Positions 1-64,000 of a stretch of 64,000 bases of DNA are shown here, one piece after another. The stretch comes from Vampirovibrionaceae bacterium NZW_1234 (lineage in GTDB: Bacteria; Cyanobacteriota; Vampirovibrionia; Vampirovibrionales; JAGQHJ01). Position 1 is the first letter of the stretch; each line of letters starts with the position of its first letter. The position numbers and the translations under genes were made by a program. The DNA lies in contig JBGUGD010000016.1 of assembly GCA_041697335.1 (NCBI GenBank), forward strand, positions 32,001 through 96,000. Direction: 5' to 3'. Below the pieces are notes generated by a model, which was not told the origin of the DNA, ran no database searches, and saw only the letters and a list, made by a program, of their open reading frames with translations.

Positions 1-566
1 AAATGGTTCATGGCGGGAACCATACCTTGGTCCAACCACATTTCAACAGCCTGCCTGCAAGCACGTAATATGGTTGGGAGCGCTTCCTGCTCCTGAGGTG
101 TAAAATTGGCCAGCACATAGTCAGCCAAATCCCACTGGGGCGGGGCTTCATTGACACCAATTCGCAAGCGCGGAACGGCAGCCGTGCCGGTTCGCCCGAT
201 AACGGATTTCATCCCATTGTGACTGCCTGCGCTGCCATCCGGCCGCAACCGAATTTTACCGAACGGCAAGGCCACATCATCATAGGCCACCAAGACCTGC
301 TCAATTGGAATCTTGAAATAGCCCATGGCCTTGACCAACGCATCACCCGACAGGTTCATGTAGGTCTGGGGTTCCAACAAAATAACTTTCTGACCTTGAA
401 TACGCCCTTGGCCCATCAGGGCGTTCATGGCTTTTTCGGCCTTGAGTGAAATGCCATGGGTCTCAGCCAAGGCATCAATACACATAAATCCAATATTGTG
501 GCGGGTTAATGCATATTTTGCCCCGGGATTTCCCAGACCAACCACGAGAAAGGCAGCATCTGCCAC
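1..566 (-). CDS. pth: Peptidyl-tRNA hydrolase (3' end runs off the window)
   Basis: Manual minus-strand translation from GTG at 566 with GGAGG RBS: VADAAFLVVGLGNPGAKYALTRHNIGF...; ends at ...AMNH at the window edge. Not in the ORF track. Confidence 0.95.
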   Translation of the reverse strand, partial: MADAAFLVVGLGNPGAKYALTRHNIGFMCIDALAETHGISLKAEKAMNALMGQGRIQGQKVILLEPQTYMNLSGDALVKAMGYFKIPIEQVLVAYDDVALPFGKIRLRPDGSAGSHNGMKSVIGRTGTAAVPRLRIGVNEAPPQWDLADYVLANFTPQEQEALPTILRACRQAVEMWLDQGMVPAMNH

Positions 567-832
567 AACGTAAAACCTCCGTACAACTGCACGCTTTAAT
601 CTTATTAGAGACCATGAGCTCTGGCGTGGGTCAAGGACCATGCCCAAGCCATGCTCTGGATGTAACGCAATATAAACCCTTCCACATCCGCCTGATACAA
701 GGACTTGACCGGTATCGAAGAATCTACGGCAGAGGCGTTAGGCAATTTTCACTTATTTTTTGTTTTTATTAGCTTAAGCATTTTTATGCCAGATCGCGGG
801 TCATATCAACGTCGTGTAAGAGGACATTACTG

Positions 833-1648
833 GTGCCTGAGAGCTCACACCAATCGCATACGGGAAGCTTGTTCAATCTGCTCCGTCATCCTTCTTCGGC
901 CATTAATCATGATATGGCTCGGGAAGTGGAAGCCTATTATGCAGGCAATCCCTTGACCTCACCGGTGAAAGTCCTACCCCGGACGCAACCTCAAACCATG
1001 GCCTTGGAAGTGGAAGCTGCGGCATCCGTTAAACCGGTCACAGTGATGTTTGTGGATTTACGCGATTTTACAGCCATGGTGGAACAGTATCCACCCAACC
1101 AGGTGGTGCGCCAGCTGAACGAATATTTCTCCTGTATGACCCGGATCATCGTCAACTATGGCGGCATCCTGGATAAATACATGGGTGATGAAATTATGGC
1201 CTATTTCGAGTGCCATAACCCGCTGGATTACGCCCGTGCGGCTCAGCAAGCGGTAATGGCGTCATTGGAGATGCTATATGCACTAGAACAACTAAATCAG
1301 CAATGGCAACAGCGAGGCTGGCCACCTTTGAAGAGCGGCATTGGCATCAACAGTGGCCCGGTGGTTAAAGGTAATATCGGCTCAATGGTGAAATTGGAAA
1401 CCACCATCATTGGGGATACCGTCAACGTGGCCTCCCGTTTGCAGCATTTGAACAAAGACTTCAATACCCGGCTCTTGATCAGTGCAGCAACCTTTAAGCT
1501 TATCCAAGGACAATTTCCGGTCCGTTCCTTAGGGGATGTGTCGATTCGAGGCCGAAGCAAACCACTTGGCGTCTTTGAAGTAAACCTCGAGACAATCATG
1601 GCTTCACTCGTTCAAAACAGCGTGGACTCTCAAGCCTATTCCGGTTGA
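833..1648 (+). CDS. Class III adenylate/guanylate cyclase, stand-alone catalytic domain
   Basis: Motifs VTVMFVDLRDFT, LDKYMGDEIMA, GIGINSGPVVKGNIG, TIIGDTVNVASRL. Confidence 0.92.
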   Translation: MPESSHQSHTGSLFNLLRHPSSAINHDMAREVEAYYAGNPLTSPVKVLPRTQPQTMALEVEAAASVKPVTVMFVDLRDFTAMVEQYPPNQVVRQLNEYFSCMTRIIVNYGGILDKYMGDEIMAYFECHNPLDYARAAQQAVMASLEMLYALEQLNQQWQQRGWPPLKSGIGINSGPVVKGNIGSMVKLETTIIGDTVNVASRLQHLNKDFNTRLLISAATFKLIQGQFPVRSLGDVSIRGRSKPLGVFEVNLETIMASLVQNSVDSQAYSG

Positions 1649-1745
1649 ACGACAGACGGAGTTGAGCTCCAACGCATTGAGTGGCCATCGTTAAACTGAG
1701 ATATCATCTGAGAACGGGTTGATGAATGGGAGAAAACAGAAGTGA

Positions 1746-2048
1746 CTAACCTGAAATCATACGGGCAAGCTTAAACGCGCCCCATCCCAACAAGACAACC
1801 GGAATAGCCACAGCAATGGCAGCACAACATGCCAAGCCTTTAGCCAAGCCTAAACCACCTGCCAGGACGGCACCCAAGGTTGCCGTGATGGGCTCTAACA
1901 GTTTCGCCTTTTGTGCCGGTGCGGCTTGGGCCGGAGCCGGACCCCCTGTAACTTCAGACTGCTTTTCCTGACGACTTGGACGAGCAGAAAATCGCATGGC
2001 GACGGCATTTTTCTGGCCGGGCAATGCGCCTAAACCGTTTGCTAACAT
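1746..2048 (-). CDS. Small hypothetical protein with hydrophobic C-terminal helices
   Basis: AAGGAG RBS before ATG at 2048 (MLANGLG...); C-terminus LGAVLAGGLGLAKGLACCAAIAVAIPVVLLGWGAF is hydrophobic. Confidence 0.65.
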   Translation of the reverse strand: MLANGLGALPGQKNAVAMRFSARPSRQEKQSEVTGGPAPAQAAPAQKAKLLEPITATLGAVLAGGLGLAKGLACCAAIAVAIPVVLLGWGAFKLARMISG

Positions 2049-2302
2049 GGCTTGTCTCCTTTTGGACGTGTCTTCGTTCAACCGTTATATCATAAATCCG
2101 TGAGGACTCCTGCGAGGGAATCACTCTTATAAGACCCCTCAACTCCCTGAGTTGCTAAAGTATAAAGTTATGTAACACCTGCCGATACCCGCCAAATGAC
2201 TATGTTGGCCCTCCCCAAGTATGGGCGTCAACCCGGGAAGGCCCTGTGTTTTTGGTATACTCATCCGCGTGAAACACACAGCTTGGAGAAAGAAAGCGTT
2301 TT

Positions 2303-3169
2303 ATGCCTGCCACCTTTGCCACCAATGAAGCAAAACTGGTTGCCCTCTCCGTAACCGGGGATATTGCTTCGCCCAGCCTGAAATTGTCCTATCGCATCCA
2401 CCCGGTCAGCGGCGACCCTATTCAATTGCCCAGCGTGGGAGGCATTAGCTACAACGCCAACCTTGGGGATCCGGCCGTAGGCATTATGGCCGATCACATT
2501 GAGCCGGGTGTTTCCATCCGCCACAGCCATGATGCCAGCAATAAGGCCCTAAACACCTTTGCCTGCATCGGCAACGTCGCGAAAGTCATCACGGGCGAAG
2601 GCAAGGGCCTCACGGGGTGGGTGACAGGCAAGCATGGCGGGGTGGAGCATGTCATGATACACCTGCCAAACGTGGCCGACCTGGATCGACTGACCCTGGG
2701 GGATCGCTTTCTTATCAAGGCCCTGGGCACCGGTCTTCAGTTGCCGGATTTTCCGGAAATTACAGTACTCAATACCGATCCGGGCCTACTTGGGCGCCTG
2801 GTGACGCGGGAAGCCGACACCATCGTCTGCCCTGTGACGCATCATGTACCCGCCTATTTGCTCGGAGCCGGGCTGGGCGAAGAAACATGCCATAGCGGGG
2901 ACGTTGACATCCAGCTCTTTGATGATGAGGCCGTCTCTGAATTTCAACTGGACACGTTACGCTTTGGCGATATTGTTGCCATGCTGGACACGGATCATCG
3001 CTACGGACGCATTTATCGTCGAGGCTGGCTCAGCATTGGCGTCATCACCCACAGCTGCTGTGTCCAAGCAGGTCATGGCCCAGGGGTCACAACCATGCTG
3101 ACAGGCCCTGCACATTGCCTCAAAACCGTCCTCACCCCCCAGGCGAACCTGAAACATTATCTGGCCTAA
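2303..3169 (+). CDS. DUF4438-like protein
   Basis: Family-like motifs SVGGISYN..LGD, ADHIEPGVS, FACIGNVA, GKHGG.EHV, AGHGPGVT; recognised from memory. Confidence 0.75.
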   Translation: MPATFATNEAKLVALSVTGDIASPSLKLSYRIHPVSGDPIQLPSVGGISYNANLGDPAVGIMADHIEPGVSIRHSHDASNKALNTFACIGNVAKVITGEGKGLTGWVTGKHGGVEHVMIHLPNVADLDRLTLGDRFLIKALGTGLQLPDFPEITVLNTDPGLLGRLVTREADTIVCPVTHHVPAYLLGAGLGEETCHSGDVDIQLFDDEAVSEFQLDTLRFGDIVAMLDTDHRYGRIYRRGWLSIGVITHSCCVQAGHGPGVTTMLTGPAHCLKTVLTPQANLKHYLA

Positions 3170-3188
3170 GGCTTTCTCGGATAGGGGC

Positions 3189-3225
3189 AAAAAGAAAAAG
3201 GATCCGATGCGAACATCGTGATCCT
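3189..3225 (-). terminator. Rho-independent terminator of the LuxR-family regulator
   Basis: Stem AGGATC-CGATG / CATCG-(T)GATCCT with a TTCG loop on the minus strand, followed by TTTTTCTTTTT. Confidence 0.7.
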
Positions 3226-3273
3226 AATCACCAACCTGAGAAATAGACAAGAAAATTGTGGTGTTACATGCCC

Positions 3274-4002
3274 TTAGACCAGGCCTTCTCGGATGGCTTT
3301 CACAGCCGCCTGAACCCGATCATTGACATAGAGTTTTTGCAAAATATTGCACACGTGAGCTTTTGCCGTATGCACACTGACAATCAGTTCATTGGCAATT
3401 TCCGTATTGCTCATGCCTTCAACCAACAACCGCAACACCTCCATCTCACGCTCGGTGAGTTGGGCTTTATTGGTACTCGACGACTTGACGGCGCTGGCAC
3501 CCGGGGTAGCTTTGCCTTCATTCGGCTTGGGGCAGAGTTTTAAGGCGACCGAGGCAATGGCCGGGTCCAACCAGGCCCCGCCTTCTGCAACAGTTTGAAT
3601 CGCTTCAGCCAGGCGAACCGAATCAATATCTTTTAAGCAATAAGCGTTAGCGCCCGAACCCAAAGCGGAAATCACTTCCTCTTCACGTTCATGGGAGGTT
3701 AAGACAATAACCTTGATATTGGGGTCAAAGGTTTTAATTTGCTGGGTTGCTTCAATCCCATTCATACCCGGCAGACCTAAGTCCATCAGGACTACATCGG
3801 GGCGCAGGCGGCGAATCAGACTCAAACCTTTTTCAGCGTTTTCGGCTTCGCCAATGACTTTGATATTTTCATATTTGCTTAAAAAGGAACGGATCCCGAC
3901 TCGGGTGAGGTTGTAATCTTCAACGATGACCACATTAATTAACCGGTTGGTCATTACAGGAGTGGACGTGGATGTCGGTTGTGTTGCCAAGTTCATATTC
4001 AT
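3274..4002 (-). CDS. NarL/FixJ (LuxR-HTH) family response regulator
   Basis: REC domain (IVED, VLMDLGLP, AYCLK) plus LuxR HTH (LTEREMEVL, SNTEIA, TAKAHVCNILQKL). Confidence 0.95.
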   Translation of the reverse strand: MNMNLATQPTSTSTPVMTNRLINVVIVEDYNLTRVGIRSFLSKYENIKVIGEAENAEKGLSLIRRLRPDVVLMDLGLPGMNGIEATQQIKTFDPNIKVIVLTSHEREEEVISALGSGANAYCLKDIDSVRLAEAIQTVAEGGAWLDPAIASVALKLCPKPNEGKATPGASAVKSSSTNKAQLTEREMEVLRLLVEGMSNTEIANELIVSVHTAKAHVCNILQKLYVNDRVQAAVKAIREGLV

Positions 4003-4907
4003 CGAAATACCCTCTTAATTATGACTCTCTATCAATAGCTAAGGATTATCAAAAAACCGCAGGTGGTTTACATTGGTCTCTTCTTTTATCGTTATTGCCC
4101 ATATTTGGGTCAATAAATTGCGTCAACATTTCACCAAATGGCAGTCATTTGGGCCTAGACCAACCTGGTTGTTCTTATAGGTAGCGGCAGAGCCGTTATA
4201 CCCAACCTCGATTGGTTTTTAGGTCGCCTCTAACGCTTTTGACTAACGCTATTTGGCTATTAGCTTTATACACATTCCATACCTAAGATTCACTAACCCG
4301 ATTGGGCAGTCTTCAAGGATTCCTTTAAAAAACCCTTTTTCAGAGCAAGGTTTCGCCTTGGCAGGCGATTATTTTAGGCACACCTTGCTTAGCATTCCAT
4401 TTTTAAAATTCCCTTATTTTCACAACAAAGGCGCCAAAAGCCTGACTTTTATTAGTATTTTACAAAATACCCAGGCAATTATACGTCTATAATCGTCAAT
4501 CATCGACAATGAATTTCATGAGTATTTGCTAAAAATACGGTTCACAAGGCTTTTCATGATCCACAAAACAATCTTATTCACTGAAGTCCAGGCCATTTCT
4601 AATTCGCTATTGCTCTGATCGGCAATGCTGTAATTGTCGAACCGGCTAAATGACGTCCTCTTAACTTCTTGTTTAAATCCTTCAACGAAACATCTTGGAA
4701 AATAAAATACCCACAGAAACTGGATTAGGGGAAACTTTGATCTGCGCAACAAAGGAGGTGTGATGTTGATTTTGCCATAACCAACACCCTTGGATAGTGG
4801 CAATACCATTTCCGGATAAAACAGTTTTTTTGGTATTTAGCAGTGTTCCTGTCTGGTTTATCAAAGCCTGTTACTCTCAATAATAATTTTAAGAAAGGAT
4901 ACATACT
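4003..4907. promoter_or_regulatory. Long AT-rich divergent regulatory region
   Basis: About 900 bp with no credible CDS between divergent genes; many A/T tracts; AAAGGA RBS before 4908. Confidence 0.6.
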
Positions 4908-6710
4908 ATGGTAAATAAACGCAGTTTATTAGCACTCGCAGTTACTGTTTCATTGGCTGGTGCTTCTGCCGCCGCTTGGGCCGATGTTGAAGACTCCTAT
5001 ATTGATAATTCCCAAGGGCAAAACAACGGCCAAGTGGATTCCTTCAATGACAATTCCAAAGGCCAAAACAACGGCGTTGTCGACAGCAGCGACAACAGCA
5101 TCAGCGACTCCGCCAATGGCAACACCATCGGTAACACCAAAACCGATTCTAGCGCCAACGATTCCTTCAACGACAATTCCGAAGGACAAAACAATGGCCA
5201 AGTCGATTCTTTCAACTCTTACTCCGATGCCAGCGTGAATGACAGCGGCAATACCGATGCCAGTATCAATGACAGCGGCAATGGCAATACCATTGGCAAT
5301 ACCAAAACCGATGCCAGCATCAACGATTCCTTCAACGACAATTCCCACGGCCAGAACAACGGCGTTGTCGACAGCAGCGATAACAGCGTGAATGACAGTG
5401 GAAACACCGATGCCAGCGCCAACGATTCGTTCAATGACAACTCTCAAGGGCAAAACAATGGCCAGGTAGATTCCTTCAACACCGATGCCAGTGTTAACGA
5501 TTCTGGTAATACCTATGCCAGCGTCAGCGATTCCGGCAACACCGACAATAGCGTGAATGACAGTGGCAACGGCAACAGCATCGGCAACACCAAAACCGAT
5601 GCCAGCGTCAACGATTCCTTCAACGACAATTCCCACGGCCAAAACAACGGTGTTGTGGACAATAGCGACAACAGCGTGAATGACAGCGGCAACACCGATG
5701 CCAGCATCAACGATTCGGGCAACGGCAACGTGATCGGCAACACCGATGCCAGCGTCAATGACAGCGGTAATGGCAACAGCATCGGCAACACCAAAACCGA
5801 TACCAACGCCAGTATCAACGATTCGTTCAACGACAACTCCCAAGGCCAGAACAACGGCTTGGTGGATTCCGCGAACACCTACACCGAAACCAAAACCAAC
5901 ACCGACGCCAGCATCAACGATTCCGGTAACACCGATGCCAGCGTAAACCACTCCTTCAATGACAACTCCCAAGGCCAGAACAACGGCTTAGTGGATTCCG
6001 CAAACACCGACAACAGCGTCAACGATTCCGGCAACGGTAACGTGATTGGCAACACGGACGCCAGTGTGACCGACTCCGGTAACACCGACGCCAGCGTGAA
6101 CCACTCCTTCAACGACAACTCCCAAGGCCAGAACAACGGCTTAGTGGATTCCGCGAACACCTACACCGAAACCAAAACCGACAACAGCATCAACGATTCT
6201 TTCAACACCGATGCTAGCGTCAACGACTCCGGCAATGGCAACGTCATTGGCAACACGGACAACAGCATCAACGATTCCTTCAATGACAACTCCCATGGCC
6301 AAAACAACGGCACCATCACCCACGATTCCTTCAAAAACTACGACACGAACAACCAGACCGGGATGTTCAACATGGATGACGGCGCTGCTGCCGCTGTGGG
6401 CAACGCAGCTGATCGTGACGCCACTATCAACGATGGTGATGTCCTGGGTGCTTTAGGTTCTACCGTAGTGACCGGCCAAGCTTATGACTCCGTCATTGGC
6501 ACCGGCAACATCCTGTCGAGCGGCGGTTCCGTGTTAAACGGCGACGGCATCATGGGCAACATCGACACCGCAATCATCGGCGGCTCTGGCGATGTGTTCA
6601 AGCAAGTCGGCGTGGGTATCGGTGGCGATGTGAGCGACAGCAACGTCAACAACTCGCAAACCACCGTGGTCACCGGCAACAACCAAAACGTGACCCAAAT
6701 CGGTCAATAA
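4908..6710 (+). CDS. Secreted Asn/Asp/Ser-rich modular repeat protein (putative beta-solenoid or amyloid-like fibre subunit)
   Basis: Sec signal MVNKRSLLALAVTVSLAGASAAAWA; 10 copies of DNSxGQNNG and many D(A/N)S(V/I)NDS(G/F)N units; no Pro or Cys. Confidence 0.85.
   Translation: MVNKRSLLALAVTVSLAGASAAAWADVEDSYIDNSQGQNNGQVDSFNDNSKGQNNGVVDSSDNSISDSANGNTIGNTKTDSSANDSFNDNSEGQNNGQVDSFNSYSDASVNDSGNTDASINDSGNGNTIGNTKTDASINDSFNDNSHGQNNGVVDSSDNSVNDSGNTDASANDSFNDNSQGQNNGQVDSFNTDASVNDSGNTYASVSDSGNTDNSVNDSGNGNSIGNTKTDASVNDSFNDNSHGQNNGVVDNSDNSVNDSGNTDASINDSGNGNVIGNTDASVNDSGNGNSIGNTKTDTNASINDSFNDNSQGQNNGLVDSANTYTETKTNTDASINDSGNTDASVNHSFNDNSQGQNNGLVDSANTDNSVNDSGNGNVIGNTDASVTDSGNTDASVNHSFNDNSQGQNNGLVDSANTYTETKTDNSINDSFNTDASVNDSGNGNVIGNTDNSINDSFNDNSHGQNNGTITHDSFKNYDTNNQTGMFNMDDGAAAAVGNAADRDATINDGDVLGALGSTVVTGQAYDSVIGTGNILSSGGSVLNGDGIMGNIDTAIIGGSGDVFKQVGVGIGGDVSDSNVNNSQTTVVTGNNQNVTQIGQ
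4995..6310 (+). repeat. Coding tandem/modular repeats inside the secreted protein
   Basis: Recurring DNA units such as AACGATTCCTTCAACGACAATTCC, GGCCAGAACAACGGC and ACCGATGCCAGC. Confidence 0.9.
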
Positions 6711-6722
6711 TCCTTGTTTCAC

Positions 6723-6754
6723 AGGTCCGGATCTCATGGATGGGATCCGGACCT
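6723..6754 (+). terminator. Strong intergenic hairpin (terminator or mRNA-stabilising stem-loop)
   Basis: AGGTCCGGATCTCA-TGGA-TGGGATCCGGACCT followed by only a short TT tract. Confidence 0.65.
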
Positions 6755-6852
6755 TTCCCCCTCCCTGAGAACATTCGCAACAAAGGAACATCCATCAAGC
6801 GTTCGATAAGCCAACCAATCATCAGCGCATCAGCCAGCAAAAGGAGCGGCGT

Positions 6853-8151
6853 ATGACACAGCAGCAAACGTATTTTAAGGGACCGTTTCGAACCGTAAAT
6901 CGTTTTTTGACCTTTGGATTTCTGGTAGGAACCGTGTGGATGAGCGGGAACCAAGCCGGTTATGCCTTTGAACTCGACAATGTCAATTCCATGGGCGGTC
7001 ACATGTCTCAAACCTTCACCGACAGTTTCGGCCTTACATCCGTGATGGGTACCACCGGCGCTAATTTCGGCTCAGGCAGCTCTTTGGGCACAGGTATCAA
7101 TATGGGATCGGGGCTCAATACCGGCAGCGGCACCAATATGGGCTCCGGCATCAACACCAATTCGGGCGTCAATGCCGGTAGCGGCACAAATAATGGTACT
7201 GGTGTCAATCTGGGGGGCGGTATTTTAGGCGATGTCAACAATGCCATTGTCAACCCTTCGCCTAATGGCAACAGCCAGGTTTCTAACGGAGTCGGCGTGG
7301 CCATTAACGGCAACACCGACGGCTCTTTAGTCAACAACACACAAAACAATCTGTCCACGGGGAGCAACACCAACTACAACCAAATCGTCAATCCAAATAC
7401 GTCCAATTCCAACGGGGGAAATGCGGTGCTGATGTTGCCTCGAAACCCGTTGCCTTTGGGGAATGCCGGGTTGGGCCGCTCGAATTTCGGACTTCAGTTT
7501 GGGCTTCAAAACAACCCCATTTTAAGCGGTCTGGGTCGGGGCGGCGGCAATGCGCTGGGCTGGTTTATGCAAGCCGGTTTAACGATTCCCTTCGGAAAGA
7601 TCCCCGATATTTATCGCAACCAGGCCTCTCAGCCCTCTCTGGATACGGATGTGCGCCAAGCCCGTCAAGAGCAGCAGCGTAACCTTTTTAATCCCGGGGG
7701 CCCCAATAATTCCATGCAACCGGGAAGCATCAAAACCAACGTCAACGGTCGCATCATGAGTATGGGGGCGTATAATTATGCCACCATTCCCAACACGAAA
7801 ATTCCATTGCCCGACAACTTAAGCGGGGCTGTCAGCGATCTTAAACTCCAGTCACCTAAAATCGTGGCGCTCACCAGTGCCGAAGTTTACAGCAAGCCGC
7901 TCAACGTCGGGGAAAAAATTGGGACCGTCGAAGTGGGTAACGAATACGCCTATCTGGGACATACCAAATCGGGCTGGGTTAAGCTCCTGATGCCCAACGG
8001 CAAGGAAGGCTGGACCAGTACCACATTTGAATACCTGAAGAACGATTACACCGAGATTGATGATCTGGCACTCTCGGTCCCCAGCGTCAAACGGGAAAAA
8101 ACAGCGTTTAAACCGGAACAAAAACACCCGGCTCAAAAACGGGCCCAATAA
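6853..8151 (+). CDS. Exported protein with Gly/Asn hexapeptide repeats, a module shared with the upstream repeat protein, a beta-hairpin and a C-terminal SH3-like domain
   Basis: AAGGAG RBS; hydrophobic segment ending in AGYA; G(S/T)GxNx repeats; SH3b-like VYSKP...KIGTV..G...GWVKL.MPNGKEGW. Confidence 0.75.
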   Translation: MTQQQTYFKGPFRTVNRFLTFGFLVGTVWMSGNQAGYAFELDNVNSMGGHMSQTFTDSFGLTSVMGTTGANFGSGSSLGTGINMGSGLNTGSGTNMGSGINTNSGVNAGSGTNNGTGVNLGGGILGDVNNAIVNPSPNGNSQVSNGVGVAINGNTDGSLVNNTQNNLSTGSNTNYNQIVNPNTSNSNGGNAVLMLPRNPLPLGNAGLGRSNFGLQFGLQNNPILSGLGRGGGNALGWFMQAGLTIPFGKIPDIYRNQASQPSLDTDVRQARQEQQRNLFNPGGPNNSMQPGSIKTNVNGRIMSMGAYNYATIPNTKIPLPDNLSGAVSDLKLQSPKIVALTSAEVYSKPLNVGEKIGTVEVGNEYAYLGHTKSGWVKLLMPNGKEGWTSTTFEYLKNDYTEIDDLALSVPSVKREKTAFKPEQKHPAQKRAQ

Positions 8152-8175
8152 CATACAACCTGATGAGATGCCGCT

Positions 8176-8661
8176 ATGGATCACCCGAAATCTGTCACCA
8201 TCACCATTCATCCCTGGAAAAAAGCCGTCACCTGGATTTTATCGTCATGGGTGATCCTGGCGGCCTGTTTGATCCTACTCTGTCCCGTGGCGCATGCCCG
8301 ATCAGCGGCGACACCCTGGACCATGGATCAGACCTTTCAGAATCTCGTCTACGGGGCCTCCACACCTCCGGAGGTGGTTCGCATTGTCGGCCGCTATCCC
8401 GATGAAATTGTCAAAGCCGATCAGATGGCCCCGGCGATTTTAAATTATTATTATTTCGATGAACAGAACCGGGCCACGGTGTTTGTCTTTGAAAATAATT
8501 TCCTGGTGGCCCTGTTGTACCGTTCCGCATCGGATCAATACGTGGATTTGACGTCGTTTTTACCCAATGTTGGCGATCGCATGATCAATTCTCAGATATT
8601 GGGTAACACCATGGGCTATTTCCCCAACCTGCCCATGTTCAATCCATTCATGATGCCCTAA
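8176..8661 (+). CDS. Small exported protein, possibly BamE/SmpA-like fold
   Basis: Signal peptide ending in AHA; pattern GASTPPEVVRIVG.P...YYY...VFVFENN.LV. Confidence 0.6.
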   Translation: MDHPKSVTITIHPWKKAVTWILSSWVILAACLILLCPVAHARSAATPWTMDQTFQNLVYGASTPPEVVRIVGRYPDEIVKADQMAPAILNYYYFDEQNRATVFVFENNFLVALLYRSASDQYVDLTSFLPNVGDRMINSQILGNTMGYFPNLPMFNPFMMP

Positions 8662-8842
8662 GTCAGCCCTTGCACGTGTATCCGACATCAAGGCAATAAC
8701 CGTAACCGGCAGGACTTTTTATAATAAATAACATACCCAAACGAGTGCGGGGTCAGACAAACACCGCCCAAAAGGAGGGCCTGCTCCACCCTGAGAAAAA
8801 GGCTCTTTGGGGGTACATGTTGTTTTAGGGGCATAATCAGAC

Positions 8843-10018
8843 ATGCGCATTGCACAAATTGCACCACTCTGGGAGACCGTCCCACCCCGATCCTATGGCG
8901 GAACGGAACTGGTCATTCACCTGTTGACCGAGCACCTGCATCAGCTGGGCCACGAGGTCACCTTATTCGCCGCGCACGCGTCAAAGACCCAGGCACACCT
9001 TCAGGTCTGCTCGGATTTTCCGCTTCGGGAACTGCCCGCGCACTACTCCCACTGCAACGATGCCAAAGCCCTTTCCGTCTACCCCGGTTCGCAGGCCTCG
9101 GCTTATTTTGAACTTCGCATGCTGGAGCATGTCTATGCCCAGGCCGAGCGGTTCGATGTCATTCACAATCACCTGGGCCCGATGGCGCTACCCTTTGCCC
9201 ATCAATCCGGCACGCCCACCCTCACCACCCTGCATGGACCGTTTCTGGAAACCACGTTGATCCAATGTCTGGAAAAACAACAGTACCAGACCTATGCGCA
9301 CCTGCCCTATGTGTCCATCAGCGATAACCAGCGCCAGGGCTGCCCGCAGCTCAATTATGTCCAAACCATTCACCATGGGCTTGATCTGAGCCAATACCCC
9401 TATCAACCCAACCTGCCTGACGAACCTTATTTAGCATTCCTGGGGCGATTCTGCGAGGACAAAGGGCCACACCATGCCATTGCCGTTGCCAAAGCCACGG
9501 GCCTTAAGCTGATTATGGCAGGGAAAGTGGATAATCCTGAGGAAAAAGCCTTTTTTAAACGCGCCGTTGAGCCTCATCTGGACAATCGGCAGATCCGCTA
9601 TATCGGCGAACTCAATCATCCGCAAAAAACAGCGCTTCTGTCCAATGCCGTGGCGACCCTGTGCCCCATTTCATGGCCAGAGCCCTTTGGCCTGGTGGTC
9701 ATTGAATCTATGGCCTGTGGCACACCGGTTCTGGCCTTTGGCCATGGAGCCATTCCGGAACTCATCCGGCACGGCGAAACCGGATTTGTCCTCGATTCCC
9801 CGGAGGCCATGATAGCCGCTCTGGAAAACATCCACACGGTGTCTCGCAAAGCCGTGCGCCACCATGCTGAGAGATCCTTTTCTGCCCAGGCCATGACCCG
9901 GCAGTATGTGGAGGCGTATCAGCGCGTGCGGCTTGAATCGTTGTCATTGCACCCACCGAAAAAAATCACGCGCCTGTCTCACCCCTGGGAATCGGGCAAG
10001 GCCCCGATCGTTGTATAA
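8843..10018 (+). CDS. Glycosyltransferase family 4
   Basis: MRIAQIAPLWETVPP..YGGTE; FLGR...KG; EPFGLVVIESMACGTPV. Confidence 0.93.
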   Translation: MRIAQIAPLWETVPPRSYGGTELVIHLLTEHLHQLGHEVTLFAAHASKTQAHLQVCSDFPLRELPAHYSHCNDAKALSVYPGSQASAYFELRMLEHVYAQAERFDVIHNHLGPMALPFAHQSGTPTLTTLHGPFLETTLIQCLEKQQYQTYAHLPYVSISDNQRQGCPQLNYVQTIHHGLDLSQYPYQPNLPDEPYLAFLGRFCEDKGPHHAIAVAKATGLKLIMAGKVDNPEEKAFFKRAVEPHLDNRQIRYIGELNHPQKTALLSNAVATLCPISWPEPFGLVVIESMACGTPVLAFGHGAIPELIRHGETGFVLDSPEAMIAALENIHTVSRKAVRHHAERSFSAQAMTRQYVEAYQRVRLESLSLHPPKKITRLSHPWESGKAPIVV

Positions 10019-10027
10019 GAGCCTGGA

Positions 10028-12193
10028 TTGATGCTGTTAACCGAGCCCAATACGTTTTCCGTCTCAAACCGCACCATTAAAAACAACCACCTGTTTCTGG
10101 TGGATACCATGGTGGGCGAAATTCCACAGAACAACAGCTCCGGCATGGGACTTTACAGTTTGGACACCCGATTTTTAAGCACCTACGAGATCCGCCTTAA
10201 CGCCACAGAACCCGTGTGCCTGCTCTCTTCCACCGAATCAGGCTATTTGTCCACCCTGGTCTATACCAACGGGCGAATGCCCAGCGTCGACCATCAAGAG
10301 CGTCCTTGCCTCATTCAGGAAGAATGCCTGCAACTGAAGCGCGAATCGATCCTCGATCATGCCCTGTTTGAAAAGTACACCCTGATCAGTTATAACGACC
10401 AACCGGCACATTTGAAGATCCGCATGCGCTTTGATGCCGACTTTCGGGACATGTTTGAAATCCGCCATCTGGTGCCCTGTAAAGATCGGGCCTTACCTCC
10501 AACCATTGTTGAAGACAACACCCTGATCTTTCGCTACCCCAACCCTGATAAACTGATGGAGACCCGCATTCGTTTTGTAGACGTCTCTCCCATCCACGTG
10601 GATGATCACACGGTGGAGTTGACCTTTTTATTGTACCCTCTCGAGCGTCATGAATTTTTTCTGGAAATTACGCCGTGCAACGACATCACCTTCAATTCGC
10701 CTCTCATCCCCACCAACTTTGAAGATGCCCGAAGCCGGGTGCACACCACCAACATGGTGTGGAAACAGGAGGTCACGGAATTTTTATCGGACAACGATGA
10801 CTTTAACGAAATGCTGTCTCGAAGCCACAAGGACCTTCGCATGTTGATTACCCAGGCCGAAGATGGCCAGCAATTTATTGCCGCAGGCATTCCCTGGTAT
10901 GTCTGCCTCTTTGGCCGAGACAGCATTATTACGGCACGGGAAACCTTGATACTCAACCCGGCCATTGCCAAGTGGACTCTGGAGATCCTGGCCGCCCACC
11001 AAGGGCAAGCGCATCGCCCCTGGCAGGATGAAGAGGCGGGAAAAATCCTGCATGAACTTCGAACCGGTGAGCTGGCCCGGCTCAAGGAGATCCCCCACAC
11101 CCCCTATTATGGCAGTGTGGATGCCACCCCATTGTGGCTGATTTTGCTGTACGACTATTACCTTTGGACCAAGGATCTGGAGACCCTGGAGCGGCTCTGG
11201 CCCCATGCCTTGGCCGCGTTATCCTGGATTGACCGCAACCTGGCCAAAAGCCCCCTGGGTTACGCCACCTACGAGACCGAGAATCACAGCGGCGTCGGCA
11301 TTGTCCACCAGGGCTGGAAAGACTCGAACAACAGCGCCATGTATGAAAACGGCCTTCAGGCCGAACCCCCCATTGCCCTGTCCGAAGTGCAAGGGTATGT
11401 CTATCTGGCCAAACGCCGCATGGCGACACTCGCTGATCTGATGAACGACAAGGCTTTAAAAGCCCGGTTGCGCGAGGAAAACCAAGCCTTTAAAAAGAAA
11501 TTCAACCGGGATTTCTGGATGGACGATCTGCGCTTTTGTGCCATGGGCCTGGACAGTCAGGGTAAACCCCTTCGCGTCATCGCCTCTAACCCCGGTCATT
11601 GTCTGGAAACCGGGATTTTCACGTCGCGCCATGCCTACCAGGTCGTCTCCCGTCTGATGGCCCCCGATATGTTTAGCGGCTGGGGCATTCGCACGCTCAG
11701 TTCCACCATGGCGGCCTACAACCCCATGAGCTACCACAACGGCTCCATCTGGCCTCACGACAATGCCATGATTGCCGCCGGAATGGCGAGCATGCATCGC
11801 ACGGACTTGAGCGAGAAGATCTTTTCCGGCCTGTTTGACGCGGCACGATTGATGGCCTATAAACGCCTGCCGGAACTGTTTTGTGGTTTCTCTCGGGACC
11901 GGGGCAAAATGGATCCCCCCGTCCGCTATCCGGTGGCCTGCTCACCGCAGGCCTGGGCCGCGGCCTCCATCTACAGTCTCATTCAGGCCATGCTCCACAT
12001 CGTACCGGATGTTCCGAACAACACCCTGACCATTACCCAACCCCAGCTACCCCACTTTATGAATCGCCTTCGCATCAGCAACCTGCATGTAGGCAAGGCC
12101 ACGGTGGATCTGGAATTTCGCCGGACCGACAAAACCGTGGTCGTCGATGTCCTCAACCGTTCCGGAAAAGTGGACATTATCGTCAAGATCTGA
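10028..12193 (+). CDS. Amylo-alpha-1,6-glucosidase / glycogen debranching enzyme family
   Basis: AAGIPWYVCLFGRDS, EAGKILHELR, YYGSVDATPLW, QGWKDS, YHNGSIWPHDN, ACSPQAWAA. Confidence 0.9.
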   Translation: MMLLTEPNTFSVSNRTIKNNHLFLVDTMVGEIPQNNSSGMGLYSLDTRFLSTYEIRLNATEPVCLLSSTESGYLSTLVYTNGRMPSVDHQERPCLIQEECLQLKRESILDHALFEKYTLISYNDQPAHLKIRMRFDADFRDMFEIRHLVPCKDRALPPTIVEDNTLIFRYPNPDKLMETRIRFVDVSPIHVDDHTVELTFLLYPLERHEFFLEITPCNDITFNSPLIPTNFEDARSRVHTTNMVWKQEVTEFLSDNDDFNEMLSRSHKDLRMLITQAEDGQQFIAAGIPWYVCLFGRDSIITARETLILNPAIAKWTLEILAAHQGQAHRPWQDEEAGKILHELRTGELARLKEIPHTPYYGSVDATPLWLILLYDYYLWTKDLETLERLWPHALAALSWIDRNLAKSPLGYATYETENHSGVGIVHQGWKDSNNSAMYENGLQAEPPIALSEVQGYVYLAKRRMATLADLMNDKALKARLREENQAFKKKFNRDFWMDDLRFCAMGLDSQGKPLRVIASNPGHCLETGIFTSRHAYQVVSRLMAPDMFSGWGIRTLSSTMAAYNPMSYHNGSIWPHDNAMIAAGMASMHRTDLSEKIFSGLFDAARLMAYKRLPELFCGFSRDRGKMDPPVRYPVACSPQAWAAASIYSLIQAMLHIVPDVPNNTLTITQPQLPHFMNRLRISNLHVGKATVDLEFRRTDKTVVVDVLNRSGKVDIIVKI

Positions 12194-12213
12194 TCGCGCA
12201 CGTTCAAAAACCA

Positions 12214-12253
12214 AACACCCCGCCCCAAGCCTTTCGGCTCACGGCAGGGTGTT
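12214..12253. terminator. Probable hairpin terminator between convergent genes
   Basis: AACACCCCGCC ... GGCAGGGTGTT inverted repeat with inner AGCC-TTTC-GGCT. Confidence 0.5.
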
Positions 12254-12284
12254 GCAAAAATAACCCTGAATCGGCTAAAAAGCC

Positions 12285-13457
12285 TTATTTCAAGATGTTG
12301 CGGGCAATAACCATACGCTGGATTTCAGAGGTGCCTTCGCCGATTTCACACAGCTTGGCATCGCGCAAATAGCGCTCCACCGGGAAGTCCTTGGTATAGC
12401 CGTAGCCGCCATGGATTTGAACGGCTTTATTGGCATTGCGAGAAGCCACTTCGGAGGCAAACAACTTGGCCATGGACGCTTCCTTGCCAAAGGGTTGGCC
12501 GGAATCTCTCAAGCGCGCCGCGTGGTAAACCAAATGGCGAGCGGCTTCCACTTCCATGGCCATATCGGCCAGCATAAACTGAATGGCCTGAAACTCGGCA
12601 ATGGCCTTGCCAAATTGCTTGCGCTCCTTGGCATACTGCAACGCCTTGTCCAGACATCCCTGGGCGATCCCCACGCCCAAAGCACCAATGCTGATGCGCC
12701 CGGAATCCAGGGTTTGCATGAAGTACTTAAAGCCCATGCCTTCCTCACCCAGCATGCTGTCACCAGGCAGACGGGCGTCTTCAAAAATCAGGGTGCCCCA
12801 GTCCGATCCGCGCATGCCGAGCTTTTCATCTTTGGGTCCCAGCGAAAACCCCGGGGTGTCTCGTTCAAAGACAAAGGCGCTAATGCCGCTGGTACCACTA
12901 TCCTTGGAGGTTTTGGCTGTGGCCACGTACACCTGGGCATAGTTGGCGTTGGTGATAAAAATCTTTGAGCCGTTCAAGATCCAGTGATCGCCCTGGCGCT
13001 CGGCCTTGGTCTCGGTGCCTCCGGCATCGCTACCGGCATTGGGCTCGGTTAAGCCATACGCCCCAAGGACTTTACCGGAAGCCACTTGGGTCAGATACTT
13101 CTGCTTTTGCTCTTCACTGGCAAACTTGTACAGGGGAATACACACCAGCGAAGTATGTGCGGCAAGGGACAAGGCCGTTGAAGCGCACACCCGGGCAATT
13201 TCTTCCACGGTAATGGCATAGCTCATGTAATCCAGCCCAGCCCCACCGTATTCTTCGGGAATGGGGATCCCCAAAAGGCCTAATTCCGCCATCTGGTTAA
13301 AGCTCTCGATGGGGAATTCCTGTGTCTTATCAATATAGGCTGCTTTGGGCTCAACCACCCCCACGGCAAAATCGCGCACCATGTCGCGGATCATGCATTG
13401 TTCCTGGGTCAGGCCCCACTTGTCTTTGGTCACGTCCATCGTCATTGTCGAGGTCAT
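12285..13457 (-). CDS. Acyl-CoA dehydrogenase
   Basis: GLTEPNAGSDA, LNGSKIFITN, RKQFGKAI..FQAIQF, QIHGGYGY, IGEGTSEIQR. Confidence 0.96.
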   Translation of the reverse strand: MTSTMTMDVTKDKWGLTQEQCMIRDMVRDFAVGVVEPKAAYIDKTQEFPIESFNQMAELGLLGIPIPEEYGGAGLDYMSYAITVEEIARVCASTALSLAAHTSLVCIPLYKFASEEQKQKYLTQVASGKVLGAYGLTEPNAGSDAGGTETKAERQGDHWILNGSKIFITNANYAQVYVATAKTSKDSGTSGISAFVFERDTPGFSLGPKDEKLGMRGSDWGTLIFEDARLPGDSMLGEEGMGFKYFMQTLDSGRISIGALGVGIAQGCLDKALQYAKERKQFGKAIAEFQAIQFMLADMAMEVEAARHLVYHAARLRDSGQPFGKEASMAKLFASEVASRNANKAVQIHGGYGYTKDFPVERYLRDAKLCEIGEGTSEIQRMVIARNILK

Positions 13458-13696
13458 CCTGTTTTGATCTCCTCATTACCTTATGCAAAAATACGATTGG
13501 CCTTACCCCTCCTTACATAACCCAGGTAATGCCATTGAGATTGTAATCGGAAAGCATCGTGCCGTAAAGAACGGTTCTCTTTCTTCCGGCCCTTGACAAC
13601 ACTTCCCGACTCAGGGAGTAGCCCTTAAAAAACCCTTGTCGAAACAGCCGATGCGGCCCTCCCCTCATTGCCCGCCATTGACCCCAAAAGGACCCT

Positions 13697-14260
13697 ATGC
13701 CCATGACTGCCCTCACCAAAGAAGACCTGTTTCGCCTCATTGTCCAGGAAGGCCCGGAAGGGTTTAACCAGTACCGACGCCGGACCGAATATGACATCAT
13801 TGACTTAAGCCGCGTGGATTTTTCCGGCATGGATCTGTCCGGCATCAATTTCAGCCAGGCCAACCTCCATGGGACCATCCTGGATTTTTGTGTGTTGCAT
13901 GAAGCCACGCTGATTTTTACCCAGTTTCTGCGATCTTCCTTACGCGAAACCCAGTTCAATCTGGCCAATGCCGCGGAAGCCGATTTTTCCGAATGCGATC
14001 TGTATCAGGCCAACTTCACCGGGGCCGAGTTGATTGAAGCCCGCTTTGTGGGCTGTGACGCCAAGGAGGCGCAATTTATCGATGCCGACCTCAGTGGTGC
14101 CAATTTTCAGAAAGCCTATTTGAACGATGCCAATTTTAATGGCGCCAACCTTTGCGGCACGGACTTTCGCCACGCCGAAATGGAATGGGCCATCCTGACC
14201 GGGGTCAAATTCAGCGAAGCCACCCAGTGGAGCAACCAAAAGCCCCCGGGTGCCCTCTAG
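13697..14260 (+). CDS. Pentapeptide repeat protein
   Basis: Tandem A(D/N)(L/F)xx units, e.g. ADLSG ANFQK AYLND ANFNG ANLCG. Confidence 0.92.
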   Translation: MPMTALTKEDLFRLIVQEGPEGFNQYRRRTEYDIIDLSRVDFSGMDLSGINFSQANLHGTILDFCVLHEATLIFTQFLRSSLRETQFNLANAAEADFSECDLYQANFTGAELIEARFVGCDAKEAQFIDADLSGANFQKAYLNDANFNGANLCGTDFRHAEMEWAILTGVKFSEATQWSNQKPPGAL

Positions 14261-14391
14261 CGAGTCCACCATTGCGGCCAAGCCTGGGTCTTCAAAGAAT
14301 CACCCCGCCTGGTGACTTCCTTTGTGAGGGGGGCGTCATCCAAAGCGGGGTGGGGATCAACACTGGGGAAATGACCTCGGGGGATGAGGCA

Positions 14392-14490
14392 TTAACCTTG
14401 GGGTCTTTGAGGCTGTTGGGGCCTCTTTGGCTGCTGCGCCTGATTAGGACGCTTTACGCCAGTCGAAAAAGGACGAATTGCAAAACTCAT
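14392..14490 (-). CDS. Putative 32-aa Gln/Pro/Arg-rich micro-protein
   Basis: Manual translation MSFAIRPFSTGVKRPNQAQQPKRPQQPQRPQG*, preceded by GAGGA; below the ORF track cutoff. Confidence 0.4.
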   Translation of the reverse strand: MSFAIRPFSTGVKRPNQAQQPKRPQQPQRPQG

Positions 14491-14839
14491 CGTCAGTCCT
14501 CACTGTCTTTGGCTAACACTAACGTATATACCCAGCGTCGTCAGTCCTGCTGACGGGCTGATGGAACTGGTTTTAACATAAGGCAATAGTGAGTACAAGA
14601 TGTATAGTTGATTTATCCTTGATTGCATCAGGATGCCCCAAGGCCCATCAGGATCATGATTGATAGCATTCCGGCGTCAAAACACCATCCACCTGATAGG
14701 CATTGCATGTCAGTCCCGGCCAATGATGGCAAATTTTGTTACATCCCGGACGGCAAAATCCCCCACCCGGAGAGCCCCCATTTTGGCAGCATGGTACACT
14801 GTCGCTAGCATGTCTGTTGCATTCATAAGGAGCCTTTGT

Positions 14840-15583
14840 GTGACCGCCATTGCCCCAATTGCCTTTTCCCACAGCGATTTTCTCGTCATTTTGACCGGGG
14901 CGGGCATCAGCGCCGAATCCGGTGTGCGGACCTTTCGGGACAATAACGGCCTCTGGGAGACCTATCGGGTCGAAGACGTGGCCACCCCGGAAGCCTTTGC
15001 CCATGACCCCAAATTGGTATGGCGTTTTTACCATGAGCGTCGCGAGCAGTTAAAAACCGTAGGGCCCAACCCGGCCCACATGGCCTTGGCCCAACTGGAC
15101 CATCTCCTCGGGCCTGAACGCTATCTTCTGGTCACCCAGAACGTGGATGACCTTCACGAGCGTGGCGGAAGCCAGGCCGTGGTCCATATGCATGGCGAGC
15201 TTCTCAAGGTGCGCTGCACCGGCTGCCACCGGGTAGAGCATACCGATGCGGATCTGCTGAGCAAGGCGCCTGATGGGCTCCCCTATTGCGCCTGTGGCAG
15301 CCTGCTTCGCCCCCATATCGTCTGGTTTGGGGAAATGCCCTTTGACATGCCCCGGATTCAGTCGGCCTTACGACAGGCCACCCATTTTCTGGCCATCGGT
15401 ACCAGCGGGGTCGTCTACCCGGCAGCCGGCTTTTTACAACTGGCCAAGCAATGCGGCGCCCAAACCTTTGGCATTAACCTGGAGCCACCGGACAATCATG
15501 GGCTCTTCGATGTGTTTTTCCAGGGTAAGGCCGGGAACATGGTACCTGCCTTTGTCGACGCACTGGACATTAAAGCATCTTAA
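14840..15583 (+). CDS. cobB: NAD-dependent protein deacylase (sirtuin, class III)
   Basis: GTG start after AAGGAG; LTGAGISAESG..TFR, FYxxRR, TQNVDDLHE, HGEL, LRPHIVWFGE, GTSG.VYPAA. Confidence 0.93.
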   Translation: MTAIAPIAFSHSDFLVILTGAGISAESGVRTFRDNNGLWETYRVEDVATPEAFAHDPKLVWRFYHERREQLKTVGPNPAHMALAQLDHLLGPERYLLVTQNVDDLHERGGSQAVVHMHGELLKVRCTGCHRVEHTDADLLSKAPDGLPYCACGSLLRPHIVWFGEMPFDMPRIQSALRQATHFLAIGTSGVVYPAAGFLQLAKQCGAQTFGINLEPPDNHGLFDVFFQGKAGNMVPAFVDALDIKAS

Positions 15584-15942
15584 CCCTATTCACGTCAGAA
15601 TACCCCTGACCAATCCTGTTTTTTTACACAATTCCCCACAAGCCCTTGTCTCTACTGACTATTGGCCTCCTCAATCCTGAAGAATTCCTTAAGATCCGGA
15701 CATCAGGCGTATTTATATTATATAATAAAGATATAATTGAATCCATGCTCATGCCAACACGGAAAAACGCGTAAATTCGCGTAAAAATAGCCCCAAAAAC
15801 CCATTTTCGAGGACCCAATGCCCATTCCCACCCCCGTCCAGACCACAGAGACAACACCCAAAATCCTCTCCCATAAAGGGTTTTGGCGATTTTTGACCGC
15901 ACAGCCCCCTGGGCCCTCCCACCCCCAGTCGGCCTCAGATCA

Positions 15943-16043
15943 CGCGTGTTTCCGCGTGAAAGACGCGTGTTTCGCGCGTGATTGGCGCGTAAAATGCGCG
16001 TGTTTGACGCGTGAATGCCCGATTTTCACGCGCGAAACACGCG
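15943..16043. repeat. CGCGTR array with 11-bp period and an embedded inverted repeat
   Basis: CGCGT(G/A) starts at 15943, 15953, 15964, 15975, 15986, 15997, 16008; 15964-15981 is the exact reverse complement of 16026-16043. Confidence 0.85.
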
Positions 16044-16124
16044 GGACCTTCCCCCACACCCGCATGCTCGCGCGCTGTGCTTGTGGTTCAATAACCACAC
16101 ATGGCCCCGGGGAGGATGGAACAG

Positions 16125-17972
16125 ATGCAACGCCTTTGGCTCAACACAGGGTATACTGAGGCAAGGACCTCGTCACTTCGGTTTTCGCGTATGACACGAC
16201 ACTTGCCCCAACAGCTTGAATCCACCGTGTATGACGCCATCGTCATCGGTGGCGGGTGTAATGGCACCGGAGAAGGTCGGGATCTGGCCCTTCGGGGGGC
16301 CTCGGTCCTGCTTCTGGACAAATCGGACCCCAATAAAGCCACTCACCACAACTCCCACCTGGGCCATGGCGGCCTACGCTACCTGCAACACTTTGAACTG
16401 GGCCTGGTCAAGGAAGCCCGCCAGGAACTGGCCCACCTGATGCACATTGCCCCCCATCTGGTACGCCCCTTGAGCATGGTGGTCCCCGTGTATGAGGGCG
16501 ACCCCTATCGTCCCTGGATGGTGAAAGTGGGGCTGATGATGTACGACTGGTTCTGTGGCCTGTTCTCCGGCAAAAACACCCTGCCTCGCCATCAACGCCT
16601 GTCACCGCAGGATCTGACCCAGCCGTCCGGATCCGGGAATCTTCCGTCCCTTCGGGCCGAGCGGCAATCCGGTCAGCGTCTTCTGGCCGGATTCAAGTAC
16701 TATGACACCCAAATTGTCTACCCCTCTCGCCTGGCCATTGAGAACATCCGGGACATGGTGTCACAGCACTCCCCGGACAAACCCGTCCATGCCCTGGGTC
16801 ATACCGAGGTTGTGGCCCTGGAAGAGCATCCCGAGTTTGTGACCGTCACGTTTAAAGACCAGCTGGACCCCAACGGCAAAACCTATCAGGTCAAGGCCCG
16901 AACGGTGTTGAACACCACCGGGGCCGGGGTCGACAAAATCATCGAGCGCACCCAATCCCCCCATGCCCTGTCGGCCCCACAGATGGGTCCCACCAAAGGC
17001 ACCCACATCATGGTGCCCAACACCCTGGGGCTGAAGGATACGGTCTATGCTCCGGCCACAGACGGGCGACCCTTCTTCGTGATCCCTTACCCCTTATCCT
17101 CAGACCCCAAAACCCCGAGCAAGTACCTTCTCATCGGGACCACGGACGATAAAACCTGGGATAGTCCCTATCCCACGGCAAAAGAGGTGGACTACCTCCT
17201 GGCCTCAACCCGTCATGTCTTTCCCCAGGCCACGTTTACCCCAGACGATGTGTTTTGGGCATACTCGGGCTTTCGCCCGCTGCCCGCGAGCTCGAAAAAA
17301 GCAGGAGCCGTCACCCGCCGTCACGTCATCCAGCGCCAAGGAGCCAGTCGCATCTTTCACATCATTGGTGGCAAGCTCACCACCTACCGGAGCCTCTCCC
17401 AAGAGGTCACCGACAAAGTCCTGGCCCTCTTAAAGCGGACCGCACCCACTTCGGCTGCCCTTGCCTTCAAACCCTGCACGACAGCCACCCGCCCCTTGCC
17501 GGGAGGCCACGGAATTCACTCGCTTGAGACCTACAAAGCCCAAGAGGTCCCCCAGGCCACGTCGGCTTACGGGGTCTCAGAACCCCTGGTCGTCGAACTG
17601 ATCCATCGCTACGGTGCCCGCTATCGCGAGGTCCTGGACCTGACCCGGCCTGACCCCGCCGATCCGGTGCGAGGCCCCCATTTGTTGGCTCCCATCACCC
17701 AGCACCCAGGTGCCCCCCCAACGATTCTGGCCCAAGCCTTGCATGCCCTCCGCTATGAAGGGGCTGAAACCCTGATGGACATCATGACGGTCTCGCTCAA
17801 ACTGGATCAAATCCCTGGCGCTGGGCTTGATGGCCTCTTGGCCGTGGTGAATCTTTTGGCCCAGGAGCGCGCCCCCTTCAGCGATGCTGAAAAGCAGGCT
17901 GAACTCTCGCAGTACCGCCAGTTTGCGGCCCAAAACCTGCAATGGCAGAAAACTCCAGCCCCCACAGCCTAA
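16125..17972 (+). CDS. glpD: FAD-dependent glycerol-3-phosphate dehydrogenase/oxidase family (divergent)
   Basis: YDAIVIGGG..G, HGGLRYL, KGTHI, LIGTTD, GFRPL, GGKLTTYR, LPGG; GGAGG RBS favours ATG 16125. Confidence 0.85.
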   Translation: MQRLWLNTGYTEARTSSLRFSRMTRHLPQQLESTVYDAIVIGGGCNGTGEGRDLALRGASVLLLDKSDPNKATHHNSHLGHGGLRYLQHFELGLVKEARQELAHLMHIAPHLVRPLSMVVPVYEGDPYRPWMVKVGLMMYDWFCGLFSGKNTLPRHQRLSPQDLTQPSGSGNLPSLRAERQSGQRLLAGFKYYDTQIVYPSRLAIENIRDMVSQHSPDKPVHALGHTEVVALEEHPEFVTVTFKDQLDPNGKTYQVKARTVLNTTGAGVDKIIERTQSPHALSAPQMGPTKGTHIMVPNTLGLKDTVYAPATDGRPFFVIPYPLSSDPKTPSKYLLIGTTDDKTWDSPYPTAKEVDYLLASTRHVFPQATFTPDDVFWAYSGFRPLPASSKKAGAVTRRHVIQRQGASRIFHIIGGKLTTYRSLSQEVTDKVLALLKRTAPTSAALAFKPCTTATRPLPGGHGIHSLETYKAQEVPQATSAYGVSEPLVVELIHRYGARYREVLDLTRPDPADPVRGPHLLAPITQHPGAPPTILAQALHALRYEGAETLMDIMTVSLKLDQIPGAGLDGLLAVVNLLAQERAPFSDAEKQAELSQYRQFAAQNLQWQKTPAPTA

Positions 17973-18014
17973 GCCGGGAGCCTCGATTGGCCAGAGGCCT
18001 GAACGTTGATAGTA

Positions 18015-18707
18015 CTAGGGCTTGGTTTGGGGCTTGCGGGCCAGGATCATGGTGTAGGGCAGGGGAGAGGCAACTGACTCCACGGTCAACCCAGACCGCT
18101 CGACCCAGGTTTTCATCTGAGCCAGACCCACTGGCTCAACACCGGGCTGAAAAACCTTCTTGCCGATAAGCTTGGCGTCCTGAGCCCCCGGCATCCGACG
18201 AACCCACTTGTACCCCATCGGGGTCGGGGCCGATAGAATCAACCCTTCGGCACTCACCCGGCTCATTTCCTTCACCCAGTGGCGGGGTAAGCCCGAGCGG
18301 CCCAAAAAGCCGTGGCTGATGACCACATCAAAGTAGTTGTCCTTAAAGGGCAGGGTCTCGGCAGGCGAGATCTCCACAAACTCAATGCGACAGCAGTTCT
18401 TTTCCTTGGCCTCGGCAATGGTCTCAGGGTCAAACTCCACGCCAATGACCTGGGATTGCATAAAGGTCTGGGCCACATAGGACAGCATCGTACCGTCACC
18501 CGAGCCCACTTCCAGAATCCGGCGGGGGACCCAGCCCAACTCACTTAAAAACAGGTTAAAGCTACTCATATACGATTTCAGCATCATCCGGGACAGCCAT
18601 GTGGCTGGCACATCGGGTTGAGACGCACGGCGCTCCTCGCAATCCAAGGGTGTTACGAGGGGTTGGCTAATAACCGTCGAGGGGCGATCCAAAACAGAGG
18701 TACTCAT
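18015..18707 (-). CDS. Class I SAM-dependent methyltransferase
   Basis: ILEVGSGDG, LPFKDNYFDVV, EMSRVS; AAGGAG RBS. Confidence 0.85.
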   Translation of the reverse strand: MSTSVLDRPSTVISQPLVTPLDCEERRASQPDVPATWLSRMMLKSYMSSFNLFLSELGWVPRRILEVGSGDGTMLSYVAQTFMQSQVIGVEFDPETIAEAKEKNCCRIEFVEISPAETLPFKDNYFDVVISHGFLGRSGLPRHWVKEMSRVSAEGLILSAPTPMGYKWVRRMPGAQDAKLIGKKVFQPGVEPVGLAQMKTWVERSGLTVESVASPLPYTMILARKPQTKP

Positions 18708-18989
18708 GGGGTAACGTCTAACTCCTTAGGACAATCATCTGTTTCTCCATAGTTAAACCTAGCCGAATTTCAAACCCGCGACAACTGTCTATGGCAAAAG
18801 GTTTACACACGGGGTCATCACGGCCATGATGAGACGGGATCAACAGTGGGACAAACACCGATAAAGAACGGGTTTTTGCTTGCAGGTTCCGTCGGCATGG
18901 CCTAGAATAAAGGCGTAGCGCATGGGGCAGTGGGCCCCTCGGAAACCCTCCTGAAGCAATCGCTTGAAGCCATCGAAGGAAACGGTGCG

Positions 18990-19385
18990 ATGAACCAGCC
19001 TCCCCAATTGAATATCCCCTCCCAGCCGGAATCCGGGCTCTACACCGAACAGCGCCCGTGGGGAAGCTTTACGGTTCTGATGGATGTGCCCGCCTACAAG
19101 GTCAAACAAATTGTGGTCCTGCCGGGCCAACGCCTGAGCCTGCAACTGCATCATCAACGGGAAGAGCATTGGCTGATTACCGTGGGCTCGCCGGATGTCA
19201 CCGTGGGTGAAGAGACCCAGCCTTACAAACCCGGGGACTATATCTTCATCCCCAAGGAAACCAAGCACCGGATTGCCAATCCAGGCACCACCCCCGTCGA
19301 ATTCATTGAAATCCAGCGGGGCGAGTACTTTGGCGAAGACGACATCGTCCGCTTTCAGGACGATTACAACCGGGCCACCCCCTAA
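18990..19385 (+). CDS. Cupin, mannose-6-phosphate isomerase type II C-terminal domain
   Basis: RPWGSF, LSLQLHHQREEHW, HRIAN, IEIQRGEYFGEDDIVRFQD. Confidence 0.92.
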   Translation: MNQPPQLNIPSQPESGLYTEQRPWGSFTVLMDVPAYKVKQIVVLPGQRLSLQLHHQREEHWLITVGSPDVTVGEETQPYKPGDYIFIPKETKHRIANPGTTPVEFIEIQRGEYFGEDDIVRFQDDYNRATP

Positions 19386-19393
19386 GCTTTGCA

Positions 19394-20581
19394 ATGACGG
19401 ACAGCAGAGAACGAATTGTCTTCTTTAAAGGCCACAGCCAGTACGATGCCGTGTGCCATCTCCTGGACGATTTAGCCCAAGCCTTCTATCAGTTGGGCTA
19501 TGCTCCGGAGATCATTCCCCTGGAAGAAGCCACCCTCCTAAACCAGTTGAAAACCGTCCTTCAAGCGGGGAATATCAAGCTCTTCATTGGCCTGAACGGC
19601 TGGGGCATGCCCTTGCAACTGGCCGGGCGCAGCCTGTACGACCAGCTCAACATTCCGTTTCTGGCCTACTTTGTGGATCATCCAGTCCATAACATCCCCC
19701 GCTTCGATATCGCCATCGACAAGCTGGCCTACGCCTTTGTGGATGAAACCCACCTGGACTTCTTCCGGCAATACATTTCTCCCCCAAACCCGGCTGGCTT
19801 TATCCCCCACGGTGGCTGGGCCCACCATGCCTCTCTCACCCCCTTTCAAGACCGTCCCCATGACCTGGTGTTTGTGGGGACCCTGGGCGACCCGGAGGCG
19901 ATGGCCCCAGAGCTGACGTTTTCCGATCCCCTACTCACCCGGGTGGTGTGGGGAACCCTTGAGGCGTGTCTCCCCCAGAACACCCCGGATTTTACCCACC
20001 AGTTCCTGACCGCCTGCCTACAGGAGAATTTCGACCTCAGTCGCCTGAGTACACCCCAAACCTTCGATATTCTGGGCAAAATTGAGCGCTACGTCAGGGT
20101 CAAGCGCCGCTTAAACCTCTTGGCTTCTATCCAGTCATTCCCCCTGACGCTCTATACGAACGACCCCAATGCCGCACGACTGAAAAACCCACGTTTAACG
20201 GTTCATCCGGCCATCCCCTACCGAGAATTGGTCAACCTCTTTGACCAGAGCAAACTGGTCCTGCATACCTCCCCCTTTATCAGTGCCGGGGGCCATGATC
20301 GCCTGTTCTATGCCATGCTCCAGGGCGCCGCCTGCCTCAGCGATACCAACCCCTGGCTCCAAGCACAGTATCACCATGGCCAGCACCTTTACTATTACGA
20401 TCTGGGCGCCCCCAACCTGGATGACCTGCTTTACACCATTGCCCAAGATCCCGACACCTGGGCATCCGTTGCCGAGGCAGGCTGTATCCGGACACAACAG
20501 GCCCACACGTGGCTTCATCGGGCCCAAGCCATCTTAACGTTAATGGAAACCGCAACAGGGCTGTCAAACGTTCACGCCTGA
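19394..20581 (+). CDS. CgeB-like glycosyltransferase
   Basis: VDHP, LVFVGT, SKLVL...HDRLFYAMLQGA, HTWLHRA. Confidence 0.75.
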   Translation: MTDSRERIVFFKGHSQYDAVCHLLDDLAQAFYQLGYAPEIIPLEEATLLNQLKTVLQAGNIKLFIGLNGWGMPLQLAGRSLYDQLNIPFLAYFVDHPVHNIPRFDIAIDKLAYAFVDETHLDFFRQYISPPNPAGFIPHGGWAHHASLTPFQDRPHDLVFVGTLGDPEAMAPELTFSDPLLTRVVWGTLEACLPQNTPDFTHQFLTACLQENFDLSRLSTPQTFDILGKIERYVRVKRRLNLLASIQSFPLTLYTNDPNAARLKNPRLTVHPAIPYRELVNLFDQSKLVLHTSPFISAGGHDRLFYAMLQGAACLSDTNPWLQAQYHHGQHLYYYDLGAPNLDDLLYTIAQDPDTWASVAEAGCIRTQQAHTWLHRAQAILTLMETATGLSNVHA

Positions 20582-20633
20582 CGTTAAGCCCCGCACAGGG
20601 CCGTGATATCCTCTGGTTTGGGGGACGTGTGCC

Positions 20634-22205
20634 CTAAGGGGCCTTCTCGGGAACCGTAATGCCCGGGATCTCGGGCAACGGCTTTGGCCCAGGCTGGACC
20701 GGCTTGGGAACGATGGGCTTTGGCAACACAGCTTTGGGTTTGGCTTCTTGAGAGGGTTGCTCTGGGATAGAGGACACGGGAGCAACCGGCATAGGTCCGG
20801 CCGAAGGTGCTCCAGACGATTTGGGTTCTGACGTTGCGGGCGATGAAACCGGGGTCTTCTCACCAGACACGGGCTTCACTTCGGAAGAGGGTGAAGCAGC
20901 AGGCTTTAGGGTTGCTGTTGCAGGCTTCACGGATTGATCTTTGGGGACAGAAGACGTGTTGGCCGTGGATGGCTTTTTGTCATCCGTCTTTGGCTTATCG
21001 GCAGGCTTCTTCGCCGCCTCTTTCGAGGTGGTTGCTTTGTCGGATGCCTTGCCCGAGTCCTTCTCGGCTTTCTTTGTATCGGCAGGAGGTTTCTTTGCCG
21101 CCTCCTCCTTGGAGGAAACCGCTTTGTCAGCCTTGCCTTCATCTTCGGCCGCCGCCTTATCTTCAGCTGCCGGCGCCGCATCAGCAACGGCAGCGCCTTC
21201 AGGAGGCGGCATTAGGCCCTTGAGCCAAGCAATAATCTCTTTGGCCAAGTCCGGATTGTTGTGGAGCATATCCACCCCATGGCCAATGCCTTTGAAGATC
21301 TGAATCTTCTTCTTGCCGAAGGTAAACTTGTAGAGGCGCTGCGCCGATTGGGCAGCATAATTATCTTCTTGGCTGGCAGCGTAAAACACGGCGTTTTCAT
21401 AGTGAGTCATCGGCTCAAAGGTTTGAATCCCGTAGTATTCCAGACCCGGCGACAGAAGAACGAGGGCTTCGACCTGGTTCTGGTGCTGACTTGCGTAATT
21501 CACAGCCAGATTGGCCCCCACGTCGCCGCCAATCATGGCCACTTTATCGACGTTGACATTATTGAATTCGGGCTGTTGCGCAATATGCGCGAGCAAATGC
21601 TTGGGATCGTCGATGGCCTTTTGCCAGCCGACCTTGTCAAAGTCCCGCCAGACCCGGAGTAATTTGCCCCGATAAACGCTGTCCCCATGGCCGCGTAAAT
21701 CGATGGCCAACACCGCATACCCTGCCGCAACCAGATGGCGAGGATACTCCTTCCACTCCCATCGATCACCACTCAGGGTGTGCAGCAAAATAACCAAGGG
21801 GTATTGCACCTTGGCCCGGGGAACCCGTTTGGGGGTTTTCTTCTTGGCTGGGGCTTCTTCACCCTCAGCGGCCCCTTCTTCAGCCGTCGCCTCTTCTTCG
21901 CCAGCAGCTTCTGCCCCCTCTGCTGCCGCTTGCTTTGGCTTATAGGGGCTCATATGGGGCACATACAAATGCCCTTCAACTTTCAACCCGTCCGGCATGA
22001 CAACCGAAATCGGCCGATACGAATCAATGCTGGGCTTGGGAGACGGCGGAAGGACATTCTCGACTGCGACTTCCTCTTCGCCCCCTTCCTCGGCTTCAGC
22101 CCCTTCCTCGGCATTGTCCTGGGGCTTTTGGAAGAATTGGCAGCCGGATAAACTCACGGTCATCGTCAAGAGCAAGGTCAGGAGAGCAAGGCGCTTGAGA
22201 TTCAT
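20634..22205 (-). CDS. Alpha/beta-hydrolase-fold lipoprotein with low-complexity tails
   Basis: Lipobox LSGC; ILLH, AIDLRGHGDS, elbow IGGDVGAN, LLSPG, GHG; Lys/Pro/Ala-rich C-terminus. Confidence 0.85.
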   Translation of the reverse strand: MNLKRLALLTLLLTMTVSLSGCQFFQKPQDNAEEGAEAEEGGEEEVAVENVLPPSPKPSIDSYRPISVVMPDGLKVEGHLYVPHMSPYKPKQAAAEGAEAAGEEEATAEEGAAEGEEAPAKKKTPKRVPRAKVQYPLVILLHTLSGDRWEWKEYPRHLVAAGYAVLAIDLRGHGDSVYRGKLLRVWRDFDKVGWQKAIDDPKHLLAHIAQQPEFNNVNVDKVAMIGGDVGANLAVNYASQHQNQVEALVLLSPGLEYYGIQTFEPMTHYENAVFYAASQEDNYAAQSAQRLYKFTFGKKKIQIFKGIGHGVDMLHNNPDLAKEIIAWLKGLMPPPEGAAVADAAPAAEDKAAAEDEGKADKAVSSKEEAAKKPPADTKKAEKDSGKASDKATTSKEAAKKPADKPKTDDKKPSTANTSSVPKDQSVKPATATLKPAASPSSEVKPVSGEKTPVSSPATSEPKSSGAPSAGPMPVAPVSSIPEQPSQEAKPKAVLPKPIVPKPVQPGPKPLPEIPGITVPEKAP

Positions 22206-23518
22206 ACTTGGGCCTCCTGGGTCACTGTCTCAGGCAAGATGAGGGCAAAGGTACTGCCTGCTTCGGAAGTACTTAACAGGGCCACGGTACCGCCATGGGC
22301 CTGAAGAATCTTGCGGCTGTGAGCCAATCCCAACCCGGTGCCATTGCCTTTGGTCGAAAAATAGGGGGTAAACAGCTTTTCCTGGGAGCGGGCGTCCACC
22401 CCACGGCCTTGGTCCTGCACCTTGATAAAGATACGCTTGTCATTGGAGCGAGTGGCCAGAATCACGGACACTTCGGTGGCTTCCTTGGAAGCTTCTAAAG
22501 CATTTTTCACCAGATTAATCAAAGCCTGCTTCAGCCGACGATAGTCGACATGGGCTTGGATGGGCTCTTTGGGCAAGGTCCACGTCAGTGCGACCCCTTT
22601 TTCCTGGTACTTGGGTTCGTACATTTCAGCCACATCGGTCACCAGGTCTCGCAAATCCACCATGGCCAATTCCAGCTCCAGAGGTCGGGCATAGCTGGTG
22701 AGTTCCGACAAGATGCTTTCCAGACTACTGCTGGCGCTTCGAATCAATTGCAGGTTCTTTTCCAAGAGCTGCTTCTGCTCCCCTTCGGACTCCGGGAACT
22801 CGATCCGCTCCACCTGATTCTCGATAAGCTTGGCATAGAGATCAATCAGCCCCAAGGGGTTTCGGATCTCATGGGCAATGACCGAACACAGCTGACCAAT
22901 GGCAGCCAGACGCTCCTGGTCCAGGACCTTGGCATTGAGCTGCTTGACCTGGTTCAGAGCCAGGGTCAGCTCCCGGTTCCGGGTTTCCAGGTTATTGATG
23001 AGCTGGGTAATAAAGCCCGTGACTTTTTCATCATAGCGCCGGTCCAGGGGGGTCTCTTCGATGAGCTGGGCCAGAGTCTCGTGGTTATCCATCAGACCGG
23101 CAACCTGCAGGGCAATGGTCTTGCTGTCGCCCGGGTGGAAGGTCCATCCGCCGTCATACATGCCATACACCTCGTAGGTGGCGGTAGACCAGTACATGGC
23201 GGCACAGAACTGATTGGTCAGAACCAAGAGGAACCCGGCCGAATCGGGGTTCATGGACTCACAGCGCTGGATCTCGTGATCCTCGACTGCAAAGGCCGTA
23301 ATATTGGGCAATTGGGACAGGGACATGCTCAGGGTCATAAAGTCCGGATCACCCAAGACCCGGTGAAACACCAGCCCTTTGAGGTGGTATTGGCGAATAA
23401 TGCGCACAATACTGCTGTACAGGTTCAGGAACGTCTCCCGGGAAAAAAGACCCTGAGACGCGCTTAGATGGCCAAAGAGGCCATCTAAGTTTACTGGTTG
23501 CTCGGTTTGTGGACCCAC
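22202..23518 (-). CDS. Sensor histidine kinase (HisKA + HATPase), soluble
   Basis: IAHEIRNPL, NLVKNA, DQGRG, LFTPYFSTK, GTGLGL. Confidence 0.94.
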   Translation of the reverse strand: MGPQTEQPVNLDGLFGHLSASQGLFSRETFLNLYSSIVRIIRQYHLKGLVFHRVLGDPDFMTLSMSLSQLPNITAFAVEDHEIQRCESMNPDSAGFLLVLTNQFCAAMYWSTATYEVYGMYDGGWTFHPGDSKTIALQVAGLMDNHETLAQLIEETPLDRRYDEKVTGFITQLINNLETRNRELTLALNQVKQLNAKVLDQERLAAIGQLCSVIAHEIRNPLGLIDLYAKLIENQVERIEFPESEGEQKQLLEKNLQLIRSASSSLESILSELTSYARPLELELAMVDLRDLVTDVAEMYEPKYQEKGVALTWTLPKEPIQAHVDYRRLKQALINLVKNALEASKEATEVSVILATRSNDKRIFIKVQDQGRGVDARSQEKLFTPYFSTKGNGTGLGLAHSRKILQAHGGTVALLSTSEAGSTFALILPETVTQEAQV

Positions 23519-23574
23519 AGGTCAATCCACCTCGTACTTCAACCGCCTTCTACTCCACCAGGCGTCTGGTATTA

Positions 23575-24291
23575 TTATACGGCAGGTTTTAGTTTTTCAG
23601 TTGCGTTGCTGGGGGTCACCAGACCATGCTTCAATGCGTAGAGCACCGCTTGAGTCCGGTCGTTGACTTGCAATTTCTGGAAGATGTTGTTGACGTGGGT
23701 TTTCACGGTCGTTTCGCTAATGACCAAGCGATCGGCCACACCTTTGTAGGTAATGCCTTCGGTCAACAGTGCCAGCACTTCTTTCTCCCGGTTGGTCAGG
23801 TAGTTCAACAAGGCCTGGCGTACCGGATCAGGGCGCTGGGTTTGGGTTTGTTTGGTTTGGAATTCATCAAAAAACTTGGTGGCCAAGGACACGGGCAGGA
23901 AGACTTTGCCTTGGGCGATGTCCAAAATGGCCTGACGCAGTTGCGAGGTCACCATGGTTTTCAGGATGTAGCCTTTGGCCCCGGATTGCATGGCCCGGAA
24001 CACCAGGTCCGGATCGTCGTAGCCGGTCAAGGTCAAAATCTTGATGTTGGGTTTTTGTTCCAGGATGGCCTCAATGGTGGTGATCCCATCCATTTCAGGC
24101 ATGTTCAGGTCCATTAAAATAATGTCGGCTTCGACTTTACCGATCTTCTGGATGGCTTCCTGACCGCTGGTGGCAATACCCACAACTTTCATCCCGTTTT
24201 CCATTTCGATCAATTGGCGAATGCCTGCGCTGTGGTTGGTATTGTCATCCACAATAAAGATACGGAAGAAACGCTTGTCCAATTCTCTCAT
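23575..24291 (-). CDS. NarL/FixJ (LuxR-HTH) family response regulator
   Basis: IVDD, LMDLNMPEMDG, GYILK; LTNREKEVL, TVKTHVNNIFQKL. Confidence 0.95.
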   Translation of the reverse strand: MRELDKRFFRIFIVDDNTNHSAGIRQLIEMENGMKVVGIATSGQEAIQKIGKVEADIILMDLNMPEMDGITTIEAILEQKPNIKILTLTGYDDPDLVFRAMQSGAKGYILKTMVTSQLRQAILDIAQGKVFLPVSLATKFFDEFQTKQTQTQRPDPVRQALLNYLTNREKEVLALLTEGITYKGVADRLVISETTVKTHVNNIFQKLQVNDRTQAVLYALKHGLVTPSNATEKLKPAV

Positions 24292-24648
24292 TTGTTACAG
24301 TGCCTCCTAAGCTCCACTCACACCGGATCATGGATTTGTACACTACACTCTCTGGGTACAGGGCGCTTTGGATTGGATTAGCAGAATCACTCCTCTATCC
24401 AAAGCACACTGTATAGAGTAGTGTAGTGGAGAACGTCAGGCGCGCTCATCCGCTAAAGGTTGGAAATGACGACAGCCAAGGGGTCAATCATGGCATCCAC
24501 CCTTTGGTCTACAAATGGCCTAAAACCCTTTCCCTGAGGGCACTTTTTCCCAACCTTCTTCTCACCCGGGACCAAAGCCGCTACAATTTTTACTGTAGTG
24601 TCAGGCTCCTCCACGGGGTCTACAGAGCTTATGGGAGCCAGCGCACCG

Positions 24649-25011
24649 ATGATGGGTAAACGTTTCCTCTGTCAAAACGAGACCCGTGCCGTGGTCATCG
24701 GGGATCGGATTCGAAAGGCCGACCATTATTTCTCTCGGCTTTTCGGGCTCTTGCCCAAATCCAGCCTTGAGCCGGGCGAAGGACTATGGATCTACCCCTG
24801 CAATGACATCCACTCCATTGGCATGCGCTTTCGCTTTGATGCCCTCTTTCTGGACAAGGAACTCCGGGTGGTTCACCTGGTTGAAGATATGGGGCCTTGG
24901 AAGGTAACCCCCATCATCCGCCAGGCCAAAAGTGTCCTGGAGCTGGGCAGCGGTGTCATTGCCCAAACCGGCACCCAGCTTGGGGATCAGCTCTCATTTA
25001 AACAGCAGTAG
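24649..25011 (+). CDS. DUF192 family protein
   Basis: R.FGLL...L.PGEGLWI.PCN.IH..GMRF..D.LFLD...VLEL; start codon uncertain (24631 or 24649). Confidence 0.85.
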   Translation: MMGKRFLCQNETRAVVIGDRIRKADHYFSRLFGLLPKSSLEPGEGLWIYPCNDIHSIGMRFRFDALFLDKELRVVHLVEDMGPWKVTPIIRQAKSVLELGSGVIAQTGTQLGDQLSFKQQ

Positions 25012-25156
25012 CGTTACATTTTGTTACACACTAGCACCCTTCATGATTGAGGGGCATTAGGACAACTACCCCATATGATTGGAGCCTGGCCTTGGGTCAT
25101 CGGCCGTCGTTTGGTGTGTCTAAATACTGCCTGCAATCGTATATAGGAATCGAGTT

Positions 25157-27262
25157 ATGGATCGCATTTCATCCGTGCGTGCGGCTCACGTGCGCCCACT
25201 GGCTACGGCCACACCCCCTCATGAACTGAAGGCCCCCCGGTTCGGCTCCACCTCTTGGCCCGATGGCGCCGAGCCACCGGAAGATCAATTTGATCAGGGC
25301 GATACCCGCAGTTTGGAGGATCGCCGAGCGGCCCGAAGAGCGGCCTTAGCGGAACAGACCCTGAAATTTGTTCGAAGAAACACGACAAAACTAACCGAAG
25401 ACCATCCCACATTAAAACCCTATGCCGACTTTGCCCAGCTTCGGCCCAAAGAAGTGACCAAGCTGGCCCAAATCACGCAACGCACCTGGCTTCGCCATGC
25501 CTATATCAATTCCTATAACCCTGAGCTGGTCCAAGGCATGTTGCTCTCACTTCGCAAAGAACTGCCCGCCGAGGTCCCCATCATTCAAGTCAACGGGGAA
25601 GCCGCACTGAAACTTCTCAGCAACCCCGGCAAACTCAAGGACCTGTTGTCGTCCAGGAAACGGTATTATCCCTCGGATGATGATGAGGGCACGACCTCGG
25701 GCAAGGCGAAAAAATCCTCAAACGTGATTCCCCAGGTCTTAGCCGCCTTTCAACAGCAGTATGGCATTGACCCTCAAAAACCCTGTGTCCTGGTCATTAA
25801 TGATGTGGCCTTGAACGATATGAAGGGCCTCAGCAAAAAACTCAAAGCCCTGGATGAACAGTTTCCCAATCTTCACCTCATCATCAATGGCAAGCCCGCC
25901 GCCATGAAAGAAGACCTGGGCATTCCCATGCCCCCGTTTATTAAGCAGATGATGGGCGCCATGCAAAATGCCATCGGGGCCCGGATGAACAACATTGATA
26001 TTATTCATGTGCCACATCTGTCGCCGGATGAATGGCAACGGGTGCTCAGCTCCAAGAACAACCCGGCCGGTGAGGTCTTTCATCGTATTTTGGACAAGAA
26101 CCAAATTCAGCTGGATGATGACGCCCTGCATGCCTTTTTGCAGGCGGTGAGTGTCCAATACGATGAAAAGCCCAAGCAGGAAGACATTCTCGCCGAACTG
26201 GATCAGTTCACGGCCTTCGTGAACCGCACCAACAAAAGAGGCCCTAAGACCGCCACCAGCAACGATGTCCAACGCTACATCCGGGAGGAACTGGGCGAGC
26301 GAAACCGTAGTGAAGACATCAACCCCTTTGAAGAGCTGGGTGCCGCTATGCAGGTGCCCAACCCCTTTAAGGTCCTGAAGCATTGCACCACGACCTTTAG
26401 CGATGTCGTCGGACATGAGAAAGCCAAAGAAGCCATTATTGATGTCTTAGACCCCCTTAACCGGGCGCTCTACAACGCCTCCAGCGGTAATGCCCAATCC
26501 AACGTCACCACGGTACTCCTAACCGGGCCTCCAGGGACGGGAAAAACCGAGTTGGCCAAAGCCGCTGCCGGTGAAAACCAAGGGACGTTCATCACAGCCA
26601 ACGCCTCGGAACTGATTAACCCGTTTCAGGCTTCGGGCTCTACCAACGTCAAACGGCTCACCAAGCTGGTACAATCGGCCAGCAGCGATGTGGTCGTGGT
26701 CTTCATCGATGAAATCGATGCTGTGGGCAATCGGGACACCATGGGCTCCGGGGAAGAACACCGGACCTTAAACAGCCTGCTCACCAGCATCCAGGGAGCC
26801 GGCACCAAGTTCAACAAGACGGTTTTGTTCATGTTTGCCACCAACAAGCCTGATAGCCTGGATTCCGCCTTCCTCAGCCGGATGCAGCGGCAAATTGAAA
26901 TCCTGCCGCCCAACCACGAAGAACGCAAAGGCATGTGGCAGCTTCACTTGGCCAAAAACCGGATTAGCCCGGATGACTCCGTCAACTTCGATACCCTGGC
27001 CAAGTTGAGCAAGGATCGGGTGGGTCGGGACATTAGCACCATGGTCGGCATCTTGAAAAAGCAACTGATCCGCAAATTACCCCGGGCCGAAAAACAACGG
27101 ATCGTCTCCGACCCGGTTCTGCTGAAAAATGTGAGCTTTACTGCCACTCAAGCCGACATTACAGCCTGCATACGACTGTTTAATGACGAACACAGCCACG
27201 GCAGTGCCAAACGCGGTCACATGGGGTTTGTTCCACCATCTCAGACGGATACGCCCGACTAG
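25157..27262 (+). CDS. AAA+ ATPase (classic AAA clade) with a long N-terminal region
   Basis: Walker A GPPGTGKT, Walker B VFIDEID, SRH ATNKPDSLDSAFLSR. Confidence 0.88.
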   Translation: MDRISSVRAAHVRPLATATPPHELKAPRFGSTSWPDGAEPPEDQFDQGDTRSLEDRRAARRAALAEQTLKFVRRNTTKLTEDHPTLKPYADFAQLRPKEVTKLAQITQRTWLRHAYINSYNPELVQGMLLSLRKELPAEVPIIQVNGEAALKLLSNPGKLKDLLSSRKRYYPSDDDEGTTSGKAKKSSNVIPQVLAAFQQQYGIDPQKPCVLVINDVALNDMKGLSKKLKALDEQFPNLHLIINGKPAAMKEDLGIPMPPFIKQMMGAMQNAIGARMNNIDIIHVPHLSPDEWQRVLSSKNNPAGEVFHRILDKNQIQLDDDALHAFLQAVSVQYDEKPKQEDILAELDQFTAFVNRTNKRGPKTATSNDVQRYIREELGERNRSEDINPFEELGAAMQVPNPFKVLKHCTTTFSDVVGHEKAKEAIIDVLDPLNRALYNASSGNAQSNVTTVLLTGPPGTGKTELAKAAAGENQGTFITANASELINPFQASGSTNVKRLTKLVQSASSDVVVVFIDEIDAVGNRDTMGSGEEHRTLNSLLTSIQGAGTKFNKTVLFMFATNKPDSLDSAFLSRMQRQIEILPPNHEERKGMWQLHLAKNRISPDDSVNFDTLAKLSKDRVGRDISTMVGILKKQLIRKLPRAEKQRIVSDPVLLKNVSFTATQADITACIRLFNDEHSHGSAKRGHMGFVPPSQTDTPD

Positions 27263-27478
27263 CATGGGACTCTCTTATCTGCAGTCCTGGGGGGTGCTAT
27301 GCCTCTCCCCCGGACAGCCCGGTTAGGGTATCTGACCTCCCCCAATTGAAGGAGAAGCCCACATTTGTCGATAGATCGGTTAGGACCACCACGGATTGAT
27401 CCAACCCCGTGTTTGACAGATCATACGAGTGATCAATGTGACAACACTCTAGGATGGGTCACACTAAGGAGGTATATA

Positions 27479-29062
27479 GTGGATTTAGTCACGTATTGTG
27501 GGCTCAAAAGCTCTAAAACCCAACATTATCAGTTATCGGTCCCCGAGCTGGTGGAAATGGCACTGGCACGGGGAGAAGGTCAACTGTCTGACACAGGGGC
27601 ACTCATCATTCAAACAGGGAAATATACCGGTCGTTCACCGAATGACCGGTTTATTGTTGATGACGCCCTGACGCATACTACCGTGGACTGGGGTAAAGTC
27701 AACAAGCCTACCAGCCCGGAGGTGTTTGACAAGGTTTTTGCCAAGATGAAAGCCTATTTGGCAGACAAAGAGCTGTTTGTGTACGACGGCTTTGCCGGAG
27801 CCGACCCGATGTATGCTATGCCGGTCCGGTTCATCAACGAAAACGCCTCGCAAAGTCTCTTTGTGCACCAGTTGTTCATTCGCCCCACGGCTGCCCAACT
27901 GGCCGCATTCCATCCGGAATTTACCGTCATCTGTGCCCCCGGCCTGCAACTGGATCCGGCCACCGATGGCGTCAACTCGGAAGCCGCCATCCTTCTCAAT
28001 TTTGAGAAGAAAATGATCCTCATTGCCGCCACCCAATACTGTGGGGAGATGAAGAAGTCCATCTTCTCGTCGTTGAACTTCATGATGCCTGAGCGCAACG
28101 TATTCCCGATGCACTGCTCGGCCAATGTCGGTCTGGACGGCAAATCGGCCTTGTTTTTCGGTCTTTCTGGCACCGGAAAAACGACGCTTTCGGCTGATCC
28201 TGAGCGTATTTTGATTGGCGATGACGAGCATGGCTGGTCCGATCACGGCATCTTTAACTTCGAGGGCGGCTGTTATGCCAAGGCCATCCGCCTGTCTCAG
28301 GAAAACGAACCCGAGATTTGGGATGCCATTCGCTTTGGGGCCGTTGGGGAAAATATTGTCATTGACCCCAAAACCCGACAAGTCAACTATGACGATGATC
28401 GCTACACAGAAAACACTCGGGTGGGCTACCCCATTCACTACATTCCCAATGCCAGCCCCACCGGGTCAGCGGGCCATCCGTCCACCATCATCTTTTTAAC
28501 CGCGGATGCCTTCGGGGTCATGCCGCCCATTGCCAAACTCACTATGGAGCAGGCCCAATACCACTTTATCAGTGGCTACACCAGCAAGCTGGCTGGCACC
28601 GAGCGAGGCATTGTGGAACCTCAAGCCGCCTTTTCCACCTGTTTTGGGGCTCCGTTTATGCCACGCCCCTCGTCGGTCTATGCGCATCTTCTTAAAGAAC
28701 GCATTGATGCTCACAAAGTCAATGTTTACTTGATTAATACCGGCTGGCAAGGGGGTCCCTACGGCGTGGGCAAACGCATCAGCATTCCCCACACCCGGGC
28801 CATGGTTCATGCGGCCTTGAACGGGGATCTGGAAAAGGAATCCTTCTGGACCCATCCGATCTTCAACATCCTGGTGCCCAAGAACTGTCCCGGTGTGCCG
28901 TCCGCGATTCTTGATCCCCAAAGCACCTGGGCCGATCCCAAGGCCTATGAGGCCGCGGCCTTTAAACTGGCGCAGATGTTTATTGACAACTTCAAGCAAT
29001 TTTCAGACGTGTCGCACTTGGAGGCGGTCGGCCCCCAGGTGGTTGAGAGTGTCATGGCCTAA
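27479..29062 (+). CDS. pckA: Phosphoenolpyruvate carboxykinase (ATP)
   Basis: GTG after AAGGAGG; TGRSP.DRF, GEMKKS, MHCSAN, GLSGTGKTTLS, IGDDEHGW, NFEGGCYAK. Confidence 0.97.
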   Translation: MDLVTYCGLKSSKTQHYQLSVPELVEMALARGEGQLSDTGALIIQTGKYTGRSPNDRFIVDDALTHTTVDWGKVNKPTSPEVFDKVFAKMKAYLADKELFVYDGFAGADPMYAMPVRFINENASQSLFVHQLFIRPTAAQLAAFHPEFTVICAPGLQLDPATDGVNSEAAILLNFEKKMILIAATQYCGEMKKSIFSSLNFMMPERNVFPMHCSANVGLDGKSALFFGLSGTGKTTLSADPERILIGDDEHGWSDHGIFNFEGGCYAKAIRLSQENEPEIWDAIRFGAVGENIVIDPKTRQVNYDDDRYTENTRVGYPIHYIPNASPTGSAGHPSTIIFLTADAFGVMPPIAKLTMEQAQYHFISGYTSKLAGTERGIVEPQAAFSTCFGAPFMPRPSSVYAHLLKERIDAHKVNVYLINTGWQGGPYGVGKRISIPHTRAMVHAALNGDLEKESFWTHPIFNILVPKNCPGVPSAILDPQSTWADPKAYEAAAFKLAQMFIDNFKQFSDVSHLEAVGPQVVESVMA

Positions 29063-29251
29063 CAGGTGACGCTCTCGACCTCTCAGCACTATTCACGGCT
29101 GATTTAAGTCATTCAGGCTGTGCTTTCGTCCCACCGTGGCATACAGATCGATCACGGTGGGACTTGGCTTTGTCTCCGGTTTATAATGGGGGGCACCTCT
29201 GTCCGAGAGACCAGAGGCCAGACACACTGTTGAATCACGAGGTTGAATCAC

Positions 29252-30028
29252 ATGGGCGAGATTGCGCTTTATTCCTGGAACGTTAATGGTATTCGGGCCG
29301 TGCATAAAAAAGGCTTTTTGGACTGGGTCACCCAAACCCAGCCCGATATTCTGGGGCTTCAGGAAACCAAGATCAGTGCCGAGCAATTGACCCCGGATTT
29401 AACCGAGATTCCAGGCTATCGCTCCTATTGGACCCACCCGCATACGAAAAAAGGGTACAGCGGGGTCGCCATTTTTACCAAACAAGAACCCGTGAGTGTG
29501 AAAGAAGGCTTGGGTGTGCCGGATTACGATGAAGAGGGCCGCACCCTGATTGCCGAGTTCGACACCTTCGTGCTGTTTAACATCTACTTCCCCAACGGCC
29601 AGCGTGGGGATGATCGCCTGCAATACAAGATGGGCTTTTATGATGCCTTTTTGGATGTGTTTAATGCTTACCGGGCCAAGGGAAAACCCTTGATTGTCTG
29701 TGGGGATTTCAACACGGCCCATAAACCCATTGATTTGGCACGGCCCAAGGAAAACGAAAAAGTCTCCGGCTTTTTGCCCATTGAGCGGGCCTGGATGGAT
29801 AAATTCGTGGGCGAAGGCTATTTGGATACCTTCCGTCTGGTGAATCAGGAACCCAACCAGTATTCGTGGTGGAATATGCGCTCCAGAGCCCGGGAACGAA
29901 ACGTAGGGTGGCGGATTGACTACTTCTTTATGACACCGGATCTGGAGCCTCGGATGACGGGAGCCGCTATCCATCCGGAGGTTATGGGCTCCGATCATTG
30001 CCCCGTGAGCCTAAAACTGGCCTCCTAA
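29252..30028 (+). CDS. xth: Exodeoxyribonuclease III / AP endonuclease
   Basis: SWNVNGIRA, LQETK, GYSGVA, CGDFNTAH, GWRIDYF, GSDHCPV. Confidence 0.96.
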   Translation: MGEIALYSWNVNGIRAVHKKGFLDWVTQTQPDILGLQETKISAEQLTPDLTEIPGYRSYWTHPHTKKGYSGVAIFTKQEPVSVKEGLGVPDYDEEGRTLIAEFDTFVLFNIYFPNGQRGDDRLQYKMGFYDAFLDVFNAYRAKGKPLIVCGDFNTAHKPIDLARPKENEKVSGFLPIERAWMDKFVGEGYLDTFRLVNQEPNQYSWWNMRSRARERNVGWRIDYFFMTPDLEPRMTGAAIHPEVMGSDHCPVSLKLAS

Positions 30029-30031
30029 CCC

Positions 30032-30838
30032 ATGGCCCGAGTCGCAACACGGCCCAAACTCAAATACCCAGACTGGGATGCGCTCGCAGAGCAGTTTTGT
30101 CAGGCCGAATTCATTGCCGATGATCCCATTTCCCTGCCCCATGCCTTTGGGCATTTACCGGATTGGCGCAATGTGGAATGCATGGCCTTTCTCGCGGCCC
30201 TGTTCAGTTATGGCCGACGGGACAAGATTCGACAAACCCTTCATCAGATTGCAGCCCCCTTGGGCGAAAACCCGGTAGAGGCCGTGATGGATTTTTCAAA
30301 AAAGGAGTGGCAGCGCTGTTTCAAGGGGTTTTATTATCGCTTTAATACGGCAGAGGACCTGGTGTTTCTGTTGACGCGCCTGGGCGAGATTTACCGCTCC
30401 GACGATACGAGCTTAAAAGGCCTCTGGTGCCGGACCACAGACCAGAAAACGTCCCTGGCCGAGAAGATCCATGCCTTTCGCCAGGCGTTTTTGACCGACG
30501 GCCTGAGCCCAGCGCCCGAGACCTACGGGATGAAGTTCCTGATGGCCGATCCGCTTCAAAACAGTGCCGCCAAACGCTTCAATATGTTTCTGCGCTGGAT
30601 GGTCCGTCATGATGCGGTGGATTTTGGCCTCTGGGCTGATATCCTGTCGCCTTCGGAATTAATTTTCCCGCTGGACACCCATGTAGCCACCATAGCTCGC
30701 CAATACCGCATTACCCGGCGCAAATCCAACGACTGGAAAACGGCCGAAGAGATTACAGGCTACTTTCGAAAGCGCTGCCCCAGCGATCCGGTGCGCTACG
30801 ACTTTGCCCTCTTTGGCTTGGGGGTTACGAAATCCTAG
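30032..30838 (+). CDS. TIGR02757 / DUF2400 family protein
   Basis: DPI..PH, SYG, KRFNMFLRWMVR, PLDTHV, DPVRYDFALFG. Confidence 0.88.
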   Translation: MARVATRPKLKYPDWDALAEQFCQAEFIADDPISLPHAFGHLPDWRNVECMAFLAALFSYGRRDKIRQTLHQIAAPLGENPVEAVMDFSKKEWQRCFKGFYYRFNTAEDLVFLLTRLGEIYRSDDTSLKGLWCRTTDQKTSLAEKIHAFRQAFLTDGLSPAPETYGMKFLMADPLQNSAAKRFNMFLRWMVRHDAVDFGLWADILSPSELIFPLDTHVATIARQYRITRRKSNDWKTAEEITGYFRKRCPSDPVRYDFALFGLGVTKS

Positions 30839-30863
30839 AGCACCGAGTAGGTGTGGTTAGACC

Positions 30864-31481
30864 CTAGCCAGCCATTTCGTTCATATTGGGATAATGCGGC
30901 GAATCCGGATCCAGAGGTACGGAGACCTGATGGGCCTTGTACTCAAAGTGCTGGGCTCCAAAAGATCCCGTTTGCAAGGTAACGACCTTTTGCTTGAGCA
31001 ACTGCATCAGCGCATCATGCAAACGATAAGCATCTCGGGAGCTATAGGCCAAAAATTCCAGGTGCTCACCGTTGACTTGGGGCTTATAACGGATAGGATC
31101 GGCGGGGTCTTCCCCTAAAGTCTGCCGGGCAGTCGCCAGATGGGCGTCAAGTTCGGTCAGCATCACCTCCCGATCGGCAGGGGTGATAGGTTTATCCGGC
31201 ATAAACGTAACCGGTAGCCCCAGGCGCTCAAAGGCCCACATCAGGCCTTGATAGGTTTTTAGCCGATCCTCGCCTCTGGGATGCGTCACTTTGACCATCA
31301 CATCACCGGCTTCCGGAAGATTCTCATGCACTTGAAGCGGCCCTTGACTGGATGCCCCATAAATCCCCAGCGTGGGACCGGGGCTGGTGACCATTTTCTG
31401 GCGCAGCTCCGGGGTTAAATCCTTGGCCTTAAACACCCAATCGGCTTTAAAACGTAATGACGCCGGTGATGATACACGCAT
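30864..31481 (-). CDS. Hypothetical protein with an 'SLRF' leader
   Basis: AGGAG RBS before ATG 31481 (MRVSSPASLRFKADW); no recognisable domain. Confidence 0.7.
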   Translation of the reverse strand: MRVSSPASLRFKADWVFKAKDLTPELRQKMVTSPGPTLGIYGASSQGPLQVHENLPEAGDVMVKVTHPRGEDRLKTYQGLMWAFERLGLPVTFMPDKPITPADREVMLTELDAHLATARQTLGEDPADPIRYKPQVNGEHLEFLAYSSRDAYRLHDALMQLLKQKVVTLQTGSFGAQHFEYKAHQVSVPLDPDSPHYPNMNEMAG

Positions 31482-31583
31482 GAAAATCACTCCTAAACAC
31501 ACCACAATGAACAACGCCTATTACCCTAACACAAGCCACACAAACACACCTAAGATTTTGTCCATAACTGTTAAGTGATTTAA

Positions 31584-33095
31584 CTATCGGGCAACAGCCA
31601 GGTCCAGGTTCTGGTTAAAGCGCATCCGGGCTAACACCGGAACCGGCAATTCCTTGCCCGCCAAAAGCGAGTCATGAAACTGCTTAAGGTTAAAGCGCTG
31701 GCCCTGCTGGTCTTGAAGTTGGCGACGAAGCTGTTGAATCTGAAGCTTACCCATCAGATAACTCGCTACATCAGTGGGGCGCTGGTAATAGCGGTCGACC
31801 TCGATGCCAGCCCGATCGGGCTCTAAGAGAACCCGATCTACCAGAAAGTTCACGGCAGACTCACGCGTCATTTTGCCGGTATGGATTTGCGGATCAATCC
31901 AGGCCCGGGCGGCCCGCCATAAAATATTTCTGAGGGCAAACAGATGCTGTTCCGGCTTGCTATAGTAACCTTGCTCCCGAGCCAGGTCCTCCGTGTACAC
32001 GCCCCAGCCTTCAATAAAGAAGATGTTTCTCGGCGTCAGCTCCAGAACCCGGCTCATGGTGCGATGACTGGGATTGGCCTCATCCAGGCGGACCCGATCA
32101 TCATGGACATGCTGCAAATGATGTCCCGGAAACGCTTCATGGATCACCACCGGCGGAATAAAGCCATAATTATGAGCCCGAAGCTGCTCCTCAACCTTGG
32201 CCGGATCGTCATCGACCACAGTGGTCACCATAAAGGTCCCTCGCCCACCGGGACGACCAATGTAGGCGGCGTAGGGAATACTTCCCCGATAGAAATCCGG
32301 AGTCTCAATCACCTCTAATCTATCCGGTGGCAATGAAATAAGGTCCTTGTCTTTCAAAAATCCTTTGGCTTTAGCCACTTCGGCCCGATAGGTATCCAGC
32401 AACTCGTCTTTTTTGGGATGATGCTTGCGCAGATCCCGATAAATCTCTCGCCAATCTTTTTTCGCATCGATTTGGGCGGCAAGTCGTTTCATCTCCGCTT
32501 CAATGGCCTCAAACTGGCGCCAAGCCACCCGGGTGAGGCCTTCACTATCCAGGTTGATGAAGTTTTCGAGTCGGAGCATGGCATCATATCGACGCTTGCC
32601 AATACCGCCTTGCACCAAGACCTTGGGCAATGGCGTCTTAAGGGGCTGTGTCAACAGGTAATCCAAGCCATGCCCATTCAGTGGCGTTCTGTCTACGCCC
32701 AACCGCCGCAACGTCACCGTCTCGTCCCGGTCGAACACTTCCCGTTGCAAATGATGATCAAACAGCATATGAAGGCCTTGGTAGGTGGGTTCCAGGGCTT
32801 GAGCCGGAATCTCAGCCAAGCGGCGTTGAAATTGCTTCAAGGCCTCCACGGTCCCAGGAGACTCATTGAAATAGCGCTCCACCAATTGGTCAAATCGGGC
32901 GTTTGCACCCCCCGGAGCGGCCTCTGACGCCACCGCTCGGGTGCCCAAGAACTGATCTGCCCCAACGCTCATGGCCAAGACCCCGCCGGCCCCTTTCATC
33001 ACATCTTGCAAAAATTGGCGTCGACTGGTCGGGTTTGGTTCCCTCTGCTGACCGAAGCGAGGGCTGACGCCACCCATAGGCATATTGGTTCTCAT
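31584..33095 (-). CDS. DUF885 family putative metallopeptidase with a twin-arginine motif
   Basis: HEAFPGHHLQ, EGWGVYTE, LWRAAR..ID, EVDRY, SYLMGK, LKQFHD; N-terminal SRRQFL. Confidence 0.88.
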   Translation of the reverse strand: MRTNMPMGGVSPRFGQQREPNPTSRRQFLQDVMKGAGGVLAMSVGADQFLGTRAVASEAAPGGANARFDQLVERYFNESPGTVEALKQFQRRLAEIPAQALEPTYQGLHMLFDHHLQREVFDRDETVTLRRLGVDRTPLNGHGLDYLLTQPLKTPLPKVLVQGGIGKRRYDAMLRLENFINLDSEGLTRVAWRQFEAIEAEMKRLAAQIDAKKDWREIYRDLRKHHPKKDELLDTYRAEVAKAKGFLKDKDLISLPPDRLEVIETPDFYRGSIPYAAYIGRPGGRGTFMVTTVVDDDPAKVEEQLRAHNYGFIPPVVIHEAFPGHHLQHVHDDRVRLDEANPSHRTMSRVLELTPRNIFFIEGWGVYTEDLAREQGYYSKPEQHLFALRNILWRAARAWIDPQIHTGKMTRESAVNFLVDRVLLEPDRAGIEVDRYYQRPTDVASYLMGKLQIQQLRRQLQDQQGQRFNLKQFHDSLLAGKELPVPVLARMRFNQNLDLAVAR

Positions 33096-33241
33096 CGGTG
33101 TTTCCCCTTAATTCCTCACTCGAAACACGCCCCGACCCAAGCGCGAGGCCATTCATTTGTTTTTAAAAACTTATGATATTATATCCAGCCCCCAATGCAA
33201 GCCCGGATTTTCGAAGCAAATGATAATGAACCTGGTATTGG

Positions 33242-35479
33242 TTAGTTCAGAGCAGAGAGGCGTTCTTTGGCGTACTTGATAAAGTCGTCCTCAGGCTGAT
33301 CCTTCATCATGGTGACAAACTGGTCATACCATTTTCGGGCTTCGGCTTTATTGCCCTGGGTATCCAAGACCACGGCCAAGGCATAGACAGCATCCACTTG
33401 CTGTGGATCCAACTCAATAGCCTTTTCATAAGCCGCCTTGGCCAACGTCAGCTTTTTCTGGGCATCATAGATCAGGCCTTTGTAATAATAGGCATGGGCA
33501 TTTTGACTGTCGGCCTTCAAGACTTGATCGACTTGCTGCAAGGCTTTGACATAATTTTTCGCATCATAAGAGGCCATCACCTGACTGAGCTGATCGTCGA
33601 CATCGGCTTTGACAATATCATCCAGCGCTTGCCGCGCCTGGGTCAAAGAAGGATCCAGGGACAAAGCCTTCTCATAGAGTTTCTTCGCTTCATCCAACTG
33701 GTTCTGTTGGTCGAAGACTGTGGCCTTGTAATAGTAATACGTCCCGTTTTGGGGTGAGAGGGCAATGGCCTTGTCATAGGCCGATTGGGCCTGACTAAAG
33801 CGCTTGAGCCCCTGTAAAGATAAGCCATAATTGGCATACAAATCAGGGTTTTTGGTCTCGGTTTTCAGCGCTTTTTCGTATTCTTGAACAGCTTGGGCGT
33901 AGTTCCCCTGACTCTGTAAAGTTGCTGCCTGCTGAATGGCCTTACTGCCCTTTTGCTGCTCCAGCGATGCCGCCAAGGCATGAACTTCCTCCAAATCCGG
34001 ATTCAGGCTAACCGCTTTTTTCAACGAACTGACCGCCTGATCTTCCTTCCCTAAAGCATGATATGCCGCACCCATATTGGCAAAGGCTTCGGCCATATCC
34101 GGTTTTATCCCCACCGCTTTTTGGTAATAGCGAACAGCGGCCTCATAGTCTTTTTGTTCATGCAAGGCTAAACCGGCTTGGTACTGAATGGCCGCATCTG
34201 CGGGGTAGGCATCGGCATACTGCTGCCAACCAGATTTGATCTTTTCGGTATCGCCCTGGTTTTTATAGACCGTCAGCAACTGCTCAAACACCTGCTTTTT
34301 GTCAGTCCCCCGTTGCATGGCTTGTTGCAAAGCCTGCTCTGCTTCTTGGGCTTTGCCTTGCTGTTTAAGAATATCGGCCTTATACAACCAGACCTGCGCG
34401 TTACCCGGGTTCTGCTGCAACAGGGCATTGTAAACCACCAAGGCCTGATCCAGCTCGCCTTTGGCCTGGTGTAAGGTGCCCATATTGAGCTTAATCAGCG
34501 GGTTGTTGGGCGACAAGCGTTCGGCAACCTGATACTGAGATAGCGCCTGATCATACCGGCCCATTTGTTGATAAACAGCCCCCAAATTCAACTGGGCAGA
34601 CATGTTTCTGGGGTTCAAGGTTAACTCTTTTTTCCAGACCTGCTCCAGAGCCAGGAGAGCGTCCTTGTTCTTGGCATTCAGAGCAAGAGCACGGTTATAG
34701 GCCTCCACGGCTTTTTCCGGATTCTGGTTTTTCACCTGGGCGGTTCCCAGCTTGACCCAAAGCTCCTCACTTGGCGCATTTGTACTGTCAATGGCCTTCT
34801 GATAAGCAACTACAGCCTTATCGGGCTTTTGGCGCACGGTGTAAATATCCCCTTGGGCCGTCCAGGCCTCGGCATGATTGGGCTTCAAGCGCGTGACCCA
34901 AGCGTACTCCACCATGGCCTCCAGCAAGTTGCCTTTACGGCGCAGATCCCAAGCCGTTTTTAAATGCCCGCTGGCATCTGCCGGGTTCTGCTTCAGGCTT
35001 TTCATGGCATTTTCAATGTTATCCCGGAGGATATTGATGTTTTCTTGCGTACCAGGCTTTCGCTCCTGGTTCTGAGGCCATTCATGCTCCAGGTAATACA
35101 GCCCCATCCGGTAATCAGCAATGGCCTTAGCAAAATCCTTCTTCTCGTTATGGGCTTTAACGCCACGCTGGATATAGCATACCGCCAGGTTATTCAGAAC
35201 GGCTGTGTTGTCGGGAGCCAACTGCCAGGCCTTGGTCATCAGATCAATGGCACGGGTATAGTCCTTGGCACGATAAGCCTCCATGGCTTGATCCGAATAG
35301 TGAATATAATACTCATTGGGCTGGGTATCATCCTCATAGCCCTGCTGCTCATAAGAGGCCGGCGGCTGTTCGGCGGTTTGGGCCAATGTCGGCAAGCTCA
35401 AGGCTTGAAGCACCAACAATGTTGTTGCTACCCCCAAAGCCGGGTAGTTGAGTGCATGGAATCCGAAACATCGCGCCAT
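33242..35479 (-). CDS. Exported tetratricopeptide-repeat protein
   Basis: Signal-like hydrophobic segment ending in TLA; many TPR units (A..Y.KA..L.P...A..N.G). Confidence 0.9.
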   Translation of the reverse strand: MARCFGFHALNYPALGVATTLLVLQALSLPTLAQTAEQPPASYEQQGYEDDTQPNEYYIHYSDQAMEAYRAKDYTRAIDLMTKAWQLAPDNTAVLNNLAVCYIQRGVKAHNEKKDFAKAIADYRMGLYYLEHEWPQNQERKPGTQENINILRDNIENAMKSLKQNPADASGHLKTAWDLRRKGNLLEAMVEYAWVTRLKPNHAEAWTAQGDIYTVRQKPDKAVVAYQKAIDSTNAPSEELWVKLGTAQVKNQNPEKAVEAYNRALALNAKNKDALLALEQVWKKELTLNPRNMSAQLNLGAVYQQMGRYDQALSQYQVAERLSPNNPLIKLNMGTLHQAKGELDQALVVYNALLQQNPGNAQVWLYKADILKQQGKAQEAEQALQQAMQRGTDKKQVFEQLLTVYKNQGDTEKIKSGWQQYADAYPADAAIQYQAGLALHEQKDYEAAVRYYQKAVGIKPDMAEAFANMGAAYHALGKEDQAVSSLKKAVSLNPDLEEVHALAASLEQQKGSKAIQQAATLQSQGNYAQAVQEYEKALKTETKNPDLYANYGLSLQGLKRFSQAQSAYDKAIALSPQNGTYYYYKATVFDQQNQLDEAKKLYEKALSLDPSLTQARQALDDIVKADVDDQLSQVMASYDAKNYVKALQQVDQVLKADSQNAHAYYYKGLIYDAQKKLTLAKAAYEKAIELDPQQVDAVYALAVVLDTQGNKAEARKWYDQFVTMMKDQPEDDFIKYAKERLSALN

Positions 35480-35511
35480 TGGCAAATCCCTCTCTATCAA
35501 ACACTAAGTCA

Positions 35512-35952
35512 CTAAAACGGCAGGTTATTTTCAACGTAGGCCAGCTTCCATCCGCCCCGTTCTTGCACCATCGGCAGACCAATTTCTCGGACTTGGCCAT
35601 TGGGATATTTCAATGTTACCTTAACGATGGCCTTGTTTCCCTTCACCGAGTCGACACTAAAATAGCCCAAGCGATAAAGCTCGTTGGCCCCGCTGGCAAA
35701 AAAGAACCGCCGCCAAAAAAACTTCAACAACATCGTATCATTTCGCTCAAACATCAGTTTGATTTCCTTGAGACCCAGCTGTGCCGCTTTAGCCGCTTCG
35801 GCATTGCGGTTAAACAGATCGTGCAGAGCCCATTCGGCAAACTTGTTTTGAGACGCGGTCGAAAAGATACTCCAGGAAATATGACATTGACTCTCCATAA
35901 GGGAGGCATAAAACTGACGAGCCGAGCGATCCGGCGGCAGCTTCTGAGCCAT
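35512..35952 (-). CDS. Hypothetical protein (NTF2-like C-terminus)
   Basis: AAGGA RBS; C-terminal KAIVKVTL...MVQERGGWKL strand pattern; co-oriented with the TPR gene. Confidence 0.65.
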   Translation of the reverse strand: MAQKLPPDRSARQFYASLMESQCHISWSIFSTASQNKFAEWALHDLFNRNAEAAKAAQLGLKEIKLMFERNDTMLLKFFWRRFFFASGANELYRLGYFSVDSVKGNKAIVKVTLKYPNGQVREIGLPMVQERGGWKLAYVENNLPF

Positions 35953-36080
35953 GAGCGAATCCTTAGAGACAAGCGACGTTACCTATGTCTTCATTATACC
36001 GGCCAAGTCCTCCACGGGATCATGCAGGCAAGGGAGGTTCCGGGCGCAATATCAAGGGGGGGTGTACTCGCCATGACGAA

Positions 36081-36109
36081 CGGCAAGGATGATTGTTCCA
36101 TCCTTGCCG
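36081..36109 (-). terminator. Hairpin downstream of the 60-aa ORF
   Basis: Perfect 11-bp stem CGGCAAGGATG / CATCCTTGCCG. Confidence 0.55.
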
Positions 36110-36139
36110 AAATGTCTTTGATTTGACAGCTGATGTCGT

Positions 36140-36322
36140 TTATCCAGCCGCTCTTGAACTGGCGTTGAAACGACTTAAATCCACAGAAATTTGGCTGGCC
36201 CGCCAATTCTGGTAAGCAATCATGGTTAACGGTTGCATTTCTGAATCCCGGTTGATCCGACCCAGATCAAAATTCCCATAATGGGCTTGGGACGGGCGGG
36301 CTAATAAGGCTGTATTCGACAT
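36140..36322 (-). CDS. Small hypothetical protein (60 aa)
   Basis: Purine-rich leader AGAGGGATAAAGAGAAG before ATG, AT-rich upstream region, downstream hairpin. Confidence 0.5.
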   Translation of the reverse strand: MSNTALLARPSQAHYGNFDLGRINRDSEMQPLTMIAYQNWRASQISVDLSRFNASSRAAG

Positions 36323-36465
36323 CTTCTCTTTATCCCTCTATCTTCGCTGGACCCCCGAATTGGATCCCCATACATACGATTAACTACATCTAAATAAAAC
36401 CCAAAAGATATCTATAATTTCTCTAAATTATATAAATATGAAGTTATTTTAACATCTCGTTTGGT

Positions 36466-37287
36466 TCAGGCCGACCGAAAGGCGGAAGGATCGGGTTGGG
36501 CCTGAGCCATCAGGTGTAAAAAACGACGGACCGATTCAACAGAGTCTAAACACCCTACCACCGCAGGAGCTCCAGGCGGTAACTGCTCCCCCACATAGTA
36601 GGACAGCCCCTTGGCCTCGTTAACAACAGCAAAGGCATCAAAATCAGTCACATCGTCCCCAATGTAAATTAGTCCCGGGGCTTTGGCAAAACGTGTTTTG
36701 GCCTTTTCTTGAACATGGCGCACACCATGGCCTTTGTTGAAGGCTTTAGGCAAGGCTTCAAGCAACGCCTTGCCAGGCTTTAATGAGAACAACGAAGCCA
36801 TTTGAAGACGCTCAAAACCCTGTTGAAACAAGCTTAATGCTTTTTCCGCCACGTGAGGATGGGCTTGGCGATAATGCACGGCCACGGAATGCACTTTGTC
36901 CTCAATATGCACCGCCTCTAAGGCATGCATGCCTTTATCCAGAAGGTACTCAACCAATTCCTGGGTTCTCGTTTTATACACGGCATCTGGCTGAACCAGC
37001 CATGTAGCCGTATGCATGTCGAAGACTTCGCCCCCATGCAGCCCGACCAATAAAAGGCGTTTGAATTCCAAAGAGCCAAGAAACCCCATAAGCTGGTCCA
37101 CAGAGCGACCGCTCACAATGGCCAACTGAACCTCAGGCAAAGCTGCCAAGGACTCTAACAGGGCCAACCCCTTTGCATCAATTTGCGATTCATTGAAATG
37201 GGAACACAACGGTGTCAAGGTCCCATCATAGTCCAGCATCAAGGCCCAAGGCTTATTCAAGGTCTCAATCCCGTTGTCCAAGCGCAT
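36466..37287 (-). CDS. otsB: Trehalose-6-phosphate phosphatase
   Basis: HAD motifs LDYDGTL, IVSGR, HGGE, EDK..SVAVHYR, KG, IGDDVTD. Confidence 0.93.
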   Translation of the reverse strand: MRLDNGIETLNKPWALMLDYDGTLTPLCSHFNESQIDAKGLALLESLAALPEVQLAIVSGRSVDQLMGFLGSLEFKRLLLVGLHGGEVFDMHTATWLVQPDAVYKTRTQELVEYLLDKGMHALEAVHIEDKVHSVAVHYRQAHPHVAEKALSLFQQGFERLQMASLFSLKPGKALLEALPKAFNKGHGVRHVQEKAKTRFAKAPGLIYIGDDVTDFDAFAVVNEAKGLSYYVGEQLPPGAPAVVGCLDSVESVRRFLHLMAQAQPDPSAFRSA

Positions 37288-38746
37288 CAAGAAACGCACC
37301 TACATACTGCAATAACCACGCTTCAATATTATCACGGGCAATGCCTTCACGAAGCGACTTCATCCGCCGTTGACGCTCTCGGGGAGATTCATTGAGGACA
37401 TTATAAATGGTCTGCACTACCTGAGGGTGATCGTAGGGATTCACCAGATAGCTTTCCGTCAGTTGATACGCTGCCCCGGTCATTTCGCTTAAGATCAAGG
37501 CCCCCGATTCATCGGGACGAGCAGCACAGTACTCTTTAGCCACCAAATTCATGCCATCGCGTAAGGGATTTACCAAGGCAAAGTCAGCCGCCTTGTAGTA
37601 GGCCACCAATTCTTCCATAGGGTAGCCCCGATAAAAATAATGAATCGGGACCCACCCATCCTCGCTAAACATGCCATTAATGCGTCCCACCGCTTCATCA
37701 ATATCCTGCTTCATGCGTTGATATTCCGGTACTTCCATACGACTGGGTACGGCCACCTGCACAAACACCAGTCTTCTTCGATATTGTGGAAAGCGTTTAA
37801 AGAAAAGCGCAATACATTCCAGGCGTTCAAGAATCCCCTTGGTATAATCCAGGCGATCCACCCCAAGTCCGACAAACTCGGCAGGCTGTAAGGCTTGTCG
37901 TATCTGAAGAGCCGCCTCATCCACCGAAGATTGCAGTGCCAGCGCATTAACAGCATTGAAGTCAATACTAATCGGAAAGGCCTGAACACGAATGGTACGC
38001 CCCTGATAGTTCAGCGTCTGATCATCCAGTACTTTCACCTCGCCTGCAAGGATAAACTCAGCACATTCCATAAAATAACGAGCATAAAGCGGCGTATGAA
38101 AGCCAATTAAGTCACTGCCCAGAATTCCTTGGAGAATCTCACGCCGCGTCGGCAAGGTGCGAAACATCTCATAATGGGGAAATGGGATATGACAGAAAAA
38201 ACCCAGATTGGCCTTGGGCTTGAATTGACGGACATATTCGGGTACCCGCATGAGGTGGTAATCCTGAACCCAAATCAGGTCTTCTGGCCCAGCATTCTCG
38301 GCAACGGCCCGGGCAAACTTGTAGTTCACCATGGTGTAATGTTTCCAGTCCTCTTCACTAAAGGCATGCCGGAACGGGAAATAGTGAAATAAGGGCCAAA
38401 GCTGCTGATTGGCAAACCCGAAGTAATAATGCTGAATCTCTTCACTCGATAATCGAACCGCCTGGATCCGATAGGGCAGCGCGACGCGATTTAATTCAGC
38501 CAAGCGACACAGATCATTGAAATCACAACCCTGCTCCTGAGTCCCACTCCAACAGATCCAAAGACCATTTGACTGCTGTAGCACCGTATCCAAGGCAGAG
38601 ACCAGGCCGCCTGTGGTTTTTTCCAACGTTAAGTTGGTGTTATGGCGCTTGATTTGGTAAGGCTCGCGATTAGACACCACAATTAATTGACGCCCATTCA
38701 GGAGTGTCAATACATCGGCGGCAAATGATTCAACTGAAATACCCAA
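37265..38746 (-). CDS. otsA: Trehalose-6-phosphate synthase
   Basis: [48 protein letters not shown]. Confidence 0.96.
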
Positions 38747-38762
38747 GCGAGTAGACCCTCCC

Positions 38763-40574
38763 TTACGCCCAGTACACGTTATGATTATTCAATCGCATGG
38801 CGGTATTGATAATCGCCACATGGGTATACCCTTGGGGAAAATTTCCGGTTTGTTCCCCAGTCTTGGGATCAATGTCTTCAGAAAACAAGCCCAAATGATT
38901 GGCATACTGCAGGATATTGTCAAAGTAATACTGGGCCTTTTTATTCTCTCCGGCTTGAGCCAGCGCATCGATCATCCAAAACGTACAGATGGTAAACGCA
39001 TTCTTGGGACAGCCAAAGTCATCCTCGTTGGTGTAGCGAAACGCCAACCCGTTGTCCATAAGTCGGCGTTCGCTTTCCAAAATGGTGCTCTTCATTCGCG
39101 GGTCTTTGGCCGAGATAAAGCCATAAACCGGCATTAACAAGGTACTGGCATCCAGATGAGGTGAACCATAGGATTGCGTAAATGCTTGCACTGACGGATT
39201 CCAGGCCTGGGATAAAATATCTGTCCGCATCCATTGACGCATCTGAGCCCAGCGCTTTGCCTCTGGCTTCGATAAATGCTTTGCAATACGAACGCCACGA
39301 TCCACCCCTACCCAACACATCAGCTTCGAGAAGGTGTAATGACGCCGAGCATTGCGAAACTCCCAAATACCATTGTCTTCTTCCGGGAATTTATCAATGG
39401 CCAGCTCCACCAAATGCAAGATAATCTGCCATAGGGTCTCCATATCCTCTCGCACAATGCGCTGATCAAAGAACATCGGGTATAACGCCTGCACCAGCTC
39501 CCCATAAATGTCATTTTGAAAGTGTGTTGTTGCTCCGTTACCGATACGAACCGGAGGACTATCAGCAAAGCCACGCCAATGGTCCAAAAACTCCTCATCC
39601 GGAACAGGACGCCCATGGATTGAATACAACGGTCTCAAATGTTCCAACATAGGCTCCTGGCCTTCGGTCAGGCGTGGCATCAGGATACTTTTTAAATACC
39701 CAATAAAGCCTTCCAATTCTTCAAATTGAGACAATTTCATCAAGGCATTCACAATAAAGTAGGAATCCCGAAGCCAGCAAAACCGGTAATCCCAATTGCG
39801 AGGTTCACCCACAATTTCAGGAATACTGGTTGTAGGGGCCGCAATAATGGCCCCCGTGTCTTCATAAACCAATAATTTCAGAGTCAAGGCAGAGCGGATA
39901 AGTTCACTTTGATAACTGGGGGGCAAATAGCAGTGCTTGACCCAATTGCGCCAAAACCGCGTTGTTCGACGAAACTGCTCTAAAACGTATTCAGCGCCGA
40001 CATTGGGTAAGGGGCTTTGATAGGAAAGGACGAAGTAAGTTCCTTGGGGCAGCAGGACTGGTTCTTGACGTAAAATAGCCTCAAGATCGATATTGGAGTA
40101 CAAGTATATCCGTTTGTCGCCACATGAGGCCACAATTGCGCCCTCTTCCTGCGAGAGAACGGTCTCCCCTCGCCCATAATTCATACGCGGTTGAAAGATG
40201 ATTGTCGCTTTTGGCTCGCCATGAGTGACTTCCACCAATCGATGAATTTCCATGGGTTTATACATCCCATCCGTCAAATGATAGCGAGGCATAAAATCGA
40301 TGAGGTTGAAGGCGCCCTGGTGACTAAAAAATGACGTCTCCAGTATGACTGTATTCTTGAGATACGTTTGCTCTGTACCATACACATCTTGGGGTTCAAT
40401 CCGAAAGGTACCACCAACCTCTTTATCCAAAATGGCGCCGAACACTGATGGACTGTCAAACGTTGGCATACAGCACCAGTCCAGGCTTCCCTGATTGGAA
40501 ATTAAGGCATTGATTTGGCCATTGCCAATTAAGCCATAATCCAGCAACGGGCTTCTTGTTCTATCCGTGGTCAT
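38763..40574 (-). CDS. Glycoside hydrolase family 15 (glucoamylase/trehalase-like)
   Basis: DYGLIGN, AAPTTSIPE, RNWDYRFCWLRD, GIWEFR, GNFPQGYTH. Confidence 0.93.
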   Translation of the reverse strand: MTTDRTRSPLLDYGLIGNGQINALISNQGSLDWCCMPTFDSPSVFGAILDKEVGGTFRIEPQDVYGTEQTYLKNTVILETSFFSHQGAFNLIDFMPRYHLTDGMYKPMEIHRLVEVTHGEPKATIIFQPRMNYGRGETVLSQEEGAIVASCGDKRIYLYSNIDLEAILRQEPVLLPQGTYFVLSYQSPLPNVGAEYVLEQFRRTTRFWRNWVKHCYLPPSYQSELIRSALTLKLLVYEDTGAIIAAPTTSIPEIVGEPRNWDYRFCWLRDSYFIVNALMKLSQFEELEGFIGYLKSILMPRLTEGQEPMLEHLRPLYSIHGRPVPDEEFLDHWRGFADSPPVRIGNGATTHFQNDIYGELVQALYPMFFDQRIVREDMETLWQIILHLVELAIDKFPEEDNGIWEFRNARRHYTFSKLMCWVGVDRGVRIAKHLSKPEAKRWAQMRQWMRTDILSQAWNPSVQAFTQSYGSPHLDASTLLMPVYGFISAKDPRMKSTILESERRLMDNGLAFRYTNEDDFGCPKNAFTICTFWMIDALAQAGENKKAQYYFDNILQYANHLGLFSEDIDPKTGEQTGNFPQGYTHVAIINTAMRLNNHNVYWA

Positions 40575-40998
40575 AATAGACCACACTAATACACGGCTTA
40601 ATCGCCTGTCTATGACACAAAAGGGCAGTGTTTCTAGGATTCCGACATCAGGCAGGATGCCATTTCATATCAAAAACAGTCCAGACCGGCCCTCCTCTTT
40701 AAATTAGCCAAGTGGCTGTTTTTAAAAGCGAGCCCTTCCATAAAACTAAGTCCTTGCTCCCTTCTCTCCTCTCATCAACCGAGCTTTAGGCCGAGCAACT
40801 TCCCCTGGCGCTCGTCAGCACAGTAAAATAAAGGCACAATAGAGAGGCTTAACGCAAAACCATCCTTTAGAAAAGTTAACGCAAAGGGTTTAGCGTTCCC
40901 GGTTTTTGGTATGTTAAGCATATGGACCCAACGCAATTTTTGCCCCCCTTTGGTGTTAACCATGTGTACACACAGAAACTTTGAGTGAAAGGCATGAA

Positions 40999-42006
40999 AT
41001 GGAGGATACCCCTGTGGCCGTCGAAATGCACATTCCTCAGCTGGAACGAAACCGTATGCTTGATGGAACCTGCAAAGTAAAGATTTTTACCGGACGTGCA
41101 AATCCGGAATTGGCGGAAGAAATCGCCCGGTATCTGGGGACAAGCCTCAGCCCGATTCAAATTAAGAATTTCAGTGACGGCGAAATTAATGTTAAAGTCC
41201 AAGAAAGCATCCGCGGGGATGATGTCTTCCTGATTCAACCCACCTGCAATCCTGTCAATGAAAACTTGATGGAATTGCTCATTATGATTGATGCCTTTAA
41301 GCGGGCCAGCGCGCGGACCATTAATGTGGTTCTACCCTACTATGGTTACGCTCGCCAAGATCGGAAAACTCAAGGCCGTGAAGCCATTACCGCGAAACTG
41401 GTGGCGGATCTGATCAGCACGGCAGGTCCGGATCGCATTATTGCCATGGATTTGCATACAGGTCAGCTCCAAGGCTTCTTTAACGTCAAAGTGGACCACT
41501 TGTACGCCACCCCTGTCCTGATTGACTATTTGCACCAGAAGAACTTTGATGATGTTGTTGTGGTCAGCCCGGATGCCGGGGGTGTAGAGCGGGCCCGGGT
41601 CTTTGCGAAAAAGCTTAATGCACCCATTGCCATTATCGACAAGCGCCGCTCGGGCCATAATATTGCCGAGGTCTACCACTTGATCGGGGATGTTCGCGGC
41701 AAAGATGCCATTATTGTGGACGATATGATTGACACCGCCGGGACAATCTGCGGCGGGGCTCGTATGCTTAAAGAACAAGGGGCTCGTCGCATTTTTGCTT
41801 GCGCCGCCCACCCTGTATTCAGTGGTCCGGCCCTGGAGCGTTTGGCAGAAGCCCCCATTGATGAAGTCATTGTCTCCAACAGTATTCCGCTGCGTCCGGC
41901 GGCAGAAGATGTCCCTAAGATTACTCAGTTGAGTGTGGCCCGTCTGTTAGGCGAAGCCATCGGCCGTATCCACGACGATATGTCCGTTAGCGAGATGTTT
42001 GAGTAG
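40999..42006 (+). CDS. prs: Ribose-phosphate pyrophosphokinase
   Basis: FSDGE, YGYARQDRK, DLH, VSPDAGGVERA, VDDMIDTAGT; start codon uncertain. Confidence 0.97.
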   Translation: MEDTPVAVEMHIPQLERNRMLDGTCKVKIFTGRANPELAEEIARYLGTSLSPIQIKNFSDGEINVKVQESIRGDDVFLIQPTCNPVNENLMELLIMIDAFKRASARTINVVLPYYGYARQDRKTQGREAITAKLVADLISTAGPDRIIAMDLHTGQLQGFFNVKVDHLYATPVLIDYLHQKNFDDVVVVSPDAGGVERARVFAKKLNAPIAIIDKRRSGHNIAEVYHLIGDVRGKDAIIVDDMIDTAGTICGGARMLKEQGARRIFACAAHPVFSGPALERLAEAPIDEVIVSNSIPLRPAAEDVPKITQLSVARLLGEAIGRIHDDMSVSEMFE

Positions 42007-42059
42007 TCTTCTCAGACTGACCTGTCCCTCGAAACACGTGAATAAGCCCCTTGGCGACA

Positions 42060-42866
42060 TTATTCTTTCGTCGGGATTGACTCCAAAATGGCCGGCGGCA
42101 AGGTGACAATGACACCCACCAATTTTTCAAGTTGCGTTACGGTGTGATCCAGTTCACGCACCAGCGGGGTGTCTTCACACGCTTTAAATTGTGTGACCAG
42201 GGCCCGATAATACCACATGGTCCCTTCTTTACCCCCTTTAAAGAGGCCAAAAACCCGATCACCCTGTTCACGATAATCACTCATGATGGTTCGGGCGTTG
42301 TGCAATTTGTCCGCCGCTGAGACCCGTCGAATCGAAGGCGTTGCCGTTGAAAGATGATCAATATAGGCTTTCTTCCGAGCCAACCACGGCGGTTTTGGCA
42401 GAACATCGGCGTCGGTACAGCCGTTAACAATCTCTAACACATCATCTCCAAAGCGTCGCCGAATTTCCTGACGCAACGACTCAGCACCCCCATACTTATG
42501 GGCCTGATCTTCGATACTGTCATGCAGCAAGGCCGCAATGATCTCATCCTCAGTCCCCCCATATTCCATAACAATACCAGCAACAGCCATTAAATGAGAA
42601 AGATAAGGTGTATCCGAACCTTTTCGGACCTGATCCCCATGTAATTCAGCCGCAAATGAGAAGGCTTCAAGAAACCGAGGCGTCAGGACAGTTTTACTGA
42701 AACCCTCTTTCGAAACCGCTTGCGCCTTTGATGTGCCTGAAAACTGAACCCGATCAATGCTCATCAAACAAGTCCTTTGCCCATGTCCAGGTGTTGTTTT
42801 GGGTCCCCTTCCAACCCAAACAGAATGACCAAAAGCATTTGAGCCAACCTGCACCTTCATCCCCAT
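42060..42866 (-). CDS. HD-domain (p)ppGpp hydrolase-like protein (small alarmone hydrolase / Mesh1-like) with an N-terminal extension
   Basis: AAELHGDQVRKG..PYLSH...V, AALLHDSIED, ADKLHNAR; AGGAG RBS. Confidence 0.85.
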   Translation of the reverse strand: MGMKVQVGSNAFGHSVWVGRGPKTTPGHGQRTCLMSIDRVQFSGTSKAQAVSKEGFSKTVLTPRFLEAFSFAAELHGDQVRKGSDTPYLSHLMAVAGIVMEYGGTEDEIIAALLHDSIEDQAHKYGGAESLRQEIRRRFGDDVLEIVNGCTDADVLPKPPWLARKKAYIDHLSTATPSIRRVSAADKLHNARTIMSDYREQGDRVFGLFKGGKEGTMWYYRALVTQFKACEDTPLVRELDHTVTQLEKLVGVIVTLPPAILESIPTKE

Positions 42867-43183
42867 CATCACTCCTACCATCGTAATTGAGTTTCTATTA
42901 AAGCATTTATCTGACAGGCCTTCAACCAGATAAATTCCAGAGTTGTGAACGTCCCTTCGGCCAAAAAGGCATCTCAATCAGGGCAACAAGAATGCTTCGT
43001 CCCTTGTTGGCAGAGCACCGCAAAAATACAAAGTTGACCATGCCAGCATCTGGATCAATTTTCTCGACACAAGTAGCAATAACATGGCTTGACGGGTTTT
43101 ATATTGCCATCACCCATACACTCAATCCACCATTCGATCCTCATTATGGATCAGCAACAGGCAACAAAGGAGAGTTATCACCT

Positions 43184-45514
43184 ATGCTCGCAACACCCTC
43201 GGCTCCTCAGCATCGATTGACGTCCTTATCTCGGCTCCTCACCGTCAGCCCTCACCGACGCACCTCAGCGGCTGTATTTCAAGTTCCAGATCAGGTTCAT
43301 CTTTCTCCACAAGAACCAAACCCCTATGCAAAGGCTGAATTCCAGCTAGCCCACCTGAAAAATGGGGCCAAGGTGACTGTGGGGCGAGAATCCGATGAAG
43401 ACAATCCCAACTTCATTCAAATGGGCAACGATTTGACCAGCCGCAACCACCTGGAACTGGTGAAAGTGAACCCCAACGAATATGATCTGACCGATGGTTT
43501 TCAAGGCAAGCCCTCCAAGAATGGCACCCACGTCAATGGGCAGAAAGTTGCCCAAGGTGAGGTAAAACGCATCAAGGCCGGTGATTTTGTTTATCTGGGA
43601 CGGCAATATGTCTGGGTGGTAGGAGACCCCGAGCAAACCAGACGATTTAATGCCCCCTACTCACAACGTATTAGTGCCATGGCTATTGGTGAAACCATGA
43701 CCCTGGGACGTGGAGATAATCAATTCCACCCGGAAGCCTTCATTATCCTCGGAACGAACAAAACCAGCCGGCAACATGCGCAACTTCGACGAACTGGAGC
43801 CAACACCTATGAAATACGGGATATTGGATCTCGTAACGGCACGTCGGTTAATGGTCGACAGTTGGAGGCTTGGGGTGAATGGTACCCGGTCACTGCCCAC
43901 GATACAATTCTTATGGGACAGGATTTTGAGCTCAAGCTACCAGTGGCTCAACATGCACAACCGATTAAAGAGCCGGTTGAGCAACGCATCCTGAATATGA
44001 AAAAGGGCGACGCTCTTGTCCTGGGACGCAAGCGAAATGGGGCCTATACGCCGCAACAATTCGTAGAAATCGGTGATGCCAATACCAGCCGAGAGCATGT
44101 AGAACTCAAAAAGATGGGCACCAACCGATATCGTCTTTTTGATCTGGGCTCGGTCAATGGTACCTGGGTCAATGACAAAATCGTGAAAAACTGGACCATG
44201 GTAAAACCTGGGGATCGAATTCGTTTGGGGGACACTGCTCCCGAATTTGTGATTCCGGAAGGACTGGAATCCAGAGAAGTCGAACACTCCATGTCGGAGA
44301 GCATTGCCAATTCCATCGTGGCAAACCCCTATGAAGATACTTATTTTCGTCCCTTACCGAAAAGCAAGAAAGAATTTGTCCAACGCACCCGTGTGGCACT
44401 CAACAATTATGCCGAACAGTTTGCCGACACCCATAACCTGCCCCGGATCATTTTACGAAACCTGTCTCCACGGGTGGCTCTTGCCCAAATGACAGGCTAT
44501 ATGCCGAAAGGCCACATCATTCAAATCAACCCAGACATTGTTCGGGACAATACACAGAAAATGCCGGAAGTGTTTGCCATTCATGAAGGCAATCATGGAT
44601 TTCGTGCGATCATACGCTCACTCTTGAGTCCGGAAGAGCGTCTTGGAGAGGTTGAAGCGCAACTGCTTGATGAACTGAAAAAAGGCAAGTCGGGCTCTGT
44701 CGTCCAAATTGTGGATGGACGCCCTGAACTAACCAGCCTTCCAAAAAACATTCGAAGAAAACACCGTGACAACTTGGTTGACCTTGTCCAAACCGTATTT
44801 CAACGGACTCCCGACTTCGTTAAAACCAGCGATGAAGGATTGCCCATTCTCTCTCAGGAAGGTAAAGCCTTTGTTCATCAGTTTGTATCCCGGACCCCGG
44901 GCTTCCCGACTGCCACTGCCGAATTGGTGCAAACAACTCAAGAACTCGTTGAACTGATGATCCACCGTCGTGCCTTAGTTTTAGGGCAAATTCCAGGTCA
45001 ACAAGGGGTCTTTGTTTCCGATGCCGATGTCCCCACCCTGAATGATGAGCCGATAAAGCTCAATGAAGAACAGAAAACCCTGGCAAAACAGTTTCTCAGA
45101 GAAACCATTCCAGCTTGGGAAGCGAATCTGGCTGCGATGCTTTGCTGGCAAAACGGGTTTCAAACCCCCAAAGACGTCATGATGCAATATTTAGGTTGTG
45201 CCGAGGAGGTCTCATCTCGCATGGCACCCGTAAATGTGATGCTCCAGGAGATTGATCGTATTCAAGAACAGCCGTTTTTACTGAACCGGCAAGCCTTGAT
45301 GCCCAAACTCGAAGCAGAACGAACCATGCTCGGTCACCAGACCACGGTCAACCAACTCACCCGAGAATGGGTGGACGTCTCGGACGCCTTGGTCGCTGAA
45401 GATCGCCCAAGGGAAATCGGCCAATTGCAAGCACGTCTCCGGGTAATTGAGAGCGAACTTAAGCTTTTAGTGCCAAAAGCCAACATGGACTACATGCCAA
45501 GCGACTATCAGTAA
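43184..45514 (+). CDS. Triple-FHA domain protein with a C-terminal HExxH region
   Basis: AAAGGAG RBS; three GR...SRxH...SxNGTxVN units; FAIHEGNHG. Confidence 0.85.
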   Translation: MLATPSAPQHRLTSLSRLLTVSPHRRTSAAVFQVPDQVHLSPQEPNPYAKAEFQLAHLKNGAKVTVGRESDEDNPNFIQMGNDLTSRNHLELVKVNPNEYDLTDGFQGKPSKNGTHVNGQKVAQGEVKRIKAGDFVYLGRQYVWVVGDPEQTRRFNAPYSQRISAMAIGETMTLGRGDNQFHPEAFIILGTNKTSRQHAQLRRTGANTYEIRDIGSRNGTSVNGRQLEAWGEWYPVTAHDTILMGQDFELKLPVAQHAQPIKEPVEQRILNMKKGDALVLGRKRNGAYTPQQFVEIGDANTSREHVELKKMGTNRYRLFDLGSVNGTWVNDKIVKNWTMVKPGDRIRLGDTAPEFVIPEGLESREVEHSMSESIANSIVANPYEDTYFRPLPKSKKEFVQRTRVALNNYAEQFADTHNLPRIILRNLSPRVALAQMTGYMPKGHIIQINPDIVRDNTQKMPEVFAIHEGNHGFRAIIRSLLSPEERLGEVEAQLLDELKKGKSGSVVQIVDGRPELTSLPKNIRRKHRDNLVDLVQTVFQRTPDFVKTSDEGLPILSQEGKAFVHQFVSRTPGFPTATAELVQTTQELVELMIHRRALVLGQIPGQQGVFVSDADVPTLNDEPIKLNEEQKTLAKQFLRETIPAWEANLAAMLCWQNGFQTPKDVMMQYLGCAEEVSSRMAPVNVMLQEIDRIQEQPFLLNRQALMPKLEAERTMLGHQTTVNQLTREWVDVSDALVAEDRPREIGQLQARLRVIESELKLLVPKANMDYMPSDYQ

Positions 45515-45535
45515 GAGCACCTTCAATGGATTAAA

Positions 45536-46816
45536 CTAGTTCTGTTCCCATGCTCGGAAGATTAGCGATGCATTATGTCCGCCAAACCCAAAAGAGTTGG
45601 ACATCGCAACCTTCATACCACTTACAGCACGAGCCTCATTGGGAACGTAGTCCAAATCACATTCAGGATCAGGTGTTTGCAGATTAATAGTCGGGGCAAC
45701 CATTTGGTGTTGTAAAGTTAACAGGGAAATTGCCGCTTCCGTGGAACCGGATGCACCCAACATGTGGCCCGTCATGCTCTTAGTCGAGCTCACCACTAAC
45801 TTACCAGGCTTGGAATGCTCGCCAAAGACATGCTTGATGGCCTTCGTTTCTGCAATATCCCCCAAGGGTGTGCTGGTGCCATGGGCATTGATGTAATCAA
45901 CAGCCTCCGGAGTCAACTCTGCATCACGTAAGGCTGCTTTCATCGCAATGACGGCTCCCGTACCTTCAGGTGGAGGAGATACAATGTCATAGGCATCCGC
46001 AGAACGTCCATAGCCAACAACTTCACCGTAAATTTTTGCCCCTCGGGCCAAGGCATGATTCAGCTCTTCCAAGATCAAAACAGAGGCACCTTCAGACATC
46101 ACAAAGCCGTCCCGATCAGTATCAAATGGACGACTTGCGTGCAAGGGATCATCATTTCGCATGGAAAGTGCCCGTGCTGCGGCAAACCCAGCCACCGAAA
46201 TAGGCGTAATCGGGGCTTCTGCACCACCTGCAAAGGCAACATCCGCTTCATCACATTGAATAATACGGAAAGCATCCCCAATCGAATGGGCTCCAGTGGC
46301 ACAAGCAGTCACCACAGCCATATTTGGTCCTTTAGCATTATATTCGATTGCGATCCGACCGGCTGCCATATCGCAGATCATCATGGGGACCAAGAACGGG
46401 CTGCATCGACGTGCCCCTTTAGCCATCACTTCTTTAATCTGAGTTTCAATGGTCCCAATTCCCCCAGCAGCACTACTGACCACGACAGCAAAACGCTCGG
46501 GAGCCACAGAATCCGGACTTAACCCAGAATCTTGATAGGCTTCTTTGGCAGCAGCCATGGCAAACTGGGTGTACCGATCCATCCGCCGGGCTTCTTTTTT
46601 GTCCATGTAATTCTCGGGATTGAAATCACGAACTTCACCCGCAATTTTACAGGACTGATCCGACGTATCGATCAAAGTCATCGGCCCAATGGCGCTCTCA
46701 CCGTGGGTCAAAGAATTCCAGAACGATTCAATGGTACTTCCAGAAGGGGTGATCAAACCCATCCCGGTGACCACCACCCGACGTTTTTCTCGGTTGGACA
46801 TATGCGTTACCGCCAA
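45536..46816 (-). CDS. fabF: Beta-ketoacyl-ACP synthase II
   Basis: [38 protein letters not shown]. Confidence 0.97.
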
Positions 46817-46879
46817 ACGGTTCGTAGGACCGTGTCTAAACTTTTAATTACAGGAAAACAAATGAGGGGGACAAGGAAA

Positions 46880-47125
46880 TTACTTGGAAACCCGCTCGAT
46901 GTAGTTCACAGCATCTTGCACCGTGACGATCTTTTCAGCTTCTTCATCAGGGATTTCGGTACCGAATTCTTCTTCAAAAGCCATAACCAGCTCAACGGTG
47001 TCGAGGGAATCAGCACCCAAGTCTGCTTGGAAGCTTGCTTCCGGGGTTACTTCTTTTTCATCAACGCTCAGTTGTTCAACAACAACTTTTTTAACCCGTT
47101 CAAACGTAGATGTGGTGGTGCTCAT
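46880..47125 (-). CDS. acpP: Acyl carrier protein
   Basis: [14 protein letters not shown]. Confidence 0.98.
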
Positions 47126-47169
47126 GATTACAATCTCCGTTACTCATTAAACGTGCTGACTAAGTATAC

Positions 47170-47904
47170 TTACAAAACCAATCCACCGTCAACTTGAAGG
47201 ACTTGTCCCGTAATGTAGTGACCTGATGTTACCAGAAAGACAACGGTACTGGCAATATCTTCAGGCGTACCAAAACGGCCAAGAGGGATGTGCTCCAGAA
47301 CTTTATCGCTTCCCAAACCTTCTGTCATATCGGTGGCAATGAACCCAGGAGCTACTGCATTTACCCGTACATTACGACTGGCAAGCTCTTTGGCAACCGA
47401 CTTGGTTAAACCAATCATCCCTGCCTTACTGGCCGAATAATTGGCCTGCCCCGGATTGCCGTAAATCCCGGAGACACTCGTGATGTTAACAATAGACCCG
47501 TCACGCTGCTTCATCATAATCTTGCCAGCAGCTCGGGTCAGGTAGAACGCTCCGGTCAAATTGGTATCGATAACCTTCTGCCAATCCTCATCTTTCATTC
47601 GAATCAAAAGTGTGTCACGCGTAATACCGGCATTATTGACCAACACATCCAGGCGGCCATAACGATTCATCGCTTCATCAATTAAGAATTGGGCATCAGC
47701 AGCATTGGCCACATCGGCTTGAACAGCAGTGGCCTCTTGGCCCAGCACCCGTACCGTATTTTCCACCTCGGAGGCCGCTGCTTTATTGGAAGCATAACTA
47801 AAAACCACATGGTAGCCCGCTTCGGCCAGGGCAACAACACACGCACGGCCAATTCCACGGGAGCCTCCTGTTACAAGTGCAACTTTTTGTGTGGATTCCG
47901 ACAT
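47170..47904 (-). CDS. fabG: 3-oxoacyl-ACP reductase
   Basis: TGGSRGIG, NNAGITRD, YSASK. Confidence 0.97.
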   Translation of the reverse strand: MSESTQKVALVTGGSRGIGRACVVALAEAGYHVVFSYASNKAAASEVENTVRVLGQEATAVQADVANAADAQFLIDEAMNRYGRLDVLVNNAGITRDTLLIRMKDEDWQKVIDTNLTGAFYLTRAAGKIMMKQRDGSIVNITSVSGIYGNPGQANYSASKAGMIGLTKSVAKELASRNVRVNAVAPGFIATDMTEGLGSDKVLEHIPLGRFGTPEDIASTVVFLVTSGHYITGQVLQVDGGLVL

Positions 47905-48842
47905 TACACCAATATCCTTTCCTTCAAGCCATCAACGGTTTTAGCCAACGAGGCCTCATCAAAGACGTTATAAACGGTCGCCTCCCGATGAAATTTCTTC
48001 ACCATACCCGCCAGTACTTTGCCCGGCCCAATTTCCACATAGGTATCAATGCCTTGCTCCTTCATTCGAACCATCGTCTCGGTCCAACGGACTGAAGAAG
48101 GAATCTGCCTGGCCAGCTTCTCTTGAAACTGGATAGCTTTGGTCGTTGGTTGGGCATCGACATTGGTAATGACAGGAAATTCCCCATCCACAAAGGTCAC
48201 CGTGGCCAGAGCATTGCGAAAAACATCAGCAGGCCCTTGCATCAAGGGAGAATGGAAGGCCCCTCCGACAACTAACGGAATGACTTTTGCGCCTTGCTCC
48301 TTAGCTAGGGCAGACGCTTTCTCAACCGCAGCAGGTTCGCCTGAAATGACCACTTGGTCCGGCGTATTATAATTGGCCACCGTCACAATGCCCATATCGG
48401 CAGCGGCCTTCACCGCACCCTCAACCTGCTCCTGAGGCAAGCTTAAAACAGCTGCCATGGCCCCAGCAGGAGCGCTTTCCATGCACTCGGCCCGTTTATT
48501 CACCAGCATTACAACCGCTTCAAGAGATAGTACCCCTGCCGCATAGAGGGCAGCATACTCGCCTAAGCTATGTCCTGCCGCAACTTTGGGTGTGATCTTT
48601 GTGTGCTCTTGAAGCACGGTGTATGCCGCCAGGGAGACCGCCAATATAGCCGGCTGGGTATAACGAGTGCGTTTTAACGTGTCTTCGGGCCCTTCAAACA
48701 TGACTTGACACAAATCCGGTAAGACCCACTGATTGACCTGATCCATGAGTTGACGTGCCGTTGAATAATTTTCATAGAGGGCTTTTCCCATTCCAACAGC
48801 CTGAGCACCTTGCCCTGGAAATAAAAATGCAATGTCTGCCAC
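47904..48842 (-). CDS. fabD: Malonyl-CoA:ACP transacylase
   Basis: FPGQG.Q, TQPA, GHSLGE, GAFHS. Confidence 0.97.
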   Translation of the reverse strand: MADIAFLFPGQGAQAVGMGKALYENYSTARQLMDQVNQWVLPDLCQVMFEGPEDTLKRTRYTQPAILAVSLAAYTVLQEHTKITPKVAAGHSLGEYAALYAAGVLSLEAVVMLVNKRAECMESAPAGAMAAVLSLPQEQVEGAVKAAADMGIVTVANYNTPDQVVISGEPAAVEKASALAKEQGAKVIPLVVGGAFHSPLMQGPADVFRNALATVTFVDGEFPVITNVDAQPTTKAIQFQEKLARQIPSSVRWTETMVRMKEQGIDTYVEIGPGKVLAGMVKKFHREATVYNVFDEASLAKTVDGLKERILV

Positions 48843-48878
48843 GGTTATTGGCTCCTATAATACTGTCAAAATTCAAGA

Positions 48879-49937
48879 CTAATTCTGTTGCACCGGTTCG
48901 TGGTGCGTTGCCGTCTCGGCAGAGGCAGGGCGATGATCCACCGCATTCCATTTCATGACCACGGTAGCCGTTGCAAGACCTGCACCAAAACCGCACAATA
49001 CCAGCGTCTGGCCAGGAATGATTTGCTTGTCATTAATGGCATCCATCATTGCCAAGGGAATGGACGCGGCAGAGGTGTTGCCATAATTCTCCAGATTCAC
49101 AATCATCTGTTCAGGAGTGATATCCATCCGCTCAGACATAGAGGACATAATGCGGGCATTGGCTTGGTGAAGGACATAGTAATCGACATCGCGAGTGCCG
49201 ATACCCGCTTTCTCCAAGCTAGCTTCAATCAACTTGGGCACATCCCCGACGGCAAACTTAAACACTTCACGGCCGTTCATATAGACAGCCGATTTTTCCT
49301 GAAAGGTTCTGGGTGGGGCCAAAGGACAGTTATCTCGATTAATCGGCAGCTTAATTTCTTGGCCTCGCCCCCCATCTAACATAAAGTCAACGGCCAGAAC
49401 GTCCGTATCGGCGGGGTTTTCTGTGGCCCGTAAAACATAGGCCCCCGCCCCGTCACCAAACAAGACACAGGTATTTCTATCGTACCAGTCTGTGTAGCGC
49501 GAATGACAATCTGAGCCAATAACCAGGGCATTCTTTGCCGTTCCGTTTTCCAGGAATTGAATGGCAATCCCCATGGCATAGATTAAACCGCTACACCCCA
49601 TGGCCACATCAAATCCGAAGGCTCTGGATGCACCAATGCCCTGTTGCACTACCCCACAACCTGCAGGATAGATATAATCCGGGGTTGAACTCGCCAGAAT
49701 GATCAAATCAATGTCTTCACCCTTCATGCCAGCAAACTCAAGAGCATTTTTGGCTGCTGCAATCGCAAAATCTGTCATCAGTTCGTCATGGGCAACAACA
49801 CGACGTGCTTTAAAGCCAGTACGAGTGGTAATCCACTCATCGGAGGTCTCTACCAATGCCGTCAAATCATCATTACGGACCTCATGCGACGGAAGGGCCA
49901 CACCGATTCCGCACATTTTGACGCCGTGTTTACTCAT
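48879..49937 (-). CDS. fabH: Beta-ketoacyl-ACP synthase III
   Basis: WITTRTG, GCSG, LFGDGAGA, HQAN.RI, YGNTSAASIP. Confidence 0.96.
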   Translation of the reverse strand: MSKHGVKMCGIGVALPSHEVRNDDLTALVETSDEWITTRTGFKARRVVAHDELMTDFAIAAAKNALEFAGMKGEDIDLIILASSTPDYIYPAGCGVVQQGIGASRAFGFDVAMGCSGLIYAMGIAIQFLENGTAKNALVIGSDCHSRYTDWYDRNTCVLFGDGAGAYVLRATENPADTDVLAVDFMLDGGRGQEIKLPINRDNCPLAPPRTFQEKSAVYMNGREVFKFAVGDVPKLIEASLEKAGIGTRDVDYYVLHQANARIMSSMSERMDITPEQMIVNLENYGNTSAASIPLAMMDAINDKQIIPGQTLVLCGFGAGLATATVVMKWNAVDHRPASAETATHHEPVQQN

Positions 49938-49940
49938 AAT

Positions 49941-50963
49941 CTACAGACATCCTTCCAACACTTTCTGCTCAATTTTGCCAATGACATTCTGTTCAATCGC
50001 TTCTCGGGTCACGCGAATTGCATTTTCGATGGCGTAGGCATTGCTGCCCCCATGACCAATAACACAAATTCCTTTAACACCCAATAAAAGCGCCCCCCCA
50101 AACTCTTCATCCGAGACGCGACGCTTGATGTGCTTCATGGCAGGCTTCATCAACAACGCGCCGGCACGAGACTTCAGGGTTCGAGTTGCCTCTTCTTTAA
50201 ACAGTTTCATCACCATCTTGCCAATGCCTTCAGCTGTTTTAAGGGCAATATTACCCGTAAATCCGTCACACACAACCACATCGGCAGATCCATCAAAAAG
50301 GTGCTTGCCCTCAATATTCCCGATGAAGTTCAGCTCATCATGCTGCTCCAAAAGCTTAAACGTGGACAAGGCAAAGCTATTACCTTTACTCGGCTCCTCT
50401 CCAATATTCAAGAGCCCAATCCGAGGTTTATCCACGTGTAGAACAGCTTTTGAAAAAATACTACCCATTCTGGCAAACTGTAACAGCATCTCAGGAATAC
50501 AATCAGCATTAGCACCACAATCCAGGAGAACGCATGGGGTTTTATGGGTTGTTGGCAAAACAACTGCAATGGCAGGACGATCCACACCCTCAATACGCCC
50601 CATGTTAAATAGGGCTGCCGCCATGGCAGCACCCGTATTTCCGGCAGCAACCAAACCTTGAGACTCTCCTTTGGCAACACAATTGCTGGCCACCACTACC
50701 GAGGCATCCTTTTTCTTACGTAAAGCCGTTGCTGGGGACTCCCCCATCTCAATGGACTCCATTGCCGGAACGATTTGATAGTGACCCCCTTTGACATCCA
50801 AGGTGTCCAACTCGGCTTGAATTTTATCCGGATGCCCCACCAGTTGCAGGGCAACATCATACTTACGACCTCCTTGTATGGCACCCTTCACAATTTCCTG
50901 GGGCGCAAAGTCCCCACCCATACAATCGATCGCAATAGAAATCTGTTGTTGCTGGTCCGTCAT
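49941..50963 (-). CDS. plsX: Phosphate acyltransferase
   Basis: IAIDCMGGDFAP, AGNTGA, DCGAN, CDGFTGN, HG. Confidence 0.96.
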   Translation of the reverse strand: MTDQQQQISIAIDCMGGDFAPQEIVKGAIQGGRKYDVALQLVGHPDKIQAELDTLDVKGGHYQIVPAMESIEMGESPATALRKKKDASVVVASNCVAKGESQGLVAAGNTGAAMAAALFNMGRIEGVDRPAIAVVLPTTHKTPCVLLDCGANADCIPEMLLQFARMGSIFSKAVLHVDKPRIGLLNIGEEPSKGNSFALSTFKLLEQHDELNFIGNIEGKHLFDGSADVVVCDGFTGNIALKTAEGIGKMVMKLFKEEATRTLKSRAGALLMKPAMKHIKRRVSDEEFGGALLLGVKGICVIGHGGSNAYAIENAIRVTREAIEQNVIGKIEQKVLEGCL

Positions 50964-51050
50964 GCGACATCCAATTCGTGTCTCTCGAGCCCTACAAATC
51001 AACCGTTTGTAAAAGCACCTTCGAGATTATACGACAATTCTGACGTCAAT

Positions 51051-51236
51051 TTAGGAAATACCAAAGCGTTCGGAAACTTTTTTCCCGTTGTAATAACCGC
51101 AGGTTTGGCAGACCACATGGGTTAATTTCTTATCGCCACAGTGCGGACAGGTCATTAAGCTGGGAACGGTCGCTTTCCAACAGGAACGACGATGCCCTTG
51201 CTCGGAGTGACCCACTCGTTTCTTGGGAACTGGCAT
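51051..51236 (-). CDS. rpmF: 50S ribosomal protein L32
   Basis: MPVPKKR...CPHCG...H.VCQTCGYY. Confidence 0.95.
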   Translation of the reverse strand: MPVPKKRVGHSEQGHRRSCWKATVPSLMTCPHCGDKKLTHVVCQTCGYYNGKKVSERFGIS

Positions 51237-51433
51237 GATTGATTACCTCGAATCAGATTTAAAGGTCAGTATCACGATAGGACAATACTATGGCAAAAAA
51301 AAATTGAAAGCTCAAGGATTTTCTCATGGCCTAAGGGTTTTCCGCAACGGCCAGACTTTTCTCAAAGCAGACTTAGGCTTTCAAGCTTGAAACTTGCGAA
51401 CCCGCTCAGGCATGAAATCAATACGCCGTTATG

Positions 51434-51853
51434 CTAGGCATGCAGCTCACACTCAGACCGATTGCACAAACGATCGTTGCTGACGGCTATCACTAAAAAT
51501 TGGCGAATCAGGTCTTTGAGATCCAAAACACCATCTGGGCCAATGGTCTCATAATAATCTTCTTCCTGGAGCTCTTTGTCTCCAGGGATCTCATCTAAAA
51601 GGGCCTGATAAACAAACCGCTCTTCAAAATTCCCTTTTGCCCGGCGCTCAAACATTTCACAGCATCGATCACATTCGTCTTCAATCAAGGCATCAAAATG
51701 CCCCGACACCTTCACTCCTGTTGCGTTTAATTCACAGTGAGCGGCCACTTGTACTGGATTTTTGACGGGCAAGTCTTCAAATTCATAGGCGTCTCGCACC
51801 GTGACCTCCCGCTGCCCAGCACGAATTAAATCCTTTAGTTTTAATTTATCCAT
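51434..51853 (-). CDS. YceD/DUF177 family protein
   Basis: ECDRC motif; canonical position upstream of rpmF-plsX. Confidence 0.85.
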   Translation of the reverse strand: MDKLKLKDLIRAGQREVTVRDAYEFEDLPVKNPVQVAAHCELNATGVKVSGHFDALIEDECDRCCEMFERRAKGNFEERFVYQALLDEIPGDKELQEEDYYETIGPDGVLDLKDLIRQFLVIAVSNDRLCNRSECELHA

Positions 51854-51985
51854 CGCTATTCGCTTTGTTTTCCCATCGTCAACAGAGTATGTTTACGGTA
51901 TGAATGATAAGAATGAAATGAGACAGTTGTATCATAGTTGCCAGGGTTTGAAAATTCAGGCCCCCAAATAGAGAGATCCTTAATC

Positions 51986-53038
51986 ATGAGTCTGTTGACC
52001 CAAACCACCATGCACGCTGCCGTGATGACCCCGGACAAAAGTATTCGGGTCTGTGATTTGATTCGCCCTGAAATTCCTTCCGGCGGTGCCCTTGTTCGAG
52101 TCCTTGGTTGCGGCCTGTGTGGTTCTGACCTGGATAAATGGGCCCATCGTCAAACCGATACGGCTATTGTCCTGGGCCATGAAGTTGTAGGGGTCTTGGA
52201 TACCCTTTCTCCTGAAGCCCAAAAGCAATTCCCTCATCTTTTGCCAGGTCAGCGTGTTGCTATTGCTCACCATGTACCCTGTCAACAATGCCACTATTGC
52301 CTACATGGCAGCCCCTCTATGTGTCCTAGTTTCAAAGAAAGCAATATTTTGCCCGGCGGGTTTGCTCAATACATTGCCATTACAGACGAGCATTTGGCAC
52401 ATACCGTGTTTCCACTCCCGGATCATCTTTCTGACTCAGGAGGAAGCTGCATTGAACCTTTAGCTTGCTGCATTCGTGCCATTGACAGACTGCCCTCTGA
52501 AGCCGGTTCATCTTTAGCGATTATAGGACTTGGATTTATCGGCTTATTAACTGCCCAATATGCTAAACTACGTGGACTGAACACCTACGGGCTAGATCTA
52601 AAACCCGATCGGGTTTCTTTGGGCGTCTCTCATCAGATGATTCATCGAGCAAGCGACTCTCCTGATCTCTTTGTAGACACTTTACATCAGGCAACCCAAG
52701 GTCGCGGAGCCGATATGGTGTTTCTCTCCGTGGTAACTCCCGCAACCATCGAGCTGGCATTGAAGTCTGTTCGCAATGGGGGCACGATTATGCTGTTTGC
52801 TTCATCAGCGCAAAACACGCCATTAATAAACCAAAACACCCTTTATTTTCGAGAAATTACTGTAATGACAAGCTATTCCCCATCTCTCACTCAGTTACAA
52901 CTGGCTTCCGATTTAATTATCAGTCAACAAATTCAGGTTGAGCCCCTGATTAGTCATCAATTCCCCCTAGAACAGTTAGTTGATGCCTTTAAGCTATATC
53001 AAAAAGGAGAGGCTCTGAAAGCCTTTATCACGGTATGA
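51986..53038 (+). CDS. Zinc-dependent medium-chain dehydrogenase
   Basis: CGSD, GHE, CxxCxxC...C, EPLAC, GLGFIG. Confidence 0.92.
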   Translation: MSLLTQTTMHAAVMTPDKSIRVCDLIRPEIPSGGALVRVLGCGLCGSDLDKWAHRQTDTAIVLGHEVVGVLDTLSPEAQKQFPHLLPGQRVAIAHHVPCQQCHYCLHGSPSMCPSFKESNILPGGFAQYIAITDEHLAHTVFPLPDHLSDSGGSCIEPLACCIRAIDRLPSEAGSSLAIIGLGFIGLLTAQYAKLRGLNTYGLDLKPDRVSLGVSHQMIHRASDSPDLFVDTLHQATQGRGADMVFLSVVTPATIELALKSVRNGGTIMLFASSAQNTPLINQNTLYFREITVMTSYSPSLTQLQLASDLIISQQIQVEPLISHQFPLEQLVDAFKLYQKGEALKAFITV

Positions 53039-54108
53039 CCCTACTCGCCTCAAATGCCCTTACTCAGACCAAAACCATGAAAGCAGCCAGATTCTATGCC
53101 CCTGGGGATGTGCGTTATGAGGACACTCCTTGCCCTCTGGCAGGACCCGGCGAATTGGTTATTCAGATAAATACGGCGTTGACCTGCGGAACGGATCTGA
53201 AAACCTACCGACGGGGGCACCCGGTTCTCATTAAGACCTACCCATCACCTTTTGGTCATGAAGGCGCGGGCACGGTTGTGAGTGTTGGCGATAATGTCAC
53301 ACGGTTTCACATGGGCGATCGGGTTGTGGCAGCCAATTCAGCCCCGTGTATGGCATGCTTTTTCTGCCAAAAAGACCAGTATAACCTTTGTGAGCACTTG
53401 GACCTACTTAACGGAACCTATGCACAGTACCTGAAACTTCCAGCCCGTATTGTCGAACACAATACTCATCTGCTGCCCGATACCGTCAGTTTCGATGCTG
53501 CTGCATTCTGTGAGCCTTTGGCCGTCAGCGTTCGGGGTATTGAAGCGTGCAACATTCAGCCTGGCGACCGCGTCGCTGTTATCGGCTTAGGTGCCATCGG
53601 CTTAATGATGCTCAAGCTTGCCAAACTTAAAGGCGCAAGCACCGTTGCACTGGGAAGAAGCTCCCTCAAGCGGACCATGGCGCAAGACTTTGCCCAAGCG
53701 GATGGGGTTATCGATATGACGGAGCCCATTGATCTTCAGACGGTTCTTTCTCAGTACACACCCCACGGTTATGGATTTGATGTGGTCATTGAAGCGGTTG
53801 GTCAAACCCATACCTGGGAAATGGCTTTAAACCTAGTGCGACGTGGCGGCTTGGTCAATTTATTCGGAGGGTGCGAATCTGGTAGTACTATGGCTTTAGA
53901 TACCCGTCGTCTTCATTATGATGAAATTACCTTAGTCAGTCCATTTCACCATACTCCCCGGCATGTCAAAGAGGCGTTGGAGTGGATTAATTCAGGAATG
54001 ATCGATCCAACACCACTGATTACCCATGAGCGCTCTCTCTCCCAGGTTCCTGAAGCATTAAACCTTGTTGCCAGTGGGACGGCTCTAAAAGTCGCAATCC
54101 GACCCTGA
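53035..54108 (+). CDS. Zinc-dependent medium-chain dehydrogenase
   Basis: TCGTD, GHE, CxxCxxC...C, EPLA, GLGAIG; overlaps the previous gene at ATGA. Confidence 0.92.
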   Translation: MTLLASNALTQTKTMKAARFYAPGDVRYEDTPCPLAGPGELVIQINTALTCGTDLKTYRRGHPVLIKTYPSPFGHEGAGTVVSVGDNVTRFHMGDRVVAANSAPCMACFFCQKDQYNLCEHLDLLNGTYAQYLKLPARIVEHNTHLLPDTVSFDAAAFCEPLAVSVRGIEACNIQPGDRVAVIGLGAIGLMMLKLAKLKGASTVALGRSSLKRTMAQDFAQADGVIDMTEPIDLQTVLSQYTPHGYGFDVVIEAVGQTHTWEMALNLVRRGGLVNLFGGCESGSTMALDTRRLHYDEITLVSPFHHTPRHVKEALEWINSGMIDPTPLITHERSLSQVPEALNLVASGTALKVAIRP

Positions 54109-54194
54109 GATTAAGCCCTATTTCTGTTGAGCGGTTGTCCCTATTCCTGCTTTTCAGTACGATGGAGATATTGCCGTTCACAAGAGTTCGTTTT

Positions 54195-54899
54195 ATGACC
54201 CGACGTCTGCTTTTACATGTCTTGACCGTCCTTGCTCTTACTAGCGCTATACCTGCATTTGGTGAGGCCTGCGGCGAACTACCCTCCAAATTTTCCCGTC
54301 CTACTTGTTCGCAAGACACCTTACAATACAGCCTTTGCTTAAACCCAAATCTTCAAGAAGCCTTTAAAACAGTCGAGAGTCCGGCCTATAAATTAACCTT
54401 CAATCAAGTCGTTCGTCAGGCTCAAGCCTACCTGGAAGATATTGCTCCAGCCCCCAATAAAGTGGTCATTACTGATTTAGACGAAACATTGGTCAGTAAC
54501 TTGGGGTATTACAAACGCTATCAGCGATTTGCTCCTGAGCATTGGCAAAGCTGGCTCCGTGTTCAAACTCCGGCCACCTATTTTCCTGCGGTACGTCAAC
54601 TGCTATTGAGCGCCAAGGCTCGCGGTTTTAAAGTGATGTTTATTACAGGTCGCTCGGCAGAACACGCCACTGCGACATTGCACCAAATACCAGACATCCC
54701 CTGGGATGGGGTATTTTTCAAACCTGGTAACACCGGTGTGTCATCGAATCAATATAAAATCCAAGCTCGCCAAATGCTACGGAACCTCGGCTATGAGATA
54801 GTGCTCAATATTGGTGATCAGCCTAGCGACTTTGACCAACCCATTGACCCTGAGGCCGGCGAGTTTCTCCTGCCCAACGTCATTTATAGCATTCCTTAA
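54195..54899 (+). CDS. Exported HAD-superfamily acid phosphatase
   Basis: Signal peptide; DLDET, ITGR, IGDQ.SDF, LPN..Y. Confidence 0.88.
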   Translation: MTRRLLLHVLTVLALTSAIPAFGEACGELPSKFSRPTCSQDTLQYSLCLNPNLQEAFKTVESPAYKLTFNQVVRQAQAYLEDIAPAPNKVVITDLDETLVSNLGYYKRYQRFAPEHWQSWLRVQTPATYFPAVRQLLLSAKARGFKVMFITGRSAEHATATLHQIPDIPWDGVFFKPGNTGVSSNQYKIQARQMLRNLGYEIVLNIGDQPSDFDQPIDPEAGEFLLPNVIYSIP

Positions 54900-54929
54900 G
54901 AAAACTACCTTGACTGTCCTTGGCATCGA

Positions 54930-56306
54930 TTAAATCATTCTGTTCAAGAACAGACTAACCACATATAGAAACACTGAAAAAGTTAATATATCCAGTAGGG
55001 TGGTGATTAAGGGACCACCCACACCCGCAGGATCTTTTTTCGTCAAGGCATTATAGGTATAAGGCAACGCAATTCCCAAAATAGCCGAAAGACAGACGGC
55101 AAAGATAACGGCACAAAAGAGCAGTATACTTAACTCCCAGTGCCGATGTTGAACAAAAGATAACACAGCAACACCAACGGCAAAGCTAAAGCCGGTGATT
55201 AGCCCGACACCAAGTTCCCGCACAAACTTTTCTTTAAAATTCTCTGGGGTAATCAGGTTTAAGGCCAAACCACGAACCGCAATCGTCTCACTTTGGGTTC
55301 CCATATTTCCTGAGAGGCCCGAAAGCAAAGGCATAAAAGAAATTGTTTTAACCGCCGTAGCCACTGTATGACTATGTGAGGCAATGACGGCAGCCGCCAA
55401 GAACTGTCCCACGAGTGTTACCATTAACCAGGGCATTCGTGCCTTAACGGCATTAATCATAGGACCCGTCAGCAGATTCTTCTCATCAATCTGCTCCAGA
55501 CTAATCCCGGAGGCCAGGTAAATATCCTCCGAAGACTCCTCATCAATAATATCGATAATGTCATCCAAGGTAATAATGCCCTGAATGACATGACGATCAT
55601 CGACAACTGGAATCGCCAGGAGGTTATAGTACTTTCGAAATTGTTTGACAACGAGCTCTTGATCTTCAGTCAGCAATACGTATTTAGGCTCAAACTGGGC
55701 AATTTTTTGTAAGGGTGTTTCCGGCGGATGGAGAATGAGTTGCTTTAAGCTCACCACACCCACGAGCTGCTCTTGAACATCCGCGAGATAAATATAATAG
55801 ATAAAGTCCTTTTCTTCAGCTTGTTTCAGCATCTCTTGTGCATCGCCCACAGTAGCATCCACAGGCACTTGCAAAAAGTCTGCCGACATAATTCCAGCAG
55901 CCGTATCCTCTTCCTCCATCATCAGATGATGGATGGTCCGAGTCTCTTCGTCAAAAGGCATTTCCTTCAAAATTTTCTGGCTTTGCTGGGTGTCAAGTTC
56001 TTGAAGCAGATCCACGGCATCATCAGAGGGCATAAAACGCAGAATCTGGCTACTCATCATCGTGGGTAGGCTCGATAAACAAGCAATCTGGCGCTCCTGA
56101 TCCAAACTCGTCAATACTTGGGCAGCTTGGCCGATGTTTAAGTACTGGAAACAGGTCACCAAATCCTCAGGAGGCAAAGATTCCAACACTTCAGCAATGT
56201 CGGCAAAGTTGTGACGGGTTAACAAACGTCGTAAAGCAGACCCATTACGAGTCGTAAGATAGCGCTTAATTTTTTCGTCCAGTTGAGCGACCGACGTGGA
56301 AGGCAT
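54930..56306 (-). CDS. mgtE: Magnesium transporter MgtE
   Basis: N-domain DDAVDLL, CBS pair, RMPWL, GNMGTQS, DPA..GPLITT..D. Confidence 0.94.
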   Translation of the reverse strand: MPSTSVAQLDEKIKRYLTTRNGSALRRLLTRHNFADIAEVLESLPPEDLVTCFQYLNIGQAAQVLTSLDQERQIACLSSLPTMMSSQILRFMPSDDAVDLLQELDTQQSQKILKEMPFDEETRTIHHLMMEEEDTAAGIMSADFLQVPVDATVGDAQEMLKQAEEKDFIYYIYLADVQEQLVGVVSLKQLILHPPETPLQKIAQFEPKYVLLTEDQELVVKQFRKYYNLLAIPVVDDRHVIQGIITLDDIIDIIDEESSEDIYLASGISLEQIDEKNLLTGPMINAVKARMPWLMVTLVGQFLAAAVIASHSHTVATAVKTISFMPLLSGLSGNMGTQSETIAVRGLALNLITPENFKEKFVRELGVGLITGFSFAVGVAVLSFVQHRHWELSILLFCAVIFAVCLSAILGIALPYTYNALTKKDPAGVGGPLITTLLDILTFSVFLYVVSLFLNRMI

Positions 56307-56492
56307 AAGCGTCAATCCTTGTACTGTCTGACCGCACAAATCTTGAAAACAACAGGGGCTGAAAAAACCCAATGATCAAAAAGCGACCTTCGGTTTCATT
56401 GTGCGGAGCAAACGCAGATTATAGGAGCACAGTGTGATATCTACCATAACATCATTACACACAGCGTGCTATCCCAGATGGTTTTGTAGCTC

Positions 56493-56527
56493 AAAAAGAA
56501 CAGGCGCCACCAGAGTGACGCCTGTTC
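56493..56527 (-). terminator. Rho-independent terminator of korAB
   Basis: GAACAGGCGTCAC-TCTG-GTGGCGCCTGTTC followed by TTTTT on the minus strand. Confidence 0.8.
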
Positions 56528-56546
56528 AACATGGTTGTTAAGAGCC

Positions 56547-57530
56547 TTAGTAAGCCGTCGTCGACACTTCAGCATACGCCGCAGTAAGGTCGGTAGTTGG
56601 AACATGGGTTACCGGATCCTCAATGGGCATTTTGGCGCTGACATATTGCTGCAGCAACGGAATGTTGGGTTTAACCCGCTCGATGAAATCAGGCAACTCC
56701 ACTTGGTAGAAGACCCCTAAAGCCACCTGAGGTTCATTGCCTTGAACTTTCTGTATGGCTTGGAGCTTCTTGGCCTGGATTTCTTGAGGGTCACTGGGGT
56801 TATGCACTTTGCCATCATAACCTTGAGCATCCAAGTGATAGGTTCGAGGATACTTGGCTCCGTTAATTTCAACTTCCTCGGCAAACCAATCCTTGGTATG
56901 GAGGTTATTGTAGGTCGGACATGGCTGCAGAACATCTACCAGCGCCATGCCTTTGTGCTCGATGGCTTGCTTAATGGTTGCTTTCAGATGCTTCGCATCG
57001 AACGCGTAGCTGCGTGCCACAAAGGTATAACCGGCAGAGATGGCAATTGCCAACGGATTAATGCCATCGTTCGGGTTTGGCAACGGCAAAGACTTCGGCT
57101 GCGCACCCAACTTCAAAGTGGGAGACGCTTGGCCTTTGGTCAAACCGTAAACTTCGTTGTTGTAAACGATGTACGCCAAATCAACATTCCGACGACCGGC
57201 ATTCAGAAAGTGGCCTGCGCCAATCCCGTAGCCGTCTCCGTCACCGCCTGCTACAACTACCTTTAAATTGGGGTTAGCCAACTTGGAGCCCGTAGCAAAG
57301 GGCAATGAACGACCGTGCAAAGTATGCACACCATAAGTTTTGATGTAGTGAGGTGTTTTACTGGAGCAACCCACACCAGAGTACATCATGACATCAGATG
57401 GCTTCAGCTGTAATTCAGCCATGGCCTGCTGAATGGCGTTGACAATCCCGAAGTCGCCGCAACCGGGGCACCAATCGGGATGCACATCTGACTTGTAATC
57501 TTTGGCTTTGTATTCAACAGTCGATGACAT
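56547..57530 (-). CDS. korB: 2-oxoacid:ferredoxin oxidoreductase beta subunit
   Basis: WCPGCGD, GVGCS, HGR, GGDGD, NNEVYGLTKGQ.SPT, QPC. Confidence 0.93.
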   Translation of the reverse strand: MSSTVEYKAKDYKSDVHPDWCPGCGDFGIVNAIQQAMAELQLKPSDVMMYSGVGCSSKTPHYIKTYGVHTLHGRSLPFATGSKLANPNLKVVVAGGDGDGYGIGAGHFLNAGRRNVDLAYIVYNNEVYGLTKGQASPTLKLGAQPKSLPLPNPNDGINPLAIAISAGYTFVARSYAFDAKHLKATIKQAIEHKGMALVDVLQPCPTYNNLHTKDWFAEEVEINGAKYPRTYHLDAQGYDGKVHNPSDPQEIQAKKLQAIQKVQGNEPQVALGVFYQVELPDFIERVKPNIPLLQQYVSAKMPIEDPVTHVPTTDLTAAYAEVSTTAY

Positions 57531-57531
57531 A

Positions 57532-59364
57532 TTAGTGACCATAGGTTAACACCACTTTCTCTGTCTGCTTCTTAGCAATATCTCGTAACGCATTGACCAC
57601 TTCGGTCTCGGACATTGGACGTCCGGTATACTTGACCACCATGTGATCCATTTTAATACCGGTTTCCATGCGAACCAAGCGAGCCAATTGACCGGTGAAG
57701 TTCTGCTCCACACCGACCTTGACTTTAGCCCGACTTAGGATCTGACTGACCGCTTCGGTGGGGAAGGGGCTCATCAGACGGATTTGAAGCATGTTTACCG
57801 AGATACCATCGCTTTGGAGAATCGGCAGTGCATCCAACACAGGCCCTTTGGTGGAACCCCAGACCACAATGGTCATATCGGCATTCTCTGGTCCGTAGAG
57901 TTTGTACTGCAGATCTTGAGGAATTTCCTTCGCTGCCAGCAAGAGCTTTTTCATCCGCTTACTGTGCATAGGAACCCGAATTTCAGGATCTTCGGCAATA
58001 TGCCCCCAGACATCGTGTTCGTCACCCGTGTTCCAGAAAATCCCATGCTCTTGCCCTGGCAAGGAGCGTTCTGAGACACCATCTTCCGAGTAAGCGAAGC
58101 GAGCAAATTGGCCTTTGTAATCCGGCTGTTGAGCCAACTCAGCCAACTTCTCATCGGTGACCAAACGACCACGATTGATGCGCAACCCACTCTCATCAAT
58201 GGTCGGCACCGTATTGGTGTTGTTAGCCAAGGACTTATCGCAGAGCACGATAACCGGAGTTTGGTATTGATCAGCCCAGTTGAAAGCATGGAACGAGTCG
58301 TAGAAGCACTCGCTCATATCCCCGGGAGCAATCACAATTTTCGGGAATTCACCATGGCCGATGAACAAGCTGTAAAGCAGGTCACCTTGTTCGTGACGGG
58401 TCGGTAATCCCGTTGATGGGCCGCCACGCTGGTAGTTATAGACAACGACAGGAACTTCATTAATACCAGCCCAGCCAAGGCCTTCAGCTTTGAGGCCGAA
58501 ACCAGGACCAGAAGAAGAGGTTGCAGCACGCACACCGGTTAAGGCAGCGCCCACAGCCATACAACACGCGGCAATTTCATCTTCGCACTGGACCACATTG
58601 ATACCATATTCCGGATGACCTTCCAGATAAACACTTTCGTCACTGGCTGGTGTAATGGGGTAGTAGGACTGGAAGCGGCAACCCGCTTTCAACTTACCTA
58701 AAGCCGCCGCAGTGGTTCCGTTCAATATCAGACGGGCTGGAGCATCAGGCACAGCACTAATACGGTAGGGGAAAGCGTCGATAAGTTCTTGAGCAATAAC
58801 GGCGTAGGCTTTCTCTGCCACTTTCATATTCAAGGGCACCAACTTGGCCTTGCTGCCTGTAAAAATGCCTTTTAAAGCTTTCTCAATGTATTGGATATCA
58901 AACTTACACATCGCCAACGAAGCCGCCACAGCGATGGTATTTTTCATAATCTGCAGCTTGGCAACAGGCTGACCTGTTTCAGCAGCCACTTCTTCGAGGA
59001 TCTGCGAGTAAGGTAAAGCGAGGGTTTTAACACCAGGAGCCAAGTCCAGATTTTCCAGCTTGGTGACATTGGCATCATAAAAGAAATAACCACCTTCAAC
59101 CACTTCATGGGCGTGAATTCGAGCGGTTTCATCATCGAAAGTGGCCAGCAGGTGAATGGGGTCAACGTGGGAGTGCACCGGCGATTCACTCACGCGAACT
59201 TGAAAATAACTGTGCTCACCCATAATGTTGGAGTGGTATTCCCGTTTTCCGTAGACGTTTAGACCGGCAACGGCACAAGCACGGATAAAGAGCGTGGCGG
59301 AAGAGTCCACCCCGGTTCCTTGTGGGCCACCAATCATCCACGAAAACTGGTTGGTGATTTCCAT
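57532..59364 (-). CDS. korA: 2-oxoacid:ferredoxin oxidoreductase alpha(+gamma) subunit
   Basis: GGPQG.G, YPITPAS, EDEIAA, SSGPG, QRGGPSTGLPT..EQ.D. Confidence 0.93.
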   Translation of the reverse strand: MEITNQFSWMIGGPQGTGVDSSATLFIRACAVAGLNVYGKREYHSNIMGEHSYFQVRVSESPVHSHVDPIHLLATFDDETARIHAHEVVEGGYFFYDANVTKLENLDLAPGVKTLALPYSQILEEVAAETGQPVAKLQIMKNTIAVAASLAMCKFDIQYIEKALKGIFTGSKAKLVPLNMKVAEKAYAVIAQELIDAFPYRISAVPDAPARLILNGTTAAALGKLKAGCRFQSYYPITPASDESVYLEGHPEYGINVVQCEDEIAACCMAVGAALTGVRAATSSSGPGFGLKAEGLGWAGINEVPVVVYNYQRGGPSTGLPTRHEQGDLLYSLFIGHGEFPKIVIAPGDMSECFYDSFHAFNWADQYQTPVIVLCDKSLANNTNTVPTIDESGLRINRGRLVTDEKLAELAQQPDYKGQFARFAYSEDGVSERSLPGQEHGIFWNTGDEHDVWGHIAEDPEIRVPMHSKRMKKLLLAAKEIPQDLQYKLYGPENADMTIVVWGSTKGPVLDALPILQSDGISVNMLQIRLMSPFPTEAVSQILSRAKVKVGVEQNFTGQLARLVRMETGIKMDHMVVKYTGRPMSETEVVNALRDIAKKQTEKVVLTYGH

Positions 59365-59904
59365 AGATAACCTACCTTCTTTTAAACATTGCTATCTGAC
59401 TGAACGGTTATAAGTCGTTAGTATTTCGTAAACATGGGAAAAAGTGAAGGTTGCCGTTAATACGGCGCCTTAAATAGTAGGACGAAAGGCCTCTAGGGGT
59501 CAAGGCTTTGCCTCTTTGCCGTTCTAATACGCAATAGCCAAGAGACATCCATATCGTATAAGCAACCATAGCTGTTTTTCTTCTGGCACGACCATTTAAA
59601 CTTCAAGAGATTCTACACCATGGTGTCTTTTATGACTGTGATTTGACAGAAATCTTCTTCATTCAACGGTGTCAAAACTCTGTTCTATCACGTTGCAACA
59701 CGTGCTATTCAAAAAACTTGAGGCAAGTCGGACATAGGGATCCTCAACTCCCACGTGATCACAAGACATTCTGTTTACAAAACGTAACAACCTATCACAA
59801 GACAACTCATTGATTGTTTTTATACACTTGAGAGTTAGTCTCTATTCCCATGCCTGCCAGAAAAAGATAAGTGAGAGCCAGATTTTAGGAAGGAGAGTTC
59901 ATTG

Positions 59905-60168
59905 ATGAGTGGTGTAAGTCTGAACAATTTAAATTATGCCCCGGCATTGCTTAACGACCACAACACCGAAGCGCGTGTGGCAGAAGATGCCATCAAAATT
60001 TCTATGTGGGGCCAAATTACCAACGACACGCCAGAGTCGGCCAAGTTATCCAACGGCAAAAATCCTTTTGAACTCAGCAAACAAAAAGATATGGAAGCCG
60101 CACGTCGGATACTCAATGCCGTGACTAACGACGATGCCTGGAAGAGAGAGCTGGATGTTAACAGCTAA
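59905..60168 (+). CDS. Small hypothetical protein
   Basis: Strong RBS AGGAAGGAGAG; 87 aa; long upstream intergenic region. Confidence 0.65.
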   Translation: MSGVSLNNLNYAPALLNDHNTEARVAEDAIKISMWGQITNDTPESAKLSNGKNPFELSKQKDMEAARRILNAVTNDDAWKRELDVNS

Positions 60169-61621
60169 CTGAGAAACAAGCTAATTCTTGTTTCTCAAGC
60201 CACTTCAACGCCTCATCTCGCGTGCTGATTTTCCCTTCCAGATACGCTTCTTGAGCAGCCGCTTGAACTCGGCCAATGATGGGGCCTGGCGAGATATGAA
60301 ACCGTTCCATAATGTCTTGCCCGGTAAGCAATCGAGGCATCACCCCATGCACTTCAGCATCTGACTCATAGAGATCCCAGAGTGCCAAAATACCCTTTTT
60401 GAAGTTTATAAGATCATCTTGGGTAACACCCTCGCCTTGAGCGCTGTAGCGATCGGCAATTGCCAGCAGCATCATTTCAGGCAATAAAGGCCCAATGCGC
60501 CTAAAAAATCGTCGTTTTGCCTTGGTGGTTGTTGTCTCTTTCACCTGATCTCCTGGATACAGATGCCAGCGAACCAAATGAGCAACAGCCCGAGTTAAAT
60601 CATTTCCCCATCGAAAACGATATGCAATTCCCCATGTCAGAGCCTCAGAGACTTGCTCATGCCCGTAAAAACGGTACCGATCCGTGTCCGGATCATACGC
60701 CATCGTAGCCGACTTGCCTGCATCATGGAATAAACAGGCCAGACGTACCAGAGCAATTCGTTTGATGAACGGGTTAAATGCAGCGTGCAGATCCGTCTGA
60801 ATCTGCGTGGGCAAATCTGGGAAGTGGACTTCAGCTTGATGAAGGAGTTCCAATGTATGATCAAACAACCCTAAGTGATGGTAATAATTCGATGGAATCG
60901 GATGCATTGCCGATAGTTCGGGAAACAGATATTCTAACATTCCAGTTTTTGCCATCAGCTGAACTGGAGTACTGCATTTGGGTGCCGATAAGAGCCGCAT
61001 CAATTCATAATGAACACGCTCAGGCGCGATTTTGACCACACGATGCGCCTCCAAAGAAACAATTCCCAAGGTCCTCGGATCCAACTTGGTGAAACCCAGT
61101 TCGGCAGACATGCGGAACACCCGCAATAGACGGAGGGGATCGTCAACCATATTCTCGGGGCGAACCATCCGAATAATGCCGTGCGCTAAGTCTCGAATAC
61201 CGTCATATGGATCAAAAACCCGCTGACCTTTAACATCAACCGCAACAGCGTTGACGGTTAAATCACGGCGACCTAAATCGACCTCAATTGATTCTCCCAT
61301 ACACCCGGCAATATCCATCATATCCGGCTGCCCTGGAAACACTATCCGATAAATCTGATAGTGTTCATCCAAAGGAATATATTTACCCCCAGCTCTTTGG
61401 GCAACAGCTTGTGCCAACGTCTTGGCCTGGGCTTGAGGAACGACCACATCCAGATCAGAGCTTAAGACCTGTCGAAGCAACATATCCCGAACTGCACCAC
61501 CAACTAAAAATAGCGGAATATCTTCCTCTGAGCAAACCTGATTCAAAATCCGCCAATGGGAAACTTGCTCAAGAGCTTCATTGAGCAAATTAAAACTCTG
61601 GCTGGTGTTGAGAAAAGACAT
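60158..61621 (-). CDS. tRNA nucleotidyltransferase family with HD domain (probably CC-adding)
   Basis: VGGAVRD, DLDVV, DLGRRDLTVNA, DDPLRLLR, ERV..EL, HD domain (HTL...FHD.GK). Confidence 0.88.
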   Translation of the reverse strand: MSFLNTSQSFNLLNEALEQVSHWRILNQVCSEEDIPLFLVGGAVRDMLLRQVLSSDLDVVVPQAQAKTLAQAVAQRAGGKYIPLDEHYQIYRIVFPGQPDMMDIAGCMGESIEVDLGRRDLTVNAVAVDVKGQRVFDPYDGIRDLAHGIIRMVRPENMVDDPLRLLRVFRMSAELGFTKLDPRTLGIVSLEAHRVVKIAPERVHYELMRLLSAPKCSTPVQLMAKTGMLEYLFPELSAMHPIPSNYYHHLGLFDHTLELLHQAEVHFPDLPTQIQTDLHAAFNPFIKRIALVRLACLFHDAGKSATMAYDPDTDRYRFYGHEQVSEALTWGIAYRFRWGNDLTRAVAHLVRWHLYPGDQVKETTTTKAKRRFFRRIGPLLPEMMLLAIADRYSAQGEGVTQDDLINFKKGILALWDLYESDAEVHGVMPRLLTGQDIMERFHISPGPIIGRVQAAAQEAYLEGKISTRDEALKWLEKQELACFSVSC

Positions 61622-62378
61622 ACTGCAAGACCGAGGTTAAGTACAAAACAGCAGTTTCACTACGCAAGATCCTATCACCCAAGTGCACCGCATGAAACCC
61701 TGTGTGCTCAAACCTGACCAGCTCATCTGTCGTCCAACCTCCTTCAGGCCCAATGGCGAAAACCACCCCAGATACAAACTCTTGAGAGTTTGCCAATACG
61801 GAGGAAACTGGCGTACCACCTCGTTCAGATGCCACCAGCTTCAAAAGCGCTTTTTCCTGACTTAACGAGGTGAGCCATTCATTAAGTGCTATAGGCTGGG
61901 CCAAATGAGGAATCTGAATTTGTTCAGACTGCTCTGCCGCTTGTGTTAGGATATCTTCCCATCGTGCCTTTTTATACTCGGGCTTTTTCACGTCAACAAT
62001 GGTCCTGTCTGTCATTAAAGGCACAATATGACGAACCCCAAGCTCAGTGAGTTTCTGTAAAAGCCACTCCCAGCGCTGACCTTTAATAAGAGCCACACCC
62101 GCTGTAATCGGCACATTATCCTGGCTAGAGCGCTCCAAAAGGGATAAGACTCGAACCGTTAGTAATTTTGGACGAGAAGAGAGAACCTCACAAACATAGG
62201 CTCTTTTCTCTCTTCTATTTACGAGAACCAGGTATTCACCCGGCCGCACCCGCACCACCGTTACAACACGGTGCACCAGCGAAGCATCCCCAATATCCAG
62301 CTCAACGGGGAAGGAGTCAATAGCTGAGCTGAATTCGGTGAAGAACCAGGGGGCATTAAGCTGTTTTTTGGCAGACAA
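61590..62378 (-). CDS. rsmE: 16S rRNA m3U1498 methyltransferase
   Basis: KLTELGV, AAEQS, IGPEGG, LG.RILR.ETA. Confidence 0.94.
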   Translation of the reverse strand: MSAKKQLNAPWFFTEFSSAIDSFPVELDIGDASLVHRVVTVVRVRPGEYLVLVNRREKRAYVCEVLSSRPKLLTVRVLSLLERSSQDNVPITAGVALIKGQRWEWLLQKLTELGVRHIVPLMTDRTIVDVKKPEYKKARWEDILTQAAEQSEQIQIPHLAQPIALNEWLTSLSQEKALLKLVASERGGTPVSSVLANSQEFVSGVVFAIGPEGGWTTDELVRFEHTGFHAVHLGDRILRSETAVLYLTSVLQYVFSQHQPEF

Positions 62379-63240
62379 GAGCGACCCAATCTCCTTTTTG
62401 AAGAACTCTGCGCAGCACAAGTGGCTGATATGAAATAGCGGTGAGCATCTCCGGCAATTGCGTTCGCATAATACCACTGAGCATCAAAAGCCCATCCCGT
62501 TGCATTGTTGCGACCAATGCATTCAGCATCTCTTGTATGACTGTCGCTAAGATATTGGCTAAAACCAGAGCAAAGTCATCGGGAAGCATATCGTCAATGG
62601 ATGCTGAAGAACATAAAATATGATTAGAAACATGATTCAACGCCACATTTTCCTTGGCAACCTTTACAGCGACCGGATCATTATCAATAGCCACACAACG
62701 GGAAACGCCGCGTTTGGCGGCATAAATCGCCAAGATACCCGAACCCGTTCCGACATCCAAGAGAGAGTCCATATTTACATCTTGATAATCCAGTGTTTCA
62801 CACAGCAAATACAGCATTAACTGCGTGGTCTCATGTGTTCCAGTACCGAAGGCTGACCCCGGATCCAACTGTAACACGATGTCTTCAGGCTCTGGAGAAA
62901 ATAACTCCCAGCTAGGCTGAATGATGAGGTTGGGTAATAAGCGGGTGACTTTCCAATATTGCTTCCAAGACTCTGCCCAATCCTCTTCAGTAATTAAAAC
63001 AGCTGCACCCACTTGAACCTCATCCATCATCTCAATTTGCAAAAGCAAGTTCCGGATATCCGATTCCAAAGTTTGACTGGGGCCAATGACCTGAAAGCCC
63101 AAAAAGCGATCCCGACCATCAAAACGCTGGGTAATACTATCAACTCCTGGGATGACCCAGAGCAATTCTTCTAAATAGTCAGCCTGATCAACGTTATCGA
63201 AAAACAAAGTGACCGATGTGCGGGGTATCGTCTCCACCAT
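62356..63240 (-). CDS. prmA: Ribosomal protein L11 methyltransferase
   Basis: EDW..WK, LDPG.AFGTG.HETT, LDVGTGSGILA, ANILA, LSGI. Confidence 0.94.
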   Translation of the reverse strand: MVETIPRTSVTLFFDNVDQADYLEELLWVIPGVDSITQRFDGRDRFLGFQVIGPSQTLESDIRNLLLQIEMMDEVQVGAAVLITEEDWAESWKQYWKVTRLLPNLIIQPSWELFSPEPEDIVLQLDPGSAFGTGTHETTQLMLYLLCETLDYQDVNMDSLLDVGTGSGILAIYAAKRGVSRCVAIDNDPVAVKVAKENVALNHVSNHILCSSASIDDMLPDDFALVLANILATVIQEMLNALVATMQRDGLLMLSGIMRTQLPEMLTAISYQPLVLRRVLQKGDWVALVCQKTA

Positions 63241-63480
63241 GACGTGCGACCTCAAACGCTTATGACGATATTGTAGCGACAGGGCCAAGCAATCCGTCAA
63301 GGCATTTAAACGACTCATTCTTGTCCAACAAGCTTTTTAGCGATGCCCATCTCTCATCCGACATGTTCAAACCGGGGATTTTATGCTAGAGTCTTGCTAT
63401 TCGGCCAAAGCTTGGTCCTATTACCTGAGACTGGTTGAACTTGATTCTATCGTTGATGCGGCTTTAGAAAGGATACCTTG

Positions 63481-64000
63481 ATGCAACCCTCCAAAAAATT
63501 GTCTCAAATTCCGCCTTATTTGTTTGCTGAGTTGGATAAAAAAATTGATGCAGCCAAAGCCCAAGGCCGTGATGTTATCAATTTGGGCATCGGGGATCCG
63601 GATTTACCCACCCCAGCACCCATCGTGGCCTCCATGAGCAAAGCGATTGAAGATGCCTCCAATCACAACTACCCACCGTATCGAGGCACCGCAGAGTTTC
63701 GCGCTGCAGTTGCCCGCTGGATGGCAAGCCGTTTTAACGTAACCGTCAATCCTGACACAGAAGTCATGTCGTTGATTGGCTCGAAAGAAGGCATTGCTCA
63801 TTTGATTATGGCGTACGTCGACTCTGGTGATGTGGTCTTGGCGCCAGCACCGGGATACCCGGTTTATCGGAACTTTACGATTCTCAGCGGCGGAGAAGCC
63901 CATATTTTACCGCTGAAACCGGAAAACAATTTTCTTCCCGACTACAGCAGCATTCCGAGCGATGTTGCAAAACGGGCCAAATTGCTGTTTTTGAACTACC
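63481..64000 (+). CDS. dapL: LL-diaminopimelate aminotransferase-like class I aminotransferase (runs off the window)
   Basis: Manual translation MQPSKKLSQIPPYLFAELDKK...INLGIGDPD...YPPY.G...IGSKEGIAH...PGYPVY...LNY; AAAGGA RBS. Confidence 0.85.
   Translation, partial: MQPSKKLSQIPPYLFAELDKKIDAAKAQGRDVINLGIGDPDLPTPAPIVASMSKAIEDASNHNYPPYRGTAEFRAAVARWMASRFNVTVNPDTEVMSLIGSKEGIAHLIMAYVDSGDVVLAPAPGYPVYRNFTILSGGEAHILPLKPENNFLPDYSSIPSDVAKRAKLLFLNY

Follow-up and report, generated by a model that had tools for sequence, protein, structure and literature searches.

Three co-oriented genes in the genome of Vampirovibrionaceae bacterium NZW_1234, all with putative export signals, raise the question of what structure their products form. 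They lie in a window of 64,000 nt, the whole stretch of DNA analysed here, and had been proposed in a first-pass annotation to encode an extracellular fibre or functional-amyloid system of three components: a major subunit, a nucleator-anchor and an accessory protein. Both observations agree with the sequence. The three genes are located on the forward strand (Table 1), and each protein starts with an N-terminal hydrophobic stretch and a small-residue cleavage motif, the features from which export was judged. The genes are a real, conserved operon in Vampirovibrionales and belong to a conserved six-gene set seen only in this order, which includes an alga-eating bacterium. As read from sequence, the set probably forms a fibre or coat of protein at the cell surface.

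Table 1 Features of the locus (positions in the window)
Feature	Position	Strand	Remarks
NarL/LuxR-type response regulator, divergent	3274..4002	-	Pfam
Shine-Dalgarno-like site, gene 1	4894..4899	+	read from sequence
Gene 1 ORF	4908-6710	+	600 aa
Shared module (~45 residues), gene 1 C-terminus	6555..6698	+	residues 550-597; module profile E 5.4e-13
14-bp stem-loop past the gene 1 stop	6723-6754	+	followed by a C/T-rich tail without U-tract
Gene 2 ORF	6853-8151	+	432 aa
Shared module copy, gene 2	7249..7383	+	~residues 133-177; E 5.1e-11
Highly conserved core, gene 2	7414..7680	+	Pro-containing linker 188-210, amphipathic beta-hairpin 211-219 + 238-246, helix 255-276
Bacterial SH3-type domain, gene 2	7858..8055	+	~residues 336-401; pLDDT >=90
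Gene 3 ORF	8176-8661	+	161 aa

Genomic context and distribution of the gene set

The trio co-occurs and is syntenic across the order. Gene 3 comes after gene 2 in all 21 copies (20 loci), and 17 of them also have a gene-1-like ORF ahead of gene 2. The remaining four copies are truncated at a contig end or broken by a gap in the assembly, with a partial gene 1 in two. The system is larger than the three genes originally proposed. Three further genes, located on another contig of this 94.75% complete genome, share the presence/absence pattern of genes 1-3 (19-20 of 49 order genomes) and encode putatively exported proteins, namely a TPR protein, a TPR-matrixin protease and a beta-helix-like protein. 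Gene 3 occurs in 20 of the 49 genomes, and these 20 are also the ones with the TPR gene and the shared module; the protease gene is found in 19 of them, and the beta-helix gene in 18 of these and in one other genome. TPR and Peptidase_M10 (matrixin) domains are combined in all three protease homologues that were scanned. The set went undetected in 29 of the 49 genomes, and gene 3 had no match in 400 other genomes of the phylum. The records of Vampirovibrio chlorellavorus contain the system.

Of 20 related loci, 4 have a regulator of the NarL/LuxR type ahead of gene 1, and only one of these is a close relative (83% identical); the divergent gene here is a possible regulator and no constant part of the system. 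A downstream glycosyltransferase gene was not counted as a member because it adjoins the operon in just 2 of 20 related loci. Rfam gave no match across window positions 3000-10000.

Gene 1 encodes a putative major subunit

Gene 1 is, as first described, an N/D/S/G/T-rich repeat protein (N 19.8%, S 14.7%, D 13.0%, G 11.8%, T 8.0%) in which Pro and Cys are absent. A putative signal peptide (~residues 1-25) is followed by an acidic Asn/Asp/Ser repeat body of irregular short units centred on D-S-[FG]-N, with periods of 30, 48, 153 and 207 nt at the DNA level (TRF), and by a conserved C-terminal region of ~110 residues. The bodies are hypervariable: motif, period and charge of the repeats change between genomes, and lengths range from 272 to 900 aa across the homologues. 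They are strongly acidic, with net charges down to -120 and some near-perfect Ser-Asp-Asn triplet runs, and they retain regularly spaced Val/Ile/Phe. Pro is absent from the bodies of 14 of 18 proteins and occurs at most five times in the others. The gene 1 proteins carry no excess of extended N-glycosylation sequons (37 observed, 49.4 expected).

No family in Pfam or NCBIfam matched gene 1, only unnamed clusters were returned by the ESM Atlas (0.85-0.88), and a word-index search with the C-terminal alignment gave no match among 8000 candidates, which is weak evidence. Sequence searches of solved structures with gene 2, gene 3, the hairpin core, the gene 1 C-terminus and the module yielded nothing significant (best E 0.16-1.1), LpxA beta-helices being among the best matches of the gene 1 C-terminus. 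The beta-solenoid or amyloid fold suggested earlier has so far not been borne out: AlphaFold2 predicted no strands for residues 250-600 (pLDDT 41.9) from an alignment of 19 poorly alignable rows.

Gene 1 ranks 14th of 3016 ORFs in codon adaptation (reference set of 11 genes); genes 2, 3 and the other three set genes rank between 835 and 2736. In the 14 homologous loci inspected, the start likewise has a purine-rich site ahead of it. The strong hairpin noticed behind gene 1 is the stem-loop given in Table 1, and a stem of at least 11 bp (11-17 bp) is located within 80 nt of the gene 1 stop in all 18 operons, compared to 8% of 2576 genes of this genome. RNAalifold found no consensus pairs in 16 of these stem-loops because their sequences do not align, and every hairpin was therefore tested singly. 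The element is likely an mRNA 3'-stabiliser or a leaky terminator. Taken with the codon usage, it agrees with the role of major subunit assigned in the first-pass annotation; the sequence features of gene 1 suggest a structural protein made in abundance.

A single module is shared by genes 1 and 2

Gene 2 had been said to share the C-terminal module of gene 1. This relationship is confirmed by profile comparison (hhalign probability 96.4, E 1.2e-9), but it covers just ~45 residues, with one copy per protein, C-terminal in gene 1 and towards the N-terminus in gene 2. The claim rests on the profile test since composition-corrected tblastn misses the pair. A profile of the gene 2 module matches the C-terminal end of all 18 gene 1 proteins with 8.7-32.2 bits, while reversed controls reach at most 7.9. 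The module is found in genes 1 and 2 and in no other protein of the 20 genomes, and gene 1 has no other positive-scoring domain.

Module identity between genes 1 and 2 is 41.5% within an operon and 31.3% across operons. None of 20000 permutations was as high, and the signal holds after thinning to 15 and 11 operons. The matching is modest for the individual operon: the cognate pair ranks first in 5 of 18 operons and falls below average in 2. It was seen in one of the two genomes with two operons. Codons agree at 149 of 275 matched module residues, barely above the background of 1705 of 3540, which favours matching at the protein level over recent gene conversion. The cognate matching could equally come from a common binding partner.

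Gene 2 is a putative template and anchor

At least 100 homologues of gene 2 are among the matches listed, every one with E <1e-91, and the core contains invariant alignment columns. The beta-hairpin and the SH3-like domain described before both appear in the AlphaFold2 model. Hairpin positions alternate between hydrophobic residues and Gly/Gln, with aromatic residues at the ends; overall, the model has a pTM of 0.33, with a pLDDT of only about 55-70 in the hairpin region. The module is extended in this monomer model (pLDDT 70-81), without intrachain strands. No distant relatives of the core were found among 1.84 billion representatives. A lone outlying match to the hairpin profile, the carboxypeptidase-regulatory-like repeat protein P0207 (E 1.2e-4), was discarded as chance. 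Homology to TolC, suspected by eye, was not seen on comparison of the hairpin with 11 OEP repeats of this genome (hhalign probability 0.3); Pfam OEP does not match gene 2 either.

The SH3 domain is matched by Pfam SH3_3 with E 1.3e-5 and 25.7 bits, slightly below the 27-bit cut-off. Its top structural matches are SH3 domains of bacterial cell-wall enzymes (Z 8.0-8.4; best match Z 8.4, rmsd 2.5, 68 aligned residues), and it probably binds peptidoglycan. SH3 domains were all that fold searches with the gene 2 model recovered, so the hairpin and the module were barely probed. Covariation across 100 sequences (top z 7.2) did not exceed that in eight column-shuffled runs (5.3-7.3) and is therefore not used as support; a clean pattern is seen for the pair 144/150 only, which occurs as Ala/Ala (33), Phe or Tyr/Gly (24) and Cys/Cys (9). 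A cognate-matched module, a membrane-type hairpin and a cell-wall-type SH3 domain fit the earlier view of gene 2 as a minor subunit and anchor.

Gene 3 belongs to a closed family

Gene 3 encodes a small exported protein with 103 homologues that form a closed family; no family in Pfam or NCBIfam matched it. A likeness to BamE is an unconfirmed lead. By eye, the protein shows a helix-turn-sheet pattern like that of BamE/SmpA-OmlA, small proteins of outer-membrane assembly, and two of its three nearest Atlas clusters are annotated as BamE, at scores (0.80-0.81) of a size that one in three shuffled proteins also attains. Pfam BamE (PF04355) matched 0 of 102 family members, and the gene 3 profile did not match the single E. 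coli BamE sequence used (hhalign probability 0.1). A conserved lipoprotein cysteine is absent from the gene 3 alignments.

Proposed mechanism and alternatives

The reading that we somewhat favour is that gene 1 polymerises on a template of membrane-anchored gene 2 and that a dedicated machine of six proteins thereby builds a cell-anchored extracellular polymer, either a fibre or a pad. All six proteins would cross the inner membrane via their putative signal peptides. Gene 1 would be made in large excess over gene 2, as suggested by the strong ribosome site, the codons resembling those of ribosomal proteins, and the stem-loop, which may protect or end the gene 1 message. Gene 2 may oligomerise in the outer membrane by its amphipathic hairpin, with the SH3 domain on peptidoglycan and the N-terminal module outside. 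The C-terminal module of gene 1 would then stack on the matching gene 2 module, and further copies of gene 1 would follow as cross-beta layers, with the hypervariable acidic body as the exposed surface. By analogy, gene 3 and the TPR protein may help with assembly or maintain gene 1 in a soluble state, while the TPR-matrixin zinc protease may process or clear subunits and the beta-helix-like protein may act as a cap, minor subunit or chaperone. With net charges of down to -120, the gene 1 body itself is not expected to stack closely, and the missing predicted fold, the single-copy module and the non-conserved body repeats speak against the polymer model. The low model confidence for the gene 2 hairpin, the modest cognate matching per operon and the covariation at the level of shuffled controls weigh against it as well.

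An alternative is a tethered coat, in which gene 1 is a brush, mostly disordered, strongly acidic and probably Ca2+-binding, whose module docks in a finite complex with gene 2, giving a coat or adhesive pad and no indefinite polymer. Lack of a predicted fold, strong acidity with Ser-Asp-Asn runs and one module per chain are all expected of such a brush. On the other side, the gene 1 excess suggested by codon adaptation and stem-loop would be needless for a 1:1 tether, the rarity or absence of Pro in most bodies together with regular Val/Ile/Phe fits beta-rich proteins better than disordered ones, and the RTX calcium motif was not found in the 18 proteins. We regard this coat as unlikely. Alternatively, the set may be a small dedicated secretion system in which gene 3 or the TPR protein recognises the module as a targeting signal, gene 2 forms the pore and bears its own module as a plug or decoy, and gene 1 leaves the cell in soluble form, as an adhesin or matrix protein. 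Such a signal-and-processing scheme agrees with the lone terminal module, the TPR partner and the protease, and a common receptor would explain the cognate matching too. Yet the module is on no other substrate in the 20 genomes, and a two-strand subunit must form a large oligomer to pass a chain of 270-900 residues; we consider this route improbable.

A structure within the periplasm or cell wall has still less to recommend it and is judged very unlikely. A plain two-strand hairpin puts both ends of gene 2 on one side of the membrane, which would place module and SH3 domain in the periplasm and make gene 1 a scaffold or plug between the membranes. The simple hairpin topology, the cell-wall type of the SH3 domain and the failure to find CsgG in this genome are in line with this arrangement, whereas divergence as extreme as that of the gene 1 body, in both length (272-900 aa) and sequence, is commoner among exposed proteins, and the conserved linker 188-210 might provide a third membrane crossing.

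A more far-reaching form of the polymer model, possible but doubtful, is an independently evolved pathway that secretes and assembles a functional amyloid and in which gene 2 fuses nucleator, hairpin-subunit outer-membrane pore and cell-wall anchor. To the fibre core each subunit would contribute one terminal module, which co-evolves with its nucleator and displays the hypervariable body, and the product may be the attachment pad of V. chlorellavorus or its fibrils of unknown composition. The link of the set to predation is circumstantial because a type IV secretion system has been proposed in the literature for the V. chlorellavorus pad and 29 of the 49 order genomes lack a detectable set.

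Comparison with known systems

Outer-membrane beta-barrels that are oligomers of subunits with few strands each include the TolC family, trimeric autotransporters and CsgG. The short amphipathic strands of gene 2, with Gly/Gln on one face, aromatic ends and a helix behind them, resemble these, but gene 2 has no match to TolC-type repeats, CsgG or a solved structure. RTX and other type I secreted Ca2+-binding proteins have no Sec signal, in contrast to the gene 1 proteins with their N-terminal signal-like peptides, and the RTX nonapeptide GGxGxDxL is found in 0 of 18.

Curli and Fap are model bacterial amyloid pathways that converged on similar machinery and have the division of labour proposed here, with a protease in Fap (PMC12822426). 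The resemblance to curli lies in an exported Asn-rich major subunit beside a homologous minor protein and dedicated accessory proteins (PMC12822426). A minor subunit that is homologous to the major one and adjoins it is present here by way of the one-copy module. Curli, assembled by type VIII secretion, comprise the major subunit CsgA and the nucleator CsgB, with CsgG, CsgF and CsgE for secretion and CsgC as chaperone. At the level of homology, the distinction from curli and Fap made earlier is upheld. Curlin repeats (PF07012) are absent from this genome at E 0.1 (positive control in E. coli) and from gene 1 and 14 homologues, curlin consensus patterns fit 0 of 18 gene 1 proteins, and no profile matched E. 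coli CsgA, CsgG or CsgE. CsgG was found in 4 of 14 control genomes and not in this one, which is 94.75% complete. Solved chains of FapC or CsgA gave no match at E 10, no C39 match was obtained among the cluster genes scanned, and PF13557, a family used as proxy for FapF, is absent here but also from all 14 controls. By inspection, no gene of the set has the length or pattern of a FapF-type 12-strand barrel.

Fap, with FapC, FapB, FapE, the pore FapF, the peptidase FapD and the chaperone FapA, likewise comprises six genes including a protease, and variable sequence lies around a conserved unit; the protease here is a matrixin (M10) in place of the C39 peptidase FapD. The frame of the module, hydrophobic-Gly-hydrophobic-Asn ... 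Asn-x-Gln-Asn, recalls the FapC motif at a length of ~45 against 38-39 residues (PMC12392863). The published motif or its 6-residue spacing (PMC12392863) occurs in 0 of 33 modules; a relaxed pattern with a spacing of 7-12 residues, mostly 9, fits 16 of them. Each protein carries one module, compared to three motif copies in 94% of FapC proteins. The subunit pairing assumed by analogy with curli and Fap stands as far as the shared unit is concerned; unlike in both systems, what is common is one terminal module and not the repeats, and the gene 1 body repeats are not conserved between genomes as those of CsgA and FapC are. In further contrast to curli, the minor gene is located downstream of the major one and is fused to hairpin and SH3 domain, and metalloprotease and TPR proteins belong to the set.

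By sequence comparison, the core proteins are without detectable relatives among known fibre systems. A working mode like that of curli and Fap, with no detectable homology to either, is by analogy a little better than an even prospect. If true, the set would be a further independent solution besides these two, in non-photosynthetic relatives of cyanobacteria, with a different architecture: one terminal module matched per operon, and a minor subunit that brings its own membrane and cell-wall anchor.

Genomic context and co-occurrence

Three co-oriented ORFs, proposed by the first-pass annotation as a candidate extracellular fibre or functional-amyloid system, are present on the forward strand of the window (G000:C10:32001-96000; see table). 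The trio is conserved: among 21 gene 2 copies, gene 3 lies 3' of gene 2 in 21/21 and a gene-1-like ORF upstream in 17/21, the remaining four being truncated by contig ends or a gap. The set is larger than proposed, comprising six genes. Downstream are genes for a TPR protein (about 435 aa; 18/21) and a TPR-matrixin (M10) protease (16/21); upstream of gene 1, 7/21 have one for a protein of 300-390 aa whose repeats are beta-helix-like. In the source genome these accessory genes lie on another contig, C28. Their proteins all have signal-like N-termini, and the protease retains the zincin-type motif HExxHxxGxxH.

Features of the gene set in the window and of the accessory locus of the source genome (G000)
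Feature	Coordinates	Strand	Remark
gene 1	4908-6710	+	600 aa ORF
stem-loop, 3' of gene 1 stop	6723-6754		14 bp
gene 2	6853-8151	+	432 aa ORF
gene 3	8176-8661	+	161 aa ORF
TPR, TPR-matrixin and beta-helix-like genes	G000:C28:16096-19710 (= L074:4097-7711)		last gene convergent

At thresholds set to exclude paralogues (1e-40, 1e-50 and 1e-15), the TPR gene and gene 3 occur in the same 20/49 Vampirovibrionales genomes. Of these 20, 19 have the protease; the beta-helix gene is in 18 of them plus one other genome. The genomes missing the protease or beta-helix gene are 56% and 78% complete. Presence is patchy within families (3/4, 1/19 and 15/25, related genomes not being independent), so the co-occurrence exceeds shared ancestry of one clade.

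A separate accessory locus likewise occurs in two genomes of the same family (L068, L069), one of which also carries a TPR-protease pair beside its gene 3. The C28 locus is flanked by an ORF of 440 aa that carries short T-x-[AK]-Y-P-S-D repeats close to the start (G000:C28:12049-13368) and by one of 404 aa that combines a low-complexity, Gly-rich segment with an Asp tail (G000:C28:19821-21032). At one locus, a 549-aa Thr/Gly/Asn-rich ORF lies directly 3' of the protease gene on the opposite strand (L071:10834-12480). A third gene 3-TPR-protease run at a contig end of genome G028 (L070:6367-9411) suggests a third operon there. In the window, gene 3 is followed by a GT4 glycosyltransferase gene, adjoining gene 3 in only 2/20 related loci, and a 721-aa ORF that by eye looks like a glycogen-debranching type (8843-12193).

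Distribution

Genes 2 and 3 are present in an identical 15/41 related genomes. Scanning species genomes gave 20 loci, mostly titled Vampirovibrionales or Melainabacteria and including Vampirovibrio chlorellavorus; the system was therefore assigned to the order Vampirovibrionales. Gene 3 was absent from all 400 genomes sampled elsewhere in the phylum. In the best-sampled genus 7/8 genomes are positive, and one that is 97% complete gave no match to gene 3. Records titled Firmicutes or Coleofasciculaceae also carry the system (the whole of locus L036, as well as L040 and L042). In the tree, gene 2 of L036 is placed with that of the window (support 100/99), and these titles are probably depositor labels, not transfer.

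The conserved core of gene 2 returned 16 proteins from 1.84 billion cluster representatives. Fifteen belong to the gene 2 family, including three new ones that on inspection show the full layout; the sixteenth is a chance repeat protein. The family is thus closed at this sensitivity. Genes 1 and 3 have no family match in Pfam or NCBIfam, and gene 2 matches only bacterial SH3 (E 1.3e-5). The envelope system is real and conserved, its core proteins are orphans, and it is apparently undescribed: full-text searches of open-access literature brought up no publication on the six-gene cluster.

Gene 1 as a putative major subunit

Gene 1 consists of 67% N/S/D/G/T without any Pro or Cys, in agreement with its earlier description. 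A signal-like N-terminus is followed by short units of irregular make-up, centred on D-S-[FG]-N. For the trio, hydropathy and small-residue cleavage motifs, the criteria applied, fit the export signals previously read. Homologues of gene 1 are 272-900 aa long and keep the signal peptide and C-terminal region; their bodies vary in motif and period, carry net charges of -7 to -120, and seldom contain Pro. The suggested beta-solenoid fold did not appear: AlphaFold2 gave residues 250-600 a pLDDT of 41.9 and no strands, a result that is not decisive because the alignment held 19 rows at 26% column identity.

In codon adaptation, with 11 highly expressed genes as reference, gene 1 takes rank 14 among 3016 ORFs, in the company of held-out ribosomal-cluster genes (seven best: ranks 20-139). 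It scores 0.098 versus -0.080 (sd 0.016) when the same protein is encoded by average codons; the other five set genes rank 835-2736. The hairpin noted after gene 1 is general: a stem of 11-17 bp lies at most 80 nt past the stop in 18/18 operons versus 8% of 2576 genes in this genome (z -3 to -13 against shuffled sequences). At least five T in the eight bases after the stem occur in only 2/18. The stem-loop is read here as a probable 3' stabiliser or leaky terminator, which would yield gene 1 in large excess over gene 2, and gene 1 looks like a major structural protein.

Two genomes have a second operon (L046:15991-18690, L042:2185-3837), directly preceded by genes for a sensor kinase and a response regulator. 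The gene 1 repeat in these operons is of another kind and more regular, with lags of 15-16 or of 20 and 16. On contig C8 of the source genome, two Asn-rich, Pro- and Cys-poor ORFs of 346 and 586 aa (C8:7633-8670, C8:12239-13996) flank a response regulator, lack the shared module and rank high in codon adaptation (9 and 12, against a different reference set).

A module shared by genes 1 and 2

The module reported as common to both genes is confirmed: hhalign (probability 96.4, E 1.2e-9) pairs the N-terminal module of gene 2 with the final 45 residues of gene 1. The profile of the gene 2 module matches the C-terminal end of 18/18 gene 1 proteins, each above reversed controls, and a joint profile finds only genes 1 and 2, in the same 20/49 genomes. 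In the source genome each chain has one copy.

Over 40 core columns, module identity between genes 1 and 2 is 41.5% within versus 31.3% across operons. None of 20000 permutations was as high, and the result holds when 15 or 11 operons are used. Paralogues older than the lineages would not be expected to favour their own genome; the match therefore points to concerted evolution. Codon agreement at matched residues (54% vs 48% background) speaks for protein-level selection rather than recent gene conversion. Per operon the effect is modest: the own partner ranks first in 5/18 (40-column alignment) or 9/18 (pairwise score), and the preference is upheld in one of the two genomes with two operons. 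Within the module, gene 2 alignment positions 144/150 are Ala/Ala in 33, Phe or Tyr/Gly in 24 and Cys/Cys in 9 of the 100 sequences; these compensatory pairs suggest that the two residues touch across a tight turn.

Anatomy of gene 2 and gene 3

The AlphaFold2 model of gene 2 (100 sequences; mean pLDDT 65, pTM 0.33) contains the expected beta-hairpin (211-219 and 238-246) and a confident C-terminal SH3 domain, with a helix at 255-276. The module is extended (pLDDT 70-81) without intrachain strands, which would be compatible with, though no proof of, pairing from chain to chain. Family-wide, the hairpin strands alternate hydrophobic residues with Gly/Gln and carry aromatics at their ends, a pattern shared with outer-membrane strands. 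No relation of the hairpin to TolC repeats or CsgG was found. The nearest structural matches of the SH3 are bacterial cell-wall enzyme domains (Z 8.0-8.4).

A plain hairpin would put module and SH3 on the same side. Opposite sides would hypothetically need the invariant Pro-rich linker 188-210 to cross too, for example via an oligomeric barrel lumen. Membrane topology is hypothetical, since covariation was not above shuffled controls and the model is a monomer only. Gene 3 resembles BamE only at the level of a lead (0.81) and matched it neither in Pfam nor in a profile comparison.

Proposed mechanism and relation to known systems

We lean towards polymerisation of gene 1 on the module of gene 2 that matches it. 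Synteny, co-occurrence, homology and matching of the modules, conservation of the stem-loop, codon bias and the SH3 domain are established, whereas the route of export, the oligomer, the stacking and the roles of the accessory proteins are inferred. Gene 1 would be exported in excess and its C-terminal region would stack on the module of gene 2, a putative outer-membrane, wall-anchored oligomer, with gene 3, the TPR protein, the protease and the beta-helix protein as presumed helpers. The strongly acidic gene 1 bodies are equally compatible with a fibre and with a brush or coat that binds Ca2+, and a tethered acidic coat is an unlikely alternative. A small secretion system with the module as its signal is less probable again, and a periplasmic scaffold comes last. 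That the system is a separate pathway for amyloid secretion and assembly, with nucleator, pore and anchor fused, is conceivable but improbable.

A link to predation is circumstantial. In passages of PMC4451040 a pad is described, its composition given as unknown and its origin ascribed to a type IV secretion system, with curli going unmentioned; a passage of PMC4913114 mentions fibril appendages.

Curli and Fap were compared by their components as listed in passages of PMC12822426. As first noted for the locus, neither is matched: no curlin repeat and no CsgG were found in the source genome, and the FapC motif, as given in section 2.1 of PMC12392863, is matched by 0/33 modules. The protease of Fap is C39, whereas that of the six-gene set is M10. 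A looser FapC-like frame with longer spacing fits 16/33 modules, so very remote kinship or convergence with Fap is conceivable. The system may work like curli or Fap, yet it belongs to neither.
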